From the sequence record NC_048196.1: a stretch of DNA of 64,000 bases; one strand, 5' to 3'. Under the pieces are notes generated by a model. That model did no database searches, had not been told where the DNA came from, and saw nothing but the letters and a program-made list of their open reading frames with translations. Made by a program: the position numbers and the translations under genes. This DNA is from Escherichia phage vB_EcoM_Schickermooser. This document shows, in pieces, positions 1-64,000 of the stretch. The stretch's first letter is position 1; each line of letters opens with the position of its first letter.

Positions 1-165
1 AGCAAGTTCTCTTAAACGTAAATAAAATCAGAAAATTCTTGATTTATTTTAGTTTATATGTTAATAAACGTTTAAATAATAATCATTCTCATATAAATAA
101 TAGTCCGTCTGTCATGAGCGGGATTAGTTGACATTGTTCCGTCATATGATGAAGTTGCCAAACCA

Positions 166-196
166 TTGATAAATAAGTGTTTGTGTGATTTATAAT
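166..196 (+). promoter_or_regulatory. sigma70-like promoter candidate (TTGATA-N19-TATAAT)
   Basis: -35 TTGATA 166-171, -10 TATAAT 191-196; spacer is long (19 nt). Confidence 0.3.
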
Positions 197-613
197 CAAG
201 TGGCCCACCTTGTCGCTACGTTGGCATGAGCCTTGCATAAGTCATTGAATACGAATGATAATTATTCTCATTCGCATGATATTTGGGAATTGTCGCTGCG
301 TGGACCTGACGGCCCGAAAATTCGCGTTAAGCACTTCTTACGTATGCGCCATGATTATTGCCATATCATATTGATTCTATTAGATATTCTTGCCATTATT
401 GCCATTAAACAGGGTGTGTCGAAATAATCTCTCCCCGTAGATATTTTGGGTTACTTTTTATACAAGAGTGGGGTGTCAAAAATAATCGGTATATATGGGA
501 TAATTGATAGGAATCCCCTATGATAATTCGATTGTAATTGCCGAAGATTGATCGTATGATGTTGGTGATTGATGATTGCCATGAAAGATGGCTAACGATG
601 AGAGGAGATTGTC

Positions 614-958
614 ATGCAAGAGAGTAAAAATGTTCCGTTAAGTAGTTTACGTCTAATGAAGTTTTACAAAGCTTGGCTTGCTGGTGAGGTAGAAGGTCAC
701 ACAACGAGTGGTTTGTGCATATGTTTGATTAAGTATGTAGAGGGAACATACCCTGATGAACTGTTACCTCGTCTACAACAAGAGATGAAATCCCAGTTTA
801 TTGGTGCAGGACTAGATTACAATTTCCCGTTTAATGAAGGCGGTTATGAGGAATACACCTTCGAACATAAAAAACATATTTGCCATAAAAACAAACATCG
901 TATACAATGGGTGCTAGATAGAATTCAAGATTATGAAGGAGAGAAAAATGCCAAATAA
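614..958 (+). CDS. early paralog family A, member 1 (hypothetical)
   Basis: SD-like GAGGAG upstream; shares FYKAW / TSGLC.CL / GLDYN.PFN / RIQWV motifs with five other ORFs. Confidence 0.6.
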   Translation: MQESKNVPLSSLRLMKFYKAWLAGEVEGHTTSGLCICLIKYVEGTYPDELLPRLQQEMKSQFIGAGLDYNFPFNEGGYEEYTFEHKKHICHKNKHRIQWVLDRIQDYEGEKNAK

Positions 959-1316
959 TATTCCGTTGAGTAGTGCAACATTGCTTCGCTTCTATAAAGC
1001 ATGGATTGCCAACTATCCTGCAATGAATCGCACAACGAGTGGCTTATGTGGTTGTCTGGTAGACTATGTAGATGATTTTGTTGGTGAGACAACTAGAGAA
1101 GAAGATAGAAGATGGCGTGATCATTTGTTAGACCGTTTGAAATATGAAATGAGGAAACAATTTACATGTGCAGGGCTGGACTACAATCTTCCGTTCAATG
1201 CAGATTGCATGGATTACCTTTCAGAGTGTATAAACTTGGCGTGTCATACCAACGAGTTACGTATTCAGTGGGTGAAAGATCGCATTGAAGATGCAAATAA
1301 TGCTTGCATTGAATAA
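948..1316 (+). CDS. early paralog family A, member 2 (hypothetical)
   Basis: start moved to ATG 948 (AAGGAG upstream); same motif set; overlaps previous stop. Confidence 0.6.
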   Translation: MPNNIPLSSATLLRFYKAWIANYPAMNRTTSGLCGCLVDYVDDFVGETTREEDRRWRDHLLDRLKYEMRKQFTCAGLDYNLPFNADCMDYLSECINLACHTNELRIQWVKDRIEDANNACIE

Positions 1317-1365
1317 AGATGTTTGTATAATGGATGACATAACAGATAGCCAATGAGGAGATGAA

Positions 1366-1575
1366 ATGAAGAATTTGAAAACTGTCACAATGTTCTTGAC
1401 TAATCCTACACGTGTGCAAGCACTGGCTAAAGCCAGCCGTGTAGCTGTAGAATTCCAAAACTTTAAGCCGTCCGTTGTGACAGGCAGTGAAACGTGTGTT
1501 ATCGATTTCATTAACGAATACTTCCGAGGGAATCCGGTTGGTCGTTACTTTATTAAGGGTCTGAAGGATGCATAA
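1366..1575 (+). CDS. hypothetical protein
   Basis: ORF with GAGGAG upstream, co-oriented array. Confidence 0.45.
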   Translation: MKNLKTVTMFLTNPTRVQALAKASRVAVEFQNFKPSVVTGSETCVIDFINEYFRGNPVGRYFIKGLKDA

Positions 1576-1576
1576 C

Positions 1577-1798
1577 ATGAAACGCATGAAAATTCGTATT
1601 GAGAATGATGGTGGTTATAAAGGACTTACCCGTGCAAAATTCCCACTTGTGTTGGAAGCTACGGTGGAATACAGTGGGCTTGCTCATGTGCGATTCTCGA
1701 AGATGATGGAAGTGCAGGAATGGTTTTGGGACGAGATAGATGCACGAGAAGGGGAAGATTATGTTTTCTTTCCTCACGAATATGAAATTGTCTATTAA
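1577..1798 (+). CDS. hypothetical protein
   Basis: ATG 1577 after GAAGGA; co-oriented array. Confidence 0.45.
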   Translation: MKRMKIRIENDGGYKGLTRAKFPLVLEATVEYSGLAHVRFSKMMEVQEWFWDEIDAREGEDYVFFPHEYEIVY

Positions 1799-1810
1799 GG
1801 GTTGTGTGCA

Positions 1811-2050
1811 ATGATCACACCACAACAGAATGAAGCAGCAATGGATCTTCTCGATAGTTTGTATTTCGATAATTGGTACTCTGAATGTGAATGGATGAAT
1901 ATGCAAACTCTGAAAGAGAAGACAGAAGCGTTGATTACAGTAGATCAATTTCTTGCAGAGACGGAAAGAATGAATTATGATATGGCATCTCGCGCACGAC
2001 GCGTTTCCATTTTCAATAAAATGTTAGCATTATGGGGAGGTAGAAAATGA
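1811..2050 (+). CDS. hypothetical protein
   Basis: ORF; ATG 1811 preferred over TTG 1802. Confidence 0.4.
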   Translation: MITPQQNEAAMDLLDSLYFDNWYSECEWMNMQTLKEKTEALITVDQFLAETERMNYDMASRARRVSIFNKMLALWGGRK

Positions 2051-2508
2051 AACAACTATCTATACTGGAAGCGCATGTGCAATGTGTTGTAGATTATGTC
2101 AAAGAACACTCAAGTTTGTTGAATGTAACCTGTGCAGTGCAAAACGATGTAGGTATTGTCTGTGTGCAACATATCTTATCTGAAACTCGTTATGAAGTAT
2201 TTCGTGCCACGTTGTTTGGATGTGATCGAGTGCATGTAAACTTCCTGGACTCCAATTATCGTTATGCTTTAGAAAATATTGATGATTATCTTCCTTGCTC
2301 TCCGACAGGATATGTAATGGTAACAGCAAACGAAGTAACACCAAGCAACAGTGAGCGGGAAGCTTTGTTACGGAAGAAAATACGCCAACTGCAAGTGTTG
2401 AATGAACTGAAAGAAGAGATTGAAAAAGAGCTAAAAGAAGATTTTGGTATGCTTCCAAAAGACGCTTTGAAATGGTATGATGAACTAGGAGGAGAGAGCA
2501 ATGTTTAA
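2047..2508 (+). CDS. hypothetical protein
   Basis: GGGGAGG SD upstream; start overlaps previous stop. Confidence 0.55.
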   Translation: MKQLSILEAHVQCVVDYVKEHSSLLNVTCAVQNDVGIVCVQHILSETRYEVFRATLFGCDRVHVNFLDSNYRYALENIDDYLPCSPTGYVMVTANEVTPSNSEREALLRKKIRQLQVLNELKEEIEKELKEDFGMLPKDALKWYDELGGESNV

Positions 2509-2959
2509 AGAAGGTCATGTCTACCGTTTCCAGGATGAGGATTATATGCGACTATATTCTACCTTTGATAACAGTATTGCGGCTATCATTGGAGAGAATT
2601 TTTTCGAGGTGTTGAGCACTGATGCAAATGGTAATATCTTGTCAATGGTTGTAATAGGTATGAGAGATGGTATTATCACTGCTGGTGATGGGGATCGTTA
2701 CATAATCAATTCTGCTCATATAGATTATTTTGTTGACGGCGGTGTTCGTGGTGGTCGTGGAAAACCCCAAGAAGAACCTGTTGATACAACAAAAGAAGAG
2801 TGGTATGTTGTAATGACTGGTGACACCTGTATTTCTGGATCTCAAAATTATGAAGAAGCTTTGAAAGAAGCAGCGGAGCATAAAATGGCTAATCCTACAG
2901 AAGAGGTTGAAGTTTATAAACGTTTGGTTGTTGCTACCATCGGCGTATCTTTTGTTTAA
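2501..2959 (+). CDS. MFK-family protein 1 (hypothetical)
   Basis: N-terminus MFKEGHVYRF and C-terminal EVYKRLVVATIG shared with the next two ORFs. Confidence 0.55.
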   Translation: MFKEGHVYRFQDEDYMRLYSTFDNSIAAIIGENFFEVLSTDANGNILSMVVIGMRDGIITAGDGDRYIINSAHIDYFVDGGVRGGRGKPQEEPVDTTKEEWYVVMTGDTCISGSQNYEEALKEAAEHKMANPTEEVEVYKRLVVATIGVSFV

Positions 2960-2971
2960 AAGGAGAATGTT

Positions 2972-3757
2972 ATGTTTAAAGTAGGTTTTGTTTACAACTT
3001 CAAATCGGAAGATACCAAAAACAATTTTGGTAAAGCTAGTATTCGTAATGCCTTTTTTGTAGGTTGCATCCAAGATAGTAAATTTAAAGTTTTGGATGTT
3101 GATTTTCTTGGTTCTGTATCCAAGGTGAAGGTATTAGACACAAATAAAATCATCGAAGGTGGTTCTGGGCTTTTCCCTGAAGGTTATAAGCTTGTAAGTT
3201 GTATGGATTATACTCGTTTTGAAGAACATACTCCTGAAGATTATGAAGATTCTCCTACAGGAGGCTGTGTCTTTGTAGAAGGTGGTGTCTATAAGTTTGC
3301 AAGTGAACAAGATCGTAAGCTTTTCGCCAATTATATTGACGGAGGACAAACGACAAACAATGTAAACCGAAAAATTTCCGATCTTATTGGTGATGATCCT
3401 TTCGTGATCACAAAGATGGTTGGACAAGATGTAACAGCAATCCGTAGGCTTGTATGTAATACAAATCATGTAGCAGGTGAAGGTTGGTTCAAGGAAGCTT
3501 GTGCGCTGCTAATCAAAAGCGATAACCCTTATTTTAAAAATATTAAAGATGTTGTTGAGCCTAAACAAGAGGAATCCGCAGCGAATTTTAAACACTATGC
3601 TATTGTTAAAGGTATGAATGTCCAACTGGTGTCACATTCTTACGAAGAGATCGCCACAGAAGCAAAAAAGATGAAAGAAGAATACCCAATTTCTACTGTT
3701 GAGATCTATGAGCGTATTGGTGTTGTTAGTATTGAGCCTACTGCGGTAATAAAATAA
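2972..3757 (+). CDS. MFK-family protein 2 (hypothetical)
   Basis: N-terminus MFKVGFVYNF; AAGGAG SD upstream. Confidence 0.6.
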   Translation: MFKVGFVYNFKSEDTKNNFGKASIRNAFFVGCIQDSKFKVLDVDFLGSVSKVKVLDTNKIIEGGSGLFPEGYKLVSCMDYTRFEEHTPEDYEDSPTGGCVFVEGGVYKFASEQDRKLFANYIDGGQTTNNVNRKISDLIGDDPFVITKMVGQDVTAIRRLVCNTNHVAGEGWFKEACALLIKSDNPYFKNIKDVVEPKQEESAANFKHYAIVKGMNVQLVSHSYEEIATEAKKMKEEYPISTVEIYERIGVVSIEPTAVIK

Positions 3758-3766
3758 GGAGCTATT

Positions 3767-4204
3767 ATGTTCAAAGCTAATGCTGTTTACTGTTTCAAAA
3801 GCAAAGCTGCATGTGAAGCTTTCTCTACAATCTCTGATGAAAATTTCAAAATGGCAGCTTTGATTGAAGGGTCTTGTTTCCGCGTCGAAGATGTTAGTGA
3901 ATCAGGATCTGTTTGCTCGTTGACTTTATTGGACAGCGGAGATATTATTGAAGCTGGACAGTATCCGTTCAGAAGTTGGGAGATATTGTTAGCTCGCGGA
4001 GAGCGTAACTTTTTTATGTGCGTGTCTGCGGGGGAAGTTGTGAAAGAAACTAAGGATGTTTCTGTTTACAATTCTGAATTTATAAGTTATAGTGAGTATC
4101 AACATCTGGAAGGCATTGTTGGTCACTTGTTATCTCTGATTGACATTGAATGTGATTTGCCTGAATCATTGAAAGAAGAGTTGAAAGCATTAGATCTGCT
4201 GTAA
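3767..4204 (+). CDS. MFK-family protein 3 (hypothetical)
   Basis: N-terminus MFKANAVYCF; AAGGAG SD upstream. Confidence 0.55.
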   Translation: MFKANAVYCFKSKAACEAFSTISDENFKMAALIEGSCFRVEDVSESGSVCSLTLLDSGDIIEAGQYPFRSWEILLARGERNFFMCVSAGEVVKETKDVSVYNSEFISYSEYQHLEGIVGHLLSLIDIECDLPESLKEELKALDLL

Positions 4205-4231
4205 TGTTCCGCACAACGAAAGGAGAATAAA

Positions 4232-4531
4232 ATGAATCTGACCGAACAGTTACGCCGTATTGCAAAAGAAGCTTCCTTCAACTTCCCTGTTGAAGAAGTG
4301 ATCGAGACATGTTTTGCTGAAGCACGAGCGGGAAACTCTTCAAGAAATTTCACGCCATCTGATTTTGGTCTGGATAATTCCCCTACCCACCCAGGGGAAA
4401 TCTACAATCAGGTGAAATGGATGGATGAAGCAGTAGCAATTCTTCGTGAGCGTGGGCTTGTTGTTTATAAAGAAATGGATCTGAACGGGGCATACGAGTG
4501 GATCACTATTGATTGGTCGGAGGTGAAATAA
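4232..4531 (+). CDS. hypothetical protein
   Basis: AAGGAG SD upstream. Confidence 0.55.
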   Translation: MNLTEQLRRIAKEASFNFPVEEVIETCFAEARAGNSSRNFTPSDFGLDNSPTHPGEIYNQVKWMDEAVAILRERGLVVYKEMDLNGAYEWITIDWSEVK

Positions 4532-4740
4532 TGGTTACTATTACATTGACAGTTACACAAGAGCAAGCAGAAGAATTACGTGATGCAGTGGCATACATGG
4601 GACGCTCTTATTATATGCCTTATAAATCACAAGATGTTTTTGCTACAGCCATTGAGAAAGCTTTAAACAAATATCGAGAAACTCATGCCGTTCCTAAAGT
4701 AGCAGCAGAAGAGTTTGGCACTTGGCACGAAGTTAACTAA
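4531..4740 (+). CDS. hypothetical protein
   Basis: ATG 4531 overlaps upstream stop (TAATG); GGAGGTGA SD. Confidence 0.5.
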   Translation: MVTITLTVTQEQAEELRDAVAYMGRSYYMPYKSQDVFATAIEKALNKYRETHAVPKVAAEEFGTWHEVN

Positions 4741-4750
4741 GGAGGTATCG

Positions 4751-4984
4751 ATGAAAGGTAACAAGATGAAAGTTAATCAGGTACCGAGTGCATACACTTT
4801 GTGGCTTGCGCGAGCGTTACACCAGACGATCAAAAATCCTAAGAAGCCAATGAAGAGTGGGAAGAAGTTTATGTCTAAGGGCAAAACAACCTTTGGCTTC
4901 ACTCGTATGTCTGTTAAGATGAAAAGACTGGGGTATAAGCCAAACTACGCTCGTTACCCTTCCGAATACAACTGGTTTGACTAA
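4751..4984 (+). CDS. hypothetical basic protein
   Basis: ATG 4751 after AAGGAGG; lysine-rich product. Confidence 0.5.
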   Translation: MKGNKMKVNQVPSAYTLWLARALHQTIKNPKKPMKSGKKFMSKGKTTFGFTRMSVKMKRLGYKPNYARYPSEYNWFD

Positions 4985-4999
4985 AGAGGAGAACAAAAC

Positions 5000-5302
5000 A
5001 TGAAAACATTTATTCGCGTAAAACATGATCCGAACAGCAGTTACCCATACGCGTATGTTGAACGTCATGAAGGAGACTATTACACCATAAAACGTAAAGT
5101 CCCAACTGATACAGGGTTTAACTTCGATGTTATCGCACTGGATGATCAAGGTGTTGATAATCTGGTGAACGCATTACTCGCATTGAAGGAAGCACGATAT
5201 GAAAATCCGACTAATCGAAAAGGGGATACCATCTTCGAAACCCGTAAAGGGGAGATCACAGAGATTCCAGGAGAAAGATTATGGCTACTTTTCAACAACT
5301 GA
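5000..5302 (+). CDS. hypothetical protein
   Basis: AGAGGAG SD upstream. Confidence 0.55.
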   Translation: MKTFIRVKHDPNSSYPYAYVERHEGDYYTIKRKVPTDTGFNFDVIALDDQGVDNLVNALLALKEARYENPTNRKGDTIFETRKGEITEIPGERLWLLFNN

Positions 5303-5458
5303 AAGATGTTTCACGTTTAGTAAGAAAAATCCGAGAAGCAGACGCTGCTGTGCGAAATGCACTAACACCAGCAGAGCGTGAAGATCTTGAAGAGGAGGTG
5401 AAAACAGCCGAGAATGCTTTTGCTGCGTATCTTTCAACACTGCACACAGGAGGTTAAA
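5282..5458 (+). CDS. hypothetical small protein (58 aa)
   Basis: ATG 5282 after GGAGAAAG; stop overlaps next ATG (TAAATG). Confidence 0.4.
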
Positions 5459-5772
5459 TGTCAGAGGAACTTAAAGAATTTTATCAGGCATATCATAACT
5501 GGCTGTTAGCTGGTGCTCCAGATAATAATCCTTTCTGGCATGATAAAGGGTTATGTAGCTGCCTATATCTTTGGTCGGGTGGTTATGATGACCTAAATTA
5601 TGAAATGCAAATGCAATTCCGCGAAGCAGGTTTGTCTGAAGAATACCCGTTTGATGATGGGGATTGGTTTAAATATGATTTTGCACAAAGAAACGGGCTG
5701 CTACATTTGAATGCTGCCCGTATAAAATGGGTAAAAGATCATGCTACACAGGAGGATGTGCAATGCCTATAG
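5458..5772 (+). CDS. early paralog family A, member 3 (hypothetical)
   Basis: motifs FYQAYHNWL / GLCSCL / RIKWVKDH. Confidence 0.6.
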   Translation: MSEELKEFYQAYHNWLLAGAPDNNPFWHDKGLCSCLYLWSGGYDDLNYEMQMQFREAGLSEEYPFDDGDWFKYDFAQRNGLLHLNAARIKWVKDHATQEDVQCL

Positions 5773-5963
5773 TGTTTGTTTTCTTGGCGATTGCTATGGT
5801 AGTTCTTTTCGCTGCATGGCTTTGGGATTTTGACCCAGGAGCCGCGCAGCAAAGAGCTACGGACTTGAAAGAACAATGTATTGTGCTCAAACATGAACGA
5901 AATGCGGAGAAATTTCTTGACCTGGAGTGTGATCGCCTTGTAAGATACAAGCAAGACAAATAA
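5763..5963 (+). CDS. small membrane protein
   Basis: ATG 5763 after CAGGAGG; hydrophobic stretch IVFVFLAIAMVVLFAAWLW. Confidence 0.5.
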   Translation: MPIVFVFLAIAMVVLFAAWLWDFDPGAAQQRATDLKEQCIVLKHERNAEKFLDLECDRLVRYKQDK

Positions 5964-5977
5964 CCTTGAGGTGCAAA

Positions 5978-6166
5978 ATGGTAATTGAGATTAAACTTGA
6001 GTATGCTGGCGCTGTTGCTCTGATCGCACAAATGCTTGGAGCAAAGATTGAAGAAGTGTATATCAACGCTTGGAGCGTAGAGATTGATGTTCCTATGGAC
6101 AACATTGCTAATCGCTTGCTGGTGGCAGAGTGTGAACGCACCAACATAATCTACAAAGGAGCATAA
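5978..6166 (+). CDS. hypothetical protein
   Basis: ATG 5978 after GAGGTG. Confidence 0.45.
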   Translation: MVIEIKLEYAGAVALIAQMLGAKIEEVYINAWSVEIDVPMDNIANRLLVAECERTNIIYKGA

Positions 6167-6167
6167 T

Positions 6168-6389
6168 ATGAAAATTAGAGTTTGTGATGTATTGGGTTAT
6201 GTTGGTTTTGAGAATGTTCAGATTCCTTTTGTTGTTGAAGCACATCTTGTTAGTGAGGATATGACAACATTCTTTGTTACGATAGAAGAAATGTCCAAAG
6301 TCGAGGGATGGGAGTGGTTTGAAGAAGATGTTTGGGAAGGTTGTGATTACGTATTCTTCTCTGACGAAGTGAAGGTTCTTGCGGAGTAG
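6168..6389 (+). CDS. hypothetical protein
   Basis: AAGGAG SD upstream. Confidence 0.5.
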   Translation: MKIRVCDVLGYVGFENVQIPFVVEAHLVSEDMTTFFVTIEEMSKVEGWEWFEEDVWEGCDYVFFSDEVKVLAE

Positions 6390-6391
6390 GC

Positions 6392-6598
6392 ATGTCTTGT
6401 TTTACGAAAGCAGTGTCCATATGTAAGAAACAGTATGAAAGTGATTACGGAATATTTAATATTCCTGCGGATCATACAGAGTATTGTTCATGCGGTGGCA
6501 GAATGAAGAAAACAGTGATTTATGCGGATAATGGAGATGAACTTGTTCCGGTTATTGTTTGCAAAGCTTGTCATTCTGTTAAAACATTAAAAGCGTAA
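6392..6598 (+). CDS. small zinc-ribbon-like protein
   Basis: Cys pairs CSCGG ... CKACH. Confidence 0.45.
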   Translation: MSCFTKAVSICKKQYESDYGIFNIPADHTEYCSCGGRMKKTVIYADNGDELVPVIVCKACHSVKTLKA

Positions 6599-6694
6599 GG
6601 AGTCGGGACACCCGACGATTGGAGCTAAAAATTTTGCGTACAACCCTTTCTGCCCAACAGGGGGCGCATCGGGTAAACAAAGAGGAGAGTTTAT

Positions 6695-7093
6695 ATGAAA
6701 AAGATCATCGTAGGTTTCTTGTTACTCATTGCATCACTTGGAACAGCAAATGCGTCTCAAGTTTATGAGTGTGTGTCAGATGTGGTTGTTAAAAATCTGA
6801 AAGGTGAAGTGATTTCTGGTCCTAAGAAAATGGCTTCTGTTGTCATTAATAAAGATAACTCCTTTATCCTTAAAAATTCAGGTGGTGCTTTGATGAGTGG
6901 CATTCTGCAATACACAGGAGAAAAAAGTAAAGATGGTAGTGCTATGTACGGTTCACAACAATTTATTGGCACTACTGAAGTGGTTATGCTACGCACAGAA
7001 TATCGGGACACTTTAGCTTGGTTTGCATTTCTTAAAAATGATAAAACAATAACAAATGTTCTTACTCTAGAAGCTGATTGTACTCAACACTAA
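6695..7093 (+). CDS. secreted/periplasmic protein (signal peptide)
   Basis: N-terminus MKKIIVGFLLLIASLGTANA with AxA-type cleavage site; AGAGGAG SD. Confidence 0.6.
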   Translation: MKKIIVGFLLLIASLGTANASQVYECVSDVVVKNLKGEVISGPKKMASVVINKDNSFILKNSGGALMSGILQYTGEKSKDGSAMYGSQQFIGTTEVVMLRTEYRDTLAWFAFLKNDKTITNVLTLEADCTQH

Positions 7094-7180
7094 GAGAGTT
7101 CACCGTAAGATGTTCGAAATCATATTTTTCACTGTGTGTATATTTCTTTTAGGTAGCTTAGTTTATGAATAGGAGTTTAA

Positions 7181-7639
7181 ATGTCTAAAGTTAAACATTA
7201 TGGTGTAAATTGGAGTGATGCTTGGCCTCTATGTAAAGATGACCCTACAGAAGGGACATTTGTAAGATACGAGGATTATAAAGAATTATTAGATGCTGTG
7301 ATCGCATTGTTAGACGATATTCGTTCACGTTATCCAGGACAAGACTTCACTTGTCCTCACATTCAACTTCTTGCTTGTCTAGTAGAAGGTTTGCCAAAGG
7401 AGGTAGAAGAAGGGTTTAAGCGTGTGCAATATCAAGGTGAAACTCTAGATGTTCCTGAATTTGTTAATTATATTACAACAGATTCAAGTGGTGATCGTTA
7501 TGGTTACAGTCATAAGCCAGAGATTCCAGATTTCGTTCATGCTTGGCGTATTCCTTATGAAGTAATCAATGTTGCAGATTGTTGGTATTTAGGAGAAGGA
7601 GACAGCCGTAATTGGCGTGACTCTTTGATTCAGGTTTAA
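7181..7639 (+). CDS. hypothetical protein
   Basis: AGGAG SD upstream. Confidence 0.55.
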   Translation: MSKVKHYGVNWSDAWPLCKDDPTEGTFVRYEDYKELLDAVIALLDDIRSRYPGQDFTCPHIQLLACLVEGLPKEVEEGFKRVQYQGETLDVPEFVNYITTDSSGDRYGYSHKPEIPDFVHAWRIPYEVINVADCWYLGEGDSRNWRDSLIQV

Positions 7640-7643
7640 CAAT

Positions 7644-7907
7644 ATGAAAGAAACATTGCCAGCAGCATATCGTTTGAATGATGAACGTATTTGGGAGTGG
7701 ACCGACGTTTCTTGCTTTTACCCCGAAATAGTTCAGTATTGGCGAGCAAAAGGGTGTGTTGTAGTTATCAATCCTTGTGGACCAGTAGATGAAGATTGCT
7801 TGTATCTCGATGGGAAGTGGCACAGTTATTGTCGCTGGCCTTTTGAGTGGATGTGTAAAGAAGATCTCCCAGAGGGCTGGGAGTATCCAAAAGCAAATAG
7901 GAGATAA
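7644..7907 (+). CDS. hypothetical protein
   Basis: ORF in co-oriented array. Confidence 0.45.
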   Translation: MKETLPAAYRLNDERIWEWTDVSCFYPEIVQYWRAKGCVVVINPCGPVDEDCLYLDGKWHSYCRWPFEWMCKEDLPEGWEYPKANRR

Positions 7908-7908
7908 T

Positions 7909-8271
7909 ATGTCTAAAGATTTTGTTGAAGTATTTGTCAAAGATGAAGAAACTGGTTTAGGCACGGGTTTCATTTGTGAAGAAACTTTTAAACGTGAACA
8001 AGAAAAAGCTATCCTTATGCGAAACTATGATCATGCATTAGAACAATGGAAAAATGCAGAACAAAAATGCAAAAACCTTTATGCAGAAAATAGAAAACTA
8101 CAAGATCAAATGGAGTTGTTAGCTATCAGTTTACGATCTCTCATTTTGGCTGTAGAAGACGGTTTTAAAAATCCAGATGGTTTTCCTGTGAGCGATATTG
8201 AACATGATTTGTATCTTGCTCGTGGTGCTTACTTTTATGTTAAACAGAAGTCTGTAGAAGGAGAGAAGTGA
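7909..8271 (+). CDS. hypothetical protein
   Basis: ATG 7909 after TAGGAGA; upstream part of the listed ORF overlaps the previous gene. Confidence 0.5.
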   Translation: MSKDFVEVFVKDEETGLGTGFICEETFKREQEKAILMRNYDHALEQWKNAEQKCKNLYAENRKLQDQMELLAISLRSLILAVEDGFKNPDGFPVSDIEHDLYLARGAYFYVKQKSVEGEK

Positions 8272-8468
8272 TGGAAGAAAAACTGGAACGTATTATCGAG
8301 TTAGCCATGTCTATTGGCTACGACGATTGTTTTCTCCAAACTATTGGAGAAACACAGAACGATTACGACTCTTGGGTGAAAGAGTTGGAAGAACTCAAAA
8401 CTTCCTTGATTGCTGACTTTGCTGAAGCAGAGGATAAAGCGGATCGTTACAACTATCTGTGTCGATAA
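8268..8468 (+). CDS. hypothetical protein
   Basis: start overlaps previous stop (ATGA-type). Confidence 0.45.
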   Translation: MMEEKLERIIELAMSIGYDDCFLQTIGETQNDYDSWVKELEELKTSLIADFAEAEDKADRYNYLCR

Positions 8469-8471
8469 ACC

Positions 8472-8499
8472 TTGACATTTCTTTTATGTATGGTATACA
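8472..8499 (+). promoter_or_regulatory. sigma70-like promoter candidate
   Basis: TTGACA 8472-8477, 16-nt spacer, TATACA. Confidence 0.4.
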
Positions 8500-8529
8500 T
8501 ACATTATCAACACAGATAAGGAGAGAAAA

Positions 8530-8874
8530 ATGATTAAACTTTTATGTGCAGAGTCTTCTGTCGAGTTCCTTAAAGAGGGTAAGCAGTATCTAGCTTCCCA
8601 AGTTATAGATAATCCAGGTTTGTTTTATATTACAGACGAAGAAGGGGATACCCTGTGTATCTCTTTGATTATGGATTGTGGTCGGTTTCATGTAATTGAG
8701 GATGACACTATTCGTCTCTTTGAGGTTTCCTACACAAAAGACAATGGTCCTGTCCGTAAATATCAAATTCCCGCAAAATCCGCCTTTAACGCATGTGTAC
8801 GATTAGGTCAAATCTACGGGGACGATAAAGATTGTCGTGAAGATGTATTTATCAACGTGATCGAGGTAAAATAA
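8530..8874 (+). CDS. hypothetical protein
   Basis: AAGGAGAG SD upstream. Confidence 0.55.
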   Translation: MIKLLCAESSVEFLKEGKQYLASQVIDNPGLFYITDEEGDTLCISLIMDCGRFHVIEDDTIRLFEVSYTKDNGPVRKYQIPAKSAFNACVRLGQIYGDDKDCREDVFINVIEVK

Positions 8875-9200
8875 TGAAAACAAGTAAAGATTTGATGGAG
8901 TTTTATAAAATTTATCTAGCATGGATTGATGTTGGTGCTCCTGATGGTAAACCTTTTCGGCGGGATTGTGGTTTGTGTGCCAACTTGTTCGATTATGTGC
9001 ACAGAGGTAATTACAACCCCATTATAACAACCTTGTCAGATGAAATGCACGCACAGTTTTACCATAAAGGGTTGAATCAAGGACTCCCTTTCAATGAGAA
9101 CTACGATGCATATGTCTTAGAGTCAGATGCAGATGCCTGTCACCTGAACGTGGACAGAATTAATTGGGTAAGAGATCGTATTGCAGAGGAGGATGAATAA
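8874..9200 (+). CDS. early paralog family A, member 4 (hypothetical)
   Basis: motifs FYKIYLAWI / GLCANL / RINWVRDRI. Confidence 0.6.
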   Translation: MKTSKDLMEFYKIYLAWIDVGAPDGKPFRRDCGLCANLFDYVHRGNYNPIITTLSDEMHAQFYHKGLNQGLPFNENYDAYVLESDADACHLNVDRINWVRDRIAEEDE

Positions 9201-9417
9201 TGTCGGATTATAACTGGTATGAACTTGAAGCTGTTTGTCAGTTTTATGACTCAATAGTTCTGCGTGATCCAATCTGTCAAGAATTGAGTCGCCGTGCAAT
9301 GCAGAGGAGGATGAATAATGTCGGATTATAACTGGTATGAACTTGAAGCTGTTTGTCAGTTTTATGACTCAATAGTTCTGCGTGATCCAATCTGTCAAGA
9401 ATTGAGTCGCCGTGCAA
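9182..9417 (+). repeat. perfect tandem duplication, 2 x 118 bp
   Basis: 9182-9299 is identical base-for-base to 9300-9417. Confidence 0.9.
9200..9331 (+). pseudogene. truncated duplicate of the N-terminus of the 9318 gene (43 codons)
   Basis: first repeat copy carries the same ATG and first 33 codons (MSDYNWYELEAVCQFYDSIVLRDPICQELSRRA), then shifts frame and stops. Confidence 0.4.
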
Positions 9418-9545
9418 GTGCATTGGCAATCCGTGTTAAAATAAACGGTTGGAACGCAGATTTGGAAAAAGAGTTGGAATTTCTCTTAGAAAACACGCGG
9501 GTCTTCCGCAAAGTGTTCCCTGAATGGTTTGAGATGGAAGAATGA
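9318..9545 (+). CDS. hypothetical protein
   Basis: ORF starting in the second repeat copy; GAGGAGG upstream. Confidence 0.5.
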   Translation: MSDYNWYELEAVCQFYDSIVLRDPICQELSRRASALAIRVKINGWNADLEKELEFLLENTRVFRKVFPEWFEMEE

Positions 9546-9763
9546 TCATGTGGATTGTGCGTCTTAAGTATGATGGCCCTAATCCTTGGGTGAGAACAGT
9601 TTGCGGATGTGATACTAAAGAGTCAGCAGATAAAGCTGGAAGAATGATAAGTGCCTTTTATAATAGTAAACCTCTTTGTTTAGAAATGTCTGGTGTGGTT
9701 TGTATGAGCATGTTCGAATACTACTCTTATGAGATCAAAGAACACCAAGGGGAATGGAAATAA
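9542..9763 (+). CDS. hypothetical protein
   Basis: ATGA overlap with previous gene. Confidence 0.45.
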   Translation: MIMWIVRLKYDGPNPWVRTVCGCDTKESADKAGRMISAFYNSKPLCLEMSGVVCMSMFEYYSYEIKEHQGEWK

Positions 9764-9777
9764 ATAGTTGACAGAAG

Positions 9778-9806
9778 GATCTGTCTTTGTCATAATCATC
9801 TCATCG
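9778..9806 (+). promoter_or_regulatory. sigma70-like promoter candidate (TTGACA-N17-CATAAT)
   Basis: TTGACA 9778-9783, CATAAT 9801-9806. Confidence 0.5.
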
Positions 9807-9825
9807 AAACAAAGAGGAGAAAATC

Positions 9826-10314
9826 ATGAAAAAATTTATTTGCACCCGTTCCACTAACAGTGATATCCTTGTAGGTAAGGTTATCAAAGGAGAACTCTTC
9901 CATGCAAACGGTAAGAAATATATTCTGCTGAAAGATTCTTTCAACGGGGAATATCCGCGCTGTACTTTCTTCAATTACAACACTCCGTTTGCTTTAGAAG
10001 GAGATGCTTGGGACTGGGCTGAACTTCATCCTTTCTGTGAAGATGGACAGACAGAAGAGCAGGAAGAATCTACGGGAAGTTTACGTGATAAACTGCGTAA
10101 TAAAGCACTGCAAGCAAATTCCCATTTTACTGAAATGGTAGACGCCGTTCTATTAGAGATTGAAGATTGTGCGGAACAAGGGAAGTTTGAAAAATACTTT
10201 GAACCTTCCAGTTTTGGTTTGTGCAATAACCCTTCTTCTTATGAACAGATAAGTGAACAGAAAAGAGGGGCAAATGTTGTAGCTACAATGCTACGTGCAA
10301 AGGTTTGGATGTAA
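9826..10314 (+). CDS. hypothetical protein
   Basis: AGAGGAG SD upstream. Confidence 0.6.
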   Translation: MKKFICTRSTNSDILVGKVIKGELFHANGKKYILLKDSFNGEYPRCTFFNYNTPFALEGDAWDWAELHPFCEDGQTEEQEESTGSLRDKLRNKALQANSHFTEMVDAVLLEIEDCAEQGKFEKYFEPSSFGLCNNPSSYEQISEQKRGANVVATMLRAKVWM

Positions 10315-10389
10315 CATTGGCAACCGCAGAGCACAGTATTTTTGGGATTATCAAACACATCATTATTAGTTGGAACTAAAGGAGAGAAT

Positions 10390-10689
10390 ATGCAAGTTGA
10401 AGACCTGATCCACATTCTGAATAAAGCTAAAGAGAAGGGTGCTATCAAAGACTGGAAACGTGAAACAAGTGAAGATTTATCTCATTGTTGCCGAGAGTTT
10501 TACATCGAAGGTATTGCTGACGATCATTATACTATCGAATGGTATATCAACTTAATGACCCTTAAGCACGGTTCATTTGAGATTTGGTTTGATGCTATTG
10601 ATGTAAATGGTTTTCATCCTGGATATAAGATTGCTATGCAGTTATCTTATCGCAGAGAAGTTGTAGCTCATTTGGGTTTACATAACTAA
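10390..10689 (+). CDS. hypothetical protein
   Basis: ATG 10390 after AAAGGAGAG. Confidence 0.5.
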   Translation: MQVEDLIHILNKAKEKGAIKDWKRETSEDLSHCCREFYIEGIADDHYTIEWYINLMTLKHGSFEIWFDAIDVNGFHPGYKIAMQLSYRREVVAHLGLHN

Positions 10690-10699
10690 GGAGAAAAGA

Positions 10700-11023
10700 A
10701 TGCAAGCAGTTGTTAACGAAGCTATTATGAACTTATCTTTCTTGTTAGCTGGTTTAGGAGGTGTTCTCATAGGTTTGGCTCTTATCTGGTGTATTCGTCG
10801 ATTAATCGGGTACCGACAAAAAGGTGTTTCATGTTTTGTATCTTACAATTTTACAACTGCTTACAGCAATGAGGTTGGATCTGGCAATGCTCAAGCATTT
10901 TTACCAACATATCCTCCTACGGTGGAAGATATTAGAAACTTGGAAGTAGAACTTATGGGACTAGGTGATAACTATACATCTCTAGTTATTCAAAATATTT
11001 TTCGACTAAAACAGGGGGCGTGA
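10700..11023 (+). CDS. membrane protein
   Basis: AAGGAG SD; hydrophobic segment LSFLLAGLGGVLIGLALIWCI. Confidence 0.55.
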   Translation: MQAVVNEAIMNLSFLLAGLGGVLIGLALIWCIRRLIGYRQKGVSCFVSYNFTTAYSNEVGSGNAQAFLPTYPPTVEDIRNLEVELMGLGDNYTSLVIQNIFRLKQGA

Positions 11024-11215
11024 ATGAAGGTACATTACCCTCATCCATTTGATCCTAAAAAAAAAGCCGTAATTCTTCGTCAGTGGCAACGGGTTTGTCG
11101 TACTAAATGTCCAATCAATAGCCCACACAATGTAGACAAGGACTATCTGGGACATTTGTTGAATACACTACATAGAAAAACAAGCGTAAACAACATGTCG
11201 AGGAATACTGCTTAA
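11024..11215 (+). CDS. hypothetical protein
   Basis: ORF abutting previous stop. Confidence 0.4.
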   Translation: MKVHYPHPFDPKKKAVILRQWQRVCRTKCPINSPHNVDKDYLGHLLNTLHRKTSVNNMSRNTA

Positions 11216-11244
11216 GAGTAGAATGGCTGTAAATAATAAATACC

Positions 11245-11273
11245 TTGACAAGTGTTTATTCGTTTTGTAAAGT
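11245..11273 (+). promoter_or_regulatory. sigma70-like promoter candidate (TTGACA-N17-TAAAGT)
   Basis: TTGACA 11245-11250, TAAAGT 11268-11273. Confidence 0.45.
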
Positions 11274-11302
11274 GAGAATACAGCAATGGTTTAGGAGCGG
11301 TT

Positions 11303-11955
11303 ATGAAAAAGTTTGTTGTTTACAGTCGTCTTTCTAACAGAAAAAAGGTGAGGCACACATGGTATGGAGAGCCAAGAGAATGATATCCGTTACTTCTTAG
11401 GTGTGATGCGGAAGTTATTGGTCAATTTTCTGAATACTATTCGGGTAAGGCGATTGGAAGCAACGTAAGGAACTGGTTAAAGGTTGAAATGTGTAAAGCT
11501 ACCGGAGCATTATTGGTAAAGTTGACCGCTTGGGTCGTAACAACGCCTCCGTAGCAACTCTTCTAGAAATGATTGATGTTAAGATAGCCATCATGCCAGA
11601 CGCAGATAAAATGGTTATACAGCTTCTGTCTGTTCTGGCTGAACAAGAAGTTAGAGGTATTGCTGATCGTATTAAAAAGGGTCTTGCTGTAGCAAAAAGC
11701 AAAGGTGTTTTATTAGGCAGTGCTAATCCTAAAACTGCCGCTGCACGTAGAAAAGGAAAAATGGAATACAACTCTGTTAAAGCAGACGCTTTTGCAGAGA
11801 CATTCCGTGAACGCTTGGAGATCCTTAGAGATTTAAATACACCTTACAAAACTATTGCTGAAAAATTCAATAGTAAGAAAATAGCAACAGCACGTGGTGG
11901 TAAATGGGATGCTAAAACTGTTTCTCGTTTGTGTGCCAGACTGAACATTAAATAG
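11303..11955 (+). pseudogene. decayed serine recombinase (resolvase/invertase-like)
   Basis: N-terminus MKKFVVYSRLS (Y.R.S catalytic-like) hits in-frame TGA at 11381-11383; downstream SGKA and, in another frame, KVDRLGRN; one missing base near 11524 would restore VKLDRLGR. Confidence 0.45.
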
Positions 11956-11963
11956 GAGAGGAT

Positions 11964-12371
11964 ATGAAACAAGAAAATGAATCTATAGATCACTTAATCA
12001 TGCTGTCAGCCCTTTTTGCCGGATGGGACGTATTTTTTGAAAATTTGTTCAATTCTGCTACAGATGGTTCCGATTTTATGCGCCAATTTAAACGACGAAC
12101 TGTTGAGGACTATGCTTTCTATTCAGGTCGGATTGAAAAAGGTTACGAAGATACAAATACAACACTCACCATTAAAGTTTTAGATGTGATGTTTAGTGTT
12201 ATAGATGCTATCGACGAAAGTCTTCCGATCCTAGATAATTGTAATACGAAAGCCTATGTTTACAAAATAGCCCGTGCTTATGTGTCTGCAAACAGTTGTC
12301 TTCTTTCCACCCAAATTGCGGTGAACAATCTTGCCAACTTGTCGATGAAGGAAACTTTTTATGACAATTGA
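11964..12371 (+). CDS. hypothetical protein
   Basis: AGGAGAGG SD upstream. Confidence 0.55.
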   Translation: MKQENESIDHLIMLSALFAGWDVFFENLFNSATDGSDFMRQFKRRTVEDYAFYSGRIEKGYEDTNTTLTIKVLDVMFSVIDAIDESLPILDNCNTKAYVYKIARAYVSANSCLLSTQIAVNNLANLSMKETFYDN

Positions 12372-12723
12372 TTTGAAGTGTAAGAGGATTCTTTTAGATT
12401 TCTATAATAATTGGTTAGAACACCTCCGTCTCTTTCCACGAGAAAGTGGTTACGCTGATGTTGGCTTATGCCGAGGTCTACGTATGTATATAAGTGATGA
12501 ATTTCGAGCCGATCATTCTTTATATTCTGTTTATGGTATGCAATTAGCCAGTTTTGAAAATGCTGGTTTAGATACAACTTTCCCGTTTAACACAGCAAAA
12601 TCTTTTGAGCAAGAGTGTAAGGAAAAACGTTGCATGTTTAATGAAAAACGTGTACAGTGGGTTAAGGAGCGAGTTAAACAACTGGAACAAGAGTTGGATT
12701 TCTTCTATGATGAGGCAGAATAA
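12361..12723 (+). CDS. early paralog family A, member 5 (hypothetical)
   Basis: motifs FYNNWL / GLCRGL / RVQWVKERV. Confidence 0.6.
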   Translation: MTIDLKCKRILLDFYNNWLEHLRLFPRESGYADVGLCRGLRMYISDEFRADHSLYSVYGMQLASFENAGLDTTFPFNTAKSFEQECKEKRCMFNEKRVQWVKERVKQLEQELDFFYDEAE

Positions 12724-12995
12724 TGGATAGACAAACCTTAAAAACAATGGCAGATGCCACTAATTCCCCGTACTTTGAAAAAGTAAGTAAATTGGTAGCT
12801 CAAGCCGCAGAGGAAGGATATTATAACATAAACATCCACAACCCAAGTCTTATACTAGAAATGCCAGGTGATAAGAAGATACAAGAGAGTATCTGTGAAG
12901 GTATTGTTAGTTACTGGCGCGAGCGTGGGTGTGGTGCAAACATGGCTTTAGACAGTGCAAACATTGTAAGATATATAAATATTTCTTGGGGGTGA
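12723..12995 (+). CDS. hypothetical protein
   Basis: TAATG overlap with previous gene. Confidence 0.5.
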   Translation: MDRQTLKTMADATNSPYFEKVSKLVAQAAEEGYYNINIHNPSLILEMPGDKKIQESICEGIVSYWRERGCGANMALDSANIVRYINISWG

Positions 12996-12999
12996 TTTT

Positions 13000-13611
13000 A
13001 TGATTCAATGCACTCATATCCAAATTACTTGGAGAGATGAACTTTACCATTTAGGACAATTTACTGTAGGGGAAACATACCCTGTCATTAAACATAATCC
13101 TAACATCGCAAACTTTGACAGGATGGTTCTTGTTGAGGACGATCTAGGTCAAACTTATTCTTTAGATCTAAAATATCCGTTTTCTTACGGCTACGATTGG
13201 ATCGTTACTTTTGAAGACGTGGAGGAAAATAAAACAATGAACGAAAAAAATTCTTGGTATTATCGTTGTGAACTGCCGCCAGTAGGTGAAAAGGTTATCT
13301 TTGTTCCTGATTTGGAAAGATATTCTTGGGACAGTTCTTATTCTGTTCCTAAAGAAGGCACCGAAGTTGAAGTTATTGCACATCGCACAACTTCGCATGG
13401 TAACGATGTAGCAGTTGTTTTCTGGGATGATGAAGGCGCTGCTTGTGCAGGGGGCTTTGTTGCAGGTAATTTTGAACCACTGCCAGATCCTTTGAAGGAG
13501 GCAATTTTAGGCGTAGCTTCTTTTGGACTCTCTTACACATCTGCACAAGAGATCGTAGAAGGTATTTTAAACGGTACCGTTCCAAACGAAATTTTTAAAC
13601 AGATTAAATAA
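13000..13611 (+). CDS. hypothetical protein
   Basis: 203-aa ORF. Confidence 0.55.
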   Translation: MIQCTHIQITWRDELYHLGQFTVGETYPVIKHNPNIANFDRMVLVEDDLGQTYSLDLKYPFSYGYDWIVTFEDVEENKTMNEKNSWYYRCELPPVGEKVIFVPDLERYSWDSSYSVPKEGTEVEVIAHRTTSHGNDVAVVFWDDEGAACAGGFVAGNFEPLPDPLKEAILGVASFGLSYTSAQEIVEGILNGTVPNEIFKQIK

Positions 13612-13618
13612 TAGTTGC

Positions 13619-13645
13619 ACCCCGTTCTGCGGGGTGTTATTGTAT
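13619..13645 (+). terminator. intrinsic terminator candidate
   Basis: 7-bp GC-rich stem CACCCCG/CGGGGTG followed by T-rich tract. Confidence 0.45.
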
Positions 13646-13661
13646 ACGTAAAGGAGCGCTA

Positions 13662-14000
13662 ATGTATTACACTGAAGACTACATATTATATAACTTTTTT
13701 AAAGGCTGGTTGGAATGGGCGGAAAAAGCTCCTGTTGGAGATTGTGTTTTTCCTTGGGACTCTCGTCAAGGTTTGTGTCGTTGTTTGGAAGATTGGCTTA
13801 TAACCACAAGCTACAACTCAGAAACTAAGAAATCTACATCAAACAGATTAAAAATGTTATTTGAAGAAGATGGTTTAGATCCAATTTATCCTTTCGGTGC
13901 TGAAAGCTTCCACAATGGTCTTTTTCTTGGTACTCAACATTATGACAAAGATCGCGTAGATTGGGTAAAAGAAAAGGTAGCACAGTATGAATGGGGTTAA
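13662..14000 (+). CDS. early paralog family A, member 6 (hypothetical)
   Basis: motifs FFKGWLEW / GLCRCL / RVDWVKEKV. Confidence 0.6.
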   Translation: MYYTEDYILYNFFKGWLEWAEKAPVGDCVFPWDSRQGLCRCLEDWLITTSYNSETKKSTSNRLKMLFEEDGLDPIYPFGAESFHNGLFLGTQHYDKDRVDWVKEKVAQYEWG

Positions 14001-14326
14001 GAATTATCACCATTGGTTAGAAAGTTATATTAAGAAATGTGAACTTGGTGTTCCAGGTTATACTTACGACACGGACGAGATTCTTGATGAAATGGAAGTT
14101 TGGTTTAAAGAGCCTCGTGAACTATTGGCAAATATTCTAATGGCTTAGGATGGTACGGCACAAAGGGGAGGTAGAAATGAGTAAGAAATTGTTTAATATT
14201 CGTGAGAACCGTGATGATCGTTCTCTGTAGTCAATGAGTTTAACGTTTCGGTTGGGACTTTTATTACTAAACGTCAAGCAGAACAAGTCAGAGATACTTT
14301 AAACAAGTAAATTTTTAAGGGGACTT

Positions 14327-14746
14327 ATGTTAGGTAAGATCAAAGCTTTTTTCAAACGTATTGTTGAAGGAAGTCCAACAGAAGGTGCATTAGGAAGATC
14401 TCTAACAGGAGAACCACTTGCCATAATTTCTATCAGTCGGCATGGTGGATATTCCATTCGACAAACACCTTTAGGTATAGAAGGTAGTATGCTTTCTTGG
14501 ACAATATCTCAAGTTGGTGATAACAGACTTGCAGCTATAGCGTTACTTCGTGGGGAGTATGACTATTGTTTATCAGCACCTTGTAAAAAGCACCTCATAG
14601 AGCACATTAGAGACAGAGTAGAAAGAGAAGGCGGATACTTCTTCGAAACTAAGAGAAACGAACAAGGAACTCTTGACTTCACTAAGGTTTACTGGGACAA
14701 TCATACTCGTCAAACTGTTGAACAACTTCTGGAGGAAAGATGTTAA
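14327..14746 (+). CDS. hypothetical protein
   Basis: AAGGGGA SD upstream. Confidence 0.55.
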   Translation: MLGKIKAFFKRIVEGSPTEGALGRSLTGEPLAIISISRHGGYSIRQTPLGIEGSMLSWTISQVGDNRLAAIALLRGEYDYCLSAPCKKHLIEHIRDRVEREGGYFFETKRNEQGTLDFTKVYWDNHTRQTVEQLLEERC

Positions 14747-14949
14747 AAGCTTTTGCTGTATACTCTACTGTAGGATTCTTTTATTGGATTATAGTTGTTG
14801 TTGGATGTTGGTTGGGTTCTTCTGTTGTGATGGGAGAATGGTTAACATACAATGTATTTGAATGGGATGTAGTTTGTAGATCATTACTTGTTATATGGAC
14901 TGCTATTGTTTGTTGGATAACTGTTAGTCTAACATTAGATCTATATTGA
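14740..14949 (+). CDS. small membrane protein
   Basis: GGAGGAAAG SD; two hydrophobic segments. Confidence 0.5.
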   Translation: MLKAFAVYSTVGFFYWIIVVVGCWLGSSVVMGEWLTYNVFEWDVVCRSLLVIWTAIVCWITVSLTLDLY

Positions 14950-15117
14950 TTAATAGATGGTAGATAGATGATCATAGTTTATCTACCTTCACTTACGTTT
15001 CATACCTCACTATCGTGAGTAACATGAAACATTATTATATAGAAATCTACTACTCGCTATCGCTCGTAAACATATGTTTAGGGTACCATATTTTTTTGAA
15101 AAAGTCAATGCTGACTC

Positions 15118-15207
15118 ACCTATCAATTATCCGTTTAAGATAAGTCTTACCTATCAATCTAACTCTTAACTAGTATTGCACCTATAGTAAGACTATTCCT
15201 ATAGTTA
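15118..15207 (+). promoter_or_regulatory. direct-repeat cluster in a 360-bp non-coding region
   Basis: ACCTATCAAT at 15118 and 15149; CCTATAGT at 15181 and 15198. Confidence 0.35.
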
Positions 15208-15242
15208 TTAACCCTCTTCTTCTGTAGAATGTAATTAGATCC

Positions 15243-15272
15243 TTGACAAACTCACAAAGCTTGTGTTACATT
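15243..15272 (+). promoter_or_regulatory. sigma70-like promoter candidate
   Basis: TTGACA 15243-15248, N17/18, TTACAT/TACATT. Confidence 0.35.
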
Positions 15273-15309
15273 GTGTCTCACAGGTGAATAATACCGAACA
15301 GGAGGAAGA

Positions 15310-15525
15310 ATGAGTTCCAATTTTCTATACAAAGCAAAAGATTCACGAGATGGAGAGAACCATTGGTGGTTGATCACAGGAGATGGTGTTATCATCCTAC
15401 CGTGGGACGGAGAGACAAAAGTTCAAATACTAGAGAAAGTAAAAGGTGTTAGTTTTAATGTTAGTCATGACATAACAACTTTCAAAGCTTTTGCTATGAA
15501 TCCTAGTCTTGTTGCTGAATGGTAA
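15310..15525 (+). CDS. hypothetical protein
   Basis: CAGGAGGAAG SD upstream. Confidence 0.5.
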   Translation: MSSNFLYKAKDSRDGENHWWLITGDGVIILPWDGETKVQILEKVKGVSFNVSHDITTFKAFAMNPSLVAEW

Positions 15526-15538
15526 TCCAGGAGAAAAT

Positions 15539-15757
15539 ATGACTAAAATGTATGCAGCCGTTGATAAGCTGGATGGGTCTGATTCTGTTTTTATTTTGAA
15601 TAAAATGGGTGTCTTAGTTTATGCCCGAACTTCTCAAAACATAGAACACCAAGTGGAAGCAGCACAAATTTTAGAGCAAATAACCCCTCCATACCTATAC
15701 TCAAATGTTGAGCGTTTTAACGATGCACTTGGTTTGACGTTAATAGCGGAATGGTAG
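15539..15757 (+). CDS. hypothetical protein
   Basis: ATG 15539 after CAGGAGAAAAT. Confidence 0.5.
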   Translation: MTKMYAAVDKLDGSDSVFILNKMGVLVYARTSQNIEHQVEAAQILEQITPPYLYSNVERFNDALGLTLIAEW

Positions 15758-15759
15758 TA

Positions 15760-15957
15760 ATGGCGAAAATGTTGGAAATTGATAATGTCGTAACAATCAC
15801 TACGTCCATACCTTGTCCTCCTATACCTTGCCCCTATTGTGGTGGTGCAGGATATGTTATGGCGGACGTAGGTCAAATTTACGAGTGTAACCCGTGCAAA
15901 ACCACAGGTTATATCCAAATAGAATCAGAGGAGAAACACTATGAGCCAAAACGCTAA
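15760..15957 (+). CDS. small Cys-rich protein
   Basis: CPYCGG ... CNPC motifs. Confidence 0.4.
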   Translation: MAKMLEIDNVVTITTSIPCPPIPCPYCGGAGYVMADVGQIYECNPCKTTGYIQIESEEKHYEPKR

Positions 15958-16390
15958 AGAAAAAGAAGTAATCACGGTAATCCGTCAGATGGAAGGTGCC
16001 GAAAACAATGCTTTTGTTACTAAGATTCTTCTTAATATTTTTGAAGATGTTATTTTAAACAACCCTGGTCATAAAGATTATCAGTATGATGTTATGATGG
16101 GTGCTTTGCTTGAGATTAACAAAAACACTTTTGCTGAATATGAGCAACACATGCTTTTACCAGAGGAAGATCAGGATTATTTGTTATCTGGTGCTTTAAG
16201 TGCACAAGAAAATTTCTACCACGTTCTTAATATGGCTTATGCAGATGAACTTGCTGTTTCCCTTGAAGAGCGTATTCAAATGGTTCGTGATGTGATGAAT
16301 GAACAAATCCAAGAAGTTGAAGACTTGGTAGCAGAACCTTTAGCAGAAATTCGTGCAGCTATTGAAAAACAAAAAGGAACTCAATCATGA
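15941..16390 (+). CDS. hypothetical protein
   Basis: GAGGAGAAA SD upstream. Confidence 0.55.
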   Translation: MSQNAKEKEVITVIRQMEGAENNAFVTKILLNIFEDVILNNPGHKDYQYDVMMGALLEINKNTFAEYEQHMLLPEEDQDYLLSGALSAQENFYHVLNMAYADELAVSLEERIQMVRDVMNEQIQEVEDLVAEPLAEIRAAIEKQKGTQS

Positions 16391-16554
16391 TGCAAGTAGG
16401 TGATGTGGTTTGCCTTAAAGGTGCAAACAAACAAATGACAGTAATAGAAAGTTATGGTGAATCTTGTAAAGTAACTTGGTTCGATGAAAACGGGGAATTG
16501 CAACACGCCATATTCGATCAAAAAGCTTTGAGGAAGGTTGAAGAAAAAGAATGA
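16387..16554 (+). CDS. hypothetical small protein (55 aa)
   Basis: ORF bridging two genes with overlapping start/stop. Confidence 0.4.
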   Translation: MMQVGDVVCLKGANKQMTVIESYGESCKVTWFDENGELQHAIFDQKALRKVEEKE

Positions 16555-16814
16555 GCCATCCGTCAATATTTTTCTGTTTTGTAGATCTTGAAAACGAGTC
16601 TTTAATCGTTGATAGTGAGGGTTACTTCACTTATTGGGAATCCGAGCACGAAACTATAAGTGTAGTGAAAGAAATTATGCAAACCAATCCAAGCCTACCA
16701 GCGCATAAGTACGGTATTGCAAAAGTGTTTGTTACTAAAACAGAGTACACAAAAGAGCGAAGCACTTTGTACCATAATATTGAAGTGATTCACTATTTCA
16801 AAGATGTTATTTAG
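16551..16814 (+). CDS. hypothetical protein
   Basis: ATGA overlap with previous ORF. Confidence 0.5.
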   Translation: MSHPSIFFCFVDLENESLIVDSEGYFTYWESEHETISVVKEIMQTNPSLPAHKYGIAKVFVTKTEYTKERSTLYHNIEVIHYFKDVI

Positions 16815-16822
16815 GAGGTTAT

Positions 16823-17431
16823 ATGGAAGAGAAGATTTGGGATGGTAAAGATCCTTTAGAAGTTGGACATGTAGCGCGTGTCAAAAAATCTACTACAGGT
16901 CCTGGTTTTTCTGGTTTGTATCATATACCAGAAGAAGGTCAGCACGTTACAATTTTGGCTCGTGACAAACAAAACGGAGCAACGCCTGTGTGGATTGTTC
17001 GTTGGTATGACAAAGATCTTAACATTTGCTTGTCACCTATTATGGCTCATTTGCTGGAAGCCCCTTGCTCTGAAGAAGCTCTGATTTTTGTTTCGGCTTT
17101 TCAGAAAGCCACAGGTTTAACATTAGATGCAAAAGATGTGCAAAAAGCATTTGACATTATTCAGGAAGACAACGATACTACATCTAACGACGAACTGGTT
17201 GAAGTTACAATCTTATCTTCAGCAGATATCCGAGAGATTGATAAATGTGATTTTCCAATCACATTTAAAATGTCGCAGAAAGACATGCAGTCATCTGGAA
17301 GTTGTTTTGGTATACCTCGTTGGTTTTTTGATTCTATCAAAAATTCTACTACAGAGGGATCAGACTATGATCAAGATGACATGCTTTGGTTCTTAAAAAA
17401 CCGAGAGATTGTTCTCTCACCACTTAAATAA
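16823..17431 (+). CDS. hypothetical protein
   Basis: TTAGGAGG SD upstream; 202 aa. Confidence 0.6.
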   Translation: MEEKIWDGKDPLEVGHVARVKKSTTGPGFSGLYHIPEEGQHVTILARDKQNGATPVWIVRWYDKDLNICLSPIMAHLLEAPCSEEALIFVSAFQKATGLTLDAKDVQKAFDIIQEDNDTTSNDELVEVTILSSADIREIDKCDFPITFKMSQKDMQSSGSCFGIPRWFFDSIKNSTTEGSDYDQDDMLWFLKNREIVLSPLK

Positions 17432-17440
17432 GGAGAAATA

Positions 17441-17542
17441 ATGGTTTCATTTATCGTAGGTGTAGTTGTAGGCTATCTTATTAACAAATATCAAGACGTT
17501 ATCACGGCAAAAGTAAAAGACATTTTAGACTCATCTAAATAA
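17441..17542 (+). CDS. small membrane peptide (33 aa)
   Basis: AAGGAGAAATA then ATG; product MVSFIVGVVVGYLI... Confidence 0.35.
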   Translation: MVSFIVGVVVGYLINKYQDVITAKVKDILDSSK

Positions 17543-17594
17543 TCTATCAAAGCTGCATCTTCAATAGGTGCAGCCTTTTAAAAGGAGATATGGC

Positions 17595-17768
17595 ATGACT
17601 AAACGCACTGATTTTAAATGTATGCATTGTGGGAAATCTTTTGGGGATCATCAAGCTCGCACATTCAACTGTCCACGTAAAGGTCGCGGAAATTTTAAAG
17701 GTTTTAATCCCGCACATGTTTATTCTCCAGATTACGATAAGCCAGAAGAAGAAAAATTTGTTATTTAA
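17595..17768 (+). CDS. small zinc-finger-like protein
   Basis: ATG 17595 after AAAAGGAGA; CMHCG ... C motif. Confidence 0.45.
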   Translation: MTKRTDFKCMHCGKSFGDHQARTFNCPRKGRGNFKGFNPAHVYSPDYDKPEEEKFVI

Positions 17769-17780
17769 TAAGGAGGTCAT

Positions 17781-18062
17781 ATGGAACTCGTTCAAGAATT
17801 GTATAATGCTTTAGGAGCAAAAGGAAAAGATTGGCCCGAACATGCACTTATTGCTATAAGAGACTCCGATGGTGAGATTAAGTTTTCAAGCGTAAGTAAA
17901 GAGCACATCGTAGAAACAAAACTGGGTATTTACATGCGTGGAACTTATTGCTTATTCAACACCAGAATGGTAGAAGCCCCTGTTATCGAGGATGGAACAA
18001 AAGATTGCCCCACAATCGTAACAAAATCTGAATATGAGAAGTTTTTCTACGCTAAGGCTTGA
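17781..18062 (+). CDS. hypothetical protein
   Basis: TAAGGAGGT SD upstream. Confidence 0.55.
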   Translation: MELVQELYNALGAKGKDWPEHALIAIRDSDGEIKFSSVSKEHIVETKLGIYMRGTYCLFNTRMVEAPVIEDGTKDCPTIVTKSEYEKFFYAKA

Positions 18063-18107
18063 CACAGAAACAATACTATAGGATAGTGATCCTATCGTAG
18101 CAATAGA

Positions 18108-18128
18108 ACCCGCTTCGGCGGGTTTTTT
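18108..18128 (+). terminator. intrinsic terminator
   Basis: ACCCGC-TTCG-GCGGGT hairpin followed by TTTTTT. Confidence 0.6.
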
Positions 18129-18153
18129 CATATCTGTAGCAATAGGAGGTCGT

Positions 18154-18384
18154 GTGTTAAATAAAATCGAAGAAGGTTGTATGGCATTTTTGGTAGATAA
18201 CCCGTTTCCCTTTATGGTTAAGGTCCATGTAGGAGAGTATTTAGGTTATGACGAATGGGATTGTAGTATCAATAGTGAAATGCACCACTACCAACCAACA
18301 ATACTTAAGACGGATCAAATGGCGCGTATTACAGTAGAGGATGAATTGATCATTGAGTTATACGAGAGAGCACTACACAAGTAA
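18154..18384 (+). CDS. hypothetical protein
   Basis: ORF; start at 18154 or ATG 18181 unresolved. Confidence 0.4.
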   Translation: MLNKIEEGCMAFLVDNPFPFMVKVHVGEYLGYDEWDCSINSEMHHYQPTILKTDQMARITVEDELIIELYERALHK

Positions 18385-18428
18385 GCTAGAACCCACCTAA
18401 ATCGAACAGAGACGCTCTAAAATAGAAA

Positions 18429-18450
18429 AGGCACCCACTTGGGTGCCTTT
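18429..18450. terminator. bidirectional terminator between convergent genes
   Basis: 10-bp stem AAGGCACCCA/TGGGTGCCTT with A-run upstream and T-run downstream. Confidence 0.55.
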
Positions 18451-18453
18451 GTT

Positions 18454-18726
18454 TTATTCTTCGTTAGATTGCGTCTCAGACGCGTTAAATTCGGTTTCAG
18501 TACAACTTGCTAGGTAACTTATATTTTGCATCACTACAACTACAGGTGTTTGAAGTTTATCTTCTAGCCCCGCAGCCACTTGAGCCAAGGCATTATCAAT
18601 ATTTGATTTCCTAACGCCTGTTCCATGTCCTGTTGCCAAGTAAAGATTACCTTCCCCTTTTTGTGTAGCATTGGCAAAGTAGTAAACGTAATGTGCAAGG
18701 TAGTAATCACGGATTTCTTCAGTCAT
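18454..18726 (-). CDS. hypothetical protein
   Basis: AGGAGAA SD upstream on minus strand. Confidence 0.5.
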   Translation of the reverse strand: MTEEIRDYYLAHYVYYFANATQKGEGNLYLATGHGTGVRKSNIDNALAQVAAGLEDKLQTPVVVVMQNISYLASCTETEFNASETQSNEE

Positions 18727-18744
18727 TTTATTCTCCTAATAAGA

Positions 18745-18762
18745 AAGGGGCCGAAGCCCCTT
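18745..18762 (-). terminator. recurrent stem-loop AAGGGGC-CGAA-GCCCCTT
   Basis: same hairpin recurs at 30844 and 37013. Confidence 0.4.
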
Positions 18763-18769
18763 GAGTGGT

Positions 18770-19585
18770 TTATTTGTTTAAGTGGTCTTCGACCATTTTA
18801 ATGAAACCTTCATTGCTGAAGGCTGTTGCAGCTTTTTCTCGGTAAACAAAAACTCCACGATCTTCATAGAGAAGTGTTTCTTCGTAATTAACTCCAGGGT
18901 TAACTACAACCATTTTTGTACCCATACTAAGTGCAGGAAATAATTCCCAATTAAAATTGATAACTTGGTTTGAACATCCTACTACTACAACCAAATCTTG
19001 CATGGTCAAAGTATCGAACAAGTGAGCCATATCTGCATACAAAGGTGCAGCCTCACCAAAAAATACAACATTAGGCTTCACCCAGTTATAATCATCTATG
19101 TTTATACTATTGTAACCAATATCTACCAGTGTTTTGTAATCTCCAGGATGCATACGGTAAACTACTTCAGGAAGATATCCGTGTACGTGAATAACAGAAT
19201 CTCTGTCTACACCTGCTCGCTCTAGTAGATCATCAACGTTTGTTGTCAAGTTTACTATTTGGTTAGGATATTCCTTAAACCACTTTGCTATTTGAATATG
19301 TGCAGCATTAGGTTGTACATCTTTAAGCTCAACACGTCTTTTGTTATAAAATTCGTGTGTTTTGGCATACAAATCCATACCGTTCTCGTCTACACCACCG
19401 ACCACTGGAAGATCTGGAGATGTTCTAACACGATAACCTGCTTGGAAAGCTCCAATATCGCAGACCTCTTCTAAATCATATTCTTCCCATAAAGCACGAC
19501 CACTATCTGTGTCTGTTCTAAATGTTCGAATCCCACTGTCTGCACTTAAACCTGCACCGCTTACAAAAATCACTCGTCTTGGCAT
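18770..19585 (-). CDS. Sir2-family NAD-dependent deacylase/ADP-ribosyltransferase
   Basis: GAGLSADSGIRTFR matches the sirtuin GAG(I/L)S..GI..FR signature. Confidence 0.65.
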   Translation of the reverse strand: MPRRVIFVSGAGLSADSGIRTFRTDTDSGRALWEEYDLEEVCDIGAFQAGYRVRTSPDLPVVGGVDENGMDLYAKTHEFYNKRRVELKDVQPNAAHIQIAKWFKEYPNQIVNLTTNVDDLLERAGVDRDSVIHVHGYLPEVVYRMHPGDYKTLVDIGYNSINIDDYNWVKPNVVFFGEAAPLYADMAHLFDTLTMQDLVVVVGCSNQVINFNWELFPALSMGTKMVVVNPGVNYEETLLYEDRGVFVYREKAATAFSNEGFIKMVEDHLNK

Positions 19586-20055
19586 TCTTCCTCCTCAAAT
19601 GGATCATAAGAATTGTACTCGTAAGTATCATCTTCTGAAAATTCTACTTCGAAATAAATATCAAACTCTGCAAACAGACGTAGGATGTTAGCCATGCTGT
19701 AATAATTATCGTAGGCAGATTCAGCTTCATAGTAAACATAAAGCAAATGGTTAGCCTTATCATCTTCCAAATATTTCCCGTCTGCATACGCATAGTCTGC
19801 ATATGCTTTACCTGCATCTTCCACAAGAGAACGATCAAGCAGAGTAGGAAATGGTTTCTCTTTTTCTTTTAGTTTGCTCACTAACCAATGTGCAATATCA
19901 TTCCATTCTGCATCCATACCACTAAAGCAACTTGCTTCTTCTCCAAAAGAAGCTTCTCCTAAATCGCCACTAATACGAATAACATTAGATGAATTATAGC
20001 CACACGTTTCACAATCAGAGTAACTATTATGCACATTGACATTTACTTGAAACAT
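19570..20055 (-). CDS. acidic hypothetical protein
   Basis: 161-aa ORF rich in D/E/Y. Confidence 0.5.
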   Translation of the reverse strand: MFQVNVNVHNSYSDCETCGYNSSNVIRISGDLGEASFGEEASCFSGMDAEWNDIAHWLVSKLKEKEKPFPTLLDRSLVEDAGKAYADYAYADGKYLEDDKANHLLYVYYEAESAYDNYYSMANILRLFAEFDIYFEVEFSEDDTYEYNSYDPFEEEECQDE

Positions 20056-20113
20056 ATTCCCTCCTATAAAAGAAAAGCCCCCTGAAACAGGAGGCTTTGT
20101 TCAGATGCTGGCA

Positions 20114-20767
20114 CTATACCAGACTTTGTAGGTATTTGTCAAGGGCTTCTTGATCGCCTTGACAAACATAGCAACGGAAGTCTTGAGCCGAAGGTTGTTT
20201 ATTTTCATCCCAGTCCCAATAAACATTACCCTTATAACGTGAACCAGGAAACTCAAAAGAGGCTGTATGTGTAATGTATCCTGGGCCACCAATGAAATCA
20301 CAGAATGAGAATTGGGGGTATGCCGCCTTTACTGCCTCAATAAACCAAGCTTTACGATCTAAAGCTTCATTGATGCTATACGCATGTCTCTCCATTTCTT
20401 CCCACGTTTTCCAGACACTTCTCTCATCAGGAGAAAAGACAAGCCATTCTGGAAGGTATAGAGTGTCATAGTAATCATCATATTCGATCTCGGAGGCGCA
20501 CGAAGCTGACTCCTCCAGTTTTGAGTAATCAAAAGCAGAATATACCCACCAACCATCTTCCAGTAACGCTTTGATAGGGACGAAGCCTTTATCAGCATAT
20601 TGATCGAATTGTTTGACACGGTGGCTTGTGCAGTCTTCAAACTCACATTCTAAACGATATGCACCTTTTCGACGAGCCTCAAGACCGTGTGTACTGAAAA
20701 TAACAACACTTCCTTCACCATCATTACGATCTACTTGATAAGCAACCACTGGTTTTGAATTTGACAT
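20114..20767 (-). CDS. hypothetical protein
   Basis: 217-aa ORF. Confidence 0.5.
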   Translation of the reverse strand: MSNSKPVVAYQVDRNDGEGSVVIFSTHGLEARRKGAYRLECEFEDCTSHRVKQFDQYADKGFVPIKALLEDGWWVYSAFDYSKLEESASCASEIEYDDYYDTLYLPEWLVFSPDERSVWKTWEEMERHAYSINEALDRKAWFIEAVKAAYPQFSFCDFIGGPGYITHTASFEFPGSRYKGNVYWDWDENKQPSAQDFRCYVCQGDQEALDKYLQSLV

Positions 20768-21450
20768 TATTTCTCCTTATCTAGAAGATTGTTAGACAAA
20801 AACACTGCACGAGCAAAACCACGTGCGGTTAGTGATCTAAGTTGTTTTGTTTTTGCACTAGCTCCACCTAAGCTTTTCCAACCCCAGAAGCAGCCTATAT
20901 GATCTACTGGTTTCTTCACTGGTTGAACAAAACCATTGCCGTGCCAAATACAAGTTTTCTTTGTATACCCATCACGGGTAGGCATTTTAGGATGAAAGCT
21001 TCCTTCCTCTTCAAACAAATACCCACCATACTCATAAGGATCAAAGTAAAAATCGGGTTTACGCCATAAGGTTGAAAGTTTACCTACTGGGTTCTCAATC
21101 ATCCAAGGAACATTATATTTGTTACCCAAAGCTTCCACTACACGAATATTAGCTAAAGCTTCATCCAATTCCTCTGTGCTGCGTTCGTGTTTGCTGCCAC
21201 TACCTGCTAACATAGTGCAAGGTGGAAATCCAAAAATAATATCGGGTTTAGGTATCCCATGATCTTCAGGGTTGAATGTAGAATCTATCCAGGCATTCAC
21301 ATAGGTTATGTTTGGGTGCTCCATCCTAACCTCGTATTTACCGTGATCCCCTTCATCAGCGTTTACACAAAAACACTTGTGACCTGCTTCGGCATAACGT
21401 AACACCATGATCCCAGATCCGTCAAACATAGACAAAACTGTTTTACTCAT
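20767..21450 (-). CDS. C5-cytosine methyltransferase-like protein (variant motifs)
   Basis: ATG 21450 after GGAGGGG; FDGSG (motif I-like), GFPPCT (PC motif IV-like), ENP (ENV-like). Confidence 0.45.
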   Translation of the reverse strand: MSKTVLSMFDGSGIMVLRYAEAGHKCFCVNADEGDHGKYEVRMEHPNITYVNAWIDSTFNPEDHGIPKPDIIFGFPPCTMLAGSGSKHERSTEELDEALANIRVVEALGNKYNVPWMIENPVGKLSTLWRKPDFYFDPYEYGGYLFEEEGSFHPKMPTRDGYTKKTCIWHGNGFVQPVKKPVDHIGCFWGWKSLGGASAKTKQLRSLTARGFARAVFLSNNLLDKEK

Positions 21451-21856
21451 TACCCCTCCATTCAAGACAAGCCATAACTTTACGCCAATCACTTTCTGTA
21501 AGAAAAATCTCGTTTGCTTTCTTCCACAAATCTAAATCGTGAAGGGTTGGAATACGGTATGTTAGTTCACAGAATCTATGCTCTTCTTCTGTAATATAAC
21601 CAAAATGCAGAGCCACATCGTGAAACCAACACCAACCATGCATCTCTCGAACAACATGGTCATGTTGAGACATTATTTTATGCCGTAAACCTAACCAACA
21701 AGGAACAGATACTTTAGTAGTCTTTAATCTGTGATCAACAGTATTAGAGTATTCAATAATAGCTGTCAGTTTCAATCGTGCTTTTTCTAAATCCTCATGC
21801 GTCACTTTGAAATAACTTTCTGAAAGATATCCACACATATTAATAACCTCCTTCAA
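21443..21856 (-). CDS. hypothetical protein
   Basis: 137-aa ORF overlapping neighbours by a few bases. Confidence 0.5.
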   Translation of the reverse strand: MKEVINMCGYLSESYFKVTHEDLEKARLKLTAIIEYSNTVDHRLKTTKVSVPCWLGLRHKIMSQHDHVVREMHGWCWFHDVALHFGYITEEEHRFCELTYRIPTLHDLDLWKKANEIFLTESDWRKVMACLEWRGNE

Positions 21857-22781
21857 AAGGCTTTACTACATGTTGATTAGCTTTAAAACGTTCAACATAG
21901 TCGTTTTCGCCCATGTTTTCATATAGCTTAATAACAACATAAAAGTTTTCCCAAGCATATTCCCTAAACCAACCACTAGTGATGGATGTGCAGACTTTAG
22001 ATAAAGCCATTATAAAACTTTGCTTAGGGGTTGGACCTCCGATCTCTCCACCGAAAGGAATTTGTGAACGTTCCAAAGCCAAAACACACGCTTCTTCATA
22101 AACACCTAACAGGCGCACATGTTTTGGTTGAGCAAAAAACTTTTCTTTGCTGGTCATAACTTCACTTCCATCTTTCATATAAGATTTATATGCCGGAGCA
22201 TCCATTACCGCGATTGCTTCATGGATAGAATCATGATCATAAACATACGGAACCTCATCACCTTTAAAAAAGTCTTTACTTTTTACGTTTAAGTTCGGAT
22301 GAGAGTAAGTGTATGTTTCTTTCTCACGCAACTCATAAATACTCTTAAGATTTTCTGGGATCTTTGCGCCCAGTGACCGCATGAAATGAATATCTTTCAT
22401 AGTTTTAAAGAAGTGAGGACTATCCTTTTTAAAACGATGACTCATTTTAAGAAGGTAGAGCACATCTAAAGGAGCAACAACATGTCCCGCGTAAGTTCGA
22501 CGAACATCATCAGAATCTTCACAATAACTAATCAAAGCTTCTGTGCTATCTCCTTGAGAAGCAATATCGTATTCCAAATGTGCACCAGCTATCATTTTGA
22601 CATGGCCTTTGTTTCCTTTACGTTCTACAAGTTCAACAAACTCCTCTTGAGAGAACATTTTTGATAATTCTTCCCACTCTTGTTCTGTACACAGGTAATC
22701 TAAATCTACACAAGGGCGATACAAGTCTTTTCCCATGTCCATAGCATGAATTTGCAATGCACGGCTACCAATTAACACCAT
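21840..22781 (-). CDS. hypothetical protein, possible nucleotidyltransferase fold
   Basis: N-terminal LIGSRALQ...DLDYL resembles GS...D.D of minimal NTase folds; GAGGAG SD. Confidence 0.45.
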   Translation of the reverse strand: MVLIGSRALQIHAMDMGKDLYRPCVDLDYLCTEQEWEELSKMFSQEEFVELVERKGNKGHVKMIAGAHLEYDIASQGDSTEALISYCEDSDDVRRTYAGHVVAPLDVLYLLKMSHRFKKDSPHFFKTMKDIHFMRSLGAKIPENLKSIYELREKETYTYSHPNLNVKSKDFFKGDEVPYVYDHDSIHEAIAVMDAPAYKSYMKDGSEVMTSKEKFFAQPKHVRLLGVYEEACVLALERSQIPFGGEIGGPTPKQSFIMALSKVCTSITSGWFREYAWENFYVVIKLYENMGENDYVERFKANQHVVKPFEGGY

Positions 22782-22811
22782 AATATTTCTCCTCTATTGG
22801 TTGATAGGTTA

Positions 22812-22840
22812 AGTTTATCAAGCTTCCAGATTCCTGTCAA
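22812..22840 (-). promoter_or_regulatory. sigma70-like promoter, minus strand (TTGACA-N17-TAAACT)
   Basis: immediately downstream of terminator hairpin, upstream of the 22781 start. Confidence 0.5.
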
Positions 22841-22845
22841 TAAAA

Positions 22846-22863
22846 AACCCGCCGAAGCGGGTT
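22846..22863 (-). terminator. intrinsic terminator, minus strand
   Basis: AACCCGC-CGAA-GCGGGTT hairpin followed on minus strand by TTTTTTA. Confidence 0.55.
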
Positions 22864-22871
22864 ATTATTTA

Positions 22872-23144
22872 CTAACACATTGAGGAAGAAGAGATCCAAA
22901 CACCTCTTGTGGTTAAACCGTTTTCATCCAACTCTACACCATAATCTTCACAAATGAAATCAATATAGTGATCTGCGGCTGGCGTTCCTGTAGGGTAATA
23001 AGTTTCTCCGTTACCGTAGTCACCTATCCAAGCTTGTTCCTGAAACTGTTCACAAAGTTCTTCAATCTCCTTACGAAACTTTCTTTGTGCTTGTTCCATC
23101 TCTTTAACTTTCTTTTTTATCAGCAGTTCGCCTTCAGACTCCAC
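22872..23144 (-). CDS. small acidic protein, 'SS-C tail' family member
   Basis: C-terminus GVWISSSSMC; two paralogs downstream. Confidence 0.5.
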   Translation of the reverse strand: MESEGELLIKKKVKEMEQAQRKFRKEIEELCEQFQEQAWIGDYGNGETYYPTGTPAADHYIDFICEDYGVELDENGLTTRGVWISSSSMC

Positions 23145-23153
23145 AATCTCTCC

Positions 23154-23414
23154 TTAACAGCTACTACTGTGCCAAACGCCTTGAGAATTAACGACGAAAC
23201 CATCATCACCTTCACCATAACAAGAAGAGGATTGCCAATCTTCAAAACAGATTGCGTCATTTTCTAAACTAAGACCAAAACCAGCATCTTCAGCTTCTTT
23301 TGTAAGTTCGTCCACTAAAGCCATAATAGCTTGGGCTTTTTCAGTTAATTCTTCAACATTACGATCACTCATTAGTATTTCTCCTCCGGTTGGAAAACTG
23401 AACGACAAGCCCAC
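23154..23414 (-). CDS. small acidic protein, 'SS-C tail' family member
   Basis: C-terminus GVWHSSSC. Confidence 0.5.
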   Translation of the reverse strand: MGLSFSFPTGGEILMSDRNVEELTEKAQAIMALVDELTKEAEDAGFGLSLENDAICFEDWQSSSCYGEGDDGFVVNSQGVWHSSSC

Positions 23415-23686
23415 ATACTAGCTTCTTTTAAATGTTTAATAGCACAACGGATTTGATCAATACGCTCGTATGCAACATCTAATTCTTTTTCTGTGCCGTC
23501 AAAAGACCCATGATATGCTTCACAATACTCTTCCTCTAAAGCTTTGAAGATTAAACCTAAACGCTCTTCTGCATCTTTAATAGCGTTAACCTTGCCAATC
23601 TTATCGTCAGTATGCGCCTTATAACCTTTGATATCTTCGATTCCCACTTTACCTCCTATTAACAACTTAAAGAAGATGGATGCCAA
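23372..23686 (-). CDS. hypothetical protein
   Basis: 104-aa ORF. Confidence 0.45.
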   Translation of the reverse strand: MASIFFKLLIGGKVGIEDIKGYKAHTDDKIGKVNAIKDAEERLGLIFKALEEEYCEAYHGSFDGTEKELDVAYERIDQIRCAIKHLKEASMWACRSVFQPEEKY

Positions 23687-23856
23687 TTTGTCCCAGTATT
23701 CTCATTTTCATCTTCTGGATCATAATAACCCCCCATCCCATATTCAGGGGAGAAACGGAAACCTTCTCCAGTCTCGTCTGCTAACTGCTCTGCTTCCGCT
23801 AAAGCATCATAAGCTGCTTTTACGGCTTCTTCTACTGTTTTAAACTTGGTCGTCAT
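23659..23856 (-). CDS. small acidic protein, 'SS-C tail' family member
   Basis: C-terminus TNWHPSSLSC. Confidence 0.5.
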   Translation of the reverse strand: MTTKFKTVEEAVKAAYDALAEAEQLADETGEGFRFSPEYGMGGYYDPEDENENTGTNWHPSSLSC

Positions 23857-24130
23857 AAAATTTCTCCTCTCCTAAAGACATGGTGACATGAAATGCACGA
23901 TATGTAAATTCGTTGTCCGTTGTGTTTGAATAAAACTCAAATTGAACAACACCGTCTTGAGAAGACAAATACATGCCAATTTGAACTGTACCTTCTGGTA
24001 CCAGGTAAGCATACTCTGGGCGTAGTGTTACATTGTAAAAATAAAGTTCCCCAACACCCATTTCATCCCAAGCTTCCCAAGCGGTAACGAAGTTACTTTC
24101 AAAACTTGTTACTGATCCGAACTCTGCCAT
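23840..24130 (-). CDS. hypothetical protein
   Basis: 96-aa ORF. Confidence 0.5.
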   Translation of the reverse strand: MAEFGSVTSFESNFVTAWEAWDEMGVGELYFYNVTLRPEYAYLVPEGTVQIGMYLSSQDGVVQFEFYSNTTDNEFTYRAFHVTMSLGEEKFYDDQV

Positions 24131-24621
24131 AAAACCTCCTCAATCTTGTAGTTTGACTCCATCTCCAACACATTTCCACGAACGTCTCTCCGAAGAAAGG
24201 CATAAGCTTTATTAGGTATTGTAGACTCATATTTAACCATATCTGGCACAGCAAAAGATACTACTACTCCTGCTGGACTTCTGTCAAGAGCCTTATTAAT
24301 ATTTCTAAGGATATCATTAGCCAAGATCTCTGCCAATTCTCCAAGAACAGTTTCGGTTATATCTTTATATCCCATTAAGTATTTGTTGATATCTTTCATC
24401 TCTGTATTGTTCAGAGTATAATCTAAAGGATAGAAATTCAAAGCGGAGTCACTTTTATGTGTCCACATGAAATGTACCCGATCCGAGCAGAATCGTAACC
24501 CTCTACGAAGAATATCTTCTACAACAGGGAGAATTTCTTTTGTCACATCATTAACCATGTTGTAATCTAAGATTTCTGCCAAATTTGTTCTTTGTTCACC
24601 ACGTTTACGTTTAGGAATCAC
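24109..24621 (-). CDS. hypothetical protein
   Basis: 170-aa ORF. Confidence 0.5.
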   Translation of the reverse strand: MIPKRKRGEQRTNLAEILDYNMVNDVTKEILPVVEDILRRGLRFCSDRVHFMWTHKSDSALNFYPLDYTLNNTEMKDINKYLMGYKDITETVLGELAEILANDILRNINKALDRSPAGVVVSFAVPDMVKYESTIPNKAYAFLRRDVRGNVLEMESNYKIEEVLWQSSDQ

Positions 24622-25192
24622 TTGTTATTGCCCTCATTACCAAAGGTCGTAGAAAATCGTAAATCTCTTGTTTTGTTTTCCCACGAATGTTTAAACAAGG
24701 AACATTATTGGCTTTAGCTATCTTCCAAGCCGTAGCTGTTCCACCTTTTGCATCTCCATGTTTATCAGTATTAGCACAAGCCAACAAGAAACATGATGGA
24801 GCAGGATTCTCCAAATCTCTACCTAACACTTGATGCACATTACGTTGGTGCAATTTTCTAGCACCCTGCTTAAGCTTTTCATAGGCTGGGTGAACATCTT
24901 TGATCCATTGCACAGAGATAGCATAGTTCATTGTATCTGGTTTTGCAAGAACAATAACATCCCCTGGAATCTGATTACCTTTGAAATTTTCCCAAGGAAC
25001 ATAAATCTCCTTGTTAGTAGGATTTTCAGACTCTTGGACACCTGTTTCAAAAGCAGAATCACTACCCTCTGCCTTCCCAGACCTTAATTTAAACCCAAGG
25101 TTTGAAAGCCATTTCCCTATACCTACCATCAAAGCCCACTCTTCTTCGGATATGTCTCTACTTCCAACTCCCGTATAGAACAGTTCTGCCAT
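24611..25192 (-). CDS. DprA/Smf-like (SLOG-type Rossmann) protein
   Basis: ATG 25192 after GAGGTGA; YTGVGSRD and SGKAEGSD motifs. Confidence 0.45.
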   Translation of the reverse strand: MAELFYTGVGSRDISEEEWALMVGIGKWLSNLGFKLRSGKAEGSDSAFETGVQESENPTNKEIYVPWENFKGNQIPGDVIVLAKPDTMNYAISVQWIKDVHPAYEKLKQGARKLHQRNVHQVLGRDLENPAPSCFLLACANTDKHGDAKGGTATAWKIAKANNVPCLNIRGKTKQEIYDFLRPLVMRAITSDS

Positions 25193-25199
25193 AATCACC

Positions 25200-25508
25200 T
25201 CAACAAGTAATTTCAAAAGGTGTATACGGTTCCGTATTTCTCATGATCCAAGGACTGCTAGGATTGCTCGGATCATAAGGACCAAAAGGTTTTATGGTCG
25301 GTTGTGTTTCTTTCTTCTGAATCTCTTCAAAAATACGACGAAGTTCAGAATATTCTTGATCCACCATAAGATTCGGTGCATCTGATTCTACAGCTTGCAG
25401 GTTATCTTCCTTAAGAACAATCTCACGAACAAGATTAACATCTTCTGTTTCTAAGATAACTTCTTTACGGATATTACCTACACTTTGAATAATTGTAATC
25501 TTATACAT
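25200..25508 (-). CDS. hypothetical protein
   Basis: 102-aa ORF. Confidence 0.5.
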   Translation of the reverse strand: MYKITIIQSVGNIRKEVILETEDVNLVREIVLKEDNLQAVESDAPNLMVDQEYSELRRIFEEIQKKETQPTIKPFGPYDPSNPSSPWIMRNTEPYTPFEITC

Positions 25509-26251
25509 TAATCCTCCTCAAGAGTTGAATAAAATTGAAGACCACCGTCCATATCGAAATAAGCAAATGTTAAGTTATTATTGAACACAGATCCAGTATC
25601 CATATAAACACGATTCGCATTGATAATAGGTGTTTTTACATAAGAGTGTCCATGAAACACATAATCCACACCCATCACAACAGGAAGTTTCATTCCCTCT
25701 TTAGCACAGTCTACCATATCTCTGTCCCACATAAGTGCTTCAGCAAAACGGTTTTCCTGTGTTTTTGTCATCTTCGAAATGTATTCTGGAATATCTGTTA
25801 CAGGGAGATATTCCAAAGAAGATGGATACCCACCATGAATAAACGCAAGTTTCATGCCTCTGTAGTTAACAATGAGAACAACAGGTAAATCTTCTGTCAT
25901 CATTGCTAAGGCTGTAGCTCCTTCTTCACCACATTCTTCAAAGACCGTATATCCTCCATTTTGATACCAACACTCGTAGTAGCTACGATCTCCTTCCAGC
26001 ATACCTTTAATCATCATGTCTTCATGATTGCCACGAATAGCGTAGCGATTGTGTTTACGAGTAAATTCTAAAACACAACGAAAGTTTTGCTTTCCACGGT
26101 CAGTAAGATCTCCTAGAGATACAACCACATCTGTATCTCGGATACCTAACTTTGCCTTTCCTTTTTCATACAAATTATAACAACCGTGTAGATCTCCAAT
26201 TATAAAAAGATCTTGATCGCTTTTAACAGTAATTTCTCTGTGTATGATCAC
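25508..26251 (-). CDS. Ser/Thr protein phosphatase (lambda-phosphatase-like metallophosphoesterase)
   Basis: GDLHG, GDLTDRG and GNHE motifs. Confidence 0.7.
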   Translation of the reverse strand: MIIHREITVKSDQDLFIIGDLHGCYNLYEKGKAKLGIRDTDVVVSLGDLTDRGKQNFRCVLEFTRKHNRYAIRGNHEDMMIKGMLEGDRSYYECWYQNGGYTVFEECGEEGATALAMMTEDLPVVLIVNYRGMKLAFIHGGYPSSLEYLPVTDIPEYISKMTKTQENRFAEALMWDRDMVDCAKEGMKLPVVMGVDYVFHGHSYVKTPIINANRVYMDTGSVFNNNLTFAYFDMDGGLQFYSTLEED

Positions 26252-26577
26252 TTATCCTCCTCAAAATCTAAGAAAATAAAAATATTCACCTTTCCTTCAA
26301 TCTCTTGTTCTAAAACAAGATCGGCAAATTCTGCATAAGCTTTCTCTTCAACTTTTTCAATATGTTCTGCGGCATCTTTAAAAGGTGTATCCCCATCCAC
26401 CTTTACTAATAAGAAAAGAGATCGCATTTCGACGCTTTTACTGTTACGAGGAAGGAAATCTACAGCTTCAACAATTCTCCAACCCAAATAGCCAGGGGTT
26501 TTATGAATCTCCCCTAAATACTTTTCTAAGATTTTACGACCCTCGTCGATAAGGGCTTGTTCTGTAGTAATTTCCAT
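26248..26577 (-). CDS. hypothetical protein
   Basis: 109-aa ORF. Confidence 0.5.
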   Translation of the reverse strand: MEITTEQALIDEGRKILEKYLGEIHKTPGYLGWRIVEAVDFLPRNSKSVEMRSLFLLVKVDGDTPFKDAAEHIEKVEEKAYAEFADLVLEQEIEGKVNIFIFLDFEEDK

Positions 26578-26587
26578 TCCTTCCTCC

Positions 26588-27178
26588 TCAAATTATTAAC
26601 GAAACCGCATGACTAAATCTTGGTTCAGATATAACCTCTGCTACAGTCACATATGTATCGTGCAGCCAAAAAGATTCTACTCTACAAACACAAATACCGT
26701 TGATAATGAAATCTACACAGGATTTATTATTTTCGCACACCTGTTGACTATAAACAACCCCTAAAGAGTCATAAAGTGATCTCACTGTTGCTACCATTTC
26801 ATCTGTTTCGTCTTCCTGTGAAACAAAGAAAACGAATACAGACAAGTTATTAGCGAAAGTATTGCTATTCTCTACTTCAACCGACTTACAAGGTAAAAAG
26901 GAGTAATATTTACCGTTAGGTATCAATTTCGCCTCAACCTGGTTAAGTATGCTTTGAGATGGTTTTGTTACATAAAAAAGATTTTCTGTTGGGTTTTCAA
27001 CATTACTCCTTACTATGCAACGAGTGGGGTTCGAAGGATCAAAAACATGATCGAAATCGACACACACAGGTAAGTTAACAACTTTAAACTTTTTGCTAAG
27101 AATGCTTACTGCTGTAAAAATCAAACCAGCATTTATTTTGCCAGTGAAAGTTGAACGCATAACTACTCCTCGGATCAT
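26588..27178 (-). CDS. hypothetical protein
   Basis: 196-aa ORF. Confidence 0.5.
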   Translation of the reverse strand: MIRGVVMRSTFTGKINAGLIFTAVSILSKKFKVVNLPVCVDFDHVFDPSNPTRCIVRSNVENPTENLFYVTKPSQSILNQVEAKLIPNGKYYSFLPCKSVEVENSNTFANNLSVFVFFVSQEDETDEMVATVRSLYDSLGVVYSQQVCENNKSCVDFIINGICVCRVESFWLHDTYVTVAEVISEPRFSHAVSLII

Positions 27179-27369
27179 TCTACCAAAGAGAATTCCGCCT
27201 CTTCCAGGTAGATTACAGACCTTGTTGCATGATATTTAACGCTCCAGAAATTACCTTCGCGCCGTAAAAGTATCTCATTCACATCAAGATTGCTTAGAAA
27301 AACCATATAACTTAAAGCTTGTTGACGCGTTGAGAATTGTTTCTCTAAAAGTTCTTCTCCGCTCTGCAT
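27175..27369 (-). CDS. hypothetical protein
   Basis: 64-aa ORF, ATGA overlap. Confidence 0.45.
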   Translation of the reverse strand: MQSGEELLEKQFSTRQQALSYMVFLSNLDVNEILLRREGNFWSVKYHATRSVIYLEEAEFSLVE

Positions 27370-27414
27370 AATCCCTCCTTAAAATACTCCCTCCGAAAAG
27401 GGAGTATAAGTATA

Positions 27415-27618
27415 TCACGTAGTTGTTATGTTGTCTTCTTGGATACTAGAATCCACTTCTGCAAACATATCTTCTGCACTGTAATTATTTCCAGTCCAGC
27501 GTGATAAAAGGATAGCACCAATCTCTTTTGCATGAGATTCGGACTCTGCATAAACGTTAGTCCCAGTGTCACCTTTTTTCTTTTCATGTGCATAAATGCA
27601 GTAATAATTGTAAGCCAT
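27415..27618 (-). CDS. hypothetical protein
   Basis: 67-aa ORF. Confidence 0.45.
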   Translation of the reverse strand: MAYNYYCIYAHEKKKGDTGTNVYAESESHAKEIGAILLSRWTGNNYSAEDMFAEVDSSIQEDNITTT

Positions 27619-27854
27619 TAATCTTCCCAGTCATTGCCCTCGGTAGAGTGAACTAAAGCTCGCACGATACCACCGTAATCTACTGCCTGATTTGCAGCAT
27701 GTTCGGCATAAACTTCAATGGCTTTTTTGAAGAAAAGAGCAGTAGCTGCTTCAATATTATCCATTTCGCCATCTACGTCAGTAGAAAGTGAAAGGTTGAG
27801 GCTTTCATCTACTTCATCAAAATCAATAGCCACTGTCATAATTAGTTTACCCAT
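27618..27854 (-). CDS. hypothetical protein
   Basis: 78-aa ORF. Confidence 0.45.
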   Translation of the reverse strand: MGKLIMTVAIDFDEVDESLNLSLSTDVDGEMDNIEAATALFFKKAIEVYAEHAANQAVDYGGIVRALVHSTEGNDWED

Positions 27855-27866
27855 AGTTCACACTCC

Positions 27867-28376
27867 TTAAACAAAATAAAATGGTTGAGAGAGGCCCAAA
27901 CGATTCTTTGGGTCGTATACATACCAAGCGTATGCTGTCTTATCTGTTCCACCTGCAACAAACGAAGGACGTTCTGAAAGGACTATAAGGTTTGTTGGTG
28001 GATTCTTTTGATGGAACTCTCGTCGTTTCTTTGACTCCAAGAAGCCCAACCGAAGAAGATAAATACAAACATCCGCCTCTTTTAAGCTCTTTTCCAAGAA
28101 CTCCATTGCTAACTTAAATGGAGGATTTGTGATTATAATGTCGGGACGATTTTCCCATTCATGACTAAAATAATCTTTACCTTCTTCAAGTTCGCAATAT
28201 TCTGAACCTTCAGGAAAATGGCGATAAATCGCTTCAGCTTCACCTCTGCAAGGTTCTGCAAAAACCCAACCTTCTTCCTTTAGATTTTTGAAATCTATAA
28301 CACTAAACAAACTATTGATTGCTTTTTGCGGTGTCGGATAATAATCGCTCGTTGGGCGATCATAATCTAATGCCAT
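27867..28376 (-). CDS. small Dam-like N6-adenine DNA methyltransferase (putative)
   Basis: DIIITNPPF resembles catalytic motif IV (D/N)PP(Y/F); 169 aa. Confidence 0.45.
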   Translation of the reverse strand: MALDYDRPTSDYYPTPQKAINSLFSVIDFKNLKEEGWVFAEPCRGEAEAIYRHFPEGSEYCELEEGKDYFSHEWENRPDIIITNPPFKLAMEFLEKSLKEADVCIYLLRLGFLESKKRREFHQKNPPTNLIVLSERPSFVAGGTDKTAYAWYVYDPKNRLGLSQPFYFV

Positions 28377-28794
28377 CTAAAATCTCCTCTTTTGTAATAT
28401 TATCCAACTCTTTAAAGGATGAAATCTCGTTTAATAATCCTATTTGATCAGCCTCTAGAGGATAAGTGTTTTTATCTGTTTTTCTAGACAGAATATCTTC
28501 AACAAACTTATCAATAGCCAAAGAAGAATCATAAAATTTTAAAAGTTGGTAATCCATAGGAGATATTTTGTCATCTCTTAGAAATATTTCTAACATGTTT
28601 TCAGGAGTATCGTGGTTTAGTTTATGTTCACCAAAAATATTAACTTCGTAAACATCTTTGCCAAACCAACGTTTCTTCTTTTCAACAGTATAGGTTTTTG
28701 CCACCAGACCATCTAAACAGTTTCTTGCCCTCTTACATGTTTGACGGTAAGAGTGGATAGCGCCTTCAACAAACTTAGCAGGAACTTGTAACAT
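28360..28794 (-). CDS. hypothetical protein
   Basis: 144-aa ORF. Confidence 0.5.
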   Translation of the reverse strand: MLQVPAKFVEGAIHSYRQTCKRARNCLDGLVAKTYTVEKKKRWFGKDVYEVNIFGEHKLNHDTPENMLEIFLRDDKISPMDYQLLKFYDSSLAIDKFVEDILSRKTDKNTYPLEADQIGLLNEISSFKELDNITKEEILDGIRL

Positions 28795-28818
28795 TATTAA
28801 TCTCCTATGTTTAAGAAA

Positions 28819-28834
28819 TGCCCCCGAAGGGGCA
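28819..28834. terminator. intergenic stem-loop TGCCCC-CGAA-GGGGCA
   Basis: GC-rich hairpin flanked by T-rich sequence on both strands. Confidence 0.4.
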
Positions 28835-28839
28835 GTTTG

Positions 28840-29532
28840 TTAAATAGCGGTTCCTTCGAAATCCGCCACATTTACGAGATTAATATTTTCAGATTTAGAA
28901 GTCAAGTTGTTTTCTGCAACAGATTTTTCTTCAGTATCCGCCTCGTTACCTGCCACGTTACGAGGTTCTTCTTCACCGTAGGGATTACCGAATTTCAAAA
29001 GATTGATCAATTCTTCTTTGGAGAAGTTTTCTAAATCATCATCTGTTAATTCAATAATCTCGTCTTGTTCTTCAATAAATGTTTCACCACCAGAAAAAGC
29101 ATCTCGCTTTTTAGCTACTTCCATAGCCTGTTCTGGTGTTGCCCCTGCATCAAGAGCAGCTAAAGCAAAGTCTGACCCGCTTCCTACCGCATAATATTCT
29201 TCATCAATCGGATATGCACGTGTTGGGTTATTACCTTCGTGCAGGAAAATACGTCCGTCTGGATGAACAACAAGTGCAATAAACTCTTCATCTTCTTTAT
29301 CTGGATCAGAGTGAATCATCAAACCAGGGACAGCATCACGTGCTGCTTCGCACTGTAGATTTTGTTCAAACCATTGAAAGAAAGAAAGCACGGAGGTCAG
29401 ACGACCAGCACCACCTACAAGGTAATCTCCAATTTTTCGGACCTTTTTGAAATTAATAGAATCTACACGTCCACCAAAAGTTACCTTACCGTCACTCAAA
29501 ATCTTATTTTTGGTTGCAATAATTGTCGTCAC
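28840..29532 (-). CDS. HslV/proteasome-beta-like Ntn-hydrolase peptidase
   Basis: N-terminus MTTIIATKN (Thr right after Met), GGAGR and AVGSGSDFALAA resemble HslV; acidic C-terminal extension. Confidence 0.55.
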   Translation of the reverse strand: MTTIIATKNKILSDGKVTFGGRVDSINFKKVRKIGDYLVGGAGRLTSVLSFFQWFEQNLQCEAARDAVPGLMIHSDPDKEDEEFIALVVHPDGRIFLHEGNNPTRAYPIDEEYYAVGSGSDFALAALDAGATPEQAMEVAKKRDAFSGGETFIEEQDEIIELTDDDLENFSKEELINLLKFGNPYGEEEPRNVAGNEADTEEKSVAENNLTSKSENINLVNVADFEGTAI

Positions 29533-30035
29533 TATTCTTCCTCCTCTGTTAATGTTTTAAGAACCGCTTTCCCGCCATTCACATATTTGCAGATGTATTC
29601 TATCGCACGTAGTGTCTCTTTGTCAACAAAAATTTGATCAGACGTTGCGAGCGGGTTATTAAGAAGATCACTACAATCACGAACAAGCAGTGCTTTCTTA
29701 TTAAACAAATTACTTAAGAACAGTAACTTCGCCTCTTCTTCTGTTATGTGCAGAAGGCTAGGATCGGAGCCAGCTATTCCTATTATACAATCAAACAAGC
29801 TTTCTTTACTATCAGAAAGTTCTTGAAAATGGTTTAAAAGCCAATCTTCTCCTAGACACCAACATTTAAACATTTCCAGTTTATCTCGGAGGGTCATATT
29901 CTCTAAAGTAAGAGCAATCTCTTTTTCAATATGGTTTACACAAATTTGACGAAATTCGTTAGGTTTTACGAGTCCCGTTTGATAGCACTCATCTATACCG
30001 CTTCTTCCGATAGCTATTGTTGCTACACCCATCAA
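29532..30035 (-). CDS. hypothetical protein
   Basis: 167-aa ORF. Confidence 0.5.
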   Translation of the reverse strand: MMGVATIAIGRSGIDECYQTGLVKPNEFRQICVNHIEKEIALTLENMTLRDKLEMFKCWCLGEDWLLNHFQELSDSKESLFDCIIGIAGSDPSLLHITEEEAKLLFLSNLFNKKALLVRDCSDLLNNPLATSDQIFVDKETLRAIEYICKYVNGGKAVLKTLTEEEE

Positions 30036-30067
30036 TCCTCCTTATAAATGGCTTCCCTGCCACATTA

Positions 30068-30826
30068 TTAAATAAACACTTCAGTAATCAGTTTAGACAA
30101 ACGTCCACGTTTATTATCGTCCGTTGTCAGTTCAACGTATCCAATAAAATCTACAATTGGCTCACGAACACCTTCTTCATTTTCTGGATATAAAAGTTCC
30201 AAAATTTGATGCAGACCATTGCTACGTTTTTTAATTGCATATGTCTGGCGAACATCGCCTAATACAATAACATGCGTATTAATACCTGCACGTTCAATAA
30301 GAAGTTTAAGTGTTTCTGTTGACATAAGTTGTGCTTCGTCAATAATGACGATTGTATTATCCAGGGTAGCCCCCAACAAATAGTTAGGAATATTCAATTC
30401 GATCTTACCTGATCCAATATCGTTTTCCAATTTGTTGGCTGTCATGAATTGCTGGAAAATACGTTTTGTAGATTCATAGTGTGCTGCTAGTTTATCTGTT
30501 TTATCCCCAGACAAGAAACCAATCTGGTCATCTCCGACTTCAGTAGGGTTCTTGATAAAAAGTAGTTTACGGAAGTCTCCTGAACGAAGCATCTGCAAAG
30601 CTTTCCATAAAGCAACAGAGGTTTTACCAGTCCCTGCCGGAGCATTTACAACAGTCAGATCATTCCAAATCATGCTTTGAACAATCTTATTTTGGTCCCC
30701 TTCAGGCATAAATTCATCTAAACGGTAATCGTCATTACCTACCGCTTTTGCTGCATAACGGCTTTCAATCTTTGCTGAATTAGCCAGTTTCTGCCGTTGT
30801 GTTTTAGCTGCGGTTTTATTTCCCAT
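30068..30826 (-). CDS. phoH: PhoH-like ATPase
   Basis: Walker A NAPAGTGKT; start set to ATG 30826 (AAGGAG upstream) because the listed N-terminal extension covers the terminator hairpin. Confidence 0.75.
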   Translation of the reverse strand: MGNKTAAKTQRQKLANSAKIESRYAAKAVGNDDYRLDEFMPEGDQNKIVQSMIWNDLTVVNAPAGTGKTSVALWKALQMLRSGDFRKLLFIKNPTEVGDDQIGFLSGDKTDKLAAHYESTKRIFQQFMTANKLENDIGSGKIELNIPNYLLGATLDNTIVIIDEAQLMSTETLKLLIERAGINTHVIVLGDVRQTYAIKKRSNGLHQILELLYPENEEGVREPIVDFIGYVELTTDDNKRGRLSKLITEVFI

Positions 30827-30843
30827 AGTAGCACTCCTTTTAG

Positions 30844-30861
30844 AAGGGGCCGAAGCCCCTT
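30844..30861 (-). terminator. recurrent stem-loop AAGGGGC-CGAA-GCCCCTT
   Basis: between lysozyme stop and phoH SD. Confidence 0.45.
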
Positions 30862-30863
30862 TA

Positions 30864-31364
30864 TTAGTTGTAAGCATCTAAAGTTCCAGAAGTCAGAACT
30901 TTAATTACTCGTTCAGCACGGTTTGGCGTCTGGCTATACCATCGGCTTTTACGCATGTTTTTACCTGCTTGAGTATAATATGCATTGCTGATTAAAGTCA
31001 AGCTATTTTGAAACCCTTCAGCACCTTTTAACCCCAACTGGAAAACCATGTTGATTATTCCCAATTTACGAGTATCACTCACCTTATCATAGATTGGTGA
31101 TAAGATAGCACTGTTTTTTATGTCTCTCTTCACTTTTGCAACATCGTCAGCAAAGATTTGACGGGCTTCTTTTTCTGTGATAACTCCATTGGTCTTACGA
31201 CCAAGGAGATTATCTAAGATTTGAATAGCCTTTGCTTTATCTTTTATTTTAGTCAGAAGGTGTCCTATGCCGACTGTCCAATAACCAAGATGGTCTTGAT
31301 AAACAGTAAGCTTCAGTCCTTCATCGACTCGTAGCATATCAAACTCATCTACTACTTTAGCCAT
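30864..31364 (-). CDS. T4-type lysozyme (endolysin, muramidase)
   Basis: DEGLKLTVYQDHLGYWTVGIGHLL and SRWYSQTPNRAERVI closely match T4 lysozyme E as recalled. Confidence 0.8.
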   Translation of the reverse strand: MAKVVDEFDMLRVDEGLKLTVYQDHLGYWTVGIGHLLTKIKDKAKAIQILDNLLGRKTNGVITEKEARQIFADDVAKVKRDIKNSAILSPIYDKVSDTRKLGIINMVFQLGLKGAEGFQNSLTLISNAYYTQAGKNMRKSRWYSQTPNRAERVIKVLTSGTLDAYN

Positions 31365-31371
31365 TTACTTC

Positions 31372-31521
31372 CTATTCGTCGTCTCCTACTCCGTGATCCA
31401 ACTCATTAAACAACAGATGTTCTGGAGAAGTTTCACGTTTTGGTTTCGTTTTCTTTATGTTGGACTTCAGCTCATTTGCCAAAGCACGAGAAAAGATCTT
31501 ACGTTTCTGTTTACTTTTCAT
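31372..31521 (-). CDS. small basic protein (49 aa)
   Basis: GGAG SD upstream; K/R-rich N-terminus. Confidence 0.3.
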   Translation of the reverse strand: MKSKQKRKIFSRALANELKSNIKKTKPKRETSPEHLLFNELDHGVGDDE

Positions 31522-31526
31522 AATTG

Positions 31527-31787
31527 TTACTCCGCAATTTGAGCCATGAGATCACGCAGTTCGGTAAAACCGCCTACGTATGTTACCTCCCCGTTCACTT
31601 CAGACAAAATTTGTGGAAATGTGCGTGGAGGAACTCCGGTAAGATCAACAACTGTTTTAGTCATTGATTCTAAATCGTAGTCTTGGTCAAGACTTAAATA
31701 TTCAAACTGTTTATTGCGCATGGTTAATAGTTGTTTTGACATTTCGCAAAATTGACAGTTAGGTTTACCAAAAATTACAAATTCCAT
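31527..31787 (-). CDS. glutaredoxin (NrdH/Grx-like)
   Basis: CQFC redox motif in GKPNCQFCEMSK; 86 aa. Confidence 0.65.
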   Translation of the reverse strand: MEFVIFGKPNCQFCEMSKQLLTMRNKQFEYLSLDQDYDLESMTKTVVDLTGVPPRTFPQILSEVNGEVTYVGGFTELRDLMAQIAE

Positions 31788-32629
31788 TACCTCTCCTTAT
31801 TAAGTAATACTGCTAAAGACCGTTCAATACCTTTATTTAAATCTGATTTTGTAAGATAGTGACTGGTTACTAGTTGTGACTTCACCGGACGTGCTGCTGG
31901 AGCATTATAGGTTGAAGCTGATACCGCCGATATCTTAACAGGTTCTGGCATCTGTGTCAAGATCTTTTCCGCAAACTCCGCCCAAGAAATAAGATGGCTT
32001 CCTGCAAAATGGTAAGTCTTTACAGATCTTGACCAACCTGTTTTTAATACTTCAAAAATAGCTTCTGCTAAATCTGGGGCATATGTTGGACAAGAGAACT
32101 GATCTGCAACGATAGTAAAATCACGTTGTCCATCATTATAGCGAGACAACATAGTTTTTAGAAAGTTATTTCCAAATTCACTATATACAGACGCTGTTCG
32201 AATAATATATGCGTTCGGGTTAACTCCTCGCACCATTTTTTCACCGAGTTCTTTCGTATACCCATAATTGTTTATCGGGTTAGGTGTAGTATCTTCAAAA
32301 ATAGGATGAGAATAATTAAAAATATAGTCTGTAGAAATATGCACAAAATCAATTTTAAGTTTGCTGCACACTGCCGCAATATTTGCAGGGCCATAGGCAT
32401 TAACAGCCAAAGCAGTAGCAAAATCATGTTCTGCTTTATCTACAGCCGTATAAGCAGCGCAATTAATAACACCATCTACATAATCTTCAATAATAGCGTT
32501 TCGCACAGCTTCAAAATTTGTAATATCTACACGTTCTTTAGGATAAATTAAAGACACATTTGAAGGAGCCACTTTACGTAAAGCTTGTCCCAGTTGTCCA
32601 TTACCACCCAATACCAGATATGTTAGCAT
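31787..32629 (-). CDS. rmlD: dTDP-4-dehydrorhamnose reductase
   Basis: N-terminal GGNGQLG Rossmann motif; about 280 aa; last gene of rml operon. Confidence 0.7.
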   Translation of the reverse strand: MLTYLVLGGNGQLGQALRKVAPSNVSLIYPKERVDITNFEAVRNAIIEDYVDGVINCAAYTAVDKAEHDFATALAVNAYGPANIAAVCSKLKIDFVHISTDYIFNYSHPIFEDTTPNPINNYGYTKELGEKMVRGVNPNAYIIRTASVYSEFGNNFLKTMLSRYNDGQRDFTIVADQFSCPTYAPDLAEAIFEVLKTGWSRSVKTYHFAGSHLISWAEFAEKILTQMPEPVKISAVSASTYNAPAARPVKSQLVTSHYLTKSDLNKGIERSLAVLLNKER

Positions 32630-33189
32630 ACACCCTCGCTACGTAGCTGTTGAAAAGACTTAGCCATTGCATCTTTTGTTGATAAGATAGGTTTAAAATC
32701 TTCGTCAAAAATCATATCGAAGCCCCAATCAATCCCTATATCAGGATCATCCCAACGTAAACTTTGTTCGCTGGAAGGGTCGTATGGAGTTGTGCATTTG
32801 TATTCGAAGATAGCATCCATACTCAACACTATAAAACCATGTGCCAAACCAGGTGGAAGCCAGAACTGTGTATGGTGTCGTGCACGAAGAACAACACCGT
32901 CCCAAGCACCGTAAGTAGGACTATCTTTACGTAGGTCTACAGCGAAATCCAATACTTCCCCACTTACACAACGAACAAGCTTACCTTGCGGATTATTTGT
33001 TTGAAAGTGCATTCCTCGCAAAACACCGAAGTTTGATTTAGACATGTTATCTTGAACGAAAGTTTGTCTACCAATGATATCTTCATATTTTTGTTCATTA
33101 TATGTTTCTAAAAAGAAACCACGGTCATCTTTATAAACGTCTGGTTTGATAATTACCGCACCTTCAATTTTTGTTTTTTCTACTTTCAT
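32623..33189 (-). CDS. rmlC: dTDP-4-dehydrorhamnose 3,5-epimerase
   Basis: start set to ATG 33189 (GGAGG upstream, ATGA overlap with rmlA stop); DDRGFFLE cupin motif. Confidence 0.7.
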
Positions 33190-34064
33190 TTTCCCTCCGC
33201 TAATTTGAGTAGGTATTGCCCGTACTCTGTTTTCTTCAGTGAGTTTCCATGGTAGACCAAAGTCTCTAAAGAAATCCACCCTTTTTTGAAAGCAATTTCT
33301 TCCAGGCACGCAATCTTCAATCCTTGACAGTTCTCAATAGTCTGCACGAATTGACCAGCTTCCATCAGACTGGCGTGTGTTCCTGTGTCAAGCCAAGTAA
33401 ATCCTCGTCCGAGAACTTCTACTTGTAACTTCCTGTCTTCGAGGTAGCTGCGATTGATATCGGTGATCTCCAGTTCTCCACGCGCGGAAGGGGTTACTTC
33501 TAATGCACGTTGAATAACAGAGTTATCATAGAAATATAAACCTGTGACAGCATAATCTGATTTAGGATTTTCAGGTTTCTCTTCAATAGAAATAACTTGA
33601 CGATTACTCCCAAATTCAACCACACCGAATCGTTCAGGATCTTTCACCAAACACCCGAAGATACAAGCTCCGCCCCAAACATCTACCATCTCACTAGCGT
33701 TAATCAGTAGTTTACCAAAGCTTTGTCCGAAGAATAGGTTGTCACCTAAAATAAGAGCAACAGAGTCTTCTCCGATAAAATCTTTACCGATGATGAAAGC
33801 GTCCGCAAGACCTCGTGGCTCGGATTGGATTGCGTAAGTGAGTTTTATCCCAAACATAGACCCATCTCCAAGAAGATGCTCAAAGTCTTCCTGATCGCCT
33901 GGTGTGGTGATGATTAAGATATCCTTAATGTCAGCCAACATCAATACCGATAAGGGGTAGTAGATCATAGGTTTGTCATACACAGGGAGCAATTGCTTGC
34001 TCACACTGCGTGTTACCGGATGAAGGCGGGTTCCACTTCCTCCCGCCAAAATAATACCTTTCAT
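33186..34064 (-). CDS. rmlA: glucose-1-phosphate thymidylyltransferase
   Basis: N-terminus [18 protein letters not shown]. Confidence 0.8.
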
Positions 34065-34072
34065 AACCCTCC

Positions 34073-35065
34073 TTAAATCTTCTTACTCCACCATTGAGGG
34101 TTGTTTAAGTACCATTCAATCGTTGAGTAGAGATCTTGTTCAAATGTAGAGTTTGCACTCCAACCCAGTTCAGACTCTATTTTAGAAGGATTGATTTCAT
34201 AACGCAAGTCATGTCCTTTACGATCTTCAACAAAAGTTATCAAGTTGGAAGAAGGGTAGGTTCCTGCTTCTGGATGTACAGCATCCATGTAGTCACAAAC
34301 CATATAGATGATCTCCATATTGGTTTTGGGATTACGTGTTCCAACATTATACGTTTGACCTGGTTCTCCACCTGTTGCCACTTGAAGAATAGCTCGCGCA
34401 TGATCCTCAACAAAAAGCCAGTCTCGCACCTGATCGCCTTTACCATACACCGGAATCTCTTTATTCGTCAAGATACTTGTGATGATTTTTGGGATCAGCT
34501 TTTCTGGATGTTGATAAGGTCCAAAGTTATTGGAGCAGTTGGTTATCACAACAGGTAAACCGTAGGTACGGTACCAAGCTTTCACAAGATGGTCAGATGC
34601 TGCCTTAGACGCACTGTACGGGCTTGAAGGCGCATAAGCTGTCTCTTCGGTAAAGGGAACGCCAGAGTCTGCCATATCGCCGTACACTTCGTCTGTGGAG
34701 ACATGTACGAACATCTTAAGTTTATTTTTTGGGAGGAGCCTTGCAGCTTCCAATAAATTGTATGTACCAATAATATTGGAGTCGATGAAAACTCGTGGAT
34801 TCTTGATAGAATTATCCACATGACTCTCTGCCGCTAAGTGAATGATGAAATCGGGATTGCACTCTACTACTAAACTTTTGACCTGGGTTTCGTTTGCCAA
34901 ATCTGTTATGCTTAGTTTAACGTGAGTGATATCGCCTACATTCTCAATATCTGCTGCATAGCCCATCTTATCAACGACAAAAACTTCGTTATTGGGATCT
35001 TGACAAAGAGAGCGCACCACGGCACTCCCAATAAAACCAAGACCACCTGTTACCAGATAGCGCAT
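34073..35065 (-). CDS. rmlB: dTDP-glucose 4,6-dehydratase
   Basis: GGLGFIGS Rossmann motif and YSASK catalytic motif; first of rmlB-A-C-D. Confidence 0.75.
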
Positions 35066-35074
35066 CAGTTCTCC

Positions 35075-35401
35075 TTACCAGACATGTTGAGAAATAATAG
35101 TTTCCGTTTTAATGTTATATTTTTCAAGTAGCTTTGCATAGGCTTCTTTTGCATTCTCATTCAATTGCTCAAGATCTACAGCTATGCTTCCTTCTCCGCC
35201 TTCTAAATCAAGGCCATATATGCAATAAGACTCATCCGCATCGTAGAAAGGAGAGATGCGGCTTAAGTCAAGACCTTCTTGTAAGAACCAGTTAAAATCT
35301 CCGTCAAATTCTTCTTCAATTCTAGGATCTTCTCCTACAGCCTCTTCCCACTTATTAAAAGGTGCACCCTGTAACATACGCCATTCGATATCAATACCCA
35401 T
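35075..35401 (-). CDS. hypothetical acidic protein
   Basis: 108-aa ORF. Confidence 0.5.
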   Translation of the reverse strand: MGIDIEWRMLQGAPFNKWEEAVGEDPRIEEEFDGDFNWFLQEGLDLSRISPFYDADESYCIYGLDLEGGEGSIAVDLEQLNENAKEAYAKLLEKYNIKTETIISQHVW

Positions 35402-35553
35402 TTTTCATCTCCTCCTCTTCTTGAGCAGCTTTAATAATTGCTTCATAAATATCGTAAGCAATGCCTCCACAACATCTAGCTTCGAAAGCTATTGCTTCTG
35501 CAATGTGATCTGTTAATTCTCGTGGAATGCGAACATACTCTTTTTCACTCTCC
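35389..35553 (-). CDS. small hypothetical protein (54 aa)
   Basis: GGAGGTAGAAG SD then ATG. Confidence 0.35.
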
Positions 35554-35697
35554 ATCTTCTACCTCCAACCCTTCTTTTTCAAAGACTACTACTCGTCCCT
35601 CACCATGACAATTCAGGCAAGGAAATGTTACCATAATTTCCACTTCCATCTGTCCCGTCCCACCGCACACAGGACAAAAAATAAGTTTTTCAGCCAC
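35545..35697 (-). CDS. small zinc-ribbon protein (50 aa)
   Basis: GTG start 5 nt after AAGGAGG; CPVCGG ... CLNCHG. Confidence 0.4.
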   Translation of the reverse strand: MAEKLIFCPVCGGTGQMEVEIMVTFPCLNCHGEGRVVVFEKEGLEVEDGE

Positions 35698-35906
35698 TAT
35701 TCCTCCTTAATTATTTCAAATTTGGCAACACCATTTACAATAATATGACCACAAGACATAACTCCTAGCCAAGGATCGCCGTTTTTCTTCAGGCGTTTAC
35801 CGAATACATCACAAAAACCATTCTTCATTTCAGAGGCTTCATAAGAAGCCCCTTTATCAAAAACGTCTTTGAATGTGTCGATTATACCAACACATTTCAA
35901 AATCAT
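35697..35906 (-). CDS. hypothetical protein
   Basis: 69-aa ORF, ATGA overlap with nrdB. Confidence 0.45.
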   Translation of the reverse strand: MILKCVGIIDTFKDVFDKGASYEASEMKNGFCDVFGKRLKKNGDPWLGVMSCGHIIVNGVAKFEIIKEE

Positions 35907-36991
35907 TCGAAGTCAAGCTCCTCATCATCAGAGAGATCTTTGTTAGCTGAATTCAATTTGTAGTTAGTTAACTGAATCTCTTGGGCTGCTGACTGAATCA
36001 AATCAGGATTCAACCATTTTTCCATCCAAGCTAAAGGGCTATGTTTAGGTGCTTTAAACTTGGCTTTCATTTTCAATCGACGATAAATAGGAGCAGCATT
36101 GAAATAAACCCACTGTTTAGACAATTCGGCGTTAAGACCTACAATAAAACGACCTTCACTAAACAGGTAGTCACACCACTGTTCCTCTTGTTCAACAACA
36201 GTGTCGAGGATCAAAGTCAACTCTTCAATATTGTCTTCGTAAATTTTACGCCAAATTGGGTCATGCATCAATGCATCAATTACAGCATAATCCATCTTAA
36301 CATGCAAGATTTCATCTAGCATAATTTTCTGGATCAGTTTACAAGCTCCAACAAACAGTTGTTGTTCTGCCATAGCAAAAGTAGCAGAGAAGGAAGATAT
36401 AAACTGAATACCTTCTAATCCAATCAGGGCTACCATCCCTTTAAGAATCAGCAATCGAAGTTCATCGTTAGCTTCAATCAATCCTAGAGCATACTTATGA
36501 CCAGCTTCTTCCAACTGACCCATGATATCAGCAATGATACCCATACGATTGAAAATTTTATCATTAATCATAATCTGATTGATGACTTCAATTGGATCTG
36601 GAGTACATTGACGGATTATTTCAGAATACGTTAACGCATGGAGAACTTCCATTTCACTCTGCTTCATCATCATAGCACAGGCTTCATTATTACTCAAGAA
36701 TGGAGAGAACAAAGTGATGATTGATTTTGCAAGAGAATCATTTTCCCATTGGAACGATAAGTTTTTAATCATAACATCATAATTGTTTTTAGAACAAGCT
36801 ACGAAATCTTTACGTGTCTGATCCAGATTGACTTCATTCTCATCCCAATCTTGTGCTTTTTGAAGTTTGTAGAGTTTGTGCATCTCTGGATAAGTTACGT
36901 TAACAGAATCAAAGATCCCTAATTGTTCCCCTAAAAATACTGGATATTTTCCTGTTTTGTAAACTTCATTGTGTAAATTAATTGCTGCCAT
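35903..36991 (-). CDS. nrdB: ribonucleotide reductase class Ia beta subunit
   Basis: 362 aa; ferritin-like helical protein adjacent to nrdA. Confidence 0.75.
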   Translation of the reverse strand: MAAINLHNEVYKTGKYPVFLGEQLGIFDSVNVTYPEMHKLYKLQKAQDWDENEVNLDQTRKDFVACSKNNYDVMIKNLSFQWENDSLAKSIITLFSPFLSNNEACAMMMKQSEMEVLHALTYSEIIRQCTPDPIEVINQIMINDKIFNRMGIIADIMGQLEEAGHKYALGLIEANDELRLLILKGMVALIGLEGIQFISSFSATFAMAEQQLFVGACKLIQKIMLDEILHVKMDYAVIDALMHDPIWRKIYEDNIEELTLILDTVVEQEEQWCDYLFSEGRFIVGLNAELSKQWVYFNAAPIYRRLKMKAKFKAPKHSPLAWMEKWLNPDLIQSAAQEIQLTNYKLNSANKDLSDDEELDFE

Positions 36992-37012
36992 TTAAAATTC
37001 TCCTCAATAAAA

Positions 37013-37028
37013 AGGGGCCGAAGCCCCT
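37013..37028 (-). terminator. recurrent stem-loop AGGGGC-CGAA-GCCCCT
   Basis: between nrdA stop and nrdB start. Confidence 0.4.
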
Positions 37029-37035
37029 AGTTTCA

Positions 37036-39276
37036 TCACATCTTGCAAGCTTCACAACCACCATCAGAATCTTCTTGTGCTAAAGAGTCTGCTGATTTTG
37101 TTCTACTATTAAGGTAATACAATGATTTGCCACCCAGTCTAGCAAAATTCAGAATAAACTGCATCTCAGCTTTCACGGATAAACGTCCACCTACCAATTT
37201 AGAATAATCTAGCCAAGAATCACAAGAAATTCCTTGGTCAGTAAACTTGGTAAAGATACCATACATTTCTGCAAGGTCTTTAGCCGGAGTATCCCAGGCA
37301 GATTGGTAGAACATTTTCAGTTTTTCGTAGTCTGGAACAATAAATAATACACTACCTTTCTGACTTTGTTTATACATAATGGTATCACGAACAGGATACA
37401 GAGAGTTAGTAGTATTGCTTACCAAACTGCTGGACTCATTAGGTGCAATAGCAGCCAATACACTGTTACGGATACCACCTTGTTCAATGATTTCAGCACG
37501 TAAACCTTCCCAGTCCATTTTAAGATCAAAATTACCGATACTATCTACTGTTTTAGCATAGGTGTCAATTGGTAGCCAACCTTGAGGCCATTTGGTCTTA
37601 TCGATCCATTCCGCATTACCTTTTTCCTTAGCCAGACGCAGAGAGGCTTTTGCCAACCAAAAGTAATGACGTTCTGCAAGTTCATGCATTAATTTTTTAG
37701 CATAAGCATCTGAATAATTTACAAAATTACTTGCCAAGTAATGCGCTAAGTTTGTAATACCTACACCAATAGATCTACGTGCTTTAGCAGTTATTTCGTT
37801 ATGTTTAAATGGATAATCCATTGTTTCAATAACGTTGTCAATTGTCAATACAGTGTAGTATGCAACATCCTCATATTCTTCAGGTAATACACGACCAGCA
37901 ACAATAGAAGATAAGAAGCATAAAGCCAATTCTTGATCTTCTGTATTCTCACCAGTAAAGAGATCCGGCATACTGTGGAAAGCTTTAGTTGGCAAGAAGA
38001 TCTCTTGACACAGGTTTGATTGATACACCGTATCCAGGAAAGGTGTATGGTTGTTAACGTTGTCAGCAAAGAACATGTAAATACGTCCTGTTTCTGCACG
38101 TTGAACAATAATCTCTGTCAGAAGATCACGAGCCTTAACAAATTTTTTCTTAATGCGACGACGACTTACTTTGTCATAAACTGCATCAAACTCTTCTTCA
38201 CTTTTATATAAAGCTTCATAAAGTTCAGGAGCATCATCACAACTAACTAACATCCAGTCTTCGTTTTTTGCTGCTCGACGCAAGAACGAACGGTTAACAA
38301 CAATAGAATAATCTAGTTTATCCACTCGTTTATCTATAGGTGTTGTTGGATTCTTCAGTCGAATCAGATCGTCGAAGTCTGGTTCAAGTATGGTAAAGGT
38401 AACTGTAGCACTACCTCCACGGCTTGCTTGCTTTGAAGCTCCAACACTATCTTCCATCCATTTCAGATACGGAAGAAGACCACCGTGAATAATACGATTA
38501 TTCTTAACACCTTGACCTGTGGCACGAGTTTGAAGATTAACACCAATACCTGCGTTATTCAACGTATACTCATGAGCTAAGTAATTAGCAATGGCTAAAG
38601 ACTCTGCCGTATCGTCTGCACGGAATAAACAACAAGACGCACTTCCTTTGATTGGAGTTCGTAGAGTTGTCAGATATGGCGATGGCAGATTAATCTTAAG
38701 ATCGCTGACATAAGTATAAAGTTTTTTAATATCTTCTATACGGCGTTCTTTTGGTTGGATCTCCATAACCTTCATTGCGATACCAATGAAAAGGAACTGT
38801 GGAGACTCATGCACCACATCGTTTACTGCATCTCGAATAAGATATTTATCCACCATTTGACGTAAAACAGAATAACCATAAGTTAGATTTTTATTATGCT
38901 TTACAATCTTACCGATTTCTTTGATCTCTTCATCAGTATAATCCATTTTAGCCCAATGACCACGTTCTACCATATCATGATAAAAGGTATTCAGTGAAGG
39001 GATACTGTGGTATCCCCCATGAGCCTGTTTGTAAATCATACCCAGAAGAAGTCTTCCTGCCATATCACTGTAAGCTTGTGTTTTCTTGTCAATACACGCT
39101 GCAATCATTGCTTTATGCAGATCACGTGTAGACACACCGTCATAACACCGCTTCACAGCTTCTAATTCAATTTCAGACCAGTTTAGTTTACCTGCTGCAA
39201 ATTCAGACCACTTGCGAAGTTTTTCTGGATTAAACTCCTCTGTCTTACCGTTAGATTTAGTTACAAAACGAATCAA
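37036..39276 (-). CDS. nrdA: ribonucleotide reductase class Ia alpha subunit
   Basis: 746 aa; ATP-cone-like N-terminus; C-terminal Cys pair (CEACKM); TTG start after GGAGGAGAAG. Confidence 0.85.
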   Translation of the reverse strand: MIRFVTKSNGKTEEFNPEKLRKWSEFAAGKLNWSEIELEAVKRCYDGVSTRDLHKAMIAACIDKKTQAYSDMAGRLLLGMIYKQAHGGYHSIPSLNTFYHDMVERGHWAKMDYTDEEIKEIGKIVKHNKNLTYGYSVLRQMVDKYLIRDAVNDVVHESPQFLFIGIAMKVMEIQPKERRIEDIKKLYTYVSDLKINLPSPYLTTLRTPIKGSASCCLFRADDTAESLAIANYLAHEYTLNNAGIGVNLQTRATGQGVKNNRIIHGGLLPYLKWMEDSVGASKQASRGGSATVTFTILEPDFDDLIRLKNPTTPIDKRVDKLDYSIVVNRSFLRRAAKNEDWMLVSCDDAPELYEALYKSEEEFDAVYDKVSRRRIKKKFVKARDLLTEIIVQRAETGRIYMFFADNVNNHTPFLDTVYQSNLCQEIFLPTKAFHSMPDLFTGENTEDQELALCFLSSIVAGRVLPEEYEDVAYYTVLTIDNVIETMDYPFKHNEITAKARRSIGVGITNLAHYLASNFVNYSDAYAKKLMHELAERHYFWLAKASLRLAKEKGNAEWIDKTKWPQGWLPIDTYAKTVDSIGNFDLKMDWEGLRAEIIEQGGIRNSVLAAIAPNESSSLVSNTTNSLYPVRDTIMYKQSQKGSVLFIVPDYEKLKMFYQSAWDTPAKDLAEMYGIFTKFTDQGISCDSWLDYSKLVGGRLSVKAEMQFILNFARLGGKSLYYLNSRTKSADSLAQEDSDGGCEACKM

Positions 39277-39292
39277 CTTCTCCTCCCTATTA

Positions 39293-39547
39293 TTAATGCA
39301 TATTCAAAACATCTACATCATAACCGAACTTCATTTCATTAAAAAGTCCATTAGCATATAGAAAACCTTCAAAATGAGTTATGTCATCAAACCCTTTTGC
39401 TTTTGCTCGACGGTCTGCTTCTTGTCTTTTAGGAGATAAACGTTTTGAAGTGTCTAGAATTACAGTTACATTACAACCAACAGTTTCATCAAAATAGACT
39501 TCGATTTCACAGCCTTCATATTTATTATCAGTCATTGTCCCTCTCAT
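39293..39547 (-). CDS. hypothetical protein
   Basis: 84-aa ORF. Confidence 0.45.
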   Translation of the reverse strand: MRGTMTDNKYEGCEIEVYFDETVGCNVTVILDTSKRLSPKRQEADRRAKAKGFDDITHFEGFLYANGLFNEMKFGYDVDVLNMH

Positions 39548-39954
39548 TGATTAGTATCATCTGCTTTCGCAGGATCATAAGAGTTACCGAAATCATCCAT
39601 CTTAATATGTGACGCACCCCAACCTGTAAATTCTTCATCACCAAAATGAAAAATATCATTTTCTTGGTAGATTCGTTTAAAACCACAATTAGGTGAAACA
39701 GGGAAAGTGAAAAGCGTTGTATTTGCAAACACTACTCGCTTATCGTTATTGCTTCGGATATTCACATTACGCTCAACAGAATAGTGTGAATCTTCAGCCA
39801 TACCCAGCATTACAAGCGACGCTCTAATAACAGCATTTTGTTTCTCGTGTGGGATATTACCATTGTGTTTATTTGATTCTAGTTTCCAGATAGGGGTAGA
39901 CATTACAGTAGACATGCTTACGGTAGCCCAAGTTGTAGTATTTACTAATGACAT
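39544..39954 (-). CDS. hypothetical protein
   Basis: ATG 39954 after AAGGAGAAAAT. Confidence 0.5.
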   Translation of the reverse strand: MSLVNTTTWATVSMSTVMSTPIWKLESNKHNGNIPHEKQNAVIRASLVMLGMAEDSHYSVERNVNIRSNNDKRVVFANTTLFTFPVSPNCGFKRIYQENDIFHFGDEEFTGWGASHIKMDDFGNSYDPAKADDTNQ

Positions 39955-40052
39955 ATTTTCTCCTTCATTTTGAATGGGAGGACTCACCTCCTCCCAGTAT
40001 TGTGCTATATTATACTAAAACTAATACTAAAGTCAATAACTATTTAAACAGA

Positions 40053-41051
40053 TCACCATTTAGTATGATTTGTTAAAAGTTGACGATGTTGAATCCAGCC
40101 TTTGAAATTGCCAGACCAAAACTTACCATTACGATCTACATGGGTAATACCTGGTTCCCAAGAGTTAAAATCCCAAGGAGCATTGATAAACAAATCTTCA
40201 AAACAGTTCTCTCCGTATTGTTCGCATGTTTCTTGCATTGGGGTGGCTTGATGTTCAAACGGAGAAGCATGAACCTTGCGCCCAGTTAGCAAACGACCAT
40301 AGATATCTAAAGCTTTATCTTTAGTTGCATTCAAACGACGATAGCTAACCTGTGCACAACACGAAGCTGAAATAGCTTTGGCTTCTTCCAAAGTAAGCAC
40401 AACAACTTCTCCAGATTCATCTTGAACATAGTATCCACCAAAAACAAAATGATCGTCACCTTCTGTGCCAATACTATCATAGAAATGGTCTACATAAGGT
40501 GTGTGCCATTGCCCTGGTTTCAGCACTTCTGGTGTAGATTCTTCATACTCTTTGTGCATCTCTTTAGCCAAAGCCTCGATAGTAGGATCGGCTTCTTTGT
40601 CATCACGTAGCCACCAGAAATTTTCATATTCTGTTGCTGTCAGAACTGTTTTAATTCGTTGGAAAGGTTCCAGAAGACGGTTTGCAACTTGTTTGTGGTA
40701 CCCTGCCAAAGAGAATTCTTCTGCAAAACGTGCTGCACTAAGCGCGGCAAGATCCCACCACTCTTGAGCAGTATAACCTGCATCAATAAGAGCATCATGG
40801 TCAACACCTTTATCCTGCATACCAGGTTGGTTAGCCCCAAAACGATAAGGACGAGCAGGTTGACTTCGCACCATTTCAATCAGTGTTTTAACAGGTATAG
40901 CACGGCTAGAAGCAGCATTACGACTGAACAGGCGGTGAGTCATCAATTCTGAATGAATAATACGTGGATACTCTAGTTCAAAAGTTACAATCTCTTTTCC
41001 GTCTTCAGTGATGGAATGCGCAATAATACTAGCCGAAATCTGTTTTGTCAT
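40053..41051 (-). CDS. thyX: ThyX-like flavin-dependent thymidylate synthase (variant motif)
   Basis: THRLFSRNAASSRA aligns to the ThyX RHR-x7-S-x-R signature, with Thr in place of the first Arg. Confidence 0.55.
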   Translation of the reverse strand: MTKQISASIIAHSITEDGKEIVTFELEYPRIIHSELMTHRLFSRNAASSRAIPVKTLIEMVRSQPARPYRFGANQPGMQDKGVDHDALIDAGYTAQEWWDLAALSAARFAEEFSLAGYHKQVANRLLEPFQRIKTVLTATEYENFWWLRDDKEADPTIEALAKEMHKEYEESTPEVLKPGQWHTPYVDHFYDSIGTEGDDHFVFGGYYVQDESGEVVVLTLEEAKAISASCCAQVSYRRLNATKDKALDIYGRLLTGRKVHASPFEHQATPMQETCEQYGENCFEDLFINAPWDFNSWEPGITHVDRNGKFWSGNFKGWIQHRQLLTNHTKW

Positions 41052-41060
41052 TTTTTCTCC

Positions 41061-41669
41061 TTAGTTTTTAAAATTGTTCAAAGTGTTAAAAACATCCAAA
41101 CATGTTAACCACTGATCTTCTAAACCTGTGATCACAACATTTGGTTTTTTCTTTAGTTCTTCTAGATGGTTATCTTTATAAGGCGTATTAAAATATATTT
41201 TAACCACTTCATCTGGAAAATATAGTAGGTTATCAGCCCTGTCATCTATTGCTATATCACAAGGCAATAAGTATTTTTCTTTCGTAGCAAAAAAGCCGTT
41301 ACCAGATCCTTTGCTAAAATCAATCGTATCTAACGTTCTTAAAACATGCTTATGTTTAGAACTTAAGTGACCACCTTTTGTCACACTTGCGATCAAAAGA
41401 TTGCTACCTTTCCTTGAAACATACTTTAAGAAATCTGGCATACCTGGAACAAAACCCATTGTATCATAGAGATGAGGATTATCCAGAAATCCGTAAGGAT
41501 CTATATTGAACTCCTCCCTGAAACCAGGAAAGTAGTTGGTAAGATCATAGTCTGCATTTTTTGTGAATGTGTCTATCTTAACACCAAGTCCACTAATCTT
41601 ATTCAACCATTCTAACCAAGCAACATCTAATGGAGCCACAACTAAATCCCAATCACATACTATCTGCAT
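41061..41669 (-). CDS. HAD-superfamily nucleotidase (putative 5'-deoxynucleotidase)
   Basis: N-terminal CDWDLVV matches HAD motif I DxDx(V/T). Confidence 0.45.
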   Translation of the reverse strand: MQIVCDWDLVVAPLDVAWLEWLNKISGLGVKIDTFTKNADYDLTNYFPGFREEFNIDPYGFLDNPHLYDTMGFVPGMPDFLKYVSRKGSNLLIASVTKGGHLSSKHKHVLRTLDTIDFSKGSGNGFFATKEKYLLPCDIAIDDRADNLLYFPDEVVKIYFNTPYKDNHLEELKKKPNVVITGLEDQWLTCLDVFNTLNNFKN

Positions 41670-41705
41670 AAAACCTCCTCTCTCTTTTAGTATAGTTATC
41701 TTATA

Positions 41706-42260
41706 CTAACTTTCAATTTCCTGCAATAGGATTTTGACTATTTGTTTGCGGCGTTTCGCTACTGTGCTTTCAGGTTCTATTTTACGCTTCTTCAACCAAG
41801 CTTTATCTTTCTTAGCTCTACACAAAGCTATTGCTTCTTTTTCAGCTTTCGCTTCTTCAAAAGATATGCCTTGCTTGTCTGCATAAGCAAGAATAGAGTT
41901 GCACAATTTACAAACCATTCGCAAATCTTCTTCTTTCACATAGATTAAACGGAAAACAAAAAGAGGAATATCATCAAAACATTGAAGTTGTTTTGCTGCG
42001 TGAATATGATCCACTTGGAAGTCTTTCATTCCTCCTCTATGTCCACATATTTCGCACTCACAATTCCAAACTTGTTTTGGTTTTCCAGTTTTCTTGTCTA
42101 TCATCACATTGCCGTCTTTATCTACGCGATCAACTTTAAAACGCCTTGCATTGATAACCTTAATTTTATTAGGGTGTCTCATCCATGCTTTTCTAAAACA
42201 TCCTCTAAGATAAGTATAAAATTCCGCTTGTGTTTTCCAGGGTGTTCCTTCACCCCACAT
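41706..42260 (-). CDS. HNH endonuclease
   Basis: CECEICGH ... DHIH ... CKLCN; ATG 42260 preferred over TTG 42281. Confidence 0.55.
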   Translation of the reverse strand: MWGEGTPWKTQAEFYTYLRGCFRKAWMRHPNKIKVINARRFKVDRVDKDGNVMIDKKTGKPKQVWNCECEICGHRGGMKDFQVDHIHAAKQLQCFDDIPLFVFRLIYVKEEDLRMVCKLCNSILAYADKQGISFEEAKAEKEAIALCRAKKDKAWLKKRKIEPESTVAKRRKQIVKILLQEIES

Positions 42261-42448
42261 TATTTTTGGTTCACCTGCCAATATTGCTCACCTTTTTAGC
42301 TGTATATTCCCCTGGTGGGATATTGTGTTTAAAAAACAAAAGGCGGTCTAACCCCGCCTTGCACATTGTTTCTGGAATAGTCAAAGTTAGTAAAAGTTTA
42401 TCACCTTTTCGGTTGAATATTTTATAAACTTCTCCTGCTCCATATTGT

Positions 42449-42850
42449 TTAGTATTGCTCGCCACTAATACGTTCCTTAAGTTGTTTAATAGCTTCAACT
42501 GCATCTACATAAGAAGAGTTATACATGTGTTTCAGTGCCACTCGGATTAAAGGATCTTTTGTGAAGAAATCAATAAGAAGCATAGCTTGATCATGTTTAG
42601 CTGCATTTGTCATAGATGGATAATTTTCACGAACCATATACGTGTTATTTTGCATAAGGGTTCTTTCTAGTTCGATACAATGAATAGCTTTATCTAGGTT
42701 AATCTGACGTTCACCTTTAATACGTGTTGCGTATTTTGCCAATTTGCAAAAACAAGGTGTGCCACCAACCAAATAAGTTAGTTCGATAGGTTGCATTGCC
42801 ATTTTTGTGTAGTGATCACCGTCAACCTGATTATCAAAAGCATTAGACAT
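42449..42850 (-). CDS. hypothetical protein
   Basis: 133-aa ORF. Confidence 0.5.
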   Translation of the reverse strand: MSNAFDNQVDGDHYTKMAMQPIELTYLVGGTPCFCKLAKYATRIKGERQINLDKAIHCIELERTLMQNNTYMVRENYPSMTNAAKHDQAMLLIDFFTKDPLIRVALKHMYNSSYVDAVEAIKQLKERISGEQY

Positions 42851-43115
42851 AATTTTCCTCCTGAATTCCTACTGCGCCTTCTTCTGGGTAATCTGTATAA
42901 TAAGCTACCCTACCTTGATAGATAACATCACCATCATCATTGTAGATTGCTGTATCTTCTTGAATTGTTATTTTAACGTCAAGTAAATCTGGGTCTTTCT
43001 CGATGGTGTAGTTTAAACCTAACATTTCAAACAGTTCGAAAATTTCGTTACCTGTTAATGTAATGCTCATATTTCCTCCTTTTATTGTGGTTAGCAGAGT
43101 ATACACTAATATCAA
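42843..43115 (-). CDS. hypothetical protein
   Basis: AAGGAGGAAAT SD then ATG. Confidence 0.5.
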   Translation of the reverse strand: MILVYTLLTTIKGGNMSITLTGNEIFELFEMLGLNYTIEKDPDLLDVKITIQEDTAIYNDDGDVIYQGRVAYYTDYPEEGAVGIQEENYV

Positions 43116-43125
43116 ATTTTTGTCA
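43097..43125 (-). promoter_or_regulatory. sigma70-like promoter, minus strand (TTGACA-N17-TATACT)
   Basis: directly downstream of terminator hairpin 43132-43150. Confidence 0.5.
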
Positions 43126-43131
43126 ATAAAA

Positions 43132-43150
43132 AAGGGAGCAATAAGCTCCC
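43132..43150 (-). terminator. intrinsic terminator, minus strand
   Basis: AGGGAGC-AATAA-GCTCCCT hairpin followed by TTTTTTA. Confidence 0.5.
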
Positions 43151-43156
43151 TGATTA

Positions 43157-44116
43157 TTAGATTCCAATAATAGTTGCTGCTCGTTTATCTTTGGATCTGG
43201 TGTTTGCTCTACTACGTGACAAACCTCCACAAGATTCACAACGAATGATATCGAAAGAACTTACCGCAGTGTGGTATTGTTTACCAGTAACAACGTGAAC
43301 GTGATCACTGCCACAACGAGAACAACGGACCTTCTCATCTGGGTAATAAGCGGATAAGTTAGGATGCTGTGGAATCCACGGAAGGATTTTCATATACAAA
43401 TCACGGAGCGAAACAACATCACCATCATTGTAAATCTGCATACGTTCAAAAGCATCACGATCACCTTCACAACATGCTTTCCATAAAGGGAACCCCTCGT
43501 TATCCAGTTTTTCACTTTCTGTTTCGAAATATGCTCCCATTTCTTTAAGGGAGTTGGAAGGAAGTGCAAATTGTTTCTTAGCTGCCTTCAATGTATCAAC
43601 AACTACATAATTAGAAGGAGGAGCCATATCGTGATATGCAAATCGTTGGTTAATGTATGCACGGTCAAACTTATATCCGTTGTGTGCCACAACTACATCT
43701 GCCTCATTCAGAAGGTTCCAAAGATCTTGGCAAAGCTCCCAATCATCTGTATGATCAATATCAAAAAGAGGATAAGAAGACAAGTTCTTACCTTCCACTT
43801 CACCAGTATACAGGTCGGCAGAAGAGTAAGATAACAAATAACCCCTACGAATTACTTGATCTGGAGAAATGAAGGCTTTGAATCGACGGAAAGTATATGC
43901 AATCTCTGGTGCAGTTTCAACATCAATAATTTTAATAACTGGTTGTTTCTTTTTAACTGGCTCTTGTTTACTTGCTCCGAATCGTGCAAGGAAATCGTTC
44001 ACTGTGCTTTTTCTTGTTGGACTACCTAAAACAATTGCTGCAATATTGCGAGAAGACATACCCTCTGCACTCATACTAAGGATATCTGCTTTCTGCTCTT
44101 CTGTTAATCTGCTCAC
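43157..44116 (-). CDS. DEDD-type 3'-5' exonuclease with N-terminal HTH and C-terminal zinc ribbon
   Basis: IIDVETA (Exo I), VVAHNGYKFD (Exo II), YNDGD (Exo III-like); CSRCG ... CESCGG. Confidence 0.55.
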   Translation of the reverse strand: MSRLTEEQKADILSMSAEGMSSRNIAAIVLGSPTRKSTVNDFLARFGASKQEPVKKKQPVIKIIDVETAPEIAYTFRRFKAFISPDQVIRRGYLLSYSSADLYTGEVEGKNLSSYPLFDIDHTDDWELCQDLWNLLNEADVVVAHNGYKFDRAYINQRFAYHDMAPPSNYVVVDTLKAAKKQFALPSNSLKEMGAYFETESEKLDNEGFPLWKACCEGDRDAFERMQIYNDGDVVSLRDLYMKILPWIPQHPNLSAYYPDEKVRCSRCGSDHVHVVTGKQYHTAVSSFDIIRCESCGGLSRSRANTRSKDKRAATIIGI

Positions 44117-45243
44117 TCTGCCTCCTGTTGCGAGATGTATGACTGAAGCATACTCTCAAATGTTGTATCGTCATTATCCCAGCGTTTCATGTATACCAAC
44201 TGGAAAATTGTTTCTATCCATTCATCTGTTGTCATATGGACTTCTTCTCCATCCCAAGAAGTAAAATTAACACCATCTGGGAACCATGAGTAGTAAGTAT
44301 CTTTAACTGTTTGGAAAAGTTCTGCTTGAGTTTTACAAGCTGAAAGAAGATTAAAACAAGTAATATCTCCGAACTTAATATCAAAATCTTGATAAGGTCG
44401 GATACTATCTGTTTTATCTCCCATTAGCATCTGATATGCTAACCAGTAACTGCCCCAACCTTTAACTTCTTTCTTTTTACCTTTATCTACGATCCATATG
44501 TCGCCAATAGACTCGTCAATAAGAATTATATCTGGATTTTTAAATACTCCATCCTCTTTGTAGAAATTAAAAAGGATACTAGGAGTATGTAAACTATCTT
44601 TATCTATAGATACAACGATATAAGAAAATTTACCCGTCCTTTTATAATCTTTATAACCTTGGAAACCATACTTCTCTAACTCATCATCAGCTTCTATTAC
44701 AGTAACAACATCACCATTGTGGAACTCCACAAGATAATCTTTGGTTTCTGAAAGCTGGAGTGGTTTGATATCTAATCGTTCAGATTTATATTCTACAGGC
44801 ATTTTGAAGGCGTGTCTGAAAGTTTTTCCTACGCCAATAACTCCGCAATATTTTTCTAAACGTAGATGTTTTAGAATACCTAAGACTTTTGTTTTAGCTG
44901 CTTGGAAGGTGTGTCCGATATCTTCTGGCGGATATTGCTTATCAATGATTTCGAACTCTTCCTTTGTGAAGGGACGTTTGTTTTTGGAGGCTCTTTCTGC
45001 ATTTGTATCTCCTAGCCAACCTCCAATTTTAGTCTTGCTTTTACCCCAAAACTCTGTCTTATTTTTAAATTCCTTTTGAGCACCTGAAGGGATGTGCTTC
45101 GCAATGATTGTTCTTTTCTCTAATGCAGACGCTGCTTGGAAAGCGATCTGATCATAATCAATTGCAGCTATTGTTTCTTCGTTGACATATAAATGAAGAT
45201 CTTCAGGTTTAATTAAAATATAACCGCTAATATTTCCCCCTAA
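44113..45243 (-). CDS. FEN-family 5'-3' exonuclease/flap endonuclease-like protein; start unresolved
   Basis: EADD, SIDKD and GDKTDSIRP motifs; frame is open from first ATG (44802) up to 45243 with no ATG/GTG/TTG. Confidence 0.45.
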   Translation of the reverse strand, partial: LGGNISGYILIKPEDLHLYVNEETIAAIDYDQIAFQAASALEKRTIIAKHIPSGAQKEFKNKTEFWGKSKTKIGGWLGDTNAERASKNKRPFTKEEFEIIDKQYPPEDIGHTFQAAKTKVLGILKHLRLEKYCGVIGVGKTFRHAFKMPVEYKSERLDIKPLQLSETKDYLVEFHNGDVVTVIEADDELEKYGFQGYKDYKRTGKFSYIVVSIDKDSLHTPSILFNFYKEDGVFKNPDIILIDESIGDIWIVDKGKKKEVKGWGSYWLAYQMLMGDKTDSIRPYQDFDIKFGDITCFNLLSACKTQAELFQTVKDTYYSWFPDGVNFTSWDGEEVHMTTDEWIETIFQLVYMKRWDNDDTTFESMLQSYISQQEAE

Positions 45244-45453
45244 TTATTCATCGTCATCCTCTGTTGAGAATGTTTTAGTATACGGACATTGACGACTTTT
45301 CGGGATTGCTATAACTTCATCTTGGTTAGCGTTAGAATAGTAGCAATATTTTGTGTTGCCATTAACTTCAGAATCAGACAAGATTAAAGTAATTTGACCT
45401 GCTGCTACTGTGAAACTAAAAGCTAAAAGAACGACTGTCAGAATCTTTTTCAT
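45244..45453 (-). CDS. small secreted protein
   Basis: signal-peptide-like MKKILTVVLLAFSFTVAAG; AGGAGG SD. Confidence 0.5.
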   Translation of the reverse strand: MKKILTVVLLAFSFTVAAGQITLILSDSEVNGNTKYCYYSNANQDEVIAIPKSRQCPYTKTFSTEDDDE

Positions 45454-45468
45454 AACGCCTCCTAAAAA

Positions 45469-45492
45469 GCCTACCTCATTAAGTAGGTAGGC
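45469..45492 (-). terminator. stem-loop GCCTACCT...AGGTAGGC
   Basis: perfect 8-bp inverted repeat followed on minus strand by TTTTT, then the SD. Confidence 0.4.
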
Positions 45493-45521
45493 ATAATATC
45501 ATAACTAATCCCGCAAGTCAA
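45493..45521 (-). promoter_or_regulatory. sigma70-like promoter, minus strand (TTGACT-N17-TATTAT)
   Basis: -35 is the reverse complement of 45516-45521, -10 of 45493-45498. Confidence 0.5.
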
Positions 45522-45525
45522 GAAC

Positions 45526-46404
45526 TTATTTAAGGATTGTTGCTTTGGTTAAATCTTCCATCAGACCTCGAATCTCATTGAAGCACAGAAGGACTGAAGC
45601 TTCAATACTACCTTCTTCGTCTGCAAAATATTTCGGAAAACGTAGTTTAGAAAGTTTAAACTCTTTATCCACTACAAAATCTACAACACCGTCATATTCA
45701 AGACCGATTGCAACAACATCTTTACCATCTTCTTTTAGTTCGACAGCTTTAGACTCGTATAGAGATTCTTTACTCCAAACAACAACGCCCTCGCTATCCT
45801 CCATTTTGATATAATTTCCGAGAGTAATACGATCTGCTTCGTGATTCTCCAGCAATTCACCAAAACCTTTTACAATAGCTTCTTCGTGCACACTAAAACC
45901 TACCGAAGGGAAAGTCCCCAGGACGGAACGGAGGAAAGAAGTAATCTCTTCTGCAACCTTTTTACTTCCATTAAGAACATAAAGAAGATTCGTAGTTTTA
46001 TCCAAGACAACATAGTTAAAGAAATCTTCAGGTTCTGTTTCAGGCAATAGTGCAAATTCAATATCTTCTTTCATTGCTTTGACTACTTCTTTATCGACAT
46101 AAAACTCTTTACCTTCGCTCTCCATGTCCTGACGCATTTCTTCTAGACGTTCATTCAGAATACGTTTAACTTTCTTTTTATCTACCTTCTTCACAGATTG
46201 ACCTACATTAAGCAGTTCAAGATCTGAAAACTCTTTTACAAATTTAGAGTCATCTTCGAAACGAACAAGACCGATAGTGTGTGACTGGGAGCCTTCTGCT
46301 GTTACAAATTCCAGAGGAATATCTGTAATGCTGTTAAGGGATGCTACAGAAGCATTGTCACCAACAACCATAGGCAGAGCGGATTTAAAAGATTTTACAA
46401 ACAT
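45526..46404 (-). CDS. hypothetical protein, possibly RdgC-like
   Basis: 292 aa; LNGSKKVAEEITSFLRSVLGTFPSV loosely resembles RdgC as recalled. Confidence 0.35.
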   Translation of the reverse strand: MFVKSFKSALPMVVGDNASVASLNSITDIPLEFVTAEGSQSHTIGLVRFEDDSKFVKEFSDLELLNVGQSVKKVDKKKVKRILNERLEEMRQDMESEGKEFYVDKEVVKAMKEDIEFALLPETEPEDFFNYVVLDKTTNLLYVLNGSKKVAEEITSFLRSVLGTFPSVGFSVHEEAIVKGFGELLENHEADRITLGNYIKMEDSEGVVVWSKESLYESKAVELKEDGKDVVAIGLEYDGVVDFVVDKEFKLSKLRFPKYFADEEGSIEASVLLCFNEIRGLMEDLTKATILK

Positions 46405-46460
46405 GTTTCCTCCTATTTAATACATCTCACATTACCGCCCATAAAGGGCGGCTTACAACA

Positions 46461-47186
46461 TTACTTATTAATAATACCTGCAATATTAGGTTTGACAAAG
46501 GTCGATGGTTTCATGATCTTACCTTTATCATCAAAGAACACATACACTTTCTGTTTTTCATTATAAACAGCATGAACACCAGTGTATGCCCCTTCTGGAC
46601 GATTGGCATTTCGTTCTTCAATTGCAGCGCATTCTTGTGCAATGGCTGAATCGATATCCGAAGTTTTCCAAGTTTTCAGCAACTGTTGTTTAGTTGGATA
46701 CTTGGAATCATTACTTTTCAATACCTCTTTAATAACTTTCTTTTCTGGATATTTTGAACGGATTAGAGTGTCACGAGACATACGCATAATACCAGCAGCC
46801 ATTAGTGCCATTTGAACTGGCTCTGTAAATGTTTGTTCCAAAGCATCAAAATCAGTATACACAGTTGGAGTAAAAACATCGCCTACAGCATAGTCCAAGA
46901 AATTCATCGTATGTTCTTCACCAAAGAACATGTAGGTCAGATAACTGGATACTACAAAAATATCCGCTGCTGCATCCAAGAGTTCTACATGATCGTTTAC
47001 TTTCGCGGCTGTTTCATACTCTTTAAGCTCTTCACGAACGAATCCGATTTGGGACATAAATAGCTCTTGAGTGAATTCAGGTTGTTCACCACCTCGTGCT
47101 TTAGCATTCCAATCAATCACGTGCTTCGCTGCATTTTTGAAAAATTCAGTATCGAACTTAATATCTTTAAAAAAATTCTCGATCAT
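46461..47186 (-). CDS. hypothetical protein, possibly MazG-like NTP pyrophosphohydrolase
   Basis: all-alpha E-rich segment EELKEYETAAK...ELLDAAADI. Confidence 0.35.
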   Translation of the reverse strand: MIENFFKDIKFDTEFFKNAAKHVIDWNAKARGGEQPEFTQELFMSQIGFVREELKEYETAAKVNDHVELLDAAADIFVVSSYLTYMFFGEEHTMNFLDYAVGDVFTPTVYTDFDALEQTFTEPVQMALMAAGIMRMSRDTLIRSKYPEKKVIKEVLKSNDSKYPTKQQLLKTWKTSDIDSAIAQECAAIEERNANRPEGAYTGVHAVYNEKQKVYVFFDDKGKIMKPSTFVKPNIAGIINK

Positions 47187-47195
47187 TATAACTCC

Positions 47196-47378
47196 TTATT
47201 TAAAATAGCTTTCTAGAAAGTTGCTAATATTTACTACAGTCTCACCCATGTAAATTCCTGCGAAACCGAAAACAAGCATACGTGGAATATTGAAATACCA
47301 TTTATCCGCTGGAAAAGATGCCAGAATTACAATAGCAATTGCTATCAGCATCATAAGAATTGTTGCTAAAATTATCAT
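47196..47378 (-). CDS. small membrane protein (60 aa)
   Basis: ATG 47378 after GGAGG; single TM; ATGA overlap with upstream ORF. Confidence 0.4.
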   Translation of the reverse strand: MIILATILMMLIAIAIVILASFPADKWYFNIPRMLVFGFAGIYMGETVVNISNFLESYFK

Positions 47379-47569
47379 AAAAATGCCTCCAGGTATTTTG
47401 AACAATGATAAGCTAAGAAACAAGAAACTACCGCATACCCAACTCCAGACATACATGAATCAATCACAACACATACGGTTCTTTTCTTTGAATTCTTAGG
47501 AAAGTTTTCCGAAGCATTCATACAATAAAAAGAAAGTACACTGAAAACGATTAAAATGGCTAAGAACAT
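47375..47569 (-). CDS. small membrane protein (64 aa)
   Basis: AAGGAGG SD; hydrophobic N-terminus MFLAILIVFSVLSF. Confidence 0.45.
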   Translation of the reverse strand: MFLAILIVFSVLSFYCMNASENFPKNSKKRTVCVVIDSCMSGVGYAVVSCFLAYHCSKYLEAFL

Positions 47570-47578
47570 TTTTCCTCC

Positions 47579-48706
47579 TTACTCTGCTGGTTCCCAAGTG
47601 CCTGGGATCATTTCTCGAATACGAACACCAACAGGTTTTGTTGGAATACCTTCATCTGAAAATTCTTCATACTCTATTTCAACGAACTGATTAATCAAGG
47701 TAGAAGCATTCTCTGCTTTACGATAATTGATAGTCTCATGAGCATCTTTACGCATTAAGAATTCGACTACTTTACCATTTTCCATCTCACCTGTCAACAC
47801 TCCATCGCCATTTTTATCGCTTTTTGAATTTGTTACTTTAACTTCAAGGGTGTGGCGAGGCTTACGTTTAATAACGTCATAAGAACGTTTATCAAATTCG
47901 TAAACTCCGTGAGCATTACGATATACTACACCTTCAGCTTTCTCAAGTAAAGCTTTTTCATAGAAAGCGTCAAACTGCTCTTGGTTTTCAATATACTCTG
48001 TATGAACTACACAAATAAGCTCGTCAAGACCATAATCTTCAACTACTGCCTTAAGAGCAGCAAGAGCATCAACACGTTTTTCAAACGGTAGACCTGGAAC
48101 TGGAATATCGTATACGTAATAATTCAGCAAAGGTGTATTTGCATTATGCTTCTTCCAAGCACTGTTAATTTGTTGCAGACTAAGGACACCTAACCCAGCA
48201 AACACTTCACCATCAAGAGGATGACCAACAACTTCACTAATAAAGTTTGGAATACCTTTCCAATGAGGTGGCAGGTTATACACTTCCCCAGCTTTTGATA
48301 AACACTCCCCTTTCATGTTAATCATAGAACGTAACCCGTTCAGTTTGTATTGTGCATAACCAGGGAACACAACCCTTTCAGGATAATCTTTATAATCCTG
48401 GCATTTCATTGGTGTGGAAGGAACATGGTTTTCAGCTTCTTCTTTTGTTTTATAATAGCCATTCTTTAACTGTTTTGTCCATTTGGCAAAAGCTTCAAGT
48501 TCAGCTTGTTCTTCCGGTGTTGTTTCATTGGAACGACCAATGTTTTTTGCTTCTGCTGTATAAGATTTTTCTGTGATCTTTCCACCTACTCTTCCATGAG
48601 CTACAGTAACAACTGCACCATCTGTATATACTGTCCACTGTTTAAGTTTTCCTTTTGAATCTTTACCATACAGCGTTTGATTTGTTTGTTGCATTAGTCC
48701 TCCCAT
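47579..48706 (-). CDS. ATP-dependent ligase (nucleotidyltransferase family; DNA-ligase-like)
   Basis: motif I KLNGLR (KxDG variant), motif III LDGEVF, motif IV EGVVYR, motif V-like VIKRK. Confidence 0.5.
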   Translation of the reverse strand: MGGLMQQTNQTLYGKDSKGKLKQWTVYTDGAVVTVAHGRVGGKITEKSYTAEAKNIGRSNETTPEEQAELEAFAKWTKQLKNGYYKTKEEAENHVPSTPMKCQDYKDYPERVVFPGYAQYKLNGLRSMINMKGECLSKAGEVYNLPPHWKGIPNFISEVVGHPLDGEVFAGLGVLSLQQINSAWKKHNANTPLLNYYVYDIPVPGLPFEKRVDALAALKAVVEDYGLDELICVVHTEYIENQEQFDAFYEKALLEKAEGVVYRNAHGVYEFDKRSYDVIKRKPRHTLEVKVTNSKSDKNGDGVLTGEMENGKVVEFLMRKDAHETINYRKAENASTLINQFVEIEYEEFSDEGIPTKPVGVRIREMIPGTWEPAE

Positions 48707-48915
48707 TTAAAAACTGAAATTTTCAATCTGTTACACACTTCATCCAAATCTGCGTCGAGTAACGTTGTAGATGTTGCCAACATATAATCAATGCTTGTGA
48801 AACCTTGCCCTTTGGCATAGTCAAGCATATCTTCATACATATCTTCAAGATCACCGTCATCAAAAGTAGCTAGAAAATCCTCTTCTCCGCTACGAACATA
48901 AAATGCAGTACTCAT
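48694..48915 (-). CDS. hypothetical protein
   Basis: 73-aa ORF. Confidence 0.4.
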   Translation of the reverse strand: MSTAFYVRSGEEDFLATFDDGDLEDMYEDMLDYAKGQGFTSIDYMLATSTTLLDADLDEVCNRLKISVFKWED

Positions 48916-49103
48916 TCTTCTTCATCCCAAGATTCAAAAGCACAACAATCATCGGTTTCTATAATACCAACACGTCCGCAGGTATTGCAAGTGATTTTAT
49001 CCCCGTAGAATAAATAATTTTTATCACCCTCTGTGTTTACAGTTATGTCATTACTACCACAAGGGCAAGTCAGCCAACCAACAACAACGATATCTTTTTT
49101 CAT
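48912..49103 (-). CDS. small zinc-ribbon protein
   Basis: CPCG ... CNTCG. Confidence 0.45.
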   Translation of the reverse strand: MKKDIVVVGWLTCPCGSNDITVNTEGDKNYLFYGDKITCNTCGRVGIIETDDCCAFESWDEEE

Positions 49104-49112
49104 AATCCCTCC

Positions 49113-49439
49113 TTAAGCGTTCAGTTCGTTGTTGAGTTCGTAAATCTCTTCTTGAAGAGCATCAATCTCTTCCTCCAAACGGGAGATCTCTTCTTTTAGA
49201 TATACCATTTCGGATTCTTTCTCTTCTAATTCATTTTCAAATTTTACTTTATTAGCCTCATTTTCATAATGCAGTTCAGCGTAATCATCACGCATTTGTT
49301 CAATAAGATGAATCAGAGACAAGATATAATTGTCTCCCGTTTCATCACGCCACTCTTCACCGTGACGGAGAACGGTAATTCGTCCAGTATCTTCATCTAA
49401 AATTGTCTCATATTTACGATCATCTGTATAAATCTGCAT
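49113..49439 (-). CDS. coiled-coil protein
   Basis: C-terminal repetitive EE..E..L heptad-like sequence. Confidence 0.5.
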   Translation of the reverse strand: MQIYTDDRKYETILDEDTGRITVLRHGEEWRDETGDNYILSLIHLIEQMRDDYAELHYENEANKVKFENELEEKESEMVYLKEEISRLEEEIDALQEEIYELNNELNA

Positions 49440-49448
49440 TATTTCTCC

Positions 49449-49853
49449 TTATTGAAGTTTAAGTGAACCACGAAGACGTTTCTCTTGCTGATCACGGATA
49501 TATTGTGGAACCTCGTGAATTGAATCATTACCGTGCCTATTTTCAACAATTAAAGAGATAACTTGATAACCAAACTCTTCAGCAAGAGCTAGATAAGGTT
49601 TAAGTTCTTTCTCTGTGGTTGAAGTATTAGAAACAATAATCTTGTTAAGATTAGATGCCATAGCATCACGAACAATACCCTGACACCATGCGTGTGCTTT
49701 ACCTACATTTTCTGGCTTCCAATCGTAAACACCACTCTCTGTGTAATGATATTGATCTGCCTCACAGATAGGCCAATAACCTTCAGAAATAATTTCTGCT
49801 ACTGTAGATTTACCAGCACCTGAAACGCCACGTAAAATGATAAGTTGTTTCAT
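49449..49853 (-). CDS. P-loop kinase (polynucleotide-kinase-like)
   Basis: Walker A GVSGAGKST; 134 aa; adjacent to ligase and phosphoesterase. Confidence 0.55.
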   Translation of the reverse strand: MKQLIILRGVSGAGKSTVAEIISEGYWPICEADQYHYTESGVYDWKPENVGKAHAWCQGIVRDAMASNLNKIIVSNTSTTEKELKPYLALAEEFGYQVISLIVENRHGNDSIHEVPQYIRDQQEKRLRGSLKLQ

Positions 49854-50786
49854 TTATCCTCCAAAAAAGTTTTCGATTTTTTCACGTCGCTCTTGCTGAT
49901 TTAAAGCAGCCCATTGAGTCTTCGTAAAATTATTTCGAATCCATTCTAACAAAGCGTAATATTCTTCGTCAACCATTTGTTTGGCATTTTTTGGATTATC
50001 CCAAATCAGATCCCACTTTTTATCTCCACCGCGCATAAGAAACTTCTTAGTAAGATAGTGTGGTGATTTAATTTTTAAAAGTAAGTTGAACGGATAGTTT
50101 GTTTCACGAACTACAAACCCTTCGTGTTTACAATGTTTAGACATTTCAACAACATCTGAAAACTTAACCATTGGATGAACTTCAGGACGCTTAAATTTGG
50201 TGACAGAAGCAATTCCATCAAGAGCACCTTCAGGTAACATAAAACTTGTCCCATCAGGATTTTGAATTCTGGCACCAATTAAGTATGCACCTGGTTCTTC
50301 TTCGACAATATGCGGATCAGAAGGATCACAGATTTCAAAAAGGAAAGTTGCTTTTGCACTCTCTGTCCATTTGATGAAATGTTCTATGTCATCACACTCT
50401 GAAACAATACGATTCTTTGCAATACTTGCAAAATCTGATTCAAGGCTTCCTGTTGTCGATACAATAAGTTGACCTTTATATACACCTACAGAGGCCATAA
50501 AACCATTTACTTTACGAACCACATCTACAAGTTCATCCAATGGTAGATCTGTGCCATTCTCAAAACGATTAAAAATCTTAGTGAAAGGCCAAATAACAAC
50601 ATTGTCATCAGCATCAACAACGATTCCGCGACATTCTAGAAGACGAGAATCAATGCTCCATAAGTTATCCCAGAAAACTTTGTTCTTATACTTAAGAACA
50701 GATAGACCAGAATACTCTCCTTCTTTATATGTTTTCTTATGAACTAAACCTTTTTCAACCAAATCGTCGCAATTAAATTTAGTCAC
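49854..50786 (-). CDS. RNA-ligase-like nucleotidyltransferase
   Basis: motif I KVNGFM, motif IV EGFVVRE, motif V LLKIK. Confidence 0.5.
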   Translation of the reverse strand: MTKFNCDDLVEKGLVHKKTYKEGEYSGLSVLKYKNKVFWDNLWSIDSRLLECRGIVVDADDNVVIWPFTKIFNRFENGTDLPLDELVDVVRKVNGFMASVGVYKGQLIVSTTGSLESDFASIAKNRIVSECDDIEHFIKWTESAKATFLFEICDPSDPHIVEEEPGAYLIGARIQNPDGTSFMLPEGALDGIASVTKFKRPEVHPMVKFSDVVEMSKHCKHEGFVVRETNYPFNLLLKIKSPHYLTKKFLMRGGDKKWDLIWDNPKNAKQMVDEEYYALLEWIRNNFTKTQWAALNQQERREKIENFFGG

Positions 50787-50787
50787 A

Positions 50788-51339
50788 TTACTCTCCTTTG
50801 ATTATTTTGTGATGGTCTACAGTCACGATATCTCGTTTACTCATCATAGAAATTATCTCATCAAAATGCAAGATTTTTCCGTGTGCATCCCAACCCACAT
50901 CTAACATTTTACCATAAGCTTCATCAGGGAAAGATCCGTGGGAATGCCCGTGTAGCATGATTGATCCACGACCTTGTTTATTCCAGGAGGCCATAGGGTA
51001 ATGACTTAAGACGAAGAACAGCTTCTGATATTTCACTTCGTCATAATACACCACTTCCCCATACTCTGCAAGCACTTCTCGGTGTTTGCTGTAGTCATGG
51101 TTCCCAACACAGTAGGTGATATCTCCTTGGAGACGAGAAGCAATTTTACGGGTATCTTCTTCAGTTCCGAAACAGAAGTCGCCCAAATGCCACATCTTAA
51201 CACCAGGAGTAGTAGCACATTTGTTCCATGCTTCGATCAAGGCTTCTGTCATGTGGTCCATATCTTCCCACGGACGATATTCAGGAGCAAACTCTCGAAT
51301 ACGTTTATGCATAAAATGCAAATCGCTTGTAATAAACAT
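50788..51339 (-). CDS. calcineurin-like metallophosphoesterase
   Basis: SDLHF, LGDFCFG, GNHD and HGHSH motifs. Confidence 0.65.
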   Translation of the reverse strand: MFITSDLHFMHKRIREFAPEYRPWEDMDHMTEALIEAWNKCATTPGVKMWHLGDFCFGTEEDTRKIASRLQGDITYCVGNHDYSKHREVLAEYGEVVYYDEVKYQKLFFVLSHYPMASWNKQGRGSIMLHGHSHGSFPDEAYGKMLDVGWDAHGKILHFDEIISMMSKRDIVTVDHHKIIKGE

Positions 51340-51695
51340 TAGTATAATCCCTCGCTAAATAATTCATGGTCGTGACCATTACGCTCATGGTCGATCTGGT
51401 CAGCATTTTCCGCGATGATGTAAGCATCCGCACGACTCCACCAATTGTAATACTGATCGATAAAGCCTTGATTATCTGGTGTGCACAAAGTTTTGTTGAT
51501 TACACCTGCTTCTTTCAACACGTTTAACTGTGCATATAGTACAGGATTTGCATGTCGAACACAAGGAATAATTAACTCTTCACCATTATTCAAAATATAC
51601 TTATTTGCAGCACAGACGATAACACGTTGCGCATAATGACCCTCACCCATCCAGGTAAGAGGTTGGTAACAAATATTGTTTTCAATACCACTCAT
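51339..51695 (-). CDS. hypothetical protein
   Basis: 118-aa ORF. Confidence 0.5.
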   Translation of the reverse strand: MSGIENNICYQPLTWMGEGHYAQRVIVCAANKYILNNGEELIIPCVRHANPVLYAQLNVLKEAGVINKTLCTPDNQGFIDQYYNWWSRADAYIIAENADQIDHERNGHDHELFSEGLY

Positions 51696-51701
51696 TGTTT
51701 C

Positions 51702-51845
51702 CTAATCCTCCTCTCTTAAGTTATCCTCGAAAAAACTAGTGTCTGGAAGTAAAAGATCATTACTTGTGTCGGGCCAATCCTCTTCTTCTCGGTAGATAAA
51801 GTAACCTTCGTCCTCTTCTTGTTCCGACCAAACCGAATGATGCAT
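51702..51845 (-). CDS. small acidic protein (47 aa)
   Basis: AAGGAGAG SD then ATG. Confidence 0.3.
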   Translation of the reverse strand: MHHSVWSEQEEDEGYFIYREEEDWPDTSNDLLLPDTSFFEDNLREED

Positions 51846-51854
51846 GTTCTCTCC

Positions 51855-52199
51855 TTAGTAGTGCACACGAATCATTTTAATACCATAACGCAGCATAGAT
51901 TCTTTTGCAAGCATGAATTTATCCCCAGCGGCGGGATTAGAAGTATGCACGAAAATGGTGGGTGAACCAAAGCAAGGTTTACCAAACGCCAGAAGTTCTT
52001 CCAGGTACAGGAAAACATCATACCCATCTTGGTCTGACTCCATACCTAAATCATTGTCAAAAGACCACTCGGTTACTCTTCGATACAGTTTAGCAGGATC
52101 GTTGAGAAAGGCCATAGCTTCTTGTGACGTTTTAAACCAAATTGCATCCTCCTGTCCATAGTCGGCTGGGTTCCGCATATCATCTATCCAAACTTTCAT
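51855..52199 (-). CDS. hypothetical protein
   Basis: 114-aa ORF. Confidence 0.5.
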   Translation of the reverse strand: MKVWIDDMRNPADYGQEDAIWFKTSQEAMAFLNDPAKLYRRVTEWSFDNDLGMESDQDGYDVFLYLEELLAFGKPCFGSPTIFVHTSNPAAGDKFMLAKESMLRYGIKMIRVHY

Positions 52200-52209
52200 A
52201 TAACCTCCT

Positions 52210-52680
52210 TTAAGCTGGCATGATTAAAAAAGAACTTTCCACTTCAAAATGCCAATCATCAACAAGCCCTGATTCCCAATCCTTCTCTTCATGGAAAGAG
52301 CAAATCCAACGGTACATACCTGGCGGTGTATTCTCAACATCTTCTGGCAACCCATAATCCAAAGCTGTCTTACCGTTCTCTGTAAAACTAGGATGGAGAT
52401 TAGGAGCCTTCAGTACAGAAACCATACCTCCAACATCCACAGCTACGATCCACTCTGTCATGTATGGGCTGTCATATTGAGGCTCATCAGAACCTACCTC
52501 AACAGCCTCTGTGCGTAAGATGATAATAGCCTGCTCTGTGATTGGGGCTTTGACAATATAACCGTGGTCCTCAAAAAGATCGATAACCTCGAACTCATCG
52601 CCGTTTTCGACACCATAACTCTTATTCAAAGAGATAAACTTCGGGTTATCATCGTAAGCTTTAGTTACTTTAATTCTCAT
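52210..52680 (-). CDS. hypothetical protein
   Basis: 156-aa ORF. Confidence 0.5.
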   Translation of the reverse strand: MRIKVTKAYDDNPKFISLNKSYGVENGDEFEVIDLFEDHGYIVKAPITEQAIIILRTEAVEVGSDEPQYDSPYMTEWIVAVDVGGMVSVLKAPNLHPSFTENGKTALDYGLPEDVENTPPGMYRWICSFHEEKDWESGLVDDWHFEVESSFLIMPA

Positions 52681-52898
52681 TTTTCCTCCTTCACTTTAAC
52701 CTCAAATTCTACAGGATTACCCTCAATGTAAAAACACTGATACTCTGCCTTATCATCATCACGAGGCCAAGTTACCAAGGAGTTATAGCAATCTTCTGGT
52801 GCTTTGAAGATGGTTTTAGTCTCCACAGTAACATTCCCATTAAGTGTTGCCAATACCACCCACCCAGCTACAGGGATCATAGTGCCTCCACTTTCCAC
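52677..52898 (-). CDS. hypothetical protein
   Basis: 73-aa ORF. Confidence 0.45.
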   Translation of the reverse strand: MESGGTMIPVAGWVVLATLNGNVTVETKTIFKAPEDCYNSLVTWPRDDDKAEYQCFYIEGNPVEFEVKVKEEK

Positions 52899-53059
52899 GT
52901 TTTACCCTTATCAACCAAGGTCTTTGCTACAGCATACTCCTTCCCATTAACAATGAAATAATAAACTATAAAAGATTTTCCGATTGTTACTGTCTTAGTA
53001 ACCTCTACGCGTTTAACACCTTGCATGTATTTTGCCTTACCGGAATAGAGTAAAATCAT
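52877..53059 (-). CDS. hypothetical protein
   Basis: 60-aa ORF. Confidence 0.4.
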   Translation of the reverse strand: MILLYSGKAKYMQGVKRVEVTKTVTIGKSFIVYYFIVNGKEYAVAKTLVDKGKTWKVEAL

Positions 53060-53337
53060 TTTGCATTCCTCTTGTTGTTGATAACATCCATAGTAGTATA
53101 TGGTTTATTAGTGCCATGATACTCCAGAATCATTGGAGATCCTTCTTGCACTACTTCAAAGATACCATAAACAGAACTTTCAGCAAATACCATTTGCTTC
53201 GTACCTTCATCGTTTACAACGAGAGAAAACTTCTTGCCTGTCCCGTTGAGGATCTCGTATTTCTTGCCAGCAGTGAATAATCCAGAGTACCACTCATTAT
53301 CTGTTGCTTTTACACACTTCAGGAAAGTCTTGATCAT
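53056..53337 (-). CDS. hypothetical protein
   Basis: 93-aa ORF. Confidence 0.45.
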   Translation of the reverse strand: MIKTFLKCVKATDNEWYSGLFTAGKKYEILNGTGKKFSLVVNDEGTKQMVFAESSVYGIFEVVQEGSPMILEYHGTNKPYTTMDVINNKRNAK

Positions 53338-53687
53338 TTCTTTTTGCTCCTCTTTTTAGATTTCTCATACAAACCTAACACAGCCGCTTCTTTTGCACAA
53401 GTAGGAACTGAAGTCATTCCTCTTCGTTTTGCTTCTGGTAGTTGCAAAGTCCATATTCCCCACCAATAAATTTGGTCTGCCGTGAGTGGTTCAGCCATTG
53501 GATCTGCCTCCTGCTCCTCAAGACGTTGCAACGCTTCTTCAATCTTCTCGATTGGTGTGTCAAAGACGAATGCCTCCGTATCAAATTTATCTTTCTTAGG
53601 AACTGATTTGGCTACTTTGAGAACCTCGTTTTTCTGTTTCTTAGTAACGTTCTTTGGCTTTGATAACTTCTTCGGTGTTTTCGCCAC
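53334..53687 (-). CDS. hypothetical protein with lysine-rich N-terminus
   Basis: MAKTPKKLSKPKNVTKKQKN; 117 aa. Confidence 0.5.
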   Translation of the reverse strand: MAKTPKKLSKPKNVTKKQKNEVLKVAKSVPKKDKFDTEAFVFDTPIEKIEEALQRLEEQEADPMAEPLTADQIYWWGIWTLQLPEAKRRGMTSVPTCAKEAAVLGLYEKSKKRSKKK

Positions 53688-53880
53688 TTACTACCTCCAT
53701 ACGATCTAAAAAGTCATTCACAAATCTCCAGTAACGTTGACCTGTTCTAAGATCTTCATAGATAACCACAGGATCAAACACTTTAGATATTCCGGCAGGT
53801 TTTGGAAATTCCACTACCGTATATAAACCACCTTTTGCTACACAAGAATAGGTTACGCCTGTAATTGGATAGTTGCTCAT
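53641..53880 (-). CDS. hypothetical protein
   Basis: 79-aa ORF. Confidence 0.45.
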   Translation of the reverse strand: MSNYPITGVTYSCVAKGGLYTVVEFPKPAGISKVFDPVVIYEDLRTGQRYWRFVNDFLDRMEVVSGENTEEVIKAKERY

Positions 53881-54071
53881 TTCTTTACGTACTCCATGAT
53901 TGGAGTATGGTCGCCAGTAAGCGTAACACGGCTGTAGGACACATCTTGTGTCTTCAATGTATCAATCCACTCTAAGAAGTGTTCTTTCGCTTCTGTGTAG
54001 TTCTGTGTGCCTTTAACAACGTGTATACCATCTAGCGTTACACGGAATACCATTTGAATAACGTCTTTCAT
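53877..54071 (-). CDS. hypothetical protein
   Basis: 64-aa ORF. Confidence 0.45.
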   Translation of the reverse strand: MKDVIQMVFRVTLDGIHVVKGTQNYTEAKEHFLEWIDTLKTQDVSYSRVTLTGDHTPIMEYVKK

Positions 54072-54184
54072 TTCTTACCTCCTTTGTTGTCAAAGTAGCT
54101 TACCAGAACATCGTGAACCACACACATGGCAAAAATCAGAACAATTGTTGCCAGGATTGGGTTCTCACTAATTAGTGCTATCAT
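54068..54184 (-). CDS. small membrane peptide (38 aa)
   Basis: ATG 54184 after GGAGGTGG; hydrophobic core. Confidence 0.3.
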   Translation of the reverse strand: MIALISENPILATIVLIFAMCVVHDVLVSYFDNKGGKK

Positions 54185-54491
54185 CTTTAACCACCTCCAA
54201 TTGCCTTTCGAGTTTGACTTTGTTTGAGAACTGATAATGACACAACTTACATTGCATGTCAACAATCTGATCGTGATTTAACCCTACAATTTTAACTTCC
54301 TTTGCACCATCCCACTCCAAATACTCAAAGCCATCCAAATGATTACTCTTGTCCAACAGGAATGCTATCTGCTGCCATTCAATCTGAATATCATTTAAAT
54401 GATATGCTGCACAGAAGATATCCTCGTAGTAAAAGACGATCATTGTCATTGCTTCGTCCAGCACAACTACCTCTTGTCTTGTAAATCTCAT
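54168..54491 (-). CDS. hypothetical protein (first gene of minus-strand block)
   Basis: TAGGAGG SD upstream. Confidence 0.5.
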   Translation of the reverse strand: MRFTRQEVVVLDEAMTMIVFYYEDIFCAAYHLNDIQIEWQQIAFLLDKSNHLDGFEYLEWDGAKEVKIVGLNHDQIVDMQCKLCHYQFSNKVKLERQLEVVKDDSTN

Positions 54492-54756
54492 TCTAGCCTC
54501 CTAAACGCGTCTCTGACGCACTTTTTATATATAAGATGATAAATCACCTTACCTAGTAAGTGAACTTTCTCTACGAGCCTCTTATGAAGCTTATGTTATA
54601 GGCTATACTATTGCTACCTATTTAAGCAAGGTTTTTTGCACAAAGAAAATAATTTTTAATAAAACTCTTGACTTTTGTGTTCGAAGTGTGCTACCCTAGA
54701 AATCTATTAACGAGCGCAGCGAGTTAAGGTTTTAGGTTGTTGATGTAGTACTCTGT

Positions 54757-54941
54757 ACTCAAGTACTGTACTCCGTACTAGATTAATAATTATTAAATAT
54801 TAATAATAAATAATTATTAGATCTAACAAACAGGTACAGTGTATCAGAACTGGTACGTACAGATCAACTTCTATCAATTAAAAATAATAAATTATTATAA
54901 ATAATACTTGATCTATAGATTAGTATGAAGTACAGTACGGA
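54757..54941. promoter_or_regulatory. divergent control region with GTAC-rich repeats flanking an AT-rich palindromic core
   Basis: five GTACT units at 54757-54778, AT-only near-palindrome 54781-54819, AGTACAGTAC inverted copies at 54833 and 54929. Confidence 0.45.
54908..54936 (+). promoter_or_regulatory. sigma70-like promoter candidate (TTGATC-N17-TACAGT)
   Basis: upstream of first plus-strand gene at 54969. Confidence 0.35.
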
Positions 54942-54968
54942 ACATCTTAACAAGAATGGAGGTGTGCA

Positions 54969-55154
54969 ATGATTAGTGAGAATCCGTGCAAATGGCATCA
55001 TGTGCCTATTAAAGATTGTATGTCTTGTAATCCACGTTCTATTTATAACATTGCATCTTATGACGATGACAATGTGTTAGACGATGATGAAGGCTGGGAG
55101 GATTTAGATTGGACTGGTTATGAAACCAAAAAGGATAAAATTATTCCTAGTTGA
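54969..55154 (+). CDS. hypothetical protein
   Basis: GGAGGTG SD upstream. Confidence 0.5.
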   Translation: MISENPCKWHHVPIKDCMSCNPRSIYNIASYDDDNVLDDDEGWEDLDWTGYETKKDKIIPS

Positions 55155-55191
55155 CTTAAGATATCCTTCGTGCTAAACTAGAAGTGAGGAG

Positions 55192-55443
55192 ATGCCGATC
55201 ACTCCCCATTTGGGGTTCGAAGGATATATGCAAAATAGTTTTTATTTTAGGTGCCGTGCTTGTAATAGGCATTTGACAAACCACTCCAGACGTGATAAAA
55301 ATGGAGTCATCAAGGAATCAGACCTCTGTTCTATTTGCACAGGTTTGGCTTTTGATGATAGTCCCGAAAGGGTTTATCAGCATCAATGTATAACAGACGT
55401 TCTCGTGTCAAACTTGGTAGAGGACGAACAACTAACAGATTAG
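55192..55443 (+). CDS. Cys-rich hypothetical protein
   Basis: GTGAGGAG SD; CRACN ... CSICTG. Confidence 0.5.
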   Translation: MPITPHLGFEGYMQNSFYFRCRACNRHLTNHSRRDKNGVIKESDLCSICTGLAFDDSPERVYQHQCITDVLVSNLVEDEQLTD

Positions 55444-55451
55444 GAGGAACA

Positions 55452-55700
55452 ATGTCTCTATTAGAAAAACACGTGTTTGAAGATGGTAACGGCAATGCAG
55501 TTTTTCTTTTCCATCCAGAAAAATACACATCTGAAAACAATGGTACAACTTCTATTGTAATCACTAAAGATGTTAAAGTTATTGATTTCTTGGCTCTGAT
55601 GCGAGAGATGGATCTTGAAATTAATACTTTTAACGCAGAAGCTTTGGTTGTTGCTCTTCTGGAAAAGAAAGATAGTGAAGAAGTAGCAGAATATGCTTAA
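55452..55700 (+). CDS. hypothetical protein
   Basis: ATG 55452 after TTAGGAGG. Confidence 0.5.
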   Translation: MSLLEKHVFEDGNGNAVFLFHPEKYTSENNGTTSIVITKDVKVIDFLALMREMDLEINTFNAEALVVALLEKKDSEEVAEYA

Positions 55701-55707
55701 ATAACTA

Positions 55708-55737
55708 TTGACAAACGTATCCTTCATATGTTAGGAT
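55708..55737 (+). promoter_or_regulatory. sigma70-like promoter candidate (TTGACA-N18-TAGGAT)
   Basis: shares the cTATTGACA ... TAG..T architecture seen at 56295, 57264 and 63426. Confidence 0.45.
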
Positions 55738-55750
55738 ACGTTCATCAAGT

Positions 55751-55940
55751 GTGGTAACAGGGTCGTTGACTTTTGTTAAGAGGGGCTTGCACTGCGGTAG
55801 TGTTAGAGACTACTTCTTCAGAGGTTAGCTACCAAAGAGGAAAAGGAATAGTCTCGGCTCAAGAACTTTTACGCTGAAAGTTGGGCTTGGTCTTAGAGAA
55901 TGTAGCGGTTCTCTACAATCGTCAGCGTCTCTGTTACCAC
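55751..55940 (+). ncRNA. candidate structured RNA flanked by 10-bp inverted repeat
   Basis: GTGGTAACAG at 55751 pairs with CTGTTACCAC at 55931; internal stems GAGACTA/TAGTCTC and TGTAG/CTACA; no ORF. Confidence 0.3.
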
Positions 55941-55946
55941 ATTTAT

Positions 55947-56021
55947 GGCCCTGTAGCTCAATGGGAGAGCTGTCGGCTCATAACCGATAGGTAGCTGGAT
56001 CGAAACCAGCCAGGGCCACCA
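55947..56021 (+). tRNA. tRNA-Met (anticodon CAT; could be Ile2/lysidine type)
   Basis: manual cloverleaf: acceptor GGCCCTG/CAGGGCC, anticodon loop CTCATAA, encoded CCA. Confidence 0.6.
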
Positions 56022-56023
56022 AA

Positions 56024-56098
56024 GTCTTTATGGTGTAATGGATAGCACAGGAGTCTTCTAAACTCTTAGTCAAGGTTCGATTCCTTGTAAAGACACCA
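56024..56098 (+). tRNA. tRNA-Arg (anticodon TCT)
   Basis: acceptor GTCTTTA/TAAAGAC, anticodon loop CTTCTAA, T-loop TTCGATT, CCA. Confidence 0.6.
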
Positions 56099-56100
56099 GA

Positions 56101-56286
56101 ACATTTTAACATGAATTAGCTCAAGTGATTTGAACCCACTACTGATCATGGTGGCAGAGAATGAGGCAAGTATGTCAGACATTATAAACAAAGGCCACGG
56201 TTATATTAGAAGACATAAATGCTCGAAGAGCACCGTTCGTGGAGAACGGGGGTTGGTGGAGTCACCATTCATGGTAAAATGTTTTA
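56101..56286 (+). ncRNA. candidate structured RNA flanked by 17-bp near-perfect inverted repeat
   Basis: AACATTTTAACATGAAT at 56101 pairs with ATTCATGGTAAAATGTT at 56270 (one mismatch). Confidence 0.3.
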
Positions 56287-56294
56287 AAAAACTA

Positions 56295-56324
56295 TTGACA
56301 ACAAGTATTATTTTATGTTAGATT
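56295..56324 (+). promoter_or_regulatory. sigma70-like promoter candidate (TTGACA-N18-TAGATT)
   Basis: TTGACA 56295-56300; immediately upstream of tRNA-Ser. Confidence 0.45.
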
Positions 56325-56332
56325 ATAAGTAT

Positions 56333-56423
56333 GGAAGGGCAAATCGACGTGGCGACGAAAACGGTCTTGAAAACCGCCGAGCTTTAAAGAGCCTTGGGAG
56401 TTCGACTCTCCCTCCTTCCGCCA
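56333..56423 (+). tRNA. tRNA-Ser (anticodon TGA), type II
   Basis: acceptor GGAAGGG/TCCTTCC, loop CTTGAAA, long variable arm, CCA. Confidence 0.55.
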
Positions 56424-56428
56424 GGTTA

Positions 56429-56514
56429 GGTAGATTGGTGAAATGGTAGCCACGACAGTTTGCTAAACTGTAGTCGGAAACGGCGTGTAGGTTCGAGTCC
56501 TACATCTACCGCCA
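56429..56514 (+). tRNA. tRNA-Ser (anticodon GCT), type II
   Basis: acceptor GGTAGAT/ATCTACC, loop TTGCTAA, long variable arm, CCA. Confidence 0.6.
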
Positions 56515-56516
56515 AG

Positions 56517-56625
56517 TTCTTTTTAATGTAGCTTACTTTAATAGAGTAAACTTTCGGCAAATGGCCCCCACCATCTTACCGATAACTCATAGTTAGTGGT
56601 GCGAACACTGGCTATTTTAAAAAGA
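56517..56625 (+). ncRNA. candidate structured element between tRNAs
   Basis: TTCTTTTTAA at 56517 versus TTAAAAAGAA at 56616 inverted repeat; internal hairpins. Confidence 0.2.
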
Positions 56626-56643
56626 ATTTAAATACTAGCATTT

Positions 56644-56731
56644 AGGTGAGTTAATTCCGTAGGGGTAGCGGGGCAGACTGTAAATCTGTTATCATTGCGA
56701 TTCGGGTGGTTCGACTCCATCACTCACCACC
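56644..56731 (+). tRNA. tRNA-Tyr (anticodon GTA), type II
   Basis: acceptor GGTGAGT/ACTCACC, loop CTGTAAA, long variable arm, CCA. Confidence 0.55.
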
Positions 56732-56737
56732 AAATTA

Positions 56738-56823
56738 AGATGAGTTGGCTGAATGGTTTAAGCGGCGGACTGTTAATCCGTGTTCGAAAGAACGATATAG
56801 GTTCAAATCCTATACTCATCGCC
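56738..56823 (+). tRNA. type II tRNA with apparent anticodon GTT (Asn anticodon on long-variable-arm body)
   Basis: acceptor GATGAGT/ACTCATC, anticodon stem GCGGA/TCCGT, loop CTGTTAA, variable hairpin GTTC-GAAA-GAAC, CCA. Confidence 0.45.
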
Positions 56824-56830
56824 AGAATTA

Positions 56831-56908
56831 TGGACTTGTAGAGTTAAGGTAAACCCCCCAGTCGCCAAGAGGCTTCTGGAATTGCAGGTATCGAATCCTG
56901 CCGAGTCC
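56831..56908 (+). tRNA. tRNA-like element, atypical (anticodon not assignable)
   Basis: 7-bp acceptor pairing GGACTTG/CGAGTCC and T-arm GCAGG/CCTGC with 8-nt loop; no canonical anticodon arm. Confidence 0.3.
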
Positions 56909-56914
56909 CAGCTT

Positions 56915-56989
56915 TGCTCCTATAGTATAATGGCTATTACAACGGTTTTGTAATCCGTGGATCTCTGTTCGATTCAGAGTGGGAGCACC
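56915..56989 (+). tRNA. tRNA-Thr (anticodon TGT)
   Basis: acceptor GCTCCTA/TGGGAGC, loop TTTGTAA, T-arm CTCTG-TTCGATT-CAGAG, CCA. Confidence 0.55.
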
Positions 56990-57263
56990 AACACAACATT
57001 AAGGGCACTGTGATTGATCGTCGTATCCTGTGCACAAGGTCTGTTCGAAAGACAGTGTTCTTAGTATTGTGTTGATCACAAAAAGAGTTACCTGAAACTT
57101 GACCGGAGTAGGGTTGGATGGGGCAAAAGAAGAAGCGGCTCTCCCATCGACAGCAACGAAGAATAATATTTGACTTTGGTTTTGTATTATTTTAAGTTAG
57201 CTTACCGAACGTAGGGCTAGTCACCCAATGGGATACTCGTCACTGTCCCACTCAATAAAACTA

Positions 57264-57293
57264 TTGACAACCAATAGTAAAATGTAGTATAGT
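57264..57293 (+). promoter_or_regulatory. sigma70-like promoter candidate (TTGACA-N18-TATAGT)
   Basis: TTGACA 57264-57269, TATAGT 57288-57293; upstream of tRNA-Gly. Confidence 0.5.
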
Positions 57294-57304
57294 AAAGATG
57301 TAGG

Positions 57305-57378
57305 GCGTTCTTGGTGTAGCGGTAGCATTCCGTCCTTCCAAGTCGGCGGCACGAGTTCGATCCTCGTAGAACGCTCCA
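57305..57378 (+). tRNA. tRNA-Gly (anticodon TCC)
   Basis: acceptor GCGTTCT/AGAACGC, loop CTTCCAA, T-arm ACGAG-TTCGATC-CTCGT, CCA. Confidence 0.55.
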
Positions 57379-57476
57379 AATTATTTAATAAAGGGTTGCC
57401 AGAAAACTTTCTCTTTTACTCATGGTTTTCTCCTTCTCTCACACCTCTTCTGGTTGCCCTTCATTAAATGATTTAT

Positions 57477-57552
57477 TGGTTTGTAGTGTAGTCAGGTAGC
57501 ACACGACACTTTGACTGTCGTAGGTTTGGTTCAAATCCAGACAGACCAGCCA
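57477..57552 (+). tRNA. tRNA-Gln (anticodon TTG)
   Basis: U1-A72 acceptor TGGTTTG/CAGACCA, anticodon stem CGACA/TGTCG, loop CTTTGAC, CCA. Confidence 0.55.
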
Positions 57553-57557
57553 TATAA

Positions 57558-57634
57558 CGGAATTTAGCTCAGTTTGGTAGAGCATACGCTTTGGGAGCGT
57601 AGGGTCGCAGGTTCGAATCCTGCAATTCCGACCA
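57558..57634 (+). tRNA. tRNA-Pro (anticodon TGG)
   Basis: acceptor CGGAATT/AATTCCG, loop TTTGGGA, T-arm GCAGG-TTCGAAT-CCTGC, CCA. Confidence 0.65.
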
Positions 57635-57640
57635 ATTTAA

Positions 57641-57714
57641 TGTTTCGTAGTTCAATGGTAGAACCCACGACTGATAATCGTGAGACACAAGTTCGATTCT
57701 TGTCGAAACAACCA
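57641..57714 (+). tRNA. tRNA-Ile (anticodon GAT)
   Basis: acceptor TGTTTCG/CGAAACA, anticodon stem CACGA/TCGTG, loop CTGATAA, CCA. Confidence 0.55.
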
Positions 57715-57717
57715 ATT

Positions 57718-57786
57718 TCCCGTTAGACTTACAGGATAAGAGTTCCACAGCTTATTGTGATGCTGGTTCGAATCCAGCACGGGATA
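57718..57786 (+). tRNA. tRNA-like element with non-canonical anticodon arm
   Basis: T-arm GCTGG-TTCGAAT-CCAGC and 6/7 acceptor pairing; best anticodon stem CACA/TGTG encloses a 6-nt loop; no CCA. Confidence 0.3.
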
Positions 57787-57792
57787 CATAAT

Positions 57793-57871
57793 AGCGGGAT
57801 AGAGGAGTCTGGTCGTCCTCGCCAGTTTCATATGCTGGAGATCATCGGTTCAAATCCGATTCCCGCCTCCA
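57793..57871 (+). tRNA. tRNA-Met (anticodon CAT), 1-72 mismatch (initiator-like?)
   Basis: acceptor AGCGGGA/TCCCGCC with A1-C72 mismatch, anticodon stem CCAGT/GCTGG, loop TTCATAT, T-loop TTCAAAT, CCA. Confidence 0.5.
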
Positions 57872-57984
57872 AATATCGCTTGCCAGCGGTATCTTTGAAG
57901 ACCTTGCCTGGTTCCTTCTAAGATGGAGGGGTGCGACTCCTTAACGCACAACATACTACTACTAAATACTTATCAGGAGATATC

Positions 57985-58254
57985 ATGTATACTTTAAAAG
58001 TAATTCGCAAGTTTCCTCAAGAAGAGGAAGTAAGAATTTATAACACTGTACCATTCGTAGTAAATGAAGAAGAATTCTTTTATTGCTTAGAAGATGAAGT
58101 AATTATTCAATATCATTGGGAAGGTTACGACAGACAAGATGGTGTTGTAGCTTCTGTGCTTGCTGGTGATAGAGTGTTATTCATTCACAAAACTGAATCA
58201 GCATATCTAATGAATGATAAAGGACAAACTGTTAAAGTAATTAACAGACCATAA
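57985..58254 (+). CDS. hypothetical protein
   Basis: ATG 57985 after AGGAGA; listed upstream extension runs into the tRNA region. Confidence 0.5.
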   Translation: MYTLKVIRKFPQEEEVRIYNTVPFVVNEEEFFYCLEDEVIIQYHWEGYDRQDGVVASVLAGDRVLFIHKTESAYLMNDKGQTVKVINRP

Positions 58255-58264
58255 AGAATTTTAT

Positions 58265-58292
58265 AAAAGCCTCCTTATTGGAGGCTTTTTGC
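58265..58292 (+). terminator. intrinsic terminator
   Basis: AAAGCCTCC-TTATT-GGAGGCTTT hairpin followed by T-run. Confidence 0.55.
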
Positions 58293-58309
58293 TATCTATT
58301 GAATAAAAC

Positions 58310-58338
58310 TTGACTTATTATTTTTTATATGTTAAGAT
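58310..58338 (+). promoter_or_regulatory. sigma70-like promoter candidate (TTGACT-N17-TAAGAT)
   Basis: TTGACT 58310-58315, TAAGAT 58333-58338. Confidence 0.45.
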
Positions 58339-58359
58339 AAGGTTTAGGAGGATTTTATT

Positions 58360-58656
58360 ATGCCTAAACTAAAACGTGGTCGTGGAAGACCAACAGCCGA
58401 AATGCAACAGATTTACGCAATGGATGCGGCGCAAGCAAGTGTAAAAGAATTATTTGCAGAGCATTATTTAGAAGCTATGCGATATATTGTTGAACTTGTT
58501 AATGATAAGGATGCAGCAAAACCTCTCCGCTTCCAAGCAGCTAAAGCTATTAAAGAGCAAGTAGAAGAATGGTTAGAAGAACATTATGAAGCTATGGAAG
58601 AAGAAACCCCTGCCGTGCAGAATACAGATGACGTTCCTAAAAAGATCGTAATCTAA
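58360..58656 (+). CDS. hypothetical protein
   Basis: TTTAGGAGG SD upstream. Confidence 0.55.
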   Translation: MPKLKRGRGRPTAEMQQIYAMDAAQASVKELFAEHYLEAMRYIVELVNDKDAAKPLRFQAAKAIKEQVEEWLEEHYEAMEEETPAVQNTDDVPKKIVI

Positions 58657-58705
58657 TCCCTCTCCTCTCTTGGGGCTTTGCCCCTCCTCCTTGTTATTTT
58701 TAACA

Positions 58706-58740
58706 CCCCTCTCCGAAAGGTTAGGGGCTTTTTTATTTTT
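58706..58740 (+). terminator. terminator candidate
   Basis: CCCCT ... AGGGG stem followed by TTTTTTATTTTT; a second small hairpin GGGGC-TTT-GCCCC lies at 58672-58684. Confidence 0.45.
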
Positions 58741-58796
58741 AATGCTTGCAATTGTATATCATTTTGTGATAAGATCAGATATGAGGAGGATAAAAT

Positions 58797-58967
58797 ATGC
58801 GCAATTTTGTAGTTAAAAATGACTTTAACCGCTCTTCTTATCATAAAGATAAAAAGAATGATTACACACGTGTTTGGAATTTGGAGGAAGAACTCTATGA
58901 CGATAGAGAAGACGTGGGAAGAGATCCTAGCGGAATCTCAACCAATGGAAGTGAAGAAGATAGTTAA
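58797..58967 (+). CDS. small hypothetical protein (56 aa)
   Basis: GAGGAGGATAAAAT then ATG; overlaps alternative ORF 58897-59034 in another frame. Confidence 0.4.
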   Translation: MRNFVVKNDFNRSSYHKDKKNDYTRVWNLEEELYDDREDVGRDPSGISTNGSEEDS

Positions 58968-59017
58968 TAATGCCCCTTCTCTTCCTAAAATAAAATTTTA
59001 TGAGGAAGCAGAAGATA

Positions 59018-59410
59018 ATGAATCTAAAGACTAAAACTGTATTAGGTTTTGTTTTAATTGTCGTTCTTATTCTTGCTGGAATGTTTGCTTATAACAAGAT
59101 ACATGAGTCTGGCTACAAAGATGGTGTTGTCTATCAAACGCAATTGTATCAAGCAGCCCAAGCAAAAGCAAAACAAGATTTTGATGTTCTTCAAAAAAGA
59201 GCAGATGAAGAAAGAGCATTATTAAATACTCAAATAAACAACTTGTCTAAAAACAATGCACAATTAAAAGCAGATTTAGAGAAGAAGAAACAAACGATCA
59301 ATGAGGATACAACGAATTATGCAAAAACTAATTCTGGCAGTATGTCTTGCTTTGCCCCTAATGATGACGGGTTGTTCATCATCAACAAAAGCTTCCCCAG
59401 TTCTTATTGA
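59018..59410 (+). CDS. membrane-anchored coiled-coil protein (possible i-spanin-like)
   Basis: ATG 59018 after GAGGAAG; N-terminal TM LGFVLIVVLILAGMFAY then coiled-coil-like region. Confidence 0.45.
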   Translation: MNLKTKTVLGFVLIVVLILAGMFAYNKIHESGYKDGVVYQTQLYQAAQAKAKQDFDVLQKRADEERALLNTQINNLSKNNAQLKADLEKKKQTINEDTTNYAKTNSGSMSCFAPNDDGLFIINKSFPSSY

Positions 59411-59645
59411 TGAGTGTAAGGCCGTAGCAATAGAAAAGGTTAAAGGTCCAGATTCGGACTTGATGGATAAAGTATCGACACCTGTGCCATACACTAAAAA
59501 TCAAATTGCAAAAGGGGTTAGTAGATCTGAAGTTGTCAACAACCAAACTCAAAACAATGCTCTTTGGGAGCAAGATAGACGAAAGGTTTTAGGTTTACAA
59601 GCATATATTAAAACACTGCAAGAAAAAGGTATTATTGCTGAATAA
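59319..59645 (+). CDS. lipoprotein (possible o-spanin or superinfection-exclusion lipoprotein)
   Basis: signal peptide with lipobox LMMTGC; starts inside the preceding ORF in another frame. Confidence 0.45.
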   Translation: MQKLILAVCLALPLMMTGCSSSTKASPVLIDECKAVAIEKVKGPDSDLMDKVSTPVPYTKNQIAKGVSRSEVVNNQTQNNALWEQDRRKVLGLQAYIKTLQEKGIIAE

Positions 59646-59654
59646 GGAGGGAAT

Positions 59655-61730
59655 GTGGCAAAGAAAAAGGCAGCAGGTAGTTTAGCTGGAGTAGATATTG
59701 AAGTAAAGGCTCAACCAGGTAAACAGACTCTTGCAATGGATTTAATGCCAGAAGTTATGATTTATGGTGGTGCCGCTGGATGTGTTTCTGCTGAAACGGA
59801 ATATCTTACAAAAGACGGTTGGAGACAGATTAGTAAATATTCGGGAGAAGATATTTACCAATACAACCCTAAGAATAAGCGTTTAGAATTGGTAACACCT
59901 TACTTTGTAGAATACGATTTAAATGGAGATAATCTATACAGAATAACAAATGGTGTAGGATTGTTCCAAGAACTTAGTATGGAACACCGTTTTGTATTCT
60001 ATAAGAAAAAGAAATCAAAGAAACATTTCGAGATTCTTGTAGGAGATCTTATTGCATTACAGCAAATAGGAAAACCCCTGCAAGGTTATGTAGAAAATCC
60101 ATTCGGTAAACGTGTTCCTTTTAACATACCTGGTAAAAAGAGCACTTACTTAAAAATACACGAGGTTATTTCAACAGATGATAAGAAATATTGTTTTGAG
60201 ACTCCAAGCAGCTATATTGTCTTTAGACGTGGCGATCACTGCTTCGTTACTGGGAATAGCGGCAAGTCTCGTCTGCTATTGCTGAAAGCTTTAAAATACG
60301 CCTACAAAGATCCTTTGTTTGGTGGAATACTTTTCCGTAAGAACACCACTGCTCACCGTAAACCAGGTGGTCTGTTTACAGAAGCAAAACGTTTGTATCT
60401 TCCTTTACAACCGCACGTAAAAGAAAGTACAATGGATATCATTTTTGAAGCCACTGGTGGTGGAACCCTCAAATTTGACCATTTGGAAAATGACAACGTA
60501 ACAGCAGAAACAAACCATCAGGGTACACAGTATTCAATGGTAGGTTTTGACGAGTTAACCCACTTCACGCAATATGAAATGCTCTATCTTCTGGGACGTA
60601 TGCGTTCAGAATCAGAAACAAGCTTCATGTTGTGCACATGTAACCCCGATGCAGATAGTTGGGTTTTGAATTGGGTATTACCTTATCTCGATGAGGGCGG
60701 TTATCCTAGAGAAGATATGTGTGGTAAACAAAAATATTTCATCATTGTTAACGATGAACCTGTTTTTGCTGACACACCTGAAGAACTGAAAGAAAAATAT
60801 CCAGAAAACTGTTTCATGGAAAACCCTAATACAGGGGAGACAGTTGTTATTGAACCACAAACTTTCGTATTTATCGGTGGGACAATATTTGATAACCCAG
60901 AATTGATTAGGCTTAACCCTAATTATTTAGCACAGCTTAAATCACAAACAGCAATCAAAAGAGCACAACTCTTGGACGGCTGTTGGTTTGCACGTATACA
61001 GAAAGAGTCTTTCTTCCAACGTGAATGGTTGCATAAGATATCTTATAAAGATGTTCCTAATAATCTTAAACTAATGCGAGCATGGGATAAAGCTGTTTCA
61101 GTTCCTACAGAAACTTATCGTTATCCAGACTATACAACATCTGTCAAAATGGGTAAAGACCAAGATGGTAATATCTACATCTTTGGTGACTATGATTATG
61201 ATGCTGTGGATGAGAAAAGTAAAATTTTCGGAAGGTTTCGAAGATTACCTGGGGAAAGGGATAACCTGATTCTAAATCAATGTAAGATTGATGGACCAGA
61301 AGTTACAGTAGTTCTTCCTAAAGACCCATCTGGTGCTGGGACAATAGAATATACAGAGTCTGCAAAGAAACTTATTCTAGAGGGTTTTGTTGTTAAACCA
61401 GATGCTATGCCAGGCAACAAGAAAAAGCTTCAGCGTTTTATGCCTTTTAGTAGTGCGTGTCAAAACGGTTTTGTTTATATTGTTGAAGATTCTTTCCCTA
61501 ATGTGGAAACTTTAACCCACTTTTATAAAGAATTGGAATCTTTCAATGGTGAAAGATCTACAGCCACTATTAAAGATGACATTCCCGATGCTGCTGCTTC
61601 TTGTTTCAATACTCTGTCAAAAGAGAATACTTTCAAAGCAGTAGCTATCCCTGCAACAACAAATGCTCCTACAGGATACAGTAGAATGAACAGCGGATTT
61701 CACCAACCGTATAGTGTCCGTAAAAGATAA
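59655..61730 (+). CDS. terL: terminase large subunit, interrupted by a mini-intein in the Walker A motif
   Basis: GTG start after AGGAGGG; P-loop GGAAG | intein | SGKS; nuclease-like C-terminal half; 691 aa (about 532 aa without the insert). Confidence 0.75.
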   Translation: MAKKKAAGSLAGVDIEVKAQPGKQTLAMDLMPEVMIYGGAAGCVSAETEYLTKDGWRQISKYSGEDIYQYNPKNKRLELVTPYFVEYDLNGDNLYRITNGVGLFQELSMEHRFVFYKKKKSKKHFEILVGDLIALQQIGKPLQGYVENPFGKRVPFNIPGKKSTYLKIHEVISTDDKKYCFETPSSYIVFRRGDHCFVTGNSGKSRLLLLKALKYAYKDPLFGGILFRKNTTAHRKPGGLFTEAKRLYLPLQPHVKESTMDIIFEATGGGTLKFDHLENDNVTAETNHQGTQYSMVGFDELTHFTQYEMLYLLGRMRSESETSFMLCTCNPDADSWVLNWVLPYLDEGGYPREDMCGKQKYFIIVNDEPVFADTPEELKEKYPENCFMENPNTGETVVIEPQTFVFIGGTIFDNPELIRLNPNYLAQLKSQTAIKRAQLLDGCWFARIQKESFFQREWLHKISYKDVPNNLKLMRAWDKAVSVPTETYRYPDYTTSVKMGKDQDGNIYIFGDYDYDAVDEKSKIFGRFRRLPGERDNLILNQCKIDGPEVTVVLPKDPSGAGTIEYTESAKKLILEGFVVKPDAMPGNKKKLQRFMPFSSACQNGFVYIVEDSFPNVETLTHFYKELESFNGERSTATIKDDIPDAAASCFNTLSKENTFKAVAIPATTNAPTGYSRMNSGFHQPYSVRKR
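59781..60257 (+). mobile_element. mini-intein (159 aa, no homing-endonuclease domain) in terL
   Basis: begins with Cys (CVSAETEYLTKDGW) right after GGAAG, ends ...HCFVTGN followed by Ser; excision restores GGAAGSGKS. Confidence 0.65.
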
Positions 61731-61733
61731 TTG

Positions 61734-61762
61734 TTGACAAAAGTCACTTTAAAGTGTATTAT
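61734..61762 (+). promoter_or_regulatory. sigma70-like promoter candidate (TTGACA-N17-TATTAT)
   Basis: TTGACA 61734-61739, TATTAT 61757-61762; upstream of putative portal gene. Confidence 0.5.
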
Positions 61763-61831
61763 AACTAGATAGGTGAGGTTGTATATAATACAGCCTTGCC
61801 TTAACGATTTTATACCTGACTGGAGGAACAA

Positions 61832-63397
61832 GTGTCAACAGGAAAAAGAACGTACACTAAAAAGTCAGAATACTGGGACAAAGGTGCTGCAAATAAAGCT
61901 GCTCTCTCTCCAACAAAAGAGGCAGAGAAAGAGAAAACGTTACTCCTGTCACCTGAAATAGGAACGATCGGATTAAACTCAATCAAAGCATTTACGAATT
62001 TCATGCAACCTTATGAGACTCGTTTCCCAGAATGTATTCGCACTTTTAAAGAGATGGGTGAAGACCCTGATGTAGCTACTGCTCTTGACGCTACATATAT
62101 CTTTGTAGATAGAGCATTCTTTGATTTCAAGATAAAATACAATGTAAACTCGGCAAAGTCAAGAAAAGCTGCTAAGTTTATTGATTACATGTTACGCAAT
62201 ATGCAAGCCCCTCTACGTCAATATGTTAGATCACTTTTGACATATAAGCAATACGGGTTTGCATTCGCAGAAAAAGTTTATGAGTTGGATGAAGATCCTA
62301 AGAGTCCTTACTTTGGGTATTGGCGATTGACCAAACTGGCTTTTAGACCACAAGACACTCTTCACATGGCTCAACCTTTTACATATTCGGCAGACGGACG
62401 TTCTATTCTATCTGTTAACCAGAATATCACCAATACGATGTTAGCTCCAGGTAATACAACTTTAGAAACTGGTATTAAAGAAATTCCTTTCAGTAAAGTT
62501 TTATTTGTTGGTAGTAACATTACAGAGAATAACCCACTAGGAGTTAGTCCGCTTTTAGCTGTATATCGTAGCTGGCGTGAAAAATCTCTTATTCAGGAAT
62601 TTGAGGTTATTGGGGTATCTAAAGATTTAGGCGGTATGCCAGTTCTTAAGGTTCCAAGTGACATTCTAAACAGGGCATCTTTAGATCCTGCTGGGGATGA
62701 AGCACAATCTCTTCGAGTTCTCCAAGCCAATATCGCTAACCTGCACTCTGGTGAGCAAGCCTATATGGTATTGCCTTCAGACGTTTATGAAGGCACAGTG
62801 ATGCGTCAATACGATCTTGTATTCCAAGGTGTTGATGGCACGGGTAAACAGTTTGACACTCAAGCACTAATCAAACAACGCAAACTGGATATTTATAACC
62901 GCTTTGGTGCGGGTGTGTTGATTATGGGTGATGGTGATGCAGGAAGTTTTGCGCTTTCTGACAACAAACAAACACTATTGTCTCATTTTATTGAGCGAGA
63001 TGTAGATATTGTTGTAGAAGCTATAAACTCTCAACTGATCCCTCAAACACTACGACTAAACAATATCTTCCTTTCTGATGAAGATATGCCTAAGTTTGTC
63101 AGTGGTGAAATGGGTGATCCTGATATTGAAGTAAATGCTAAAGCTATTCAGCAGTTGGTAGCCTCTGGTGCAATACCTTTAACCCCAGAAGTTATTAACG
63201 AGTTCCTTGAAAAAATTGGTTTTGAATATCGTATCCCTGACGATATTGTTGCCAATAAAGAGAAATTCTTTGAATTCATGGATAACTATATGCCTGACAA
63301 AACTTCACGATCAGGAGATGGTTTAGCTACAGCGGGAACTGGAACGTCTGATACTGTTTCTGCTTTAGATCCTTCGGCACAAAACCTGTCGAATTAA
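61832..63397 (+). CDS. putative portal protein
   Basis: 521-aa ORF directly downstream of terL; GTG start after TGGAGGAACAA; assignment from position and size only. Confidence 0.5.
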   Translation: MSTGKRTYTKKSEYWDKGAANKAALSPTKEAEKEKTLLLSPEIGTIGLNSIKAFTNFMQPYETRFPECIRTFKEMGEDPDVATALDATYIFVDRAFFDFKIKYNVNSAKSRKAAKFIDYMLRNMQAPLRQYVRSLLTYKQYGFAFAEKVYELDEDPKSPYFGYWRLTKLAFRPQDTLHMAQPFTYSADGRSILSVNQNITNTMLAPGNTTLETGIKEIPFSKVLFVGSNITENNPLGVSPLLAVYRSWREKSLIQEFEVIGVSKDLGGMPVLKVPSDILNRASLDPAGDEAQSLRVLQANIANLHSGEQAYMVLPSDVYEGTVMRQYDLVFQGVDGTGKQFDTQALIKQRKLDIYNRFGAGVLIMGDGDAGSFALSDNKQTLLSHFIERDVDIVVEAINSQLIPQTLRLNNIFLSDEDMPKFVSGEMGDPDIEVNAKAIQQLVASGAIPLTPEVINEFLEKIGFEYRIPDDIVANKEKFFEFMDNYMPDKTSRSGDGLATAGTGTSDTVSALDPSAQNLSN

Positions 63398-63425
63398 AAA
63401 TATTTAATATTTTTTAATTTTTCTA

Positions 63426-63454
63426 TTGACAAAACAACAAATATCCTGTAGACT
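63426..63454 (+). promoter_or_regulatory. sigma70-like promoter candidate (TTGACA-N17-TAGACT)
   Basis: TTGACA 63426-63431. Confidence 0.4.
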
Positions 63455-63490
63455 AAGATTTATGGGATATCTGTTTTTAAGAGGTTTCAA

Positions 63491-63970
63491 ATGGAACTCA
63501 ATAAAGATACACTGTGGGAACTCTTCAAAACCTTCGCTGGTTTTAAAGAGAATTCTGAATCCCAACAAGATTCTATACCATCTCAAAAACCTGAAACTCT
63601 AGTCAAACAAAATAAATTTGATGAAGAAAAGATGCAGGTTATTGAGGTCTTGTATTGTCCACCTGAAGAAGACGATCTCCACGGAGAGCGCATGTCTGAT
63701 TTGGAAATCAGGAAGATGGTTGACAACTTCAATGAGAATATTACCAACATTAGTGGTAATCTTGGTCACATGAAGAACACCGATAAGTTTTCTCCAATTA
63801 AAGCTTGGGTAAATGAAGTCGATTGTTACATTGGTGACGAACTCGTTGTGGAAGGAACTCCCCTCGTTAAAATCCAATTCAACGACCCTGAATTATATCA
63901 AGCTCGTAAAGACGGCGTTCTTAAAGGTTTGAGTATAGGCGCAATGGGCGTTAAAGTCAAGAAGGACTAA
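63491..63970 (+). CDS. hypothetical head-morphogenesis-region protein
   Basis: 159-aa ORF following the putative portal. Confidence 0.45.
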   Translation: MELNKDTLWELFKTFAGFKENSESQQDSIPSQKPETLVKQNKFDEEKMQVIEVLYCPPEEDDLHGERMSDLEIRKMVDNFNENITNISGNLGHMKNTDKFSPIKAWVNEVDCYIGDELVVEGTPLVKIQFNDPELYQARKDGVLKGLSIGAMGVKVKKD

Positions 63971-64000
63971 TCGTGGCAAATACATATTTAACTAACGTAG

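Follow-up and report, generated by a model that had tools for sequence, protein, structure and literature searches.

The tRNA cluster of phage T4 includes two annotated small stable RNAs of 119–139 nt, rnaC (species 1) and rnaD (species 2). The spacers described here, from the tRNA cluster of a phAPEC8-like E. coli myovirus (Phapecoctavirus), resemble them in being non-coding, in lying within a phage tRNA cluster on the same strand as the tRNAs and in directly adjoining tRNA genes, and the fold of rnaC, whose ends are paired and which has a canonical T arm, has parallels in the elements named below tRNA-like 1, tRNA-like 2 and D1. However, elements A, B and C are larger multi-helix RNAs that are not tRNA-like, and the elements are interleaved among tRNAs and promoters, whereas the T4 RNAs are located at the distal end of their cluster. 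The likeness to the T4 RNAs that was proposed in a first-pass annotation of this DNA holds for position and strand and partly for anatomy; it does not extend to sequence homology, as an nhmmer search of the cluster with rnaC and rnaD gave no match even at E ≤ 100. A model of B likewise found nothing significant at the T4 locus (best E = 2.2). rnaC and rnaD have been demonstrated to be stable, and the spacer RNAs may be so too.

GOLLD and ROOL, structured phage and prophage RNAs of unknown function that often adjoin tRNA genes, measure 500–800 nt, compared with 85–200 nt for the elements described here, and their Rfam models found no match. RNase III stems of rRNA operon flanks and T7 early RNA are similar to A, D1 and E in the long-range pairing of flanks and in helices of at least 20 bp, but B and C have shorter stems with interruptions, and conserved interiors are unexpected for simple processing signals. 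In E. coli, Lalaouna et al. 2015 are said to have described two tRNA-operon spacers, 3'ETS-leuZ and ITS-metZW, as sRNA sponges that the enzymes of tRNA processing reportedly cut out of tRNA precursors and that subsequently function in trans. These are short and largely unstructured and base-pair in an Hfq-dependent manner, unlike the large, highly structured and end-paired elements of this cluster. The combination of a terminal end-stem with tRNA mimicry is also that of YrlA (Y RNA-like, RF02553), found in phages as well, which has a terminal stem formed by its 5' and 3' ends and a tRNA-mimicking domain (PMC4201824). The RF02553 model matched no spacer, its one weak match (22.8 bits, where the gathering score is 69) overlapping real tRNAs. 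No GNCGAA Ro-binding motif was seen by eye in the spacer stems, and no TROVE (Ro60) protein was present in the annotated ±9 kb neighbourhood or among the 8 proteins scanned against Pfam.

Organisation of the tRNA cluster

Within the window, the whole 64-kb stretch of DNA that was analysed, positions 55700–57975 include 12 tRNA genes, all encoded by the + strand. Interspersed with these are three sigma-70-type promoters of nearly identical sequence, two tRNA-like minihelices and six structured spacers free of ORFs (A, B, C, D1, D2 and E), followed by a 3' tail (F).

55703–55737, +, promoter P1: AACTATTGACAA, 18-nt spacer, TG-n-TAGGAT; one of the region's three top sigma-70 matches
55745–55946, +, element A: 5' leader RNA of about 200 nt, first tRNA operon
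55947–56021, +, tRNA-Met(CAU): ARAGORN/Rfam
56024–56098, +, tRNA-Arg(UCU): ARAGORN/Rfam
56100–56285, +, element B: 186-nt multi-helix RNA with conservation and covariation
56290–56324, +, promoter P2: sigma-70 match, cluster-confined 12-mer, conserved in phiWec179
56333–56421, +, tRNA-Ser(UGA), non-canonical: sub-threshold in Rfam, annotated in relatives
56429–56514, +, tRNA-Ser(GCU): ARAGORN
56515–56630, +, element C: end-paired RNA of about 115 nt
56645–56729, +, tRNA-Tyr(GUA): Rfam tRNA model
56739–56824, +, type-II tRNA with Asn anticodon GUU: ARAGORN/Rfam
56832–56912, +, tRNA-like 1: 7-bp acceptor stem and T arm (fold)
56916–56990, +, tRNA-Thr(UGU): ARAGORN/Rfam
56989–57074, +, element D1: stem of about 21 bp, beginning within the CCA of tRNA-Thr
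57076–57258, +, element D2: conserved hairpins GGAUGG..CCAUC and GGGAUACUCGUCACUGUCCC
57259–57293, +, promoter P3: best sigma-70 match, 11/12
57305–57378, +, tRNA-Gly(UCC): ARAGORN/Rfam
57378–57474, +, element E: interrupted stem of about 24 bp, from the tRNA-Gly CCA to 2 nt before tRNA-Gln
57477–57714, +, tRNA-Gln(UUG), tRNA-Pro(UGG) and tRNA-Ile(GAU): ARAGORN/Rfam
57718–57785, +, tRNA-like 2: 6-bp acceptor stem and canonical T arm GCUGGUUCGAAUCCAGC
57793–57871, +, tRNA-Met(CAU), 79 nt: ARAGORN/Rfam
57872–57975, +, element F: 3' trailer up to the ribosome-binding site of the downstream gene, three or four short hairpins

All twelve tRNAs listed in the first-pass annotation were recovered. Ten were called by ARAGORN, Tyr(GUA) was added by the Rfam tRNA model (39 bits), and Ser(UGA), a type-II cloverleaf whose locus is annotated as tRNA-Ser in relatives, scored 38 bits against tRNA-Sec, below the gathering score of that family. 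The tRNA with the GUU (Asn) anticodon is also type II; it is 86 nt in length, and its variable arm is long. Each of the two tRNA-like elements reported earlier proved to have an acceptor stem (7 bp or 6 bp) and a T arm. tRNA-like 1 has neither a 7-nt anticodon loop nor an encoded CCA and is 97% identical in phiWec179, while tRNA-like 2 (94%) has an enlarged loop in the anticodon region and no CCA; neither was called by ARAGORN or any Rfam model. Flanking tRNAs are 95–100% identical between the two related clades. The tRNA content differs among relatives, and homing endonuclease and toxin-antitoxin insertions are found in their clusters.

The AACTATTGACAA box, an exact 12-mer, occurs in three copies in the window, every one inside the cluster. 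Conservation extends to all three promoters; in phiWec179, P1 keeps both its -35 and its extended -10 element. The predicted start for P2 is at the 5' end of tRNA-Ser(UGA) or at most about 2 nt from it. No intrinsic terminators were found on the + strand between units, a promoter scan of the region found no minus-strand promoter, and a literature search for Phapecoctavirus combined with RNA-seq found no paper. The three strong sigma-70-type promoters would give three polycistronic precursors, the first comprising A, tRNA-Met, tRNA-Arg and B, the second both tRNA-Ser, C, tRNA-Tyr, the type-II tRNA-Asn, tRNA-like 1, tRNA-Thr, D1 and D2, and the third tRNA-Gly, E, tRNA-Gln, tRNA-Pro, tRNA-Ile, tRNA-like 2, tRNA-Met and F.

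Inverted repeats previously noted at 55751/55931, 56101/56270 and 56517/56616 are real, and their recomputed coordinates are included in the following list.

55747–55781 and 55910–55944: 35 nt, 77% complementary, including the perfect 10-mer 55751/55931
56100–56116 and 56267–56283: 17 nt, one mismatch
56514–56532 and 56611–56629: 19 nt, 84%
56989–57011 and 57052–57074: 23 nt, 83%
57378–57404 and 57448–57474: 27 nt, 81%

The repeats start at most 2 nt from the CCA end of the upstream tRNA or from the predicted transcription start, and those of A, E and the Seunavirus B have their 3' end 2 nt short of the next tRNA. Wherever a spacer consists of a single element, its end-pairing far exceeds that of shuffles.

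Folding and conservation of the elements

The significance of each fold was expressed as a z-score against dinucleotide shuffles, and helix conservation in A and B was compared with that in slid controls. The folded hairpins of the spacers are not due to chance. Element B (z = -3.8) is closed by the terminal helices P1/P1b. It also contains a hairpin of 6 bp whose 7-nt loop, CUGAUCA, is invariant, a purine-rich junction GAGAAUGAG and an invariant hairpin GGUGGAGUCACC. Homologues were found in the phiWec179 clade, Klebsiella phage 05F01 and Salmonella phage 19, and in a second phage subfamily, in Seunavirus (PVP-SE1, GAP31, FENT2, 4MG, SSE121 and three metagenome contigs). In every homologue B is between tRNAs, and in Seunavirus it ends 2 nt before tRNA-Leu(UAA). 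Over 12 distinct sequences, base pairs were kept in 95.1% of cells, compared with 34–44% in slid controls, and compensatory changes were detected at 15 of the 41 pairs, values that none of 500 shuffles matched. Identity across the two subfamilies is about 70%; the loops are invariant, and frame-breaking 1-nt indels separate the conserved blocks.

Element A (z = -5.6) is predicted to form a long terminal helix of 26 pairs that encloses four or five hairpins and stops 2 nt before tRNA-Met. In the phiWec179/PsgM04F clade it is 80% identical and retains 98.6% of its pairs, with 9 compensatory pairs against 0–2 in slid controls. Element C (z = -3.0), which phiWec179, PsgM04F and Klebsiella phage 05F01 likewise have between their Ser and Tyr tRNAs, has the conserved core CUUACUUUA..AGAGUAAACUUUCGGCAGAUGG..ACCGAUA; its support is chiefly sequence conservation, with only 3 compensatory pairs.

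The region 56990–57260, previously described as hairpin-rich, contains D1, with a folding energy of z = -3.2 to -3.8, and D2, for which the energy is not significant (z = -0.6). The stem of D1 encloses the hairpin CCUGUGCACAAGG and the T-arm-like GUCU-GUUCGAA-AGAC. In rV5, the spacer between Tyr and Ser contains a homologue that displays compensatory stem changes and shares the core AUCGUCGU...CUGYUCGAAA..CAGUGU. D2 has conserved single-stranded segments, CCGAACGUAGG and UUAGUCACC, and a homologue in phage 05F01, also between the Thr and Gly tRNAs; all 13 compensatory pairs of the predicted D1+D2 structure are in D2 helices.

The other hairpin-rich stretch, 57389–57466, falls within E (z = -5.7), whose end-duplex has an energy of -27 kcal/mol, compared with -4.7 ± 2.2 in shuffles. 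The loop of about 45 nt is CU-rich, with an anti-Shine-Dalgarno-like CUCCUU and CACCUCUU, and E is 100% identical in phiWec179, loop included. The position before tRNA-Gln is occupied in GAP31 by an end-paired module with an outer stem similar to that of E and an unrelated interior; this module is absent from PVP-SE1 and 4MG, and at least some such modules are therefore dispensable. Element F (90% identity in phiWec179) is the least supported, its folding energy not being significant (z = -1.7 to -1.9). As A, E, F and the two tRNA-like elements were found in two closely related clades only, their conservation could partly reflect recent recombination.

Terminal pairings are kept in relatives for A, B, C and D1, an outcome that favours the first-pass proposal. 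They covary in B, D1 and, at one pair, C, while in A the sequence is simply conserved, 23 of the 26 pairs of its terminal helix being without variation. B contains many G-U pairs on the + strand, and A (-76.8 vs -53.7 kcal/mol), D1 and E fold more strongly on the + than on the minus strand, which argues for an RNA of the tRNA strand.

In a search of the window with 4227 Rfam models, tRNA was the only family at or above the gathering threshold, and a permissive scan of 55600–58100 gave, apart from tRNAs, sub-threshold noise only. No Rfam family was thus assigned to the spacers, which had been suggested to be novel. None of A, B, C, D1, D2, E, F and the tRNA-like elements was matched by the Rfam tRNA model (RF00005) at E ≤ 10 or called by ARAGORN. 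The description of the spacers as ORF-free is upheld: overlapping ORFs are short (≤63 aa), none is conserved, and for A, B, C and D alike every reading frame is interrupted in at least one homologue.

Interpretation of the spacers

From the conservation, covariation, strand, lack of coding capacity, conserved promoters and geometry relative to tRNA ends, it seems probable that the spacers are genes for + strand non-coding structured RNAs, conserved by selection, which would be excised from tRNA precursors and act in trans. Each transcribed spacer would close on itself by a helix beginning at the CCA of the upstream tRNA or, in A, at the point where transcription starts. A discrete spacer RNA would result from the action of RNase P on the downstream tRNA, together with an endonucleolytic cut after the upstream CCA. 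RNase III might aid release by cutting stems of at least 20 bp; helices of about this length or more occur in A (16+6 bp), in D1 (about 21 bp) and, with mismatches, in E (about 24 bp), and those of B and C fall short. Since the released RNAs would have paired ends resistant to exonucleases and so be stable, the terminal helices would be processing and insulating clamps. Binding of a host or phage protein or RNA in trans is suggested by the invariant internal loops, namely CUGAUCA, GAGAAUGAG and GGUGGAGUCACC in B, the C and D2 cores and, in E, the CU-rich loop. Several of the elements would be tRNA-derived mimics: both tRNA-like elements, D1 and, within B, the hairpin that resembles an anticodon arm.

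It is unlikely, although the stems would suit it, that the spacers are pure processing scaffolds or insulators, with filler interiors and excised RNAs degraded as by-products. In such a case the helices would juxtapose the 3' end of the upstream and the 5' end of the downstream tRNA, and offer entry sites for RNase III or RNase E. Consistent with this, stems begin at CCA and, in A, E and the Seunavirus B, stop 2 nt short of the tRNA that follows; the terminal helix is the most conserved part of A; a common outer stem surrounds unrelated interiors in E and its GAP31 counterpart, and PVP-SE1 and 4MG lack the GAP31-type module. However, the longest blocks invariant across subfamilies are in the interior of B, where internal helices also covary, the single-stranded cores of C and D2 are conserved, as is the whole loop of E, and most tRNA pairs of the same clusters are only 2–8 nt apart with no scaffold between them, so that scaffolds are not required for processing. 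The first-pass proposal of processing scaffolds accounts for the terminal stems, but leaves the invariant internal loops of B, C and D2 unexplained.

Decayed tRNA genes within neutral spacer DNA, their hairpins left over or arisen by chance, are disfavoured and quite improbable. T-arm-like and acceptor-like parts are retained in D1 and the two tRNA-like elements, and the tRNA content of relatives varies, but the helices of A, B, D1 and D2 are maintained by compensatory changes, B remains about 70% identical across subfamilies, A, B, C, D2 and E drew no match from the tRNA model, and the tRNA-like elements are 94–97% identical between clades, where flanking genes are 65–82%.

Small protein-coding genes are very hard to credit: in GenBank, the WPEC and PsgM04F records place a 'hypothetical protein' on A, B and D (PHANOTATE-style annotations), and the minus strand of E has AAGGAG-N6-ATG followed by 12 codons as a potential micro-ORF, but frames are not kept open, 1-nt indels intervene between conserved blocks, variation tracks base-pairing rather than codon periodicity, and the minus strand showed no promoter. 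MITE-like miniature mobile elements or DNA-level replication or recombination sites, which the terminal inverted repeats, the presence or absence of modules (GAP31 compared with PVP-SE1 and 4MG) and the insertions in relatives' clusters might suggest, are highly improbable, as each element is single-copy in the window and all loci searched, none of 5,426 E. coli genomes contains B, and G-U pairs are strand-specific and internal helices covary as those of an RNA would.

Possible role against host defence

For the RNAs proposed to act in trans, a tentative and rather doubtful suggestion is that B, perhaps with D1 and the two tRNA-like elements, counteracts host immunity directed at tRNAs. The CUGAUCA loop of B, on its covarying 6-bp hairpin, is of anticodon-loop size and contains the 6-nt palindrome UGAUCA. 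If the suggestion is correct, the RNAs might inhibit anticodon nucleases or tRNA-modifying enzymes, or serve as decoys for them, and would work beside the unusual tRNAs of the phage and its kinase, phosphatase and Rnl1 RNA-repair genes, which are located 4.4 kb upstream. Alternatively, the RNAs might self-assemble through kissing loops and form higher-order particles, a behaviour recently reported in other RNAs associated with phages.

The GUGCACA hairpin of D1 recurs in a tRNA-like RNA of phage 05F01. Its loop is similar to that of B and contains GUGCAC, the palindrome of an HIV-1 dimerisation loop. The loop of B, for its part, can be read as a U33-like U plus 'GAU'.

Structured RNAs between the tRNA genes

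The spacers of the tRNA cluster, which the first-pass annotation had described as flanked by inverted repeats, were found to be conserved genes for structured RNAs. All of the repeats are present and most are longer than first reported. The elements are as follows.

55745-55946, + strand: spacer element A
56100-56285, + strand: spacer element B
56515-56630, + strand: spacer element C
56832-56912, + strand: tRNA-like 1
56989-57074, + strand: spacer element D1
57076-57258, + strand: spacer element D2
57378-57474, + strand: spacer element E
57718-57785, + strand: tRNA-like 2
57872-57975, + strand: element F (3' trailer)

Compared with dinucleotide shuffles, the folding energies gave z values of -5.6 (A), -3.8 (B), -3.0 (C), -3.2 (D1) and -5.7 (E); those of D2 and F were not significantly better than the shuffles. 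The closing helices of B, C, D1 and E begin between positions -1 and +2, counted from the upstream CCA, and that of A at the inferred transcription start; the helices of A and E stop 2 nt short of the next tRNA, as does that of Seunavirus B before tRNA-Leu(UAA). End-paired spacers occur in phage rV5 too. An automated end-pairing test over all inter-tRNA spacers was noisy, as tRNAs escape ARAGORN and promoters sit inside spacers, and was informative only for one-element spacers. The two tRNA-like elements noted in the first-pass annotation possess acceptor stems and T arms; they have no CCA and no normal anticodon loop, and neither was called by ARAGORN or Rfam.

Conservation of element B

The structural case is strong for B, and for A, D1 and D2 it is good. 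B is about 70% identical in the Seunavirus phages PVP-SE1, GAP31, FENT2, 4MG and SSE121, and was also found in Klebsiella phage 05F01 and Salmonella phage 19, inside the tRNA cluster in every case. A covariance model retrieved all of these homologues at E<1e-24 and nothing besides. Across 12 distinct sequences, pairing was retained in 95.1% of cells, against 34-44% with slid partners, and both sides had changed in 15 of 41 pairs; no shuffle reached the observed values. The 7-nt loop CUGAUCA is invariant atop a fully covarying 6-bp stem, and further invariant single-stranded blocks are GAGAAUGAG and the hairpin GGUGGAGUCACC.

A search of 34 kb of rV5, tRNA cluster included, did not find B, and a metagenome scan returned three Seunavirus-like contigs only, with no new diversity. 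Thirteen matches to a B-signature pattern in 185,579 bacterial genomes were attributed to chance, the model having no significant match on any (the best among the 13 was a 12-nt partial match, E ~7); a viral contig (L015) was likewise rejected as a chance match. In Salmonella phage SSE121 an HNH endonuclease gene directly follows B (L006:516-1010). The motif AGUCAC(C) occurs in B within the P7 hairpin, which is invariant (56255-56266), in a conserved single-stranded part of D2 (57224-57232) and in the loop of the D1-like element of rV5 (L034 ~4545-4560, - strand), and could be a common binding motif or a coincidence.

Conservation of the remaining elements

Element A was found only in Phapecoctavirus and the phiWec179/PsgM04F clade, at 80% identity, with nine compensatory pairs compared with 0-2 in slid controls and a terminal helix of near-invariant sequence. 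Phage 05F01 carries homologues of C and D2 at the matching Ser-to-Tyr and Thr-to-Gly positions, respectively; D2 displays 13 compensatory pairs, and support for C comes mainly from a conserved core. The homologue of D1 occupies the Tyr-to-Ser spacer of rV5 and has compensatory stem changes. Selection on structure maintains no fewer than four spacer RNAs of unrelated sequence (A, B, D1 and D2), as the analysis shows. The hairpin CCUGUGCACAAGG, whose loop GUGCACA contains the palindrome GUGCAC, is present in D1 (57024-57040) and in a tRNA-like RNA of phage 05F01 that has 70 nt and ends in CCA (L012:5229-5308).

E, tRNA-like 1 and tRNA-like 2 are known from the two close clades only, between which they are 100%, 97% and 94% identical, respectively, with flanking genes at 65-82%; recent recombination may also contribute to the identity of this block. 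On the complement of E's CU-rich loop (57385-57440, - strand), AAGGAG is followed by a 6-nt spacer, ATG and 12 codons (MSKRESFLATLY and stop). A - strand promoter for this micro-ORF was not found, and it is probably the mere mirror image of the anti-Shine-Dalgarno-like loop.

Alternative explanations

That the spacers are pure processing scaffolds fits their stems. A 137-nt RNA of GAP31, located between tRNA-Trp and tRNA-Gln (L003:4372-4508), is closed by a terminal stem of 21 bp and has a T arm inside; the outer stem (AAUUAUUUA / UAAGUGAUUU) is similar to that of E while the interiors differ, and the module is missing in PVP-SE1 and 4MG, where the Trp-Gln gap is 2-8 nt. A scaffold does not, however, account for B, C and D2, whose interiors are invariant. 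Descent by decay of tRNAs would agree with D1, tRNA-like 1 and tRNA-like 2, which are clearly tRNA-derived, but is contradicted by the compensatory evolution. Signals acting at the DNA level are opposed by the folding of A, D1 and E, much stronger for the + strand than for the - strand, and by the frequent + strand G-U pairs in B, both of which indicate an RNA of the tRNA strand; minimum free energy did not discriminate between the strands for B and C, which were assigned by G-U pairs and context. Mobile elements are opposed by the single copy of each element in the 64-kb window and the loci searched, and by the failure to find B in 5,426 E. coli genomes. Small coding genes are improbable, as no frame is open across all homologues and conserved blocks are offset by 1-nt indels.

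Genome setting and tRNA genes

The 2.27-kb interval holding these structured RNAs shares 99% identity with Escherichia phage Mt1B1_P17 and with some 68 further phAPEC8-like myoviruses (Phapecoctavirus, Stephanstirmvirinae). It lies at a strand switch, with - strand genes upstream and + strand genes downstream. The former include an RNA-repair trio of adjoining genes (49449-51339), 4.4 kb upstream of the cluster, similar to the T4 Pnkp and Rnl1 heal-and-seal pathway for tRNA; the same trio adjoins the tRNA cluster in rV5.

49449-49853, - strand: AAA_33 P-loop kinase gene (domain match)
49854-50786, - strand: T4 Rnl1-type RNA ligase gene (PF09511 match)
50788-51339, - strand: metallophosphoesterase gene (domain match)

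The earlier count of 12 tRNAs was reached with ten ARAGORN calls, tRNA-Tyr from Rfam (56645-56729) and a type-II cloverleaf, Ser(UGA), at 56333-56421, which scored 38 bits against tRNA-Sec, under threshold, and is annotated as tRNA-Ser in relatives. The 86-nt tRNA at 56739-56824 combines the Asn anticodon GUU with a long type II variable arm and G73, an architecture normally confined to tRNAs for Leu, Ser and Tyr. Phages 05F01, PVP-SE1 and GAP31 keep this tRNA as well. In Seunavirus, tRNA-Lys(UUU) has 86 nt with an enlarged D arm and tRNA-Leu(UAA) is short (75-78 nt). These unusual tRNAs could reflect anticodon-nuclease escape or dual Asn/Ser identity. Klebsiella phage ZCKP1 (H19) has an insertion of about 800 bp within its tRNA cluster, carrying an XRE/HigA-type antitoxin gene. 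The 175-nt tRNA-Arg of the rV5 GenBank record (L034:4715-4889), with a promoter feature within, is very likely an annotation error spanning leader and tRNA.

Proposed transcription and processing

The top sigma-70 matches of the region are three copies of AACTATTGACAA-N-TG-n-TAnnnT, designated promoters P1 (55703-55737), P2 (56290-56324) and P3 (57259-57293), and the exact AACTATTGACAA box has no occurrence elsewhere in the 64-kb window. The -35 and extended -10 are kept in the divergent phiWec179 clade, the intervening spacer being variable. A scan of the cluster found no + strand intrinsic terminator between units. We infer that the P1 unit comprises A, tRNA-Met, tRNA-Arg and B; the P2 unit two tRNA-Ser, C, tRNA-Tyr, type II tRNA-Asn, tRNA-like 1, tRNA-Thr, D1 and D2; and the P3 unit tRNA-Gly, E, tRNA-Gln, tRNA-Pro, tRNA-Ile, tRNA-like 2, tRNA-Met and F. 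A 16-nt inverted repeat (55708-55748) spans the -35 and -10 of promoter P1; it is not conserved in phiWec179, and is therefore probably no operator. A boxA-like antitermination motif in A, sought by eye, occurs on the wrong strand only.

The spacer RNAs would be transcribed jointly with the tRNAs and released by RNase P at the downstream tRNA and by an endonuclease after the upstream CCA, with RNase III maybe cutting the helices of at least 20 bp (A, D1 and E). The freed RNAs would have paired termini and be expected to resist exonucleases, a protection logic like that of T4 rnaC/rnaD. Their conserved loops argue for a role in trans. As candidate clues, the predicted P3 hairpin of B resembles an anticodon arm and the E loop has two anti-Shine-Dalgarno-like motifs, suggesting possible functions, and the 6-nt palindromes in the loops of B and D1 could form kissing dimers.

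Relation to other phage RNAs

Rfam searches at gathering thresholds and at E<=10 gave tRNAs only. YrlA, T-box, riboswitch and ribozyme identities had no model match, and GOLLD/ROOL and tRNA models all failed as identities of the elements. The likeness to T4 stable RNAs suggested in the first-pass annotation holds for position, strand and partial tRNA-likeness, which make the stable RNAs of the T4 tRNA cluster the nearest kind; it does not extend to homology with rnaC/rnaD, none of which was detected. The spacer RNAs fit best as additions to the stable RNAs of phage tRNA operons, a poorly understood class. A literature search found no published transcriptome or prior description of them, and to our knowledge inter-tRNA RNAs have received no attention since the description of T4 species 1 and 2.

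Spacer RNAs are general across the phage supergroup, and B occurs in two subfamilies of coliphages and Salmonella phages that are therapeutic candidates. At present the spacer RNAs either lack annotation or are wrongly entered as hypothetical proteins, and correcting this would touch about 100 deposited genomes. As concrete candidates for new RNA families they may offer a way into a question that has stood for 50 years, namely the role of such stable RNAs of phages. The tRNA clusters of phages are today regarded as a counter to tRNA-cleaving bacterial defences (PMC10264068, PMC11464382).

Last, a tRNA-like RNA, 'X', absent from the window, is common to Seunavirus and rV5. It has about 110 nt, an acceptor stem, a T arm, a UCCA-like end and three extra hairpins (GAP31, L003:2884-2997), and immediately precedes B in every Seunavirus locus; the rV5 copy is at L034:4222-4319 (- strand; nhmmer E=5.6e-7).

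Follow-up and report, generated by a model that had tools for sequence, protein, structure and literature searches.

We found that a gene of Escherichia phage vB_EcoM_Schickermooser (NC_048196.1) encodes a tRNA in which a class II shape, with a long variable arm, is combined with the anticodon GUU. The gene comprises 86 nt, including an encoded CCA, at 56739-56824 (+) of the 64,000-nucleotide stretch that was analyzed (the window). This class II architecture of a tRNA-Asn is real, under selection, and widespread in phages, and it appears to be undescribed. The product is probably a functional tRNA for AAC and AAU codons that receives asparagine from the host asparaginyl-tRNA synthetase (AsnRS) despite its shape. 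According to reviews, only Leu, Ser, bacterial Tyr, and Sec tRNAs belong to class II, in agreement with the starting point of an earlier, sequence-only reading of this DNA, namely that long arms are normally confined to a few isotypes. The phage genes form a conserved and widespread set that unites class II shape, an Asn anticodon, and Asn identity marks, outside the isotypes to which textbooks, too, confine long arms. Hundreds of public phage genomes annotate the long-armed gene as tRNA-Asn. No mention of a long-armed tRNA-Asn was found in the searchable full-text literature, including reviews on tRNA identity and on non-canonical tRNAs, the paper describing allo-tRNAs, and work on phage tRNAs and defense; the subscription papers on the T5 group from the 1980s lie outside this scope.

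ARAGORN called a tRNA-Asn (gtt) at 56739-56824 (+). The sequence-only reading had placed it at 56738-56823; the tRNA itself stood, but both boundaries move one base to the right. The Rfam tRNA model RF00005 matched with 62.0 bits (cut-off 29) and an E-value of 4.8e-11, full-length over model positions 1-71, with CUGUUAA aligned as the anticodon loop and 12 nt of the variable region (uucgaaagaacg) taken as an insertion. Folding the sequence by itself gave a minimum-energy structure with the same cloverleaf and the extra hairpin. Its z-score was only −1.7; therefore, thermodynamics alone is insufficient to make the case for a tRNA. The tRNA-Sec model RF01852 gave no listed match at 56739-56824 in an E-value scan that kept the best match per clan, and the anticodon is GUU, not UCA. 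The layout is 7/2/16+1/17/15/17/7/1/CCA. The features, together with the adjacent upstream tRNA gene, are as follows.

56645-56732 (+): tRNA-Tyr(GUA), upstream of the GUU tRNA and 6 nt away from it (Rfam, 39 bits)
56739-56745 (+): 5′ strand of the acceptor stem, GAUGAGU, pairing with 56814-56820 (G1-C72, A2-U71, U3-A70)
Between acceptor stem and D arm (+): U8 and G9, read from the sequence
56748-56763 (+): D arm, GCUGAAUGGUUUAAGC, 16 nt (Rfam alignment, covariation of the D stem)
Between D arm and anticodon arm (+): G26, read from the sequence
56765-56781 (+): anticodon arm, GCGGA-CUGUUAA-UCCGU (comparison with the E. coli K-12 asn genes)
56772-56774 (+): anticodon GUU, positions 34-36, reading AAC and AAU (ARAGORN and Rfam alignment agree)
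56782-56793 (+): extra-arm hairpin GUUC-GAAA-GAAC, 4 bp with a GNRA loop, abutting the anticodon stem (covariation)
56794-56796 (+): unpaired GAU between extra arm and T stem, a Tyr-type spacing with an invariant middle A (alignment)
56797-56813 (+): T arm, AUAGG-UUCAAAU-CCUAU (Rfam alignment, covariation)
56814-56820 (+): 3′ strand of the acceptor stem, ACUCAUC (Rfam alignment, covariation)
56821 (+): discriminator G73, invariant in 18 homologues
56822-56824 (+): encoded CCA (sequence)

The acceptor/T branch is the canonical 7/5. The D stem has 3 bp (G10-C25, C11-G24, and U12-A23), with G13 and A22 unpaired, and G18 and G19 are present. The variable region, composed of the 4-bp GAAA-capped hairpin and GAU, is 15 nt long, whereas a class I loop has 4-5 nt. 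The structural claims of the sequence-only reading are thereby borne out. A long-variable-arm tRNA with a GUU anticodon is supported alike by ARAGORN, RF00005, the fold, and covariation; the pairings that it proposed (acceptor GATGAGT/ACTCATC, the T arm, and the hairpin GTTC-GAAA-GAAC) are those read here, and each of these helices shows compensatory changes; and Rfam puts CTGTTAA in the anticodon loop, ARAGORN agrees on the anticodon, and no model sets another triplet at positions 34-36.

A BLAST search with the 86 nt matched 714 records among 50,697 phage records, and copies with 100% identity occur in many phage isolates. Homologues were also found in Epseptimavirus, Tequintavirus SHSML-45, Novosibvirus PM135, Justusliebigvirus EmilieFrey (Bas61), Moonvirus Merlin, and Klebsiella phage Roth04, and the lineages span T5-like, rV5-like, and T4-like phages. 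Within the BASEL collection, the E. coli phages Bas30 and Bas61 have the long-armed gene. The homologues in these groups are 80-86 nt long (83-86 nt in six relatives that differ from the window gene), each with GUU, G73, and a variable hairpin, and the two strands of the extra arm change together across relatives (GUUC/GAAC, AUCC/GGAU, GAAC/GUUC, GUCG/CGAC, GUCA/UGAC, and GUC/GAC). When 18 distinct homologues were aligned, 99.5% of the cells proved to be paired, and both sides change in 16 of the 24 pairs. Compensatory changes were observed in all four pairs of the extra arm (98.5% of cells paired), in six of seven acceptor pairs, and in three of five T-stem pairs. None of 500 shuffles reached the observed covariation score, and sliding the 3′ partners as a control lowered pairing to 32-47%. 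The anticodon GUU and G73 are invariant in the homologues; pairs 2-71 and 3-70 are free to drift across the GUU family. Compensatory evolution has preserved the extra arm across many phage lineages.

IMG/VR was then scanned with an exact pattern in which a long gap separates the Asn anticodon loop from the T loop; this gave at least 120 loci and at least 79 distinct long-armed GUU tRNAs. When the gap was widened to admit ordinary tRNAs, 15 of 120 loci among the matches listed were long-armed, about 1 in 8. The median number of tRNAs per locus, again among the matches listed, was 10 in the long-arm scan and 3 at ordinary loci. Long arms are found on other isotypes as well where phages cluster their tRNA genes: Cys(GCA) 9, Thr(UGU) 7, and Trp(CCA) 5 among the matches listed from viral contigs, and some Glu, His, Met, and Gly tRNAs with a hairpin-forming extra arm. 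Several of the other isotypes have the anticodon stem ACGGA/UCCGU and the GUC-GNRA-GAC arm of the Asn family. The discriminator in long-armed tRNAs of the same loci was U73 in 8 of 9 Cys and G73 in 4 of 4 Trp tRNAs among the matches listed. It thus tracks the anticodon, as expected if the arm was added to several identities, and not if these were drifted Ser tRNAs. This suggests a single scaffold that has served several identities, its discriminator changed to fit each.

Long-armed GUU tRNAs are rare in cellular genomes. In 185,579 GTDB species genomes, the pattern gave mostly chance matches and was real in about 4-5 of 120 among the matches listed, these being tRNA clusters in a Saprospiraceae MAG, Micromonospora-type actinomycete arrays, and one nanoarchaeal MAG. 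The chromosomal arrays of Verrucosispora and Micromonospora contain 34-36 tRNA genes within 8 kb, including a 90-nt long-armed tRNA-Asn with U1-A72 and G73, and a Saprospiraceae MAG cluster also has an 88-nt Lys(UUU) tRNA. Other long ARAGORN calls in GTDB were set aside, two because they look like degenerate tandem copies and one because it looks like an intron-containing archaeal gene. No prophage or other copy was found by BLAST in 5,426 complete E. coli genomes, where the only hit was a chance 34-nt match in yobD.

The gene lies in a cluster of 11 tRNA genes at 55947-57871, flanked by small leftward ORFs on one side and rightward terminase and portal genes on the other. A Pfam scan of the flanking ORFs identified terminase, portal, and phosphoesterase, and no tRNA-processing enzyme among them. 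The window belongs to a Phapecoctavirus, and its tRNA region is 97-99% identical to that of other Phapecoctavirus genomes (phAPEC8-like E. coli myoviruses, Stephanstirmvirinae), whose GenBank records label the long-armed gene tRNA-Asn. No second Asn-anticodon tRNA was found in the window's tRNA cluster or in the examined tRNA regions of relatives. The gap to the upstream tRNA-Tyr is only 6 nt; therefore, the two tRNAs probably share one precursor. The acceptor stem of this tRNA-Tyr (GGUGAGU/ACUCACC) differs from that of the GUU tRNA at pair 2-71 only, and their anticodon arms differ at three positions. In the Mt1B1_P17 record, the tRNA-Tyr and a second Met(CAU) at 57793-57871 (+) are flagged pseudo/OTHER.

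The known identity set of E. coli AsnRS consists of the GUU anticodon and G73, and it can be transferred onto the body of tRNA-Lys (PMC9976931). The phage tRNA carries both elements. Its positions 25-43 (CGGCGGACUGUUAAUCCGU) form a 19-nt stretch identical to that of E. coli K-12 asnT/U/V/W (NC_000913.3), with which it shares GUU, G73, and the loop CUGUUAA. This stretch corresponds to the anticodon arm plus C25 and G26, and every other arm is unlike that of the host. The variable loop of E. coli tRNA-Asn is 5 nt long, its first acceptor pair is U1-A72, and its D stem comprises 4 bp; the corresponding features of the phage tRNA are 15 nt, G1-C72, and 3 bp, and the two molecules show no relationship beyond the anticodon arm (score −4).

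The wider family shows further Asn-like features. Among the matches listed from viral contigs, G73 was present in 70 of 72 well-folded long-armed GUU tRNAs. U1-A72 together with G73 occurs in 44 of the 72 long-armed tRNAs (61%) and 65 of the 78 ordinary viral tRNA-Asn among the matches listed, and in none of the viral Ser (0/90), Tyr (0/54), or Leu (0/85) tRNAs. After removal of the anticodon and extra arms, the nearest neighbor was an ordinary tRNA-Asn for 28 of the 72 long-armed GUU tRNAs, against a background of 5%. The U1-A72 pair, which is typical of bacterial tRNA-Asn, is absent from the window gene (G1-C72). G1-C72 is also the first pair of tRNA-Lys. Because Asn identity can be transplanted onto tRNA-Lys, U1-A72 is not a known requirement of AsnRS.

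From these features, we infer that AsnRS would accept the long-armed tRNA through GUU and G73, and that the enzymes responsible for queuosine-34 and t6A37 would treat it as a tRNA-Asn. SerRS would largely ignore it on account of the short arm, the 3-base spacer to the T stem, and the lack of G2-C71 and A3-U70, and LeuRS and TyrRS would be kept off by G73. The tRNA would then supply Asn decoding to an AT-rich phage (the G+C content of the window is 38%, and AAU and AAC make up 5.0% of the codons in 71 window ORFs), and it may stand in for host tRNA-Asn after the cell has degraded its own. Synthetases of class II, AsnRS among them, approach their tRNA on the side of the variable loop, as in the AspRS-tRNA complex; therefore, the long arm might hinder AsnRS. 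If the amino acid named by the anticodon is accepted, AsnRS, EF-Tu, the ribosome, and the modification enzymes all tolerate a large extra arm, and such tolerance, if true, would be useful to tRNA engineering and to software for isotype prediction.

The alternative that survives best, although we consider it rather unlikely, is a tRNA that accepts Ser, or both Ser and Asn, and thereby puts Ser at AAC and AAU codons. Without the anticodon and extra arms, the body is nearest to phage tRNA-Ser, which supplies 10 of the top 20 neighbors for each half, and its score against E. coli tRNA-Asn is the negative value given above. The tRNA has the SerRS-favoring features G1-C72, C11-G24, G73, and a long arm, and shares a 3-bp D stem with tRNA-Ser. 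The neighboring tRNA-Ser(GCU) has the same layout throughout, and its arm is likewise of 4 bp. SerRS depends chiefly on the arm without reading the anticodon, and anticodon-changed Ser tRNAs mistranslate (PMC9976931). Since SerRS is blind to the anticodon, it would recognize these same features here. If Ser is taken, this would be natural phage-driven mistranslation.

However, the arm itself differs from that of tRNA-Ser, and reviews regard arm length and the number of unpaired bases as decisive among class II tRNAs, with E. coli SerRS reading tertiary shape. The window arm consists of 0 nt, a 4-bp stem, a 4-nt loop, and 3 nt, against 1, 5-7, 4-5, and 1 in E. coli Ser arms. The stem of tRNA-Ser is usually 5-8 bp long (at least 5 bp in 70 of 90 phage Ser tRNAs), and its 3′ spacer is 0-1 nt in 73 of these 90, as it is in each of the four E. 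coli Ser tRNAs compared. The long-armed Asn tRNAs are instead Tyr-like, with a stem of 2-4 bp in 68 of 72 and a spacer of at least 3 nt in 52 of 72 among the matches listed. G1-C72 and G2-C71 are conserved in bacterial tRNA-Ser (PMC9976931), and G2-C71 was found in 87 of 90 phage Ser tRNAs, whereas the window tRNA has A2-U71; it also has U3-A70 where tRNA-Ser has A3-U70. GUU is not a serine anticodon (NGA or GCU), and a Ser tRNA has no need of an anticodon arm held identical to that of host tRNA-Asn. The majority of the other long-armed GUU tRNAs among the matches listed have the Asn-type U1-A72 with G73, and Ser insertion would endanger about 5% of the phage codons.

We read the GUU tRNA as a chimera of a Ser-like body, the exact anticodon arm of host tRNA-Asn, and a shortened Tyr-type arm, from which selection appears to have removed Ser identity. 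The sequence-only reading had named the discriminator and the variable arm as identity elements to inspect: G73, an AsnRS element, is present, and the arm geometry is Tyr-type, not Ser-type. It had also suggested that the tRNA could be charged with Ser or Leu while reading AAC/AAU. The Ser option is disfavored by the 4-bp stem, the 3-nt 3′ spacer, and A2-U71 in place of G2-C71, and the Leu option by the discriminator, as described below. Its doubt over Asn identity was fair for the G1-C72 subfamily, whose body is nearest to phage tRNA-Ser, but Asn is still favored, and judged from sequence features Asn decoding is more probable than a Ser or Leu reading. With G1-C72 and a Ser-like body, this subfamily may be partially serylated; it may be charged with both amino acids and so produce a programmed Asn-to-Ser ambiguity during infection.

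The role of the extra arm may be related to host nucleases. The PARIS nuclease AriB attacks host tRNA-Asn as a secondary target; its cut at 40|41 lies beside the variable region, and the enzyme makes contact with the D loop as well (PMC12409363). The weakest step of the mechanism proposed here, and a guess, is that the non-host body and the arm would hide the tRNA from shape-reading host factors, such as defense nucleases; the shape might be disguised in this way while the anticodon-based identity is left intact. However, the AriB cleavage context, U36-A-A-U-C-C41, is the same as in the host tRNA, which counts against evasion. The T5 tRNA-Asn(GUU), which counters PARIS AriB (PMC12409363), is syntenic with the window gene, lying after Cys and before a tRNA-like RNA. 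It is a class I tRNA of 78 nt with the anticodon stem GCAUC/GUUGA, whereas the window tRNA has the host anticodon arm, another body, and the extra arm. The T5 relatives Bas30 and SHSML-45 have the long-armed form, with a host-type anticodon arm, at the same locus. The mutated anticodon stem of T5 and the long arm of its relatives may be two ways to differ from the host, which would fit evasion. As a generalization, phages may routinely rebuild short-looped tRNAs on a class II scaffold as a disguise from immune nucleases or host factors, which we regard as doubtful. On such a scaffold, Asn may be the commonest identity (about 1 in 8 of the viral GUU pattern matches listed), with Cys, Trp, Thr, Glu, and His used too; synthetases that read the anticodon and discriminator may still work, and factors that dock on the face formed by the anticodon stem and variable region may be blocked. 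If the arm protects from defense nucleases, it would represent a second evasion route beside the described anticodon-loop mutations of phage tRNAs.

Several materials of the PARIS study were considered as a bearing on the arm and rejected. The T5 tRNA-Asn is no tested homologue of the long-armed form because it is class I with a mutated anticodon stem, and the PARIS rescue and amber-suppressor notes in the T5 record likewise have no bearing on it. Bas34 (Escherichia phage SelmaRatti), whose own tRNA-Asn is insufficient against PARIS, seemed to offer a natural test of the arm, but the acceptor stem of its gene is broken and the case is uninformative. The annotated 77-nt tRNA-Asn at 17598-17680 of Bas34 is a long-armed homologue that ARAGORN does not call, and its 3′ acceptor strand is unpaired (GGGUCGU versus ACCCGCU); the broken stem may explain why plasmid-borne T5 tRNA-Asn was needed in that study. 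At the edge of the T5 tRNA region, gene T5.081 (17618-18052) encodes a 144-aa 'tRNA amidotransferase' that could bear on the handling of Asn and Gln tRNAs in T5-like phages.

A further alternative is that the RNA acts mainly as a decoy or inhibitor, its copy of the host anticodon arm on a foreign body soaking up nucleases that target tRNA-Asn, or other factors. The likeness to the host in the anticodon arm and nowhere else fits this idea, as does the status of host tRNA-Asn as a secondary AriB target, and the PARIS authors propose that some viral tRNAs may be competitive AriB inhibitors (PMC12409363). We consider it improbable: the intact, covarying acceptor stem, the encoded CCA, and the conserved G73 fit selection for aminoacylation, and this is the sole Asn-anticodon tRNA found in the window's cluster and in the examined tRNA regions of relatives. 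On similar grounds (intact cloverleaf, encoded CCA, and the only Asn-anticodon tRNA found in the window's cluster), the suggestion in the sequence-only reading of a non-translational tRNA-like RNA is not upheld.

Charging by TyrRS or LeuRS is very improbable. The arm geometry resembles that of tRNA-Tyr(GUA), with a short arm followed by three unpaired bases, and G34-U35, a similar anticodon arm, and six of the seven acceptor pairs are shared with the adjacent tRNA-Tyr. However, every sampled phage Tyr (54) and Leu (85) tRNA has A73, and G73, found here, acts as an antideterminant toward the LeuRS and TyrRS of E. coli (PMC9976931). Position 36 is U, whereas all 54 phage Tyr tRNAs have A there, and the D and T arms differ from those of tRNA-Tyr. 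An origin from the adjacent tRNA-Tyr through A36U and A73G seems less likely, since the D and T arms mismatch, despite the similar acceptor, and the body is nearer to Ser. A decaying pseudogene or chance cloverleaf, for which one could cite the modest folding z-score and the broken-stem copy in Bas34, has a negligible probability given the 62 bits on the tRNA model, the nearly complete pairing with compensatory changes across distant phages, the identical copies in many phage isolates, and the Mt1B1_P17 GenBank record, which keeps the gene as a plain tRNA-Asn while flagging its Tyr and Met neighbors as pseudo.

Class II shape has been combined with other anticodons elsewhere. The nematode nev-tRNAs, reportedly described by Hamashima et al., are eukaryotic and rare, are said to join a class II shape to a class I anticodon, and are reportedly charged with Leu. 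The identity elements of the phage tRNA, in contrast, point to the amino acid named by its anticodon. The allo-tRNAs (Mukai et al. 2017, PMC5389517, a paper that also cites the nev-tRNA work) likewise have a long V-arm with non-Ser anticodons and are found in bacteria and phages. However, their acceptor/T branch is 8/4 or 9/3 and their identity is Ser or Ala (PMC5389517), whereas the phage tRNA has a covarying 7/5 branch.

Two other sequences in the cluster resemble tRNAs. At 56333-56419 (+), ARAGORN missed another tRNA-like sequence with a long arm, in which the anticodon loop contains UGA (Ser) and the D arm is aberrant; its score of 38 bits on the tRNA-Sec model stays under the cut-off of 47. 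In one related GenBank record, the same cluster contains two annotated Ser tRNAs. Directly 3′ of the GUU tRNA, at 56832-56912 (+), lies a tRNA-like element called by neither ARAGORN nor Rfam. Its features are an acceptor-like stem of 7 bp (GGACUUG/CGAGUCC), a T-like arm whose loop spans 8 nt, and an unusual hairpin in the center; the minimum free energy is −27.7 kcal/mol with a z-score of −3.5, and the terminal stem covaries. The element aligns with the T5 'rna3, putative tRNA-like RNA', which is also located 3′ of the T5 tRNA-Asn, and an aligned counterpart occupies the same position in Bas30 and Bas61.

Follow-up and report, generated by a model that had tools for sequence, protein, structure and literature searches.

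The tRNA cluster of Escherichia phage vB_EcoM_Schickermooser (NC_048196.1) contains two tRNA-like elements, A and B, which are judged, at a probability of roughly 0.55, to be functional, non-decoding tRNA mimics that are neither dying tRNA genes nor decoders. Element A (56832..56908, + strand) is a 77-nt RNA gene found between tRNA-Asn (56739-56824) and tRNA-Thr (56916-56990), and element B (57717..57785, + strand) is an RNA gene of about 68 nt found between tRNA-Ile (57641-57714) and tRNA-Met (57793-57871). All positions are those of the window, the whole 64,000-nt stretch of DNA that was analysed. The initial annotation had described a 7-bp acceptor, an 8-nt T-loop, and no anticodon arm at 56831-56908, and a canonical T-arm, a CACA/UGUG stem around 6 nt, and no CCA at 57718-57786. 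All of these features can be seen in the sequence, with the true start of A at 56832 and B corrected to 57717-57785. Three roles had been suggested for the elements: unusual decoders, pseudo-tRNAs, or tRNA-derived regulatory RNAs. The first two are disfavoured by the evidence below, and the third is favoured in the form of tRNA-derived RNAs that would have another, non-decoding role.

The cluster in the window is the tRNA array of Phapecoctavirus (phAPEC8-like) phages of E. coli. ARAGORN called 10 tRNAs in the cluster and none at A or B. Similarly, an Rfam scan at E<=10 gave 11 tRNA-model matches in the region and left the A and B sites without a match to any model, including the tRNA model (RF00005, gathering threshold 29 bits); the orthologues in JohannJBalmer and A7_1 were unmatched by RF00005 at E<=1. 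The clean cloverleaf call that would have spoken against the initial description was thus not obtained, both ARAGORN and the Rfam tRNA model being silent at the two sites. Both elements are on the same strand as their tRNA neighbours and 6-7 nt away from them. A consensus scan only, which is the basis of both assignments, revealed a promoter-like site (TTGACA-18 nt-TAGATT) at 56295..56324 (+), heading a Ser-like tRNA, Ser, Tyr, Asn, A, and Thr, and a second (TTGACA-18 nt-TATAGT, 11/12 matches) at 57264..57293 (+), heading Gly, Gln, Pro, Ile, B, and Met. No credible ORF was found at the operon context of A and B. When folded, A was more stable than its dinucleotide shuffles with z=-3.2 (0/200 as good) and B with z=-2.35 (4/200 as good). 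In the annotated E. coli phage records examined A and B are unmarked, and a relative of B in phiEB49 is labelled "tRNA-Val". The A and B slots are unannotated in most records, and spurious small ORFs are found over some of them.

The acceptor of A is formed by GGACUUG (56832..56838, +) and CGAGUCC (56902..56908, +), which pair at 7/7 positions including one U.G. The 3' strand is followed by the trailer CAGCUUU, with no CCA. A U at position 8 (U56839) and a U just before the T stem (U56883) are both present. The D-arm (56841..56856, +; sequence UAGAGUUAAGGUAAACCC), placed by alignment and pair counts, consists of GAG, the loop UUAAGGUAAA, and CCC, and its middle pair is an A.C mismatch. The anticodon arm is replaced by a hairpin, CCAG-UC-GCC-AAGA-GGC-UU-CUGG (56858..56879, +), which in the MFE fold spans 22 nt with a 2x2 internal loop and an AAGA tetraloop and lacks a 7-nt anticodon loop. 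The T-arm (56884..56901, +) is GCAGG, the loop UAUCGAAU, and CCUGC, with the stem at 56884-88/56897-901 and the loop at 56889-96. Set against the T-arm and acceptor of a tRNA, A has the 7-bp acceptor and the 5-bp T stem, with a loop of 8 nt instead of 7.

In B the same comparison gives a canonical T-arm, GCUGG-UUCGAAU-CCAGC (57762..57778, +; read from the sequence), and an acceptor of 6 bp (UCCCGU/ACGGGA) with a U.U mismatch at 1:72. The D-arm (57726..57745, +) has an outer GA/UC and an inner CUU/AAG helix, a loop ACAGGAU which contains GG, and a 3-nt bulge, AGU. A hairpin, CACAG-CUUA-UUGUG (57746..57759, +), stands in place of the anticodon arm and can be read in two ways, either as CACA/UGUG around 6 nt or as CACAG/UUGUG (with a G.U) around the tetraloop CUUA. 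The trailer is ACAUAAU, again with no CCA. Encoded NCCA was read on the true tRNAs Tyr, Asn, Thr, Gly, Gln, Pro, Ile, and Met (at 57793).

Comparison with related phages, which the initial annotation had proposed as a check, showed compensatory changes which preserve both folds in divergent phages. Since A is represented by only two alleles and B by four lineages, the counts of covarying pairs are small. An orthologue of A was found in ~40 phi92-like phage records, where it likewise lies between tRNA-Asn and tRNA-Thr. Its T-arm is GUAGG-UAUCAAAU-CCUAC, keeping the 8-nt loop. Relative to the window, both sides have changed at 2:71, 3:70, and the T-stem pair 50:64, the 6:67 pair is U-A instead of U.G, and the A.C mismatch in the middle of the D stem is an A-U pair. 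The middle hairpin is shorter, at 16 nt as against 22. Across the A alignment 93% of cells are paired, compared with 25-55% when the partners are slid. Among seven Phapecoctavirus genomes only 1/77 columns of A is substituted versus 47/321 in the next spacer, between Thr and Gly; the single varying column is the third base of the apical loop (G/U/A), and A is also less variable than tRNA-Thr and tRNA-Pro. In PD06 a near-identical, Phapecoctavirus-type A is found beside diverged tRNAs, an arrangement which points to recombination, and recombination could mimic low diversity of A. Patterns combining the D-loop and T-loop found closer relatives of A only in Stephanstirmvirinae contigs. A looser gapped pattern was dominated by chance matches.

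Homologues of B were found in A7_1/UPEC06-type phages and in phiEB49, and the phi92-type gap between Phe and Leu was found to have no B orthologue. The phiEB49 relative, annotated as tRNA-Val(AAC), scores 24.6 bits with RF00005 against the threshold of 29 and has a 7-nt loop, UUAACAA, in the anticodon-arm position. In the other lineages this position is occupied by hairpins, CACAACG-UAU-CGUUGUG in A7_1 and CGCAACG-UCU-CGUUGUG in UPEC06, and in both of these CCA or NCCA follows the element. Over the four lineages, 22 pairs are 95.5% paired versus 36-48% with the partners slid, and six base pairs have changed on both sides. The outer pair of the D-arm is A-U in the window and G-C in the relatives, and the 49:65 pair is G-C, A-U, or G.U depending on the lineage. 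All six substitutions within the genus fall in loops, a bulge, or linkers, or turn A-U into G.U; the D-arm bulge base, for instance, varies between U and A within Phapecoctavirus. In one isolate the D-loop GG has become AG, with loss of the G18 equivalent. The D-loop motif AGGAUAAGA combined with a T-loop was tried as a route to further relatives of B and was rejected, the matches being unrelated phage tRNAs.

Further genomic analysis revealed a family of phage RNAs which shares the odd T-loop of A. More than 100 distinct tRNA-Leu-derived elements (102 unique) were found in phages and prophages of IMG/VR, which are uncultivated and belong to hosts from several bacterial phyla. The signature of the family is an 8-nt T-loop, UAUCRAAY, on a 5-bp stem, together with a 7-bp closing helix; the elements are 63-266 nt long and hypervariable in the middle. 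With the two acceptor strands defined purely by where they adjoin the D-arm and T-arm motifs, full 7/7 pairing was obtained in 45/55 elements with 51 different acceptor sequences, while shifted or shuffled controls mostly gave 2-4 of 7 pairs. Overall, the family is 98% paired, and both-sided changes are found in 6/7 acceptor and 4/5 T-stem pairs. In 101/102 elements a U precedes the T stem, and a canonical anticodon arm occurs in only 4/90. The typical D-arm is of tRNA-Leu type, UGGCGGAAG(A)UAGACGC, from which the G18G19 doublet has been lost. A minority of the family, for example L060, L062, and L261, have other D-arms. The discriminator base is A in 39, C in 28, U in 24, and G in 11 elements, and CCA or NCCA follows about 12% of them. 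For 80/102 members no other tRNA was found in the fetched locus, and the median distances to the neighbouring ORFs are 173 and 255 nt.

Element A is a probable member of this 8-nt T-loop family. Its 18-nt T-arm, UGCAGGUAUCGAAUCCUGC, is identical in 98 IMG/VR contigs and is the commonest T-arm of the family; the loop on its GCAGG/CCUGC stem fits the signature, and the loop of the phi92-type orthologue is also a family variant. The closing helix of A, with 7/7 pairs, the U at position 8, and the U before the T stem, likewise agrees with the family. In contrast, A lacks the family D-arm motif GGCGGAAGAUAGACGC; its D-loop is resembled by the variant UAAGGUAA of L062. A family covariance model (R1), which consists of a trimmed core and was built without the lineage of A, gave A as its top match in the window (56861-56902, 22.3 bits, E=3e-5). 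This match is only local, with the middle insert penalised, because the trimmed core cannot span the middle hairpin of A. The phi92-type orthologue was matched at full length with 27.0 bits (E=2e-7), where true tRNAs reach at most 18.7 bits. The T-arm of A equals that of the window tRNA-Pro with one inserted A, and because of this the insertion in the T-loop could be independent. B has no UAUCRAAY 8-nt T-loop and is a separate, small lineage, distinct from this family.

The family apparently is undescribed and absent from Rfam. Rfam scans of 37 family loci, by gathering threshold and by E-value, gave only two weak matches to the manA model, and a scan of class-2 elements gave none. No description of the family was found in the literature searched on tRNA-like phage RNAs, RNAs that lack an anticodon, or 8-nt T-loops, and in a 2023 catalogue of 10,006 candidate structured RNAs from viruses the tRNA-like ones are touched on in general terms only. 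Clustering of the ORFs lying up to 5 kb from 100 family loci revealed no conserved protein partner; the commonest cluster occurs at only 9/100 loci, and the genes nearby serve ordinary DNA metabolism, for example those for a methylase, ThyX, and dCTP deaminase.

Non-decoding tRNA-shaped RNAs in phage tRNA clusters have been known since T4 RNA C (species 1 RNA, rnaC) in the 1970s, and to our knowledge no function has been found for them since. T4 RNA C is a small stable RNA. Like A and B, it is encoded inside a phage tRNA cluster and lacks an anticodon arm, and its 3' part is a T-arm (CCGGG-UUCGAAU-CCCGG) with, after it, a strand which pairs with the 5' end of the RNA (5/7, by our sequence reading). 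It differs in its length of 139 nt, its normal 7-nt T-loop, its origin in Straboviridae, and its lack of sequence similarity to A or B, and R1 scores it at only 11.6 bits. It is still counted among "RNAs of yet unknown functions" (PMC9697503). A second comparison is offered by manA RNA (RF01745), a phage-borne, multi-stem RNA which was proposed as a cis-regulatory riboswitch candidate without use of the terms "tRNA-like" or "T-loop" (Weinberg et al. 2010, PMC2864571). In common with the family, manA has a closing helix followed by UG..GAAU, tolerates insertions, and carries a 3' hairpin which adjoins the closing strand and whose loop starts with UA and ends with AAU. The two weak matches of the manA model are to the L072 element itself (23.1 bits, E=3e-4) and beside the L013 element (25.9 bits), and in cyanophage S-CREM1 manA lies exactly between tRNA-Leu and tRNA-Asn. 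However, its closing helix has 5 bp and not 7 and its 3' loop 11 nt and not 8; neither A nor B is matched at E<=10 by the manA model (gathering threshold 55.2 bits; true manA 96.6 bits), and the S-CREM1 manA is missed by R1. The tRNA-like domain of tmRNA (RF00023) and YrlA (RF02553) also mimic the acceptor, T-arm, and elbow without an anticodon. However, tmRNA has a reading frame, pseudoknots, and CCA, and the two ends of YrlA lie on the anticodon-stem side. ARAGORN found no tmRNA in the window, neither model matches A or B, and the sole YrlA match in the region (22.8 bits) runs across tRNA-Pro and tRNA-Ile. Finally, A and B share with canonical phage tRNAs the site in a tRNA array, the acceptor, D, and T arms, and U8, and differ from them, and from their pseudogenes, in having no anticodon loop or CCA and in falling below the Rfam threshold.

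It could be argued that the elements are cis-acting processing placeholders, whose shape is kept only for RNase P and 3' trimming so that the neighbours (Asn/Thr and Ile/Met) mature, the excised RNA itself being inert. Precedents are known in plant mitochondrial t-elements and MALAT1 mascRNA, non-decoding mimics of the acceptor and T-arm which tRNA-processing enzymes recognise. Both precedents are of eukaryotic or organellar origin and help to form the ends of a neighbouring transcript; we know of no 8-nt T-loop in them and no homology to A or B, and in our Rfam scans of the window and the family loci the mascRNA model matched true tRNAs only. The conserved parts of A and B are indeed the yardstick of RNase P (a 7-bp acceptor on a 5-bp T stem, with the elbow), the substitute for the anticodon arm is free to vary, the spacing of 6-7 nt to the neighbours is tRNA-like, and manA in S-CREM1 likewise fills a slot between two tRNAs. 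However, flanking tRNAs have their own RNase P determinants, and loss of the element would be simpler, yet it is kept in two genera. The family members without another tRNA, at their distances from ORFs, are not tight punctuation, and the conserved 8-nt T-loop is left unexplained. A role limited to processing is considered rather unlikely. A DNA-level role, as a target or recombination site of homing endonucleases, has very little probability. Homing endonuclease genes are found in orthologous clusters, tRNA-Thr and tRNA-Pro occur in very divergent alleles, and A of PD06 lies between diverged tRNAs; compensatory pair changes, on the other hand, are the signature of selection on RNA, and the family flanks are unrelated and have no conserved endonuclease neighbour.

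The same pair changes bear on whether A and B are neutral pseudo-tRNAs which lost their anticodon loops and are drifting, their apparent conservation reflecting close kinship. The absence of the CCA that the true tRNAs of the cluster encode, the mismatches (U.U at 1:72 in B and A.C in the D stem of A), the loss of the G18 equivalent from B in one isolate, and the high identity everywhere within the genus would all fit decay. Nevertheless this reading is improbable, since comparison between genera and families shows the acceptor, T, and D helices to be preserved through compensating double changes, substitutions avoid stems, and A is far below the adjacent spacer in variability. The 8-nt T-loop of A, moreover, is kept in the phi92-type orthologue and in the more than 100 unrelated phage elements of a large, strongly covarying family. 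Unlike tRNA pseudogenes, A and B thus have a structure that is conserved by covariation and is not decaying. Decoding through an unorthodox loop, or an acceptor role in which CCA is added and an anticodon-blind synthetase charges the RNA for non-ribosomal aminoacyl transfer, is more improbable still. It would agree with the CCA or NCCA that comes after B in A7_1 and UPEC06 and after some family members, with the origin of the family D-arm in tRNA-Leu, whose E. coli synthetase does not read the anticodon, and with L261, which looks like an intact tRNA-Lys(UUU) with an 8-nt T-loop. However, A and B in the window have neither CCA nor a 7-nt anticodon loop, the tetraloop or triloop hairpin, with loops of 3-4 nt, differs between relatives, G3.U70 is absent, and the family D-loop has lost G18G19. 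With a plain hairpin in place of the anticodon loop, codons would be unreadable by A and B, and with no encoded CCA and a discriminator base that is not conserved, aminoacylation is unlikely.

As non-decoding tRNA mimics, A and B would be transcribed within the phage tRNA operons. They retain features of tRNA maturation, namely U8, a D-loop/T-loop elbow, and an acceptor that stacks on the 5-bp T stem, and because of these RNase P and 3' trimming should excise them like tRNAs. The excised RNAs would then accumulate as stable species of ~77 and 68 nt. The part under selection would be the "top half" of the tRNA with the elbow, and the most likely action in trans would be to occupy or recruit a factor that recognises tRNA shape. 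Candidates are RNase P, a tRNA-directed defence enzyme of the host, or an enzyme of modification or repair; because no conserved protein partner is found beside family members, no target is indicated.

A broader reading is put forward tentatively. A may be the E. coli-phage member of a very widespread tRNA-Leu-derived superfamily of phages and prophages, absent from Rfam and without a description in the literature searched. Cyanophage manA RNA could be a remote branch of it, with T4 RNA C analogous in function, and together they would be general phage "tRNA-shape" effectors engaging a host or phage factor that recognises tRNA. Such a superfamily might be defined by a 7-bp closing helix, a conserved D-arm, and hypervariable inserts in place of the anticodon arm. 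Its remodelled elbow might be built from either the 8-nt UAUCRAAY T-loop or a 7-bp stem capped by UGNRAGU. Were this true, the effectors might blunt tRNA-targeting immunity or redirect RNase P or repair enzymes.

For annotation, the lesson is that tRNA-shaped slots have been left empty or overlain by spurious small ORFs. Elements of the A and B type are under structural selection in a well-sampled group of E. coli phages, with about 125 isolates, and phAPEC8- or phi92-type phages on E. coli K-12 offer a tractable system for them. Should they act as tRNA mimics that counter tRNA-directed defences or processing enzymes of the host, these RNAs would represent a new class of small phage effectors.

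Two tRNA-shaped elements without an anticodon loop, designated A (56832-56908, + strand) and B (57717-57785, + strand), lie within the tRNA cluster, and re-reading of the sequence bore out their description in the initial annotation. A has a 7 bp acceptor (GGACUUG/CGAGUCC, followed by UA), a D-arm GAG-UUAAGGUAAA-CCC, a middle hairpin of 22 nt interrupted by an internal loop and capped by an AAGA tetraloop, and, after AAUU, a T-arm with an 8-nt loop (GCAGG-UAUCGAAU-CCUGC). B has a 6 bp acceptor with a U.U mismatch at 1:72, again followed by UA, a bulged D-arm whose loop contains GG, and a hairpin CACAG-CUUA-UUGUG followed by AU and a canonical T-arm. CCA is absent on the 3′ side of both. A folds with z=-3.2 (0 of 200 shuffles as good) and B with z=-2.35 (4 of 200). 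No credible overlapping ORF was found for either. A clean cloverleaf prediction would have spoken for ordinary tRNAs, and none was returned at A or B by ARAGORN or the Rfam scan, even at E≤10. Related records have no RNA annotation at either site, and a small 'hypothetical protein' placed over B in WPEC4 is probably spurious.

Element A is conserved with compensation. It is present at 95-100% identity in 86 records, almost all Phapecoctavirus. Across seven Phapecoctavirus genomes, one of its 77 columns is substituted, at base three of the apical loop, where three alleles occur; a C-run also varies once in length. In the Thr-Gly spacer 47 of 321 columns are substituted, and tRNA-Thr and tRNA-Pro are likewise more variable than A. 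With an Asn-A-Thr query, phi92-like Justusliebigvirus phages (JohannJBalmer, UAB_1) aligned across the full stretch at ~70% identity, and the orthologue of A was found there as an unannotated 79-nt gap between annotated tRNA-Asn and tRNA-Thr. This allele occurs in 40 records, with identity no lower than 98.8% in 39. Its T-loop is also 8 nt (UAUCAAAU), its D stem pairs fully as GAG/CUC, and its pairs are altered at acceptor positions 2:71 (G-C to U-A), 3:70 (A-U to G-C), and 6:67 (U.G to U-A) and once in the T stem (C-G to U-A). In a four-sequence alignment 93% of cells are paired, versus 25-55% when pairing partners are slid. The middle hairpin of the orthologue is shorter (6 bp stem and tetraloop), so the substitute for the anticodon arm can vary freely and the rest of A is held. 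Recombination also shapes the locus, since in PD06, assigned to Justusliebigvirus, diverged tRNAs flank an A of the Phapecoctavirus type.

Element B is likewise conserved with compensation. It was found in 76 records; in addition to Phapecoctavirus, they include A7_1, A73, W70, and UPEC06, at 81-85% identity, and a siphovirus, phiEB49, at 77%. It is absent from the matching gap of phi92-type phages. The D region (UUAGRCUUAYAGGAUAAGA) and T-arm are nearly invariant among the homologues. The 'anticodon' arm is CACAG-CUUA-UUGUG in the window, CACAACG-UAU-CGUUGUG in A7_1, CGCAACG-UCU-CGUUGUG in UPEC06, and has a 7-nt loop, UUAACAA, in phiEB49. The 22-pair structure has 95.5% of cells paired versus 36-48% in slid controls, and six pairs have both sides changed, including an outer D-arm pair, which is G-C in relatives and A-U in the window. 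Within Phapecoctavirus, the six substituted columns fall in the bulge, hairpin loop, linker, D-loop, or trailer, or convert A-U to G.U. ARAGORN called neither the A7_1 nor the UPEC06 copy, and the A7_1 copy had no Rfam match at E≤1. The phiEB49 homologue (positions 299-375 of the fetched locus) is annotated as tRNA-Val(AAC), which reaches 24.6 bits against the Rfam tRNA model (threshold 29) and may not be a working tRNA. Such a tRNA would require A34 in its anticodon, an unusual feature among bacteria.

The T-arm 18-mer of A, GCAGGTATCGAATCCTGC, was found in 98 IMG/VR contigs with unrelated flanks. In nearly all of these, the 7 nt 3′ of the T-arm form pairs with a 7-mer that lies 60-250 nt upstream. 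After this 7-mer comes a D-arm of the tRNA-Leu type, UGGCGGAAG(A)UAGACGC; the G18G19 doublet has been lost from its loop. With both acceptor strands set solely by their position beside the D-arm and T-arm motifs, 7/7 pairs form in 45 of 55 unique elements and 6/7 in another eight, over 51 different acceptor sequences; controls with a 1-3 nt shift or swapped partners mostly pair 2-4 of 7. A D-arm 18-mer query, independent of A, found 78 contigs, whose T-arms are of two classes: class 1, NNNRG-UAUCRAAY-CYNNN with covarying stems, and class 2, a 7 bp stem with loop UGNRAGU. Over 31 D-arm-anchored cores, 98% of cells are paired versus 35-44% slid, and both sides have changed in 6/7 acceptor pairs and 4/5 T-stem pairs. 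The 102 unique class 1 elements over all loci range from 63 to 266 nt, with a median of 130. They share no conserved discriminator, U precedes the T stem in 101, NCCA follows in 12, ARAGORN calls three, and 80 have no further tRNA in the fetched locus. A canonical anticodon arm follows the D-arm in only 4 of 90 family elements.

Among 185,579 bacterial species genomes there are 26 matches to the D-arm motif; 12 are complete elements, mostly class 2, from genera such as Paenibacillus and Chryseobacterium and also Clostridia assemblies, and are presumed to be prophages. Cultured phages with the T-arm are Phapecoctavirus, Lactobacillus phage SAC12B, and a group of Rhizobium phages; in none is it annotated as RNA. 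No conserved neighbouring protein emerged beside family elements. Several contigs carry two elements close together or in tandem (L119, L164, L104, L118, L123, L142). Class 2 elements (e.g., L108, L130, L150, L154, L157, L178, L188) share the tRNA-Leu-type D-arm and 7 bp closing helix, with a T-like arm such as GCAAGGG-UGAAAGU-CCCUUGC. They gave no Rfam match at E≤1 and are common in loci from Firmicutes genomes, which are probably prophages. Some 8-nt T-loop elements have ordinary class I D-arms (L261, 71 nt; L254; L201), and the anticodon arm of L261 is canonical, its loop AUUUUAA reading as Lys UUU. The 8-nt T-loop may therefore also occur in working tRNAs.

A shares with this family the T-loop signature, the 5 bp T stem stacked on a 7 bp helix, U8, the U preceding the T stem, and the absence of both anticodon loop and CCA. 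Its D-arm does not match the canonical family motif; the D-loop UUAAGGUAAA resembles minority variants such as UAAGGUAA of locus L062. R1, a trimmed covariance model built from D-arm-anchored cores without A's lineage, gave A as its top match in the window (22.3 bits, E=3e-5), local only because the trimmed model is unable to span the middle hairpin. The phi92-type orthologue, which never served as a search pattern and differs in T stem and loop variant, matched end to end (27.0 bits, E=2e-7), and the true tRNAs of those loci scored at most 18.7 bits. Conversely, the T-arm of A is that of the window's tRNA-Pro (GCAGG-UUCGAAU-CCUGC) plus one A, so the T-loop insertion could be independent. On balance, A likely belongs to the family. 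A weak R1 match at 43081-43130 (+ strand; 14.6 bits, E=0.019), AT-rich with loop UAUCAAAU, is probably chance.

Rfam 15 has no family at A, B, or the family-element sites, and no account of an 8-nt T-loop family turned up in literature searches. The only sub-threshold matches were to manA, a riboswitch candidate from cyanophages whose function is unknown, with 23.1 bits (E=3e-4) on the L072 element and 25.9 bits beside the L013 element, the latter directly downstream (L013 1758-1918). The manA consensus resembles the family in its closing helix, UG..GAAU with an insert, and 3′ hairpin loop starting with UA and ending with AAU, but has a helix of 5 bp and a loop of 11 nt, and R1 did not detect a true manA. 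In Synechococcus phage S-CREM1 (OP535465), a manA RNA (96.6 bits; 716-930 of the fetched locus) fills the slot between tRNA-Leu and tRNA-Asn without a spacer, in an array that also holds wcaG (246-343) and abiF (1032-1068) RNAs. Slotted between tRNAs, it looks more like a tRNA-type gene and fits poorly as a 5′ UTR riboswitch. The classical precedent is T4 rnaC (species 1 RNA), which is encoded inside the tRNA cluster of T4 and terminates with a T-arm and acceptor-like helix; its function is still unknown (PMC9697503).

The surrounding cluster is 98-99% identical to those of Phapecoctavirus phages such as WPEC4 and Mt1B1_P17 (phAPEC8-like, Stephanstirmvirinae). ARAGORN finds ten tRNAs, all on the + strand (55947-57871), and the true tRNAs read through (Tyr, Asn, Thr, Gly, Gln, Pro, Ile, and Met at 57793) encode NCCA. 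tRNA-Tyr(GUA) (56645-56729, + strand, or 56645-56732 with encoded CCA; Rfam tRNA, 39 bits) was missed by ARAGORN and is flagged 'tRNA-Pseudo-GTA' in the Mt1B1_P17 record, where the second tRNA-Met (57793-57871, + strand; 50 bits) is 'Pseudo-CAT'. A class II, Ser(UGA)-like tRNA whose D-arm is odd (56333-56419, + strand), also missed by ARAGORN, matches the tRNA-Sec model only (38 bits, threshold 47); its JohannJBalmer orthologue, annotated tRNA-Ser(TCA), likewise scores 35 bits. Among the seven genomes, tRNA-Thr (56916-56990; 14/75 substituted columns) and tRNA-Pro (57558-57634; 23/77) are very divergent alleles with nearly invariant neighbours, suggesting replacement through recombination. Orthologous clusters contain homing endonuclease genes. 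The larger spacers fold as long closing stems on the + strand, far better than shuffles (57379-57476, z=-5.7; 56988-57090, z=-4.1; 56515-56644, z=-3.0), and could be more structured RNAs or sites for RNase III. The first of them, with 1/98 substituted columns among the seven genomes, forms a long and almost perfect inverted repeat around a pyrimidine-rich loop. Three promoter-like sites on the + strand, all with a perfect TTGACA and a spacer of 18 nt, lie at 55708-55737, 56295-56324 (upstream of A), and 57264-57293 (upstream of B), in each case shortly before a tRNA or tRNA-like gene. Three transcription units may make up the cluster, a lead only, as the promoter-like total is not above that of shuffles.

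Conservation in A and B covers the acceptor/T-stem stack, U8, and the loops of the D- and T-arms; the would-be anticodon arm varies. The conserved features are determinants for RNase P and other enzymes that recognize the top half of tRNA. As these are kept, the RNAs should be cut out and stable; they would be unable to decode, and charging is unlikely. We favour a role in trans as mimics of tRNA shape, at a probability of about 0.55. Both elements lie on the tRNA strand with neighbours 6-7 nt away, and a purely cis role, in processing or as a placeholder, is a tentative alternative. Of the readings first proposed, tRNA-derived RNAs are retained and decoders are not; simple pseudogenes are disfavoured by conservation with compensation, and neutral decay is improbable. 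Charging for another purpose is very doubtful for RNAs with no encoded CCA, and a role at the DNA level, for elements whose pairs have changed on both sides, is the least probable.

A T4 Rnl1-type RNA ligase (49854-50786; PF09511, 56 bits) and an adjoining calcineurin-like metallophosphoesterase (50788-51339), both on the − strand and ~5 kb from the cluster, look like a tRNA-repair module, which suggests that the phage is exposed to tRNA-cleaving host defences. Given this nearby pair and the abiF RNA in the cyanophage array, a tie between A/B and tRNA-directed host defence is plausible but unproven. The probable membership of A in the 8-nt T-loop family links it to a large unannotated family of phage RNAs.
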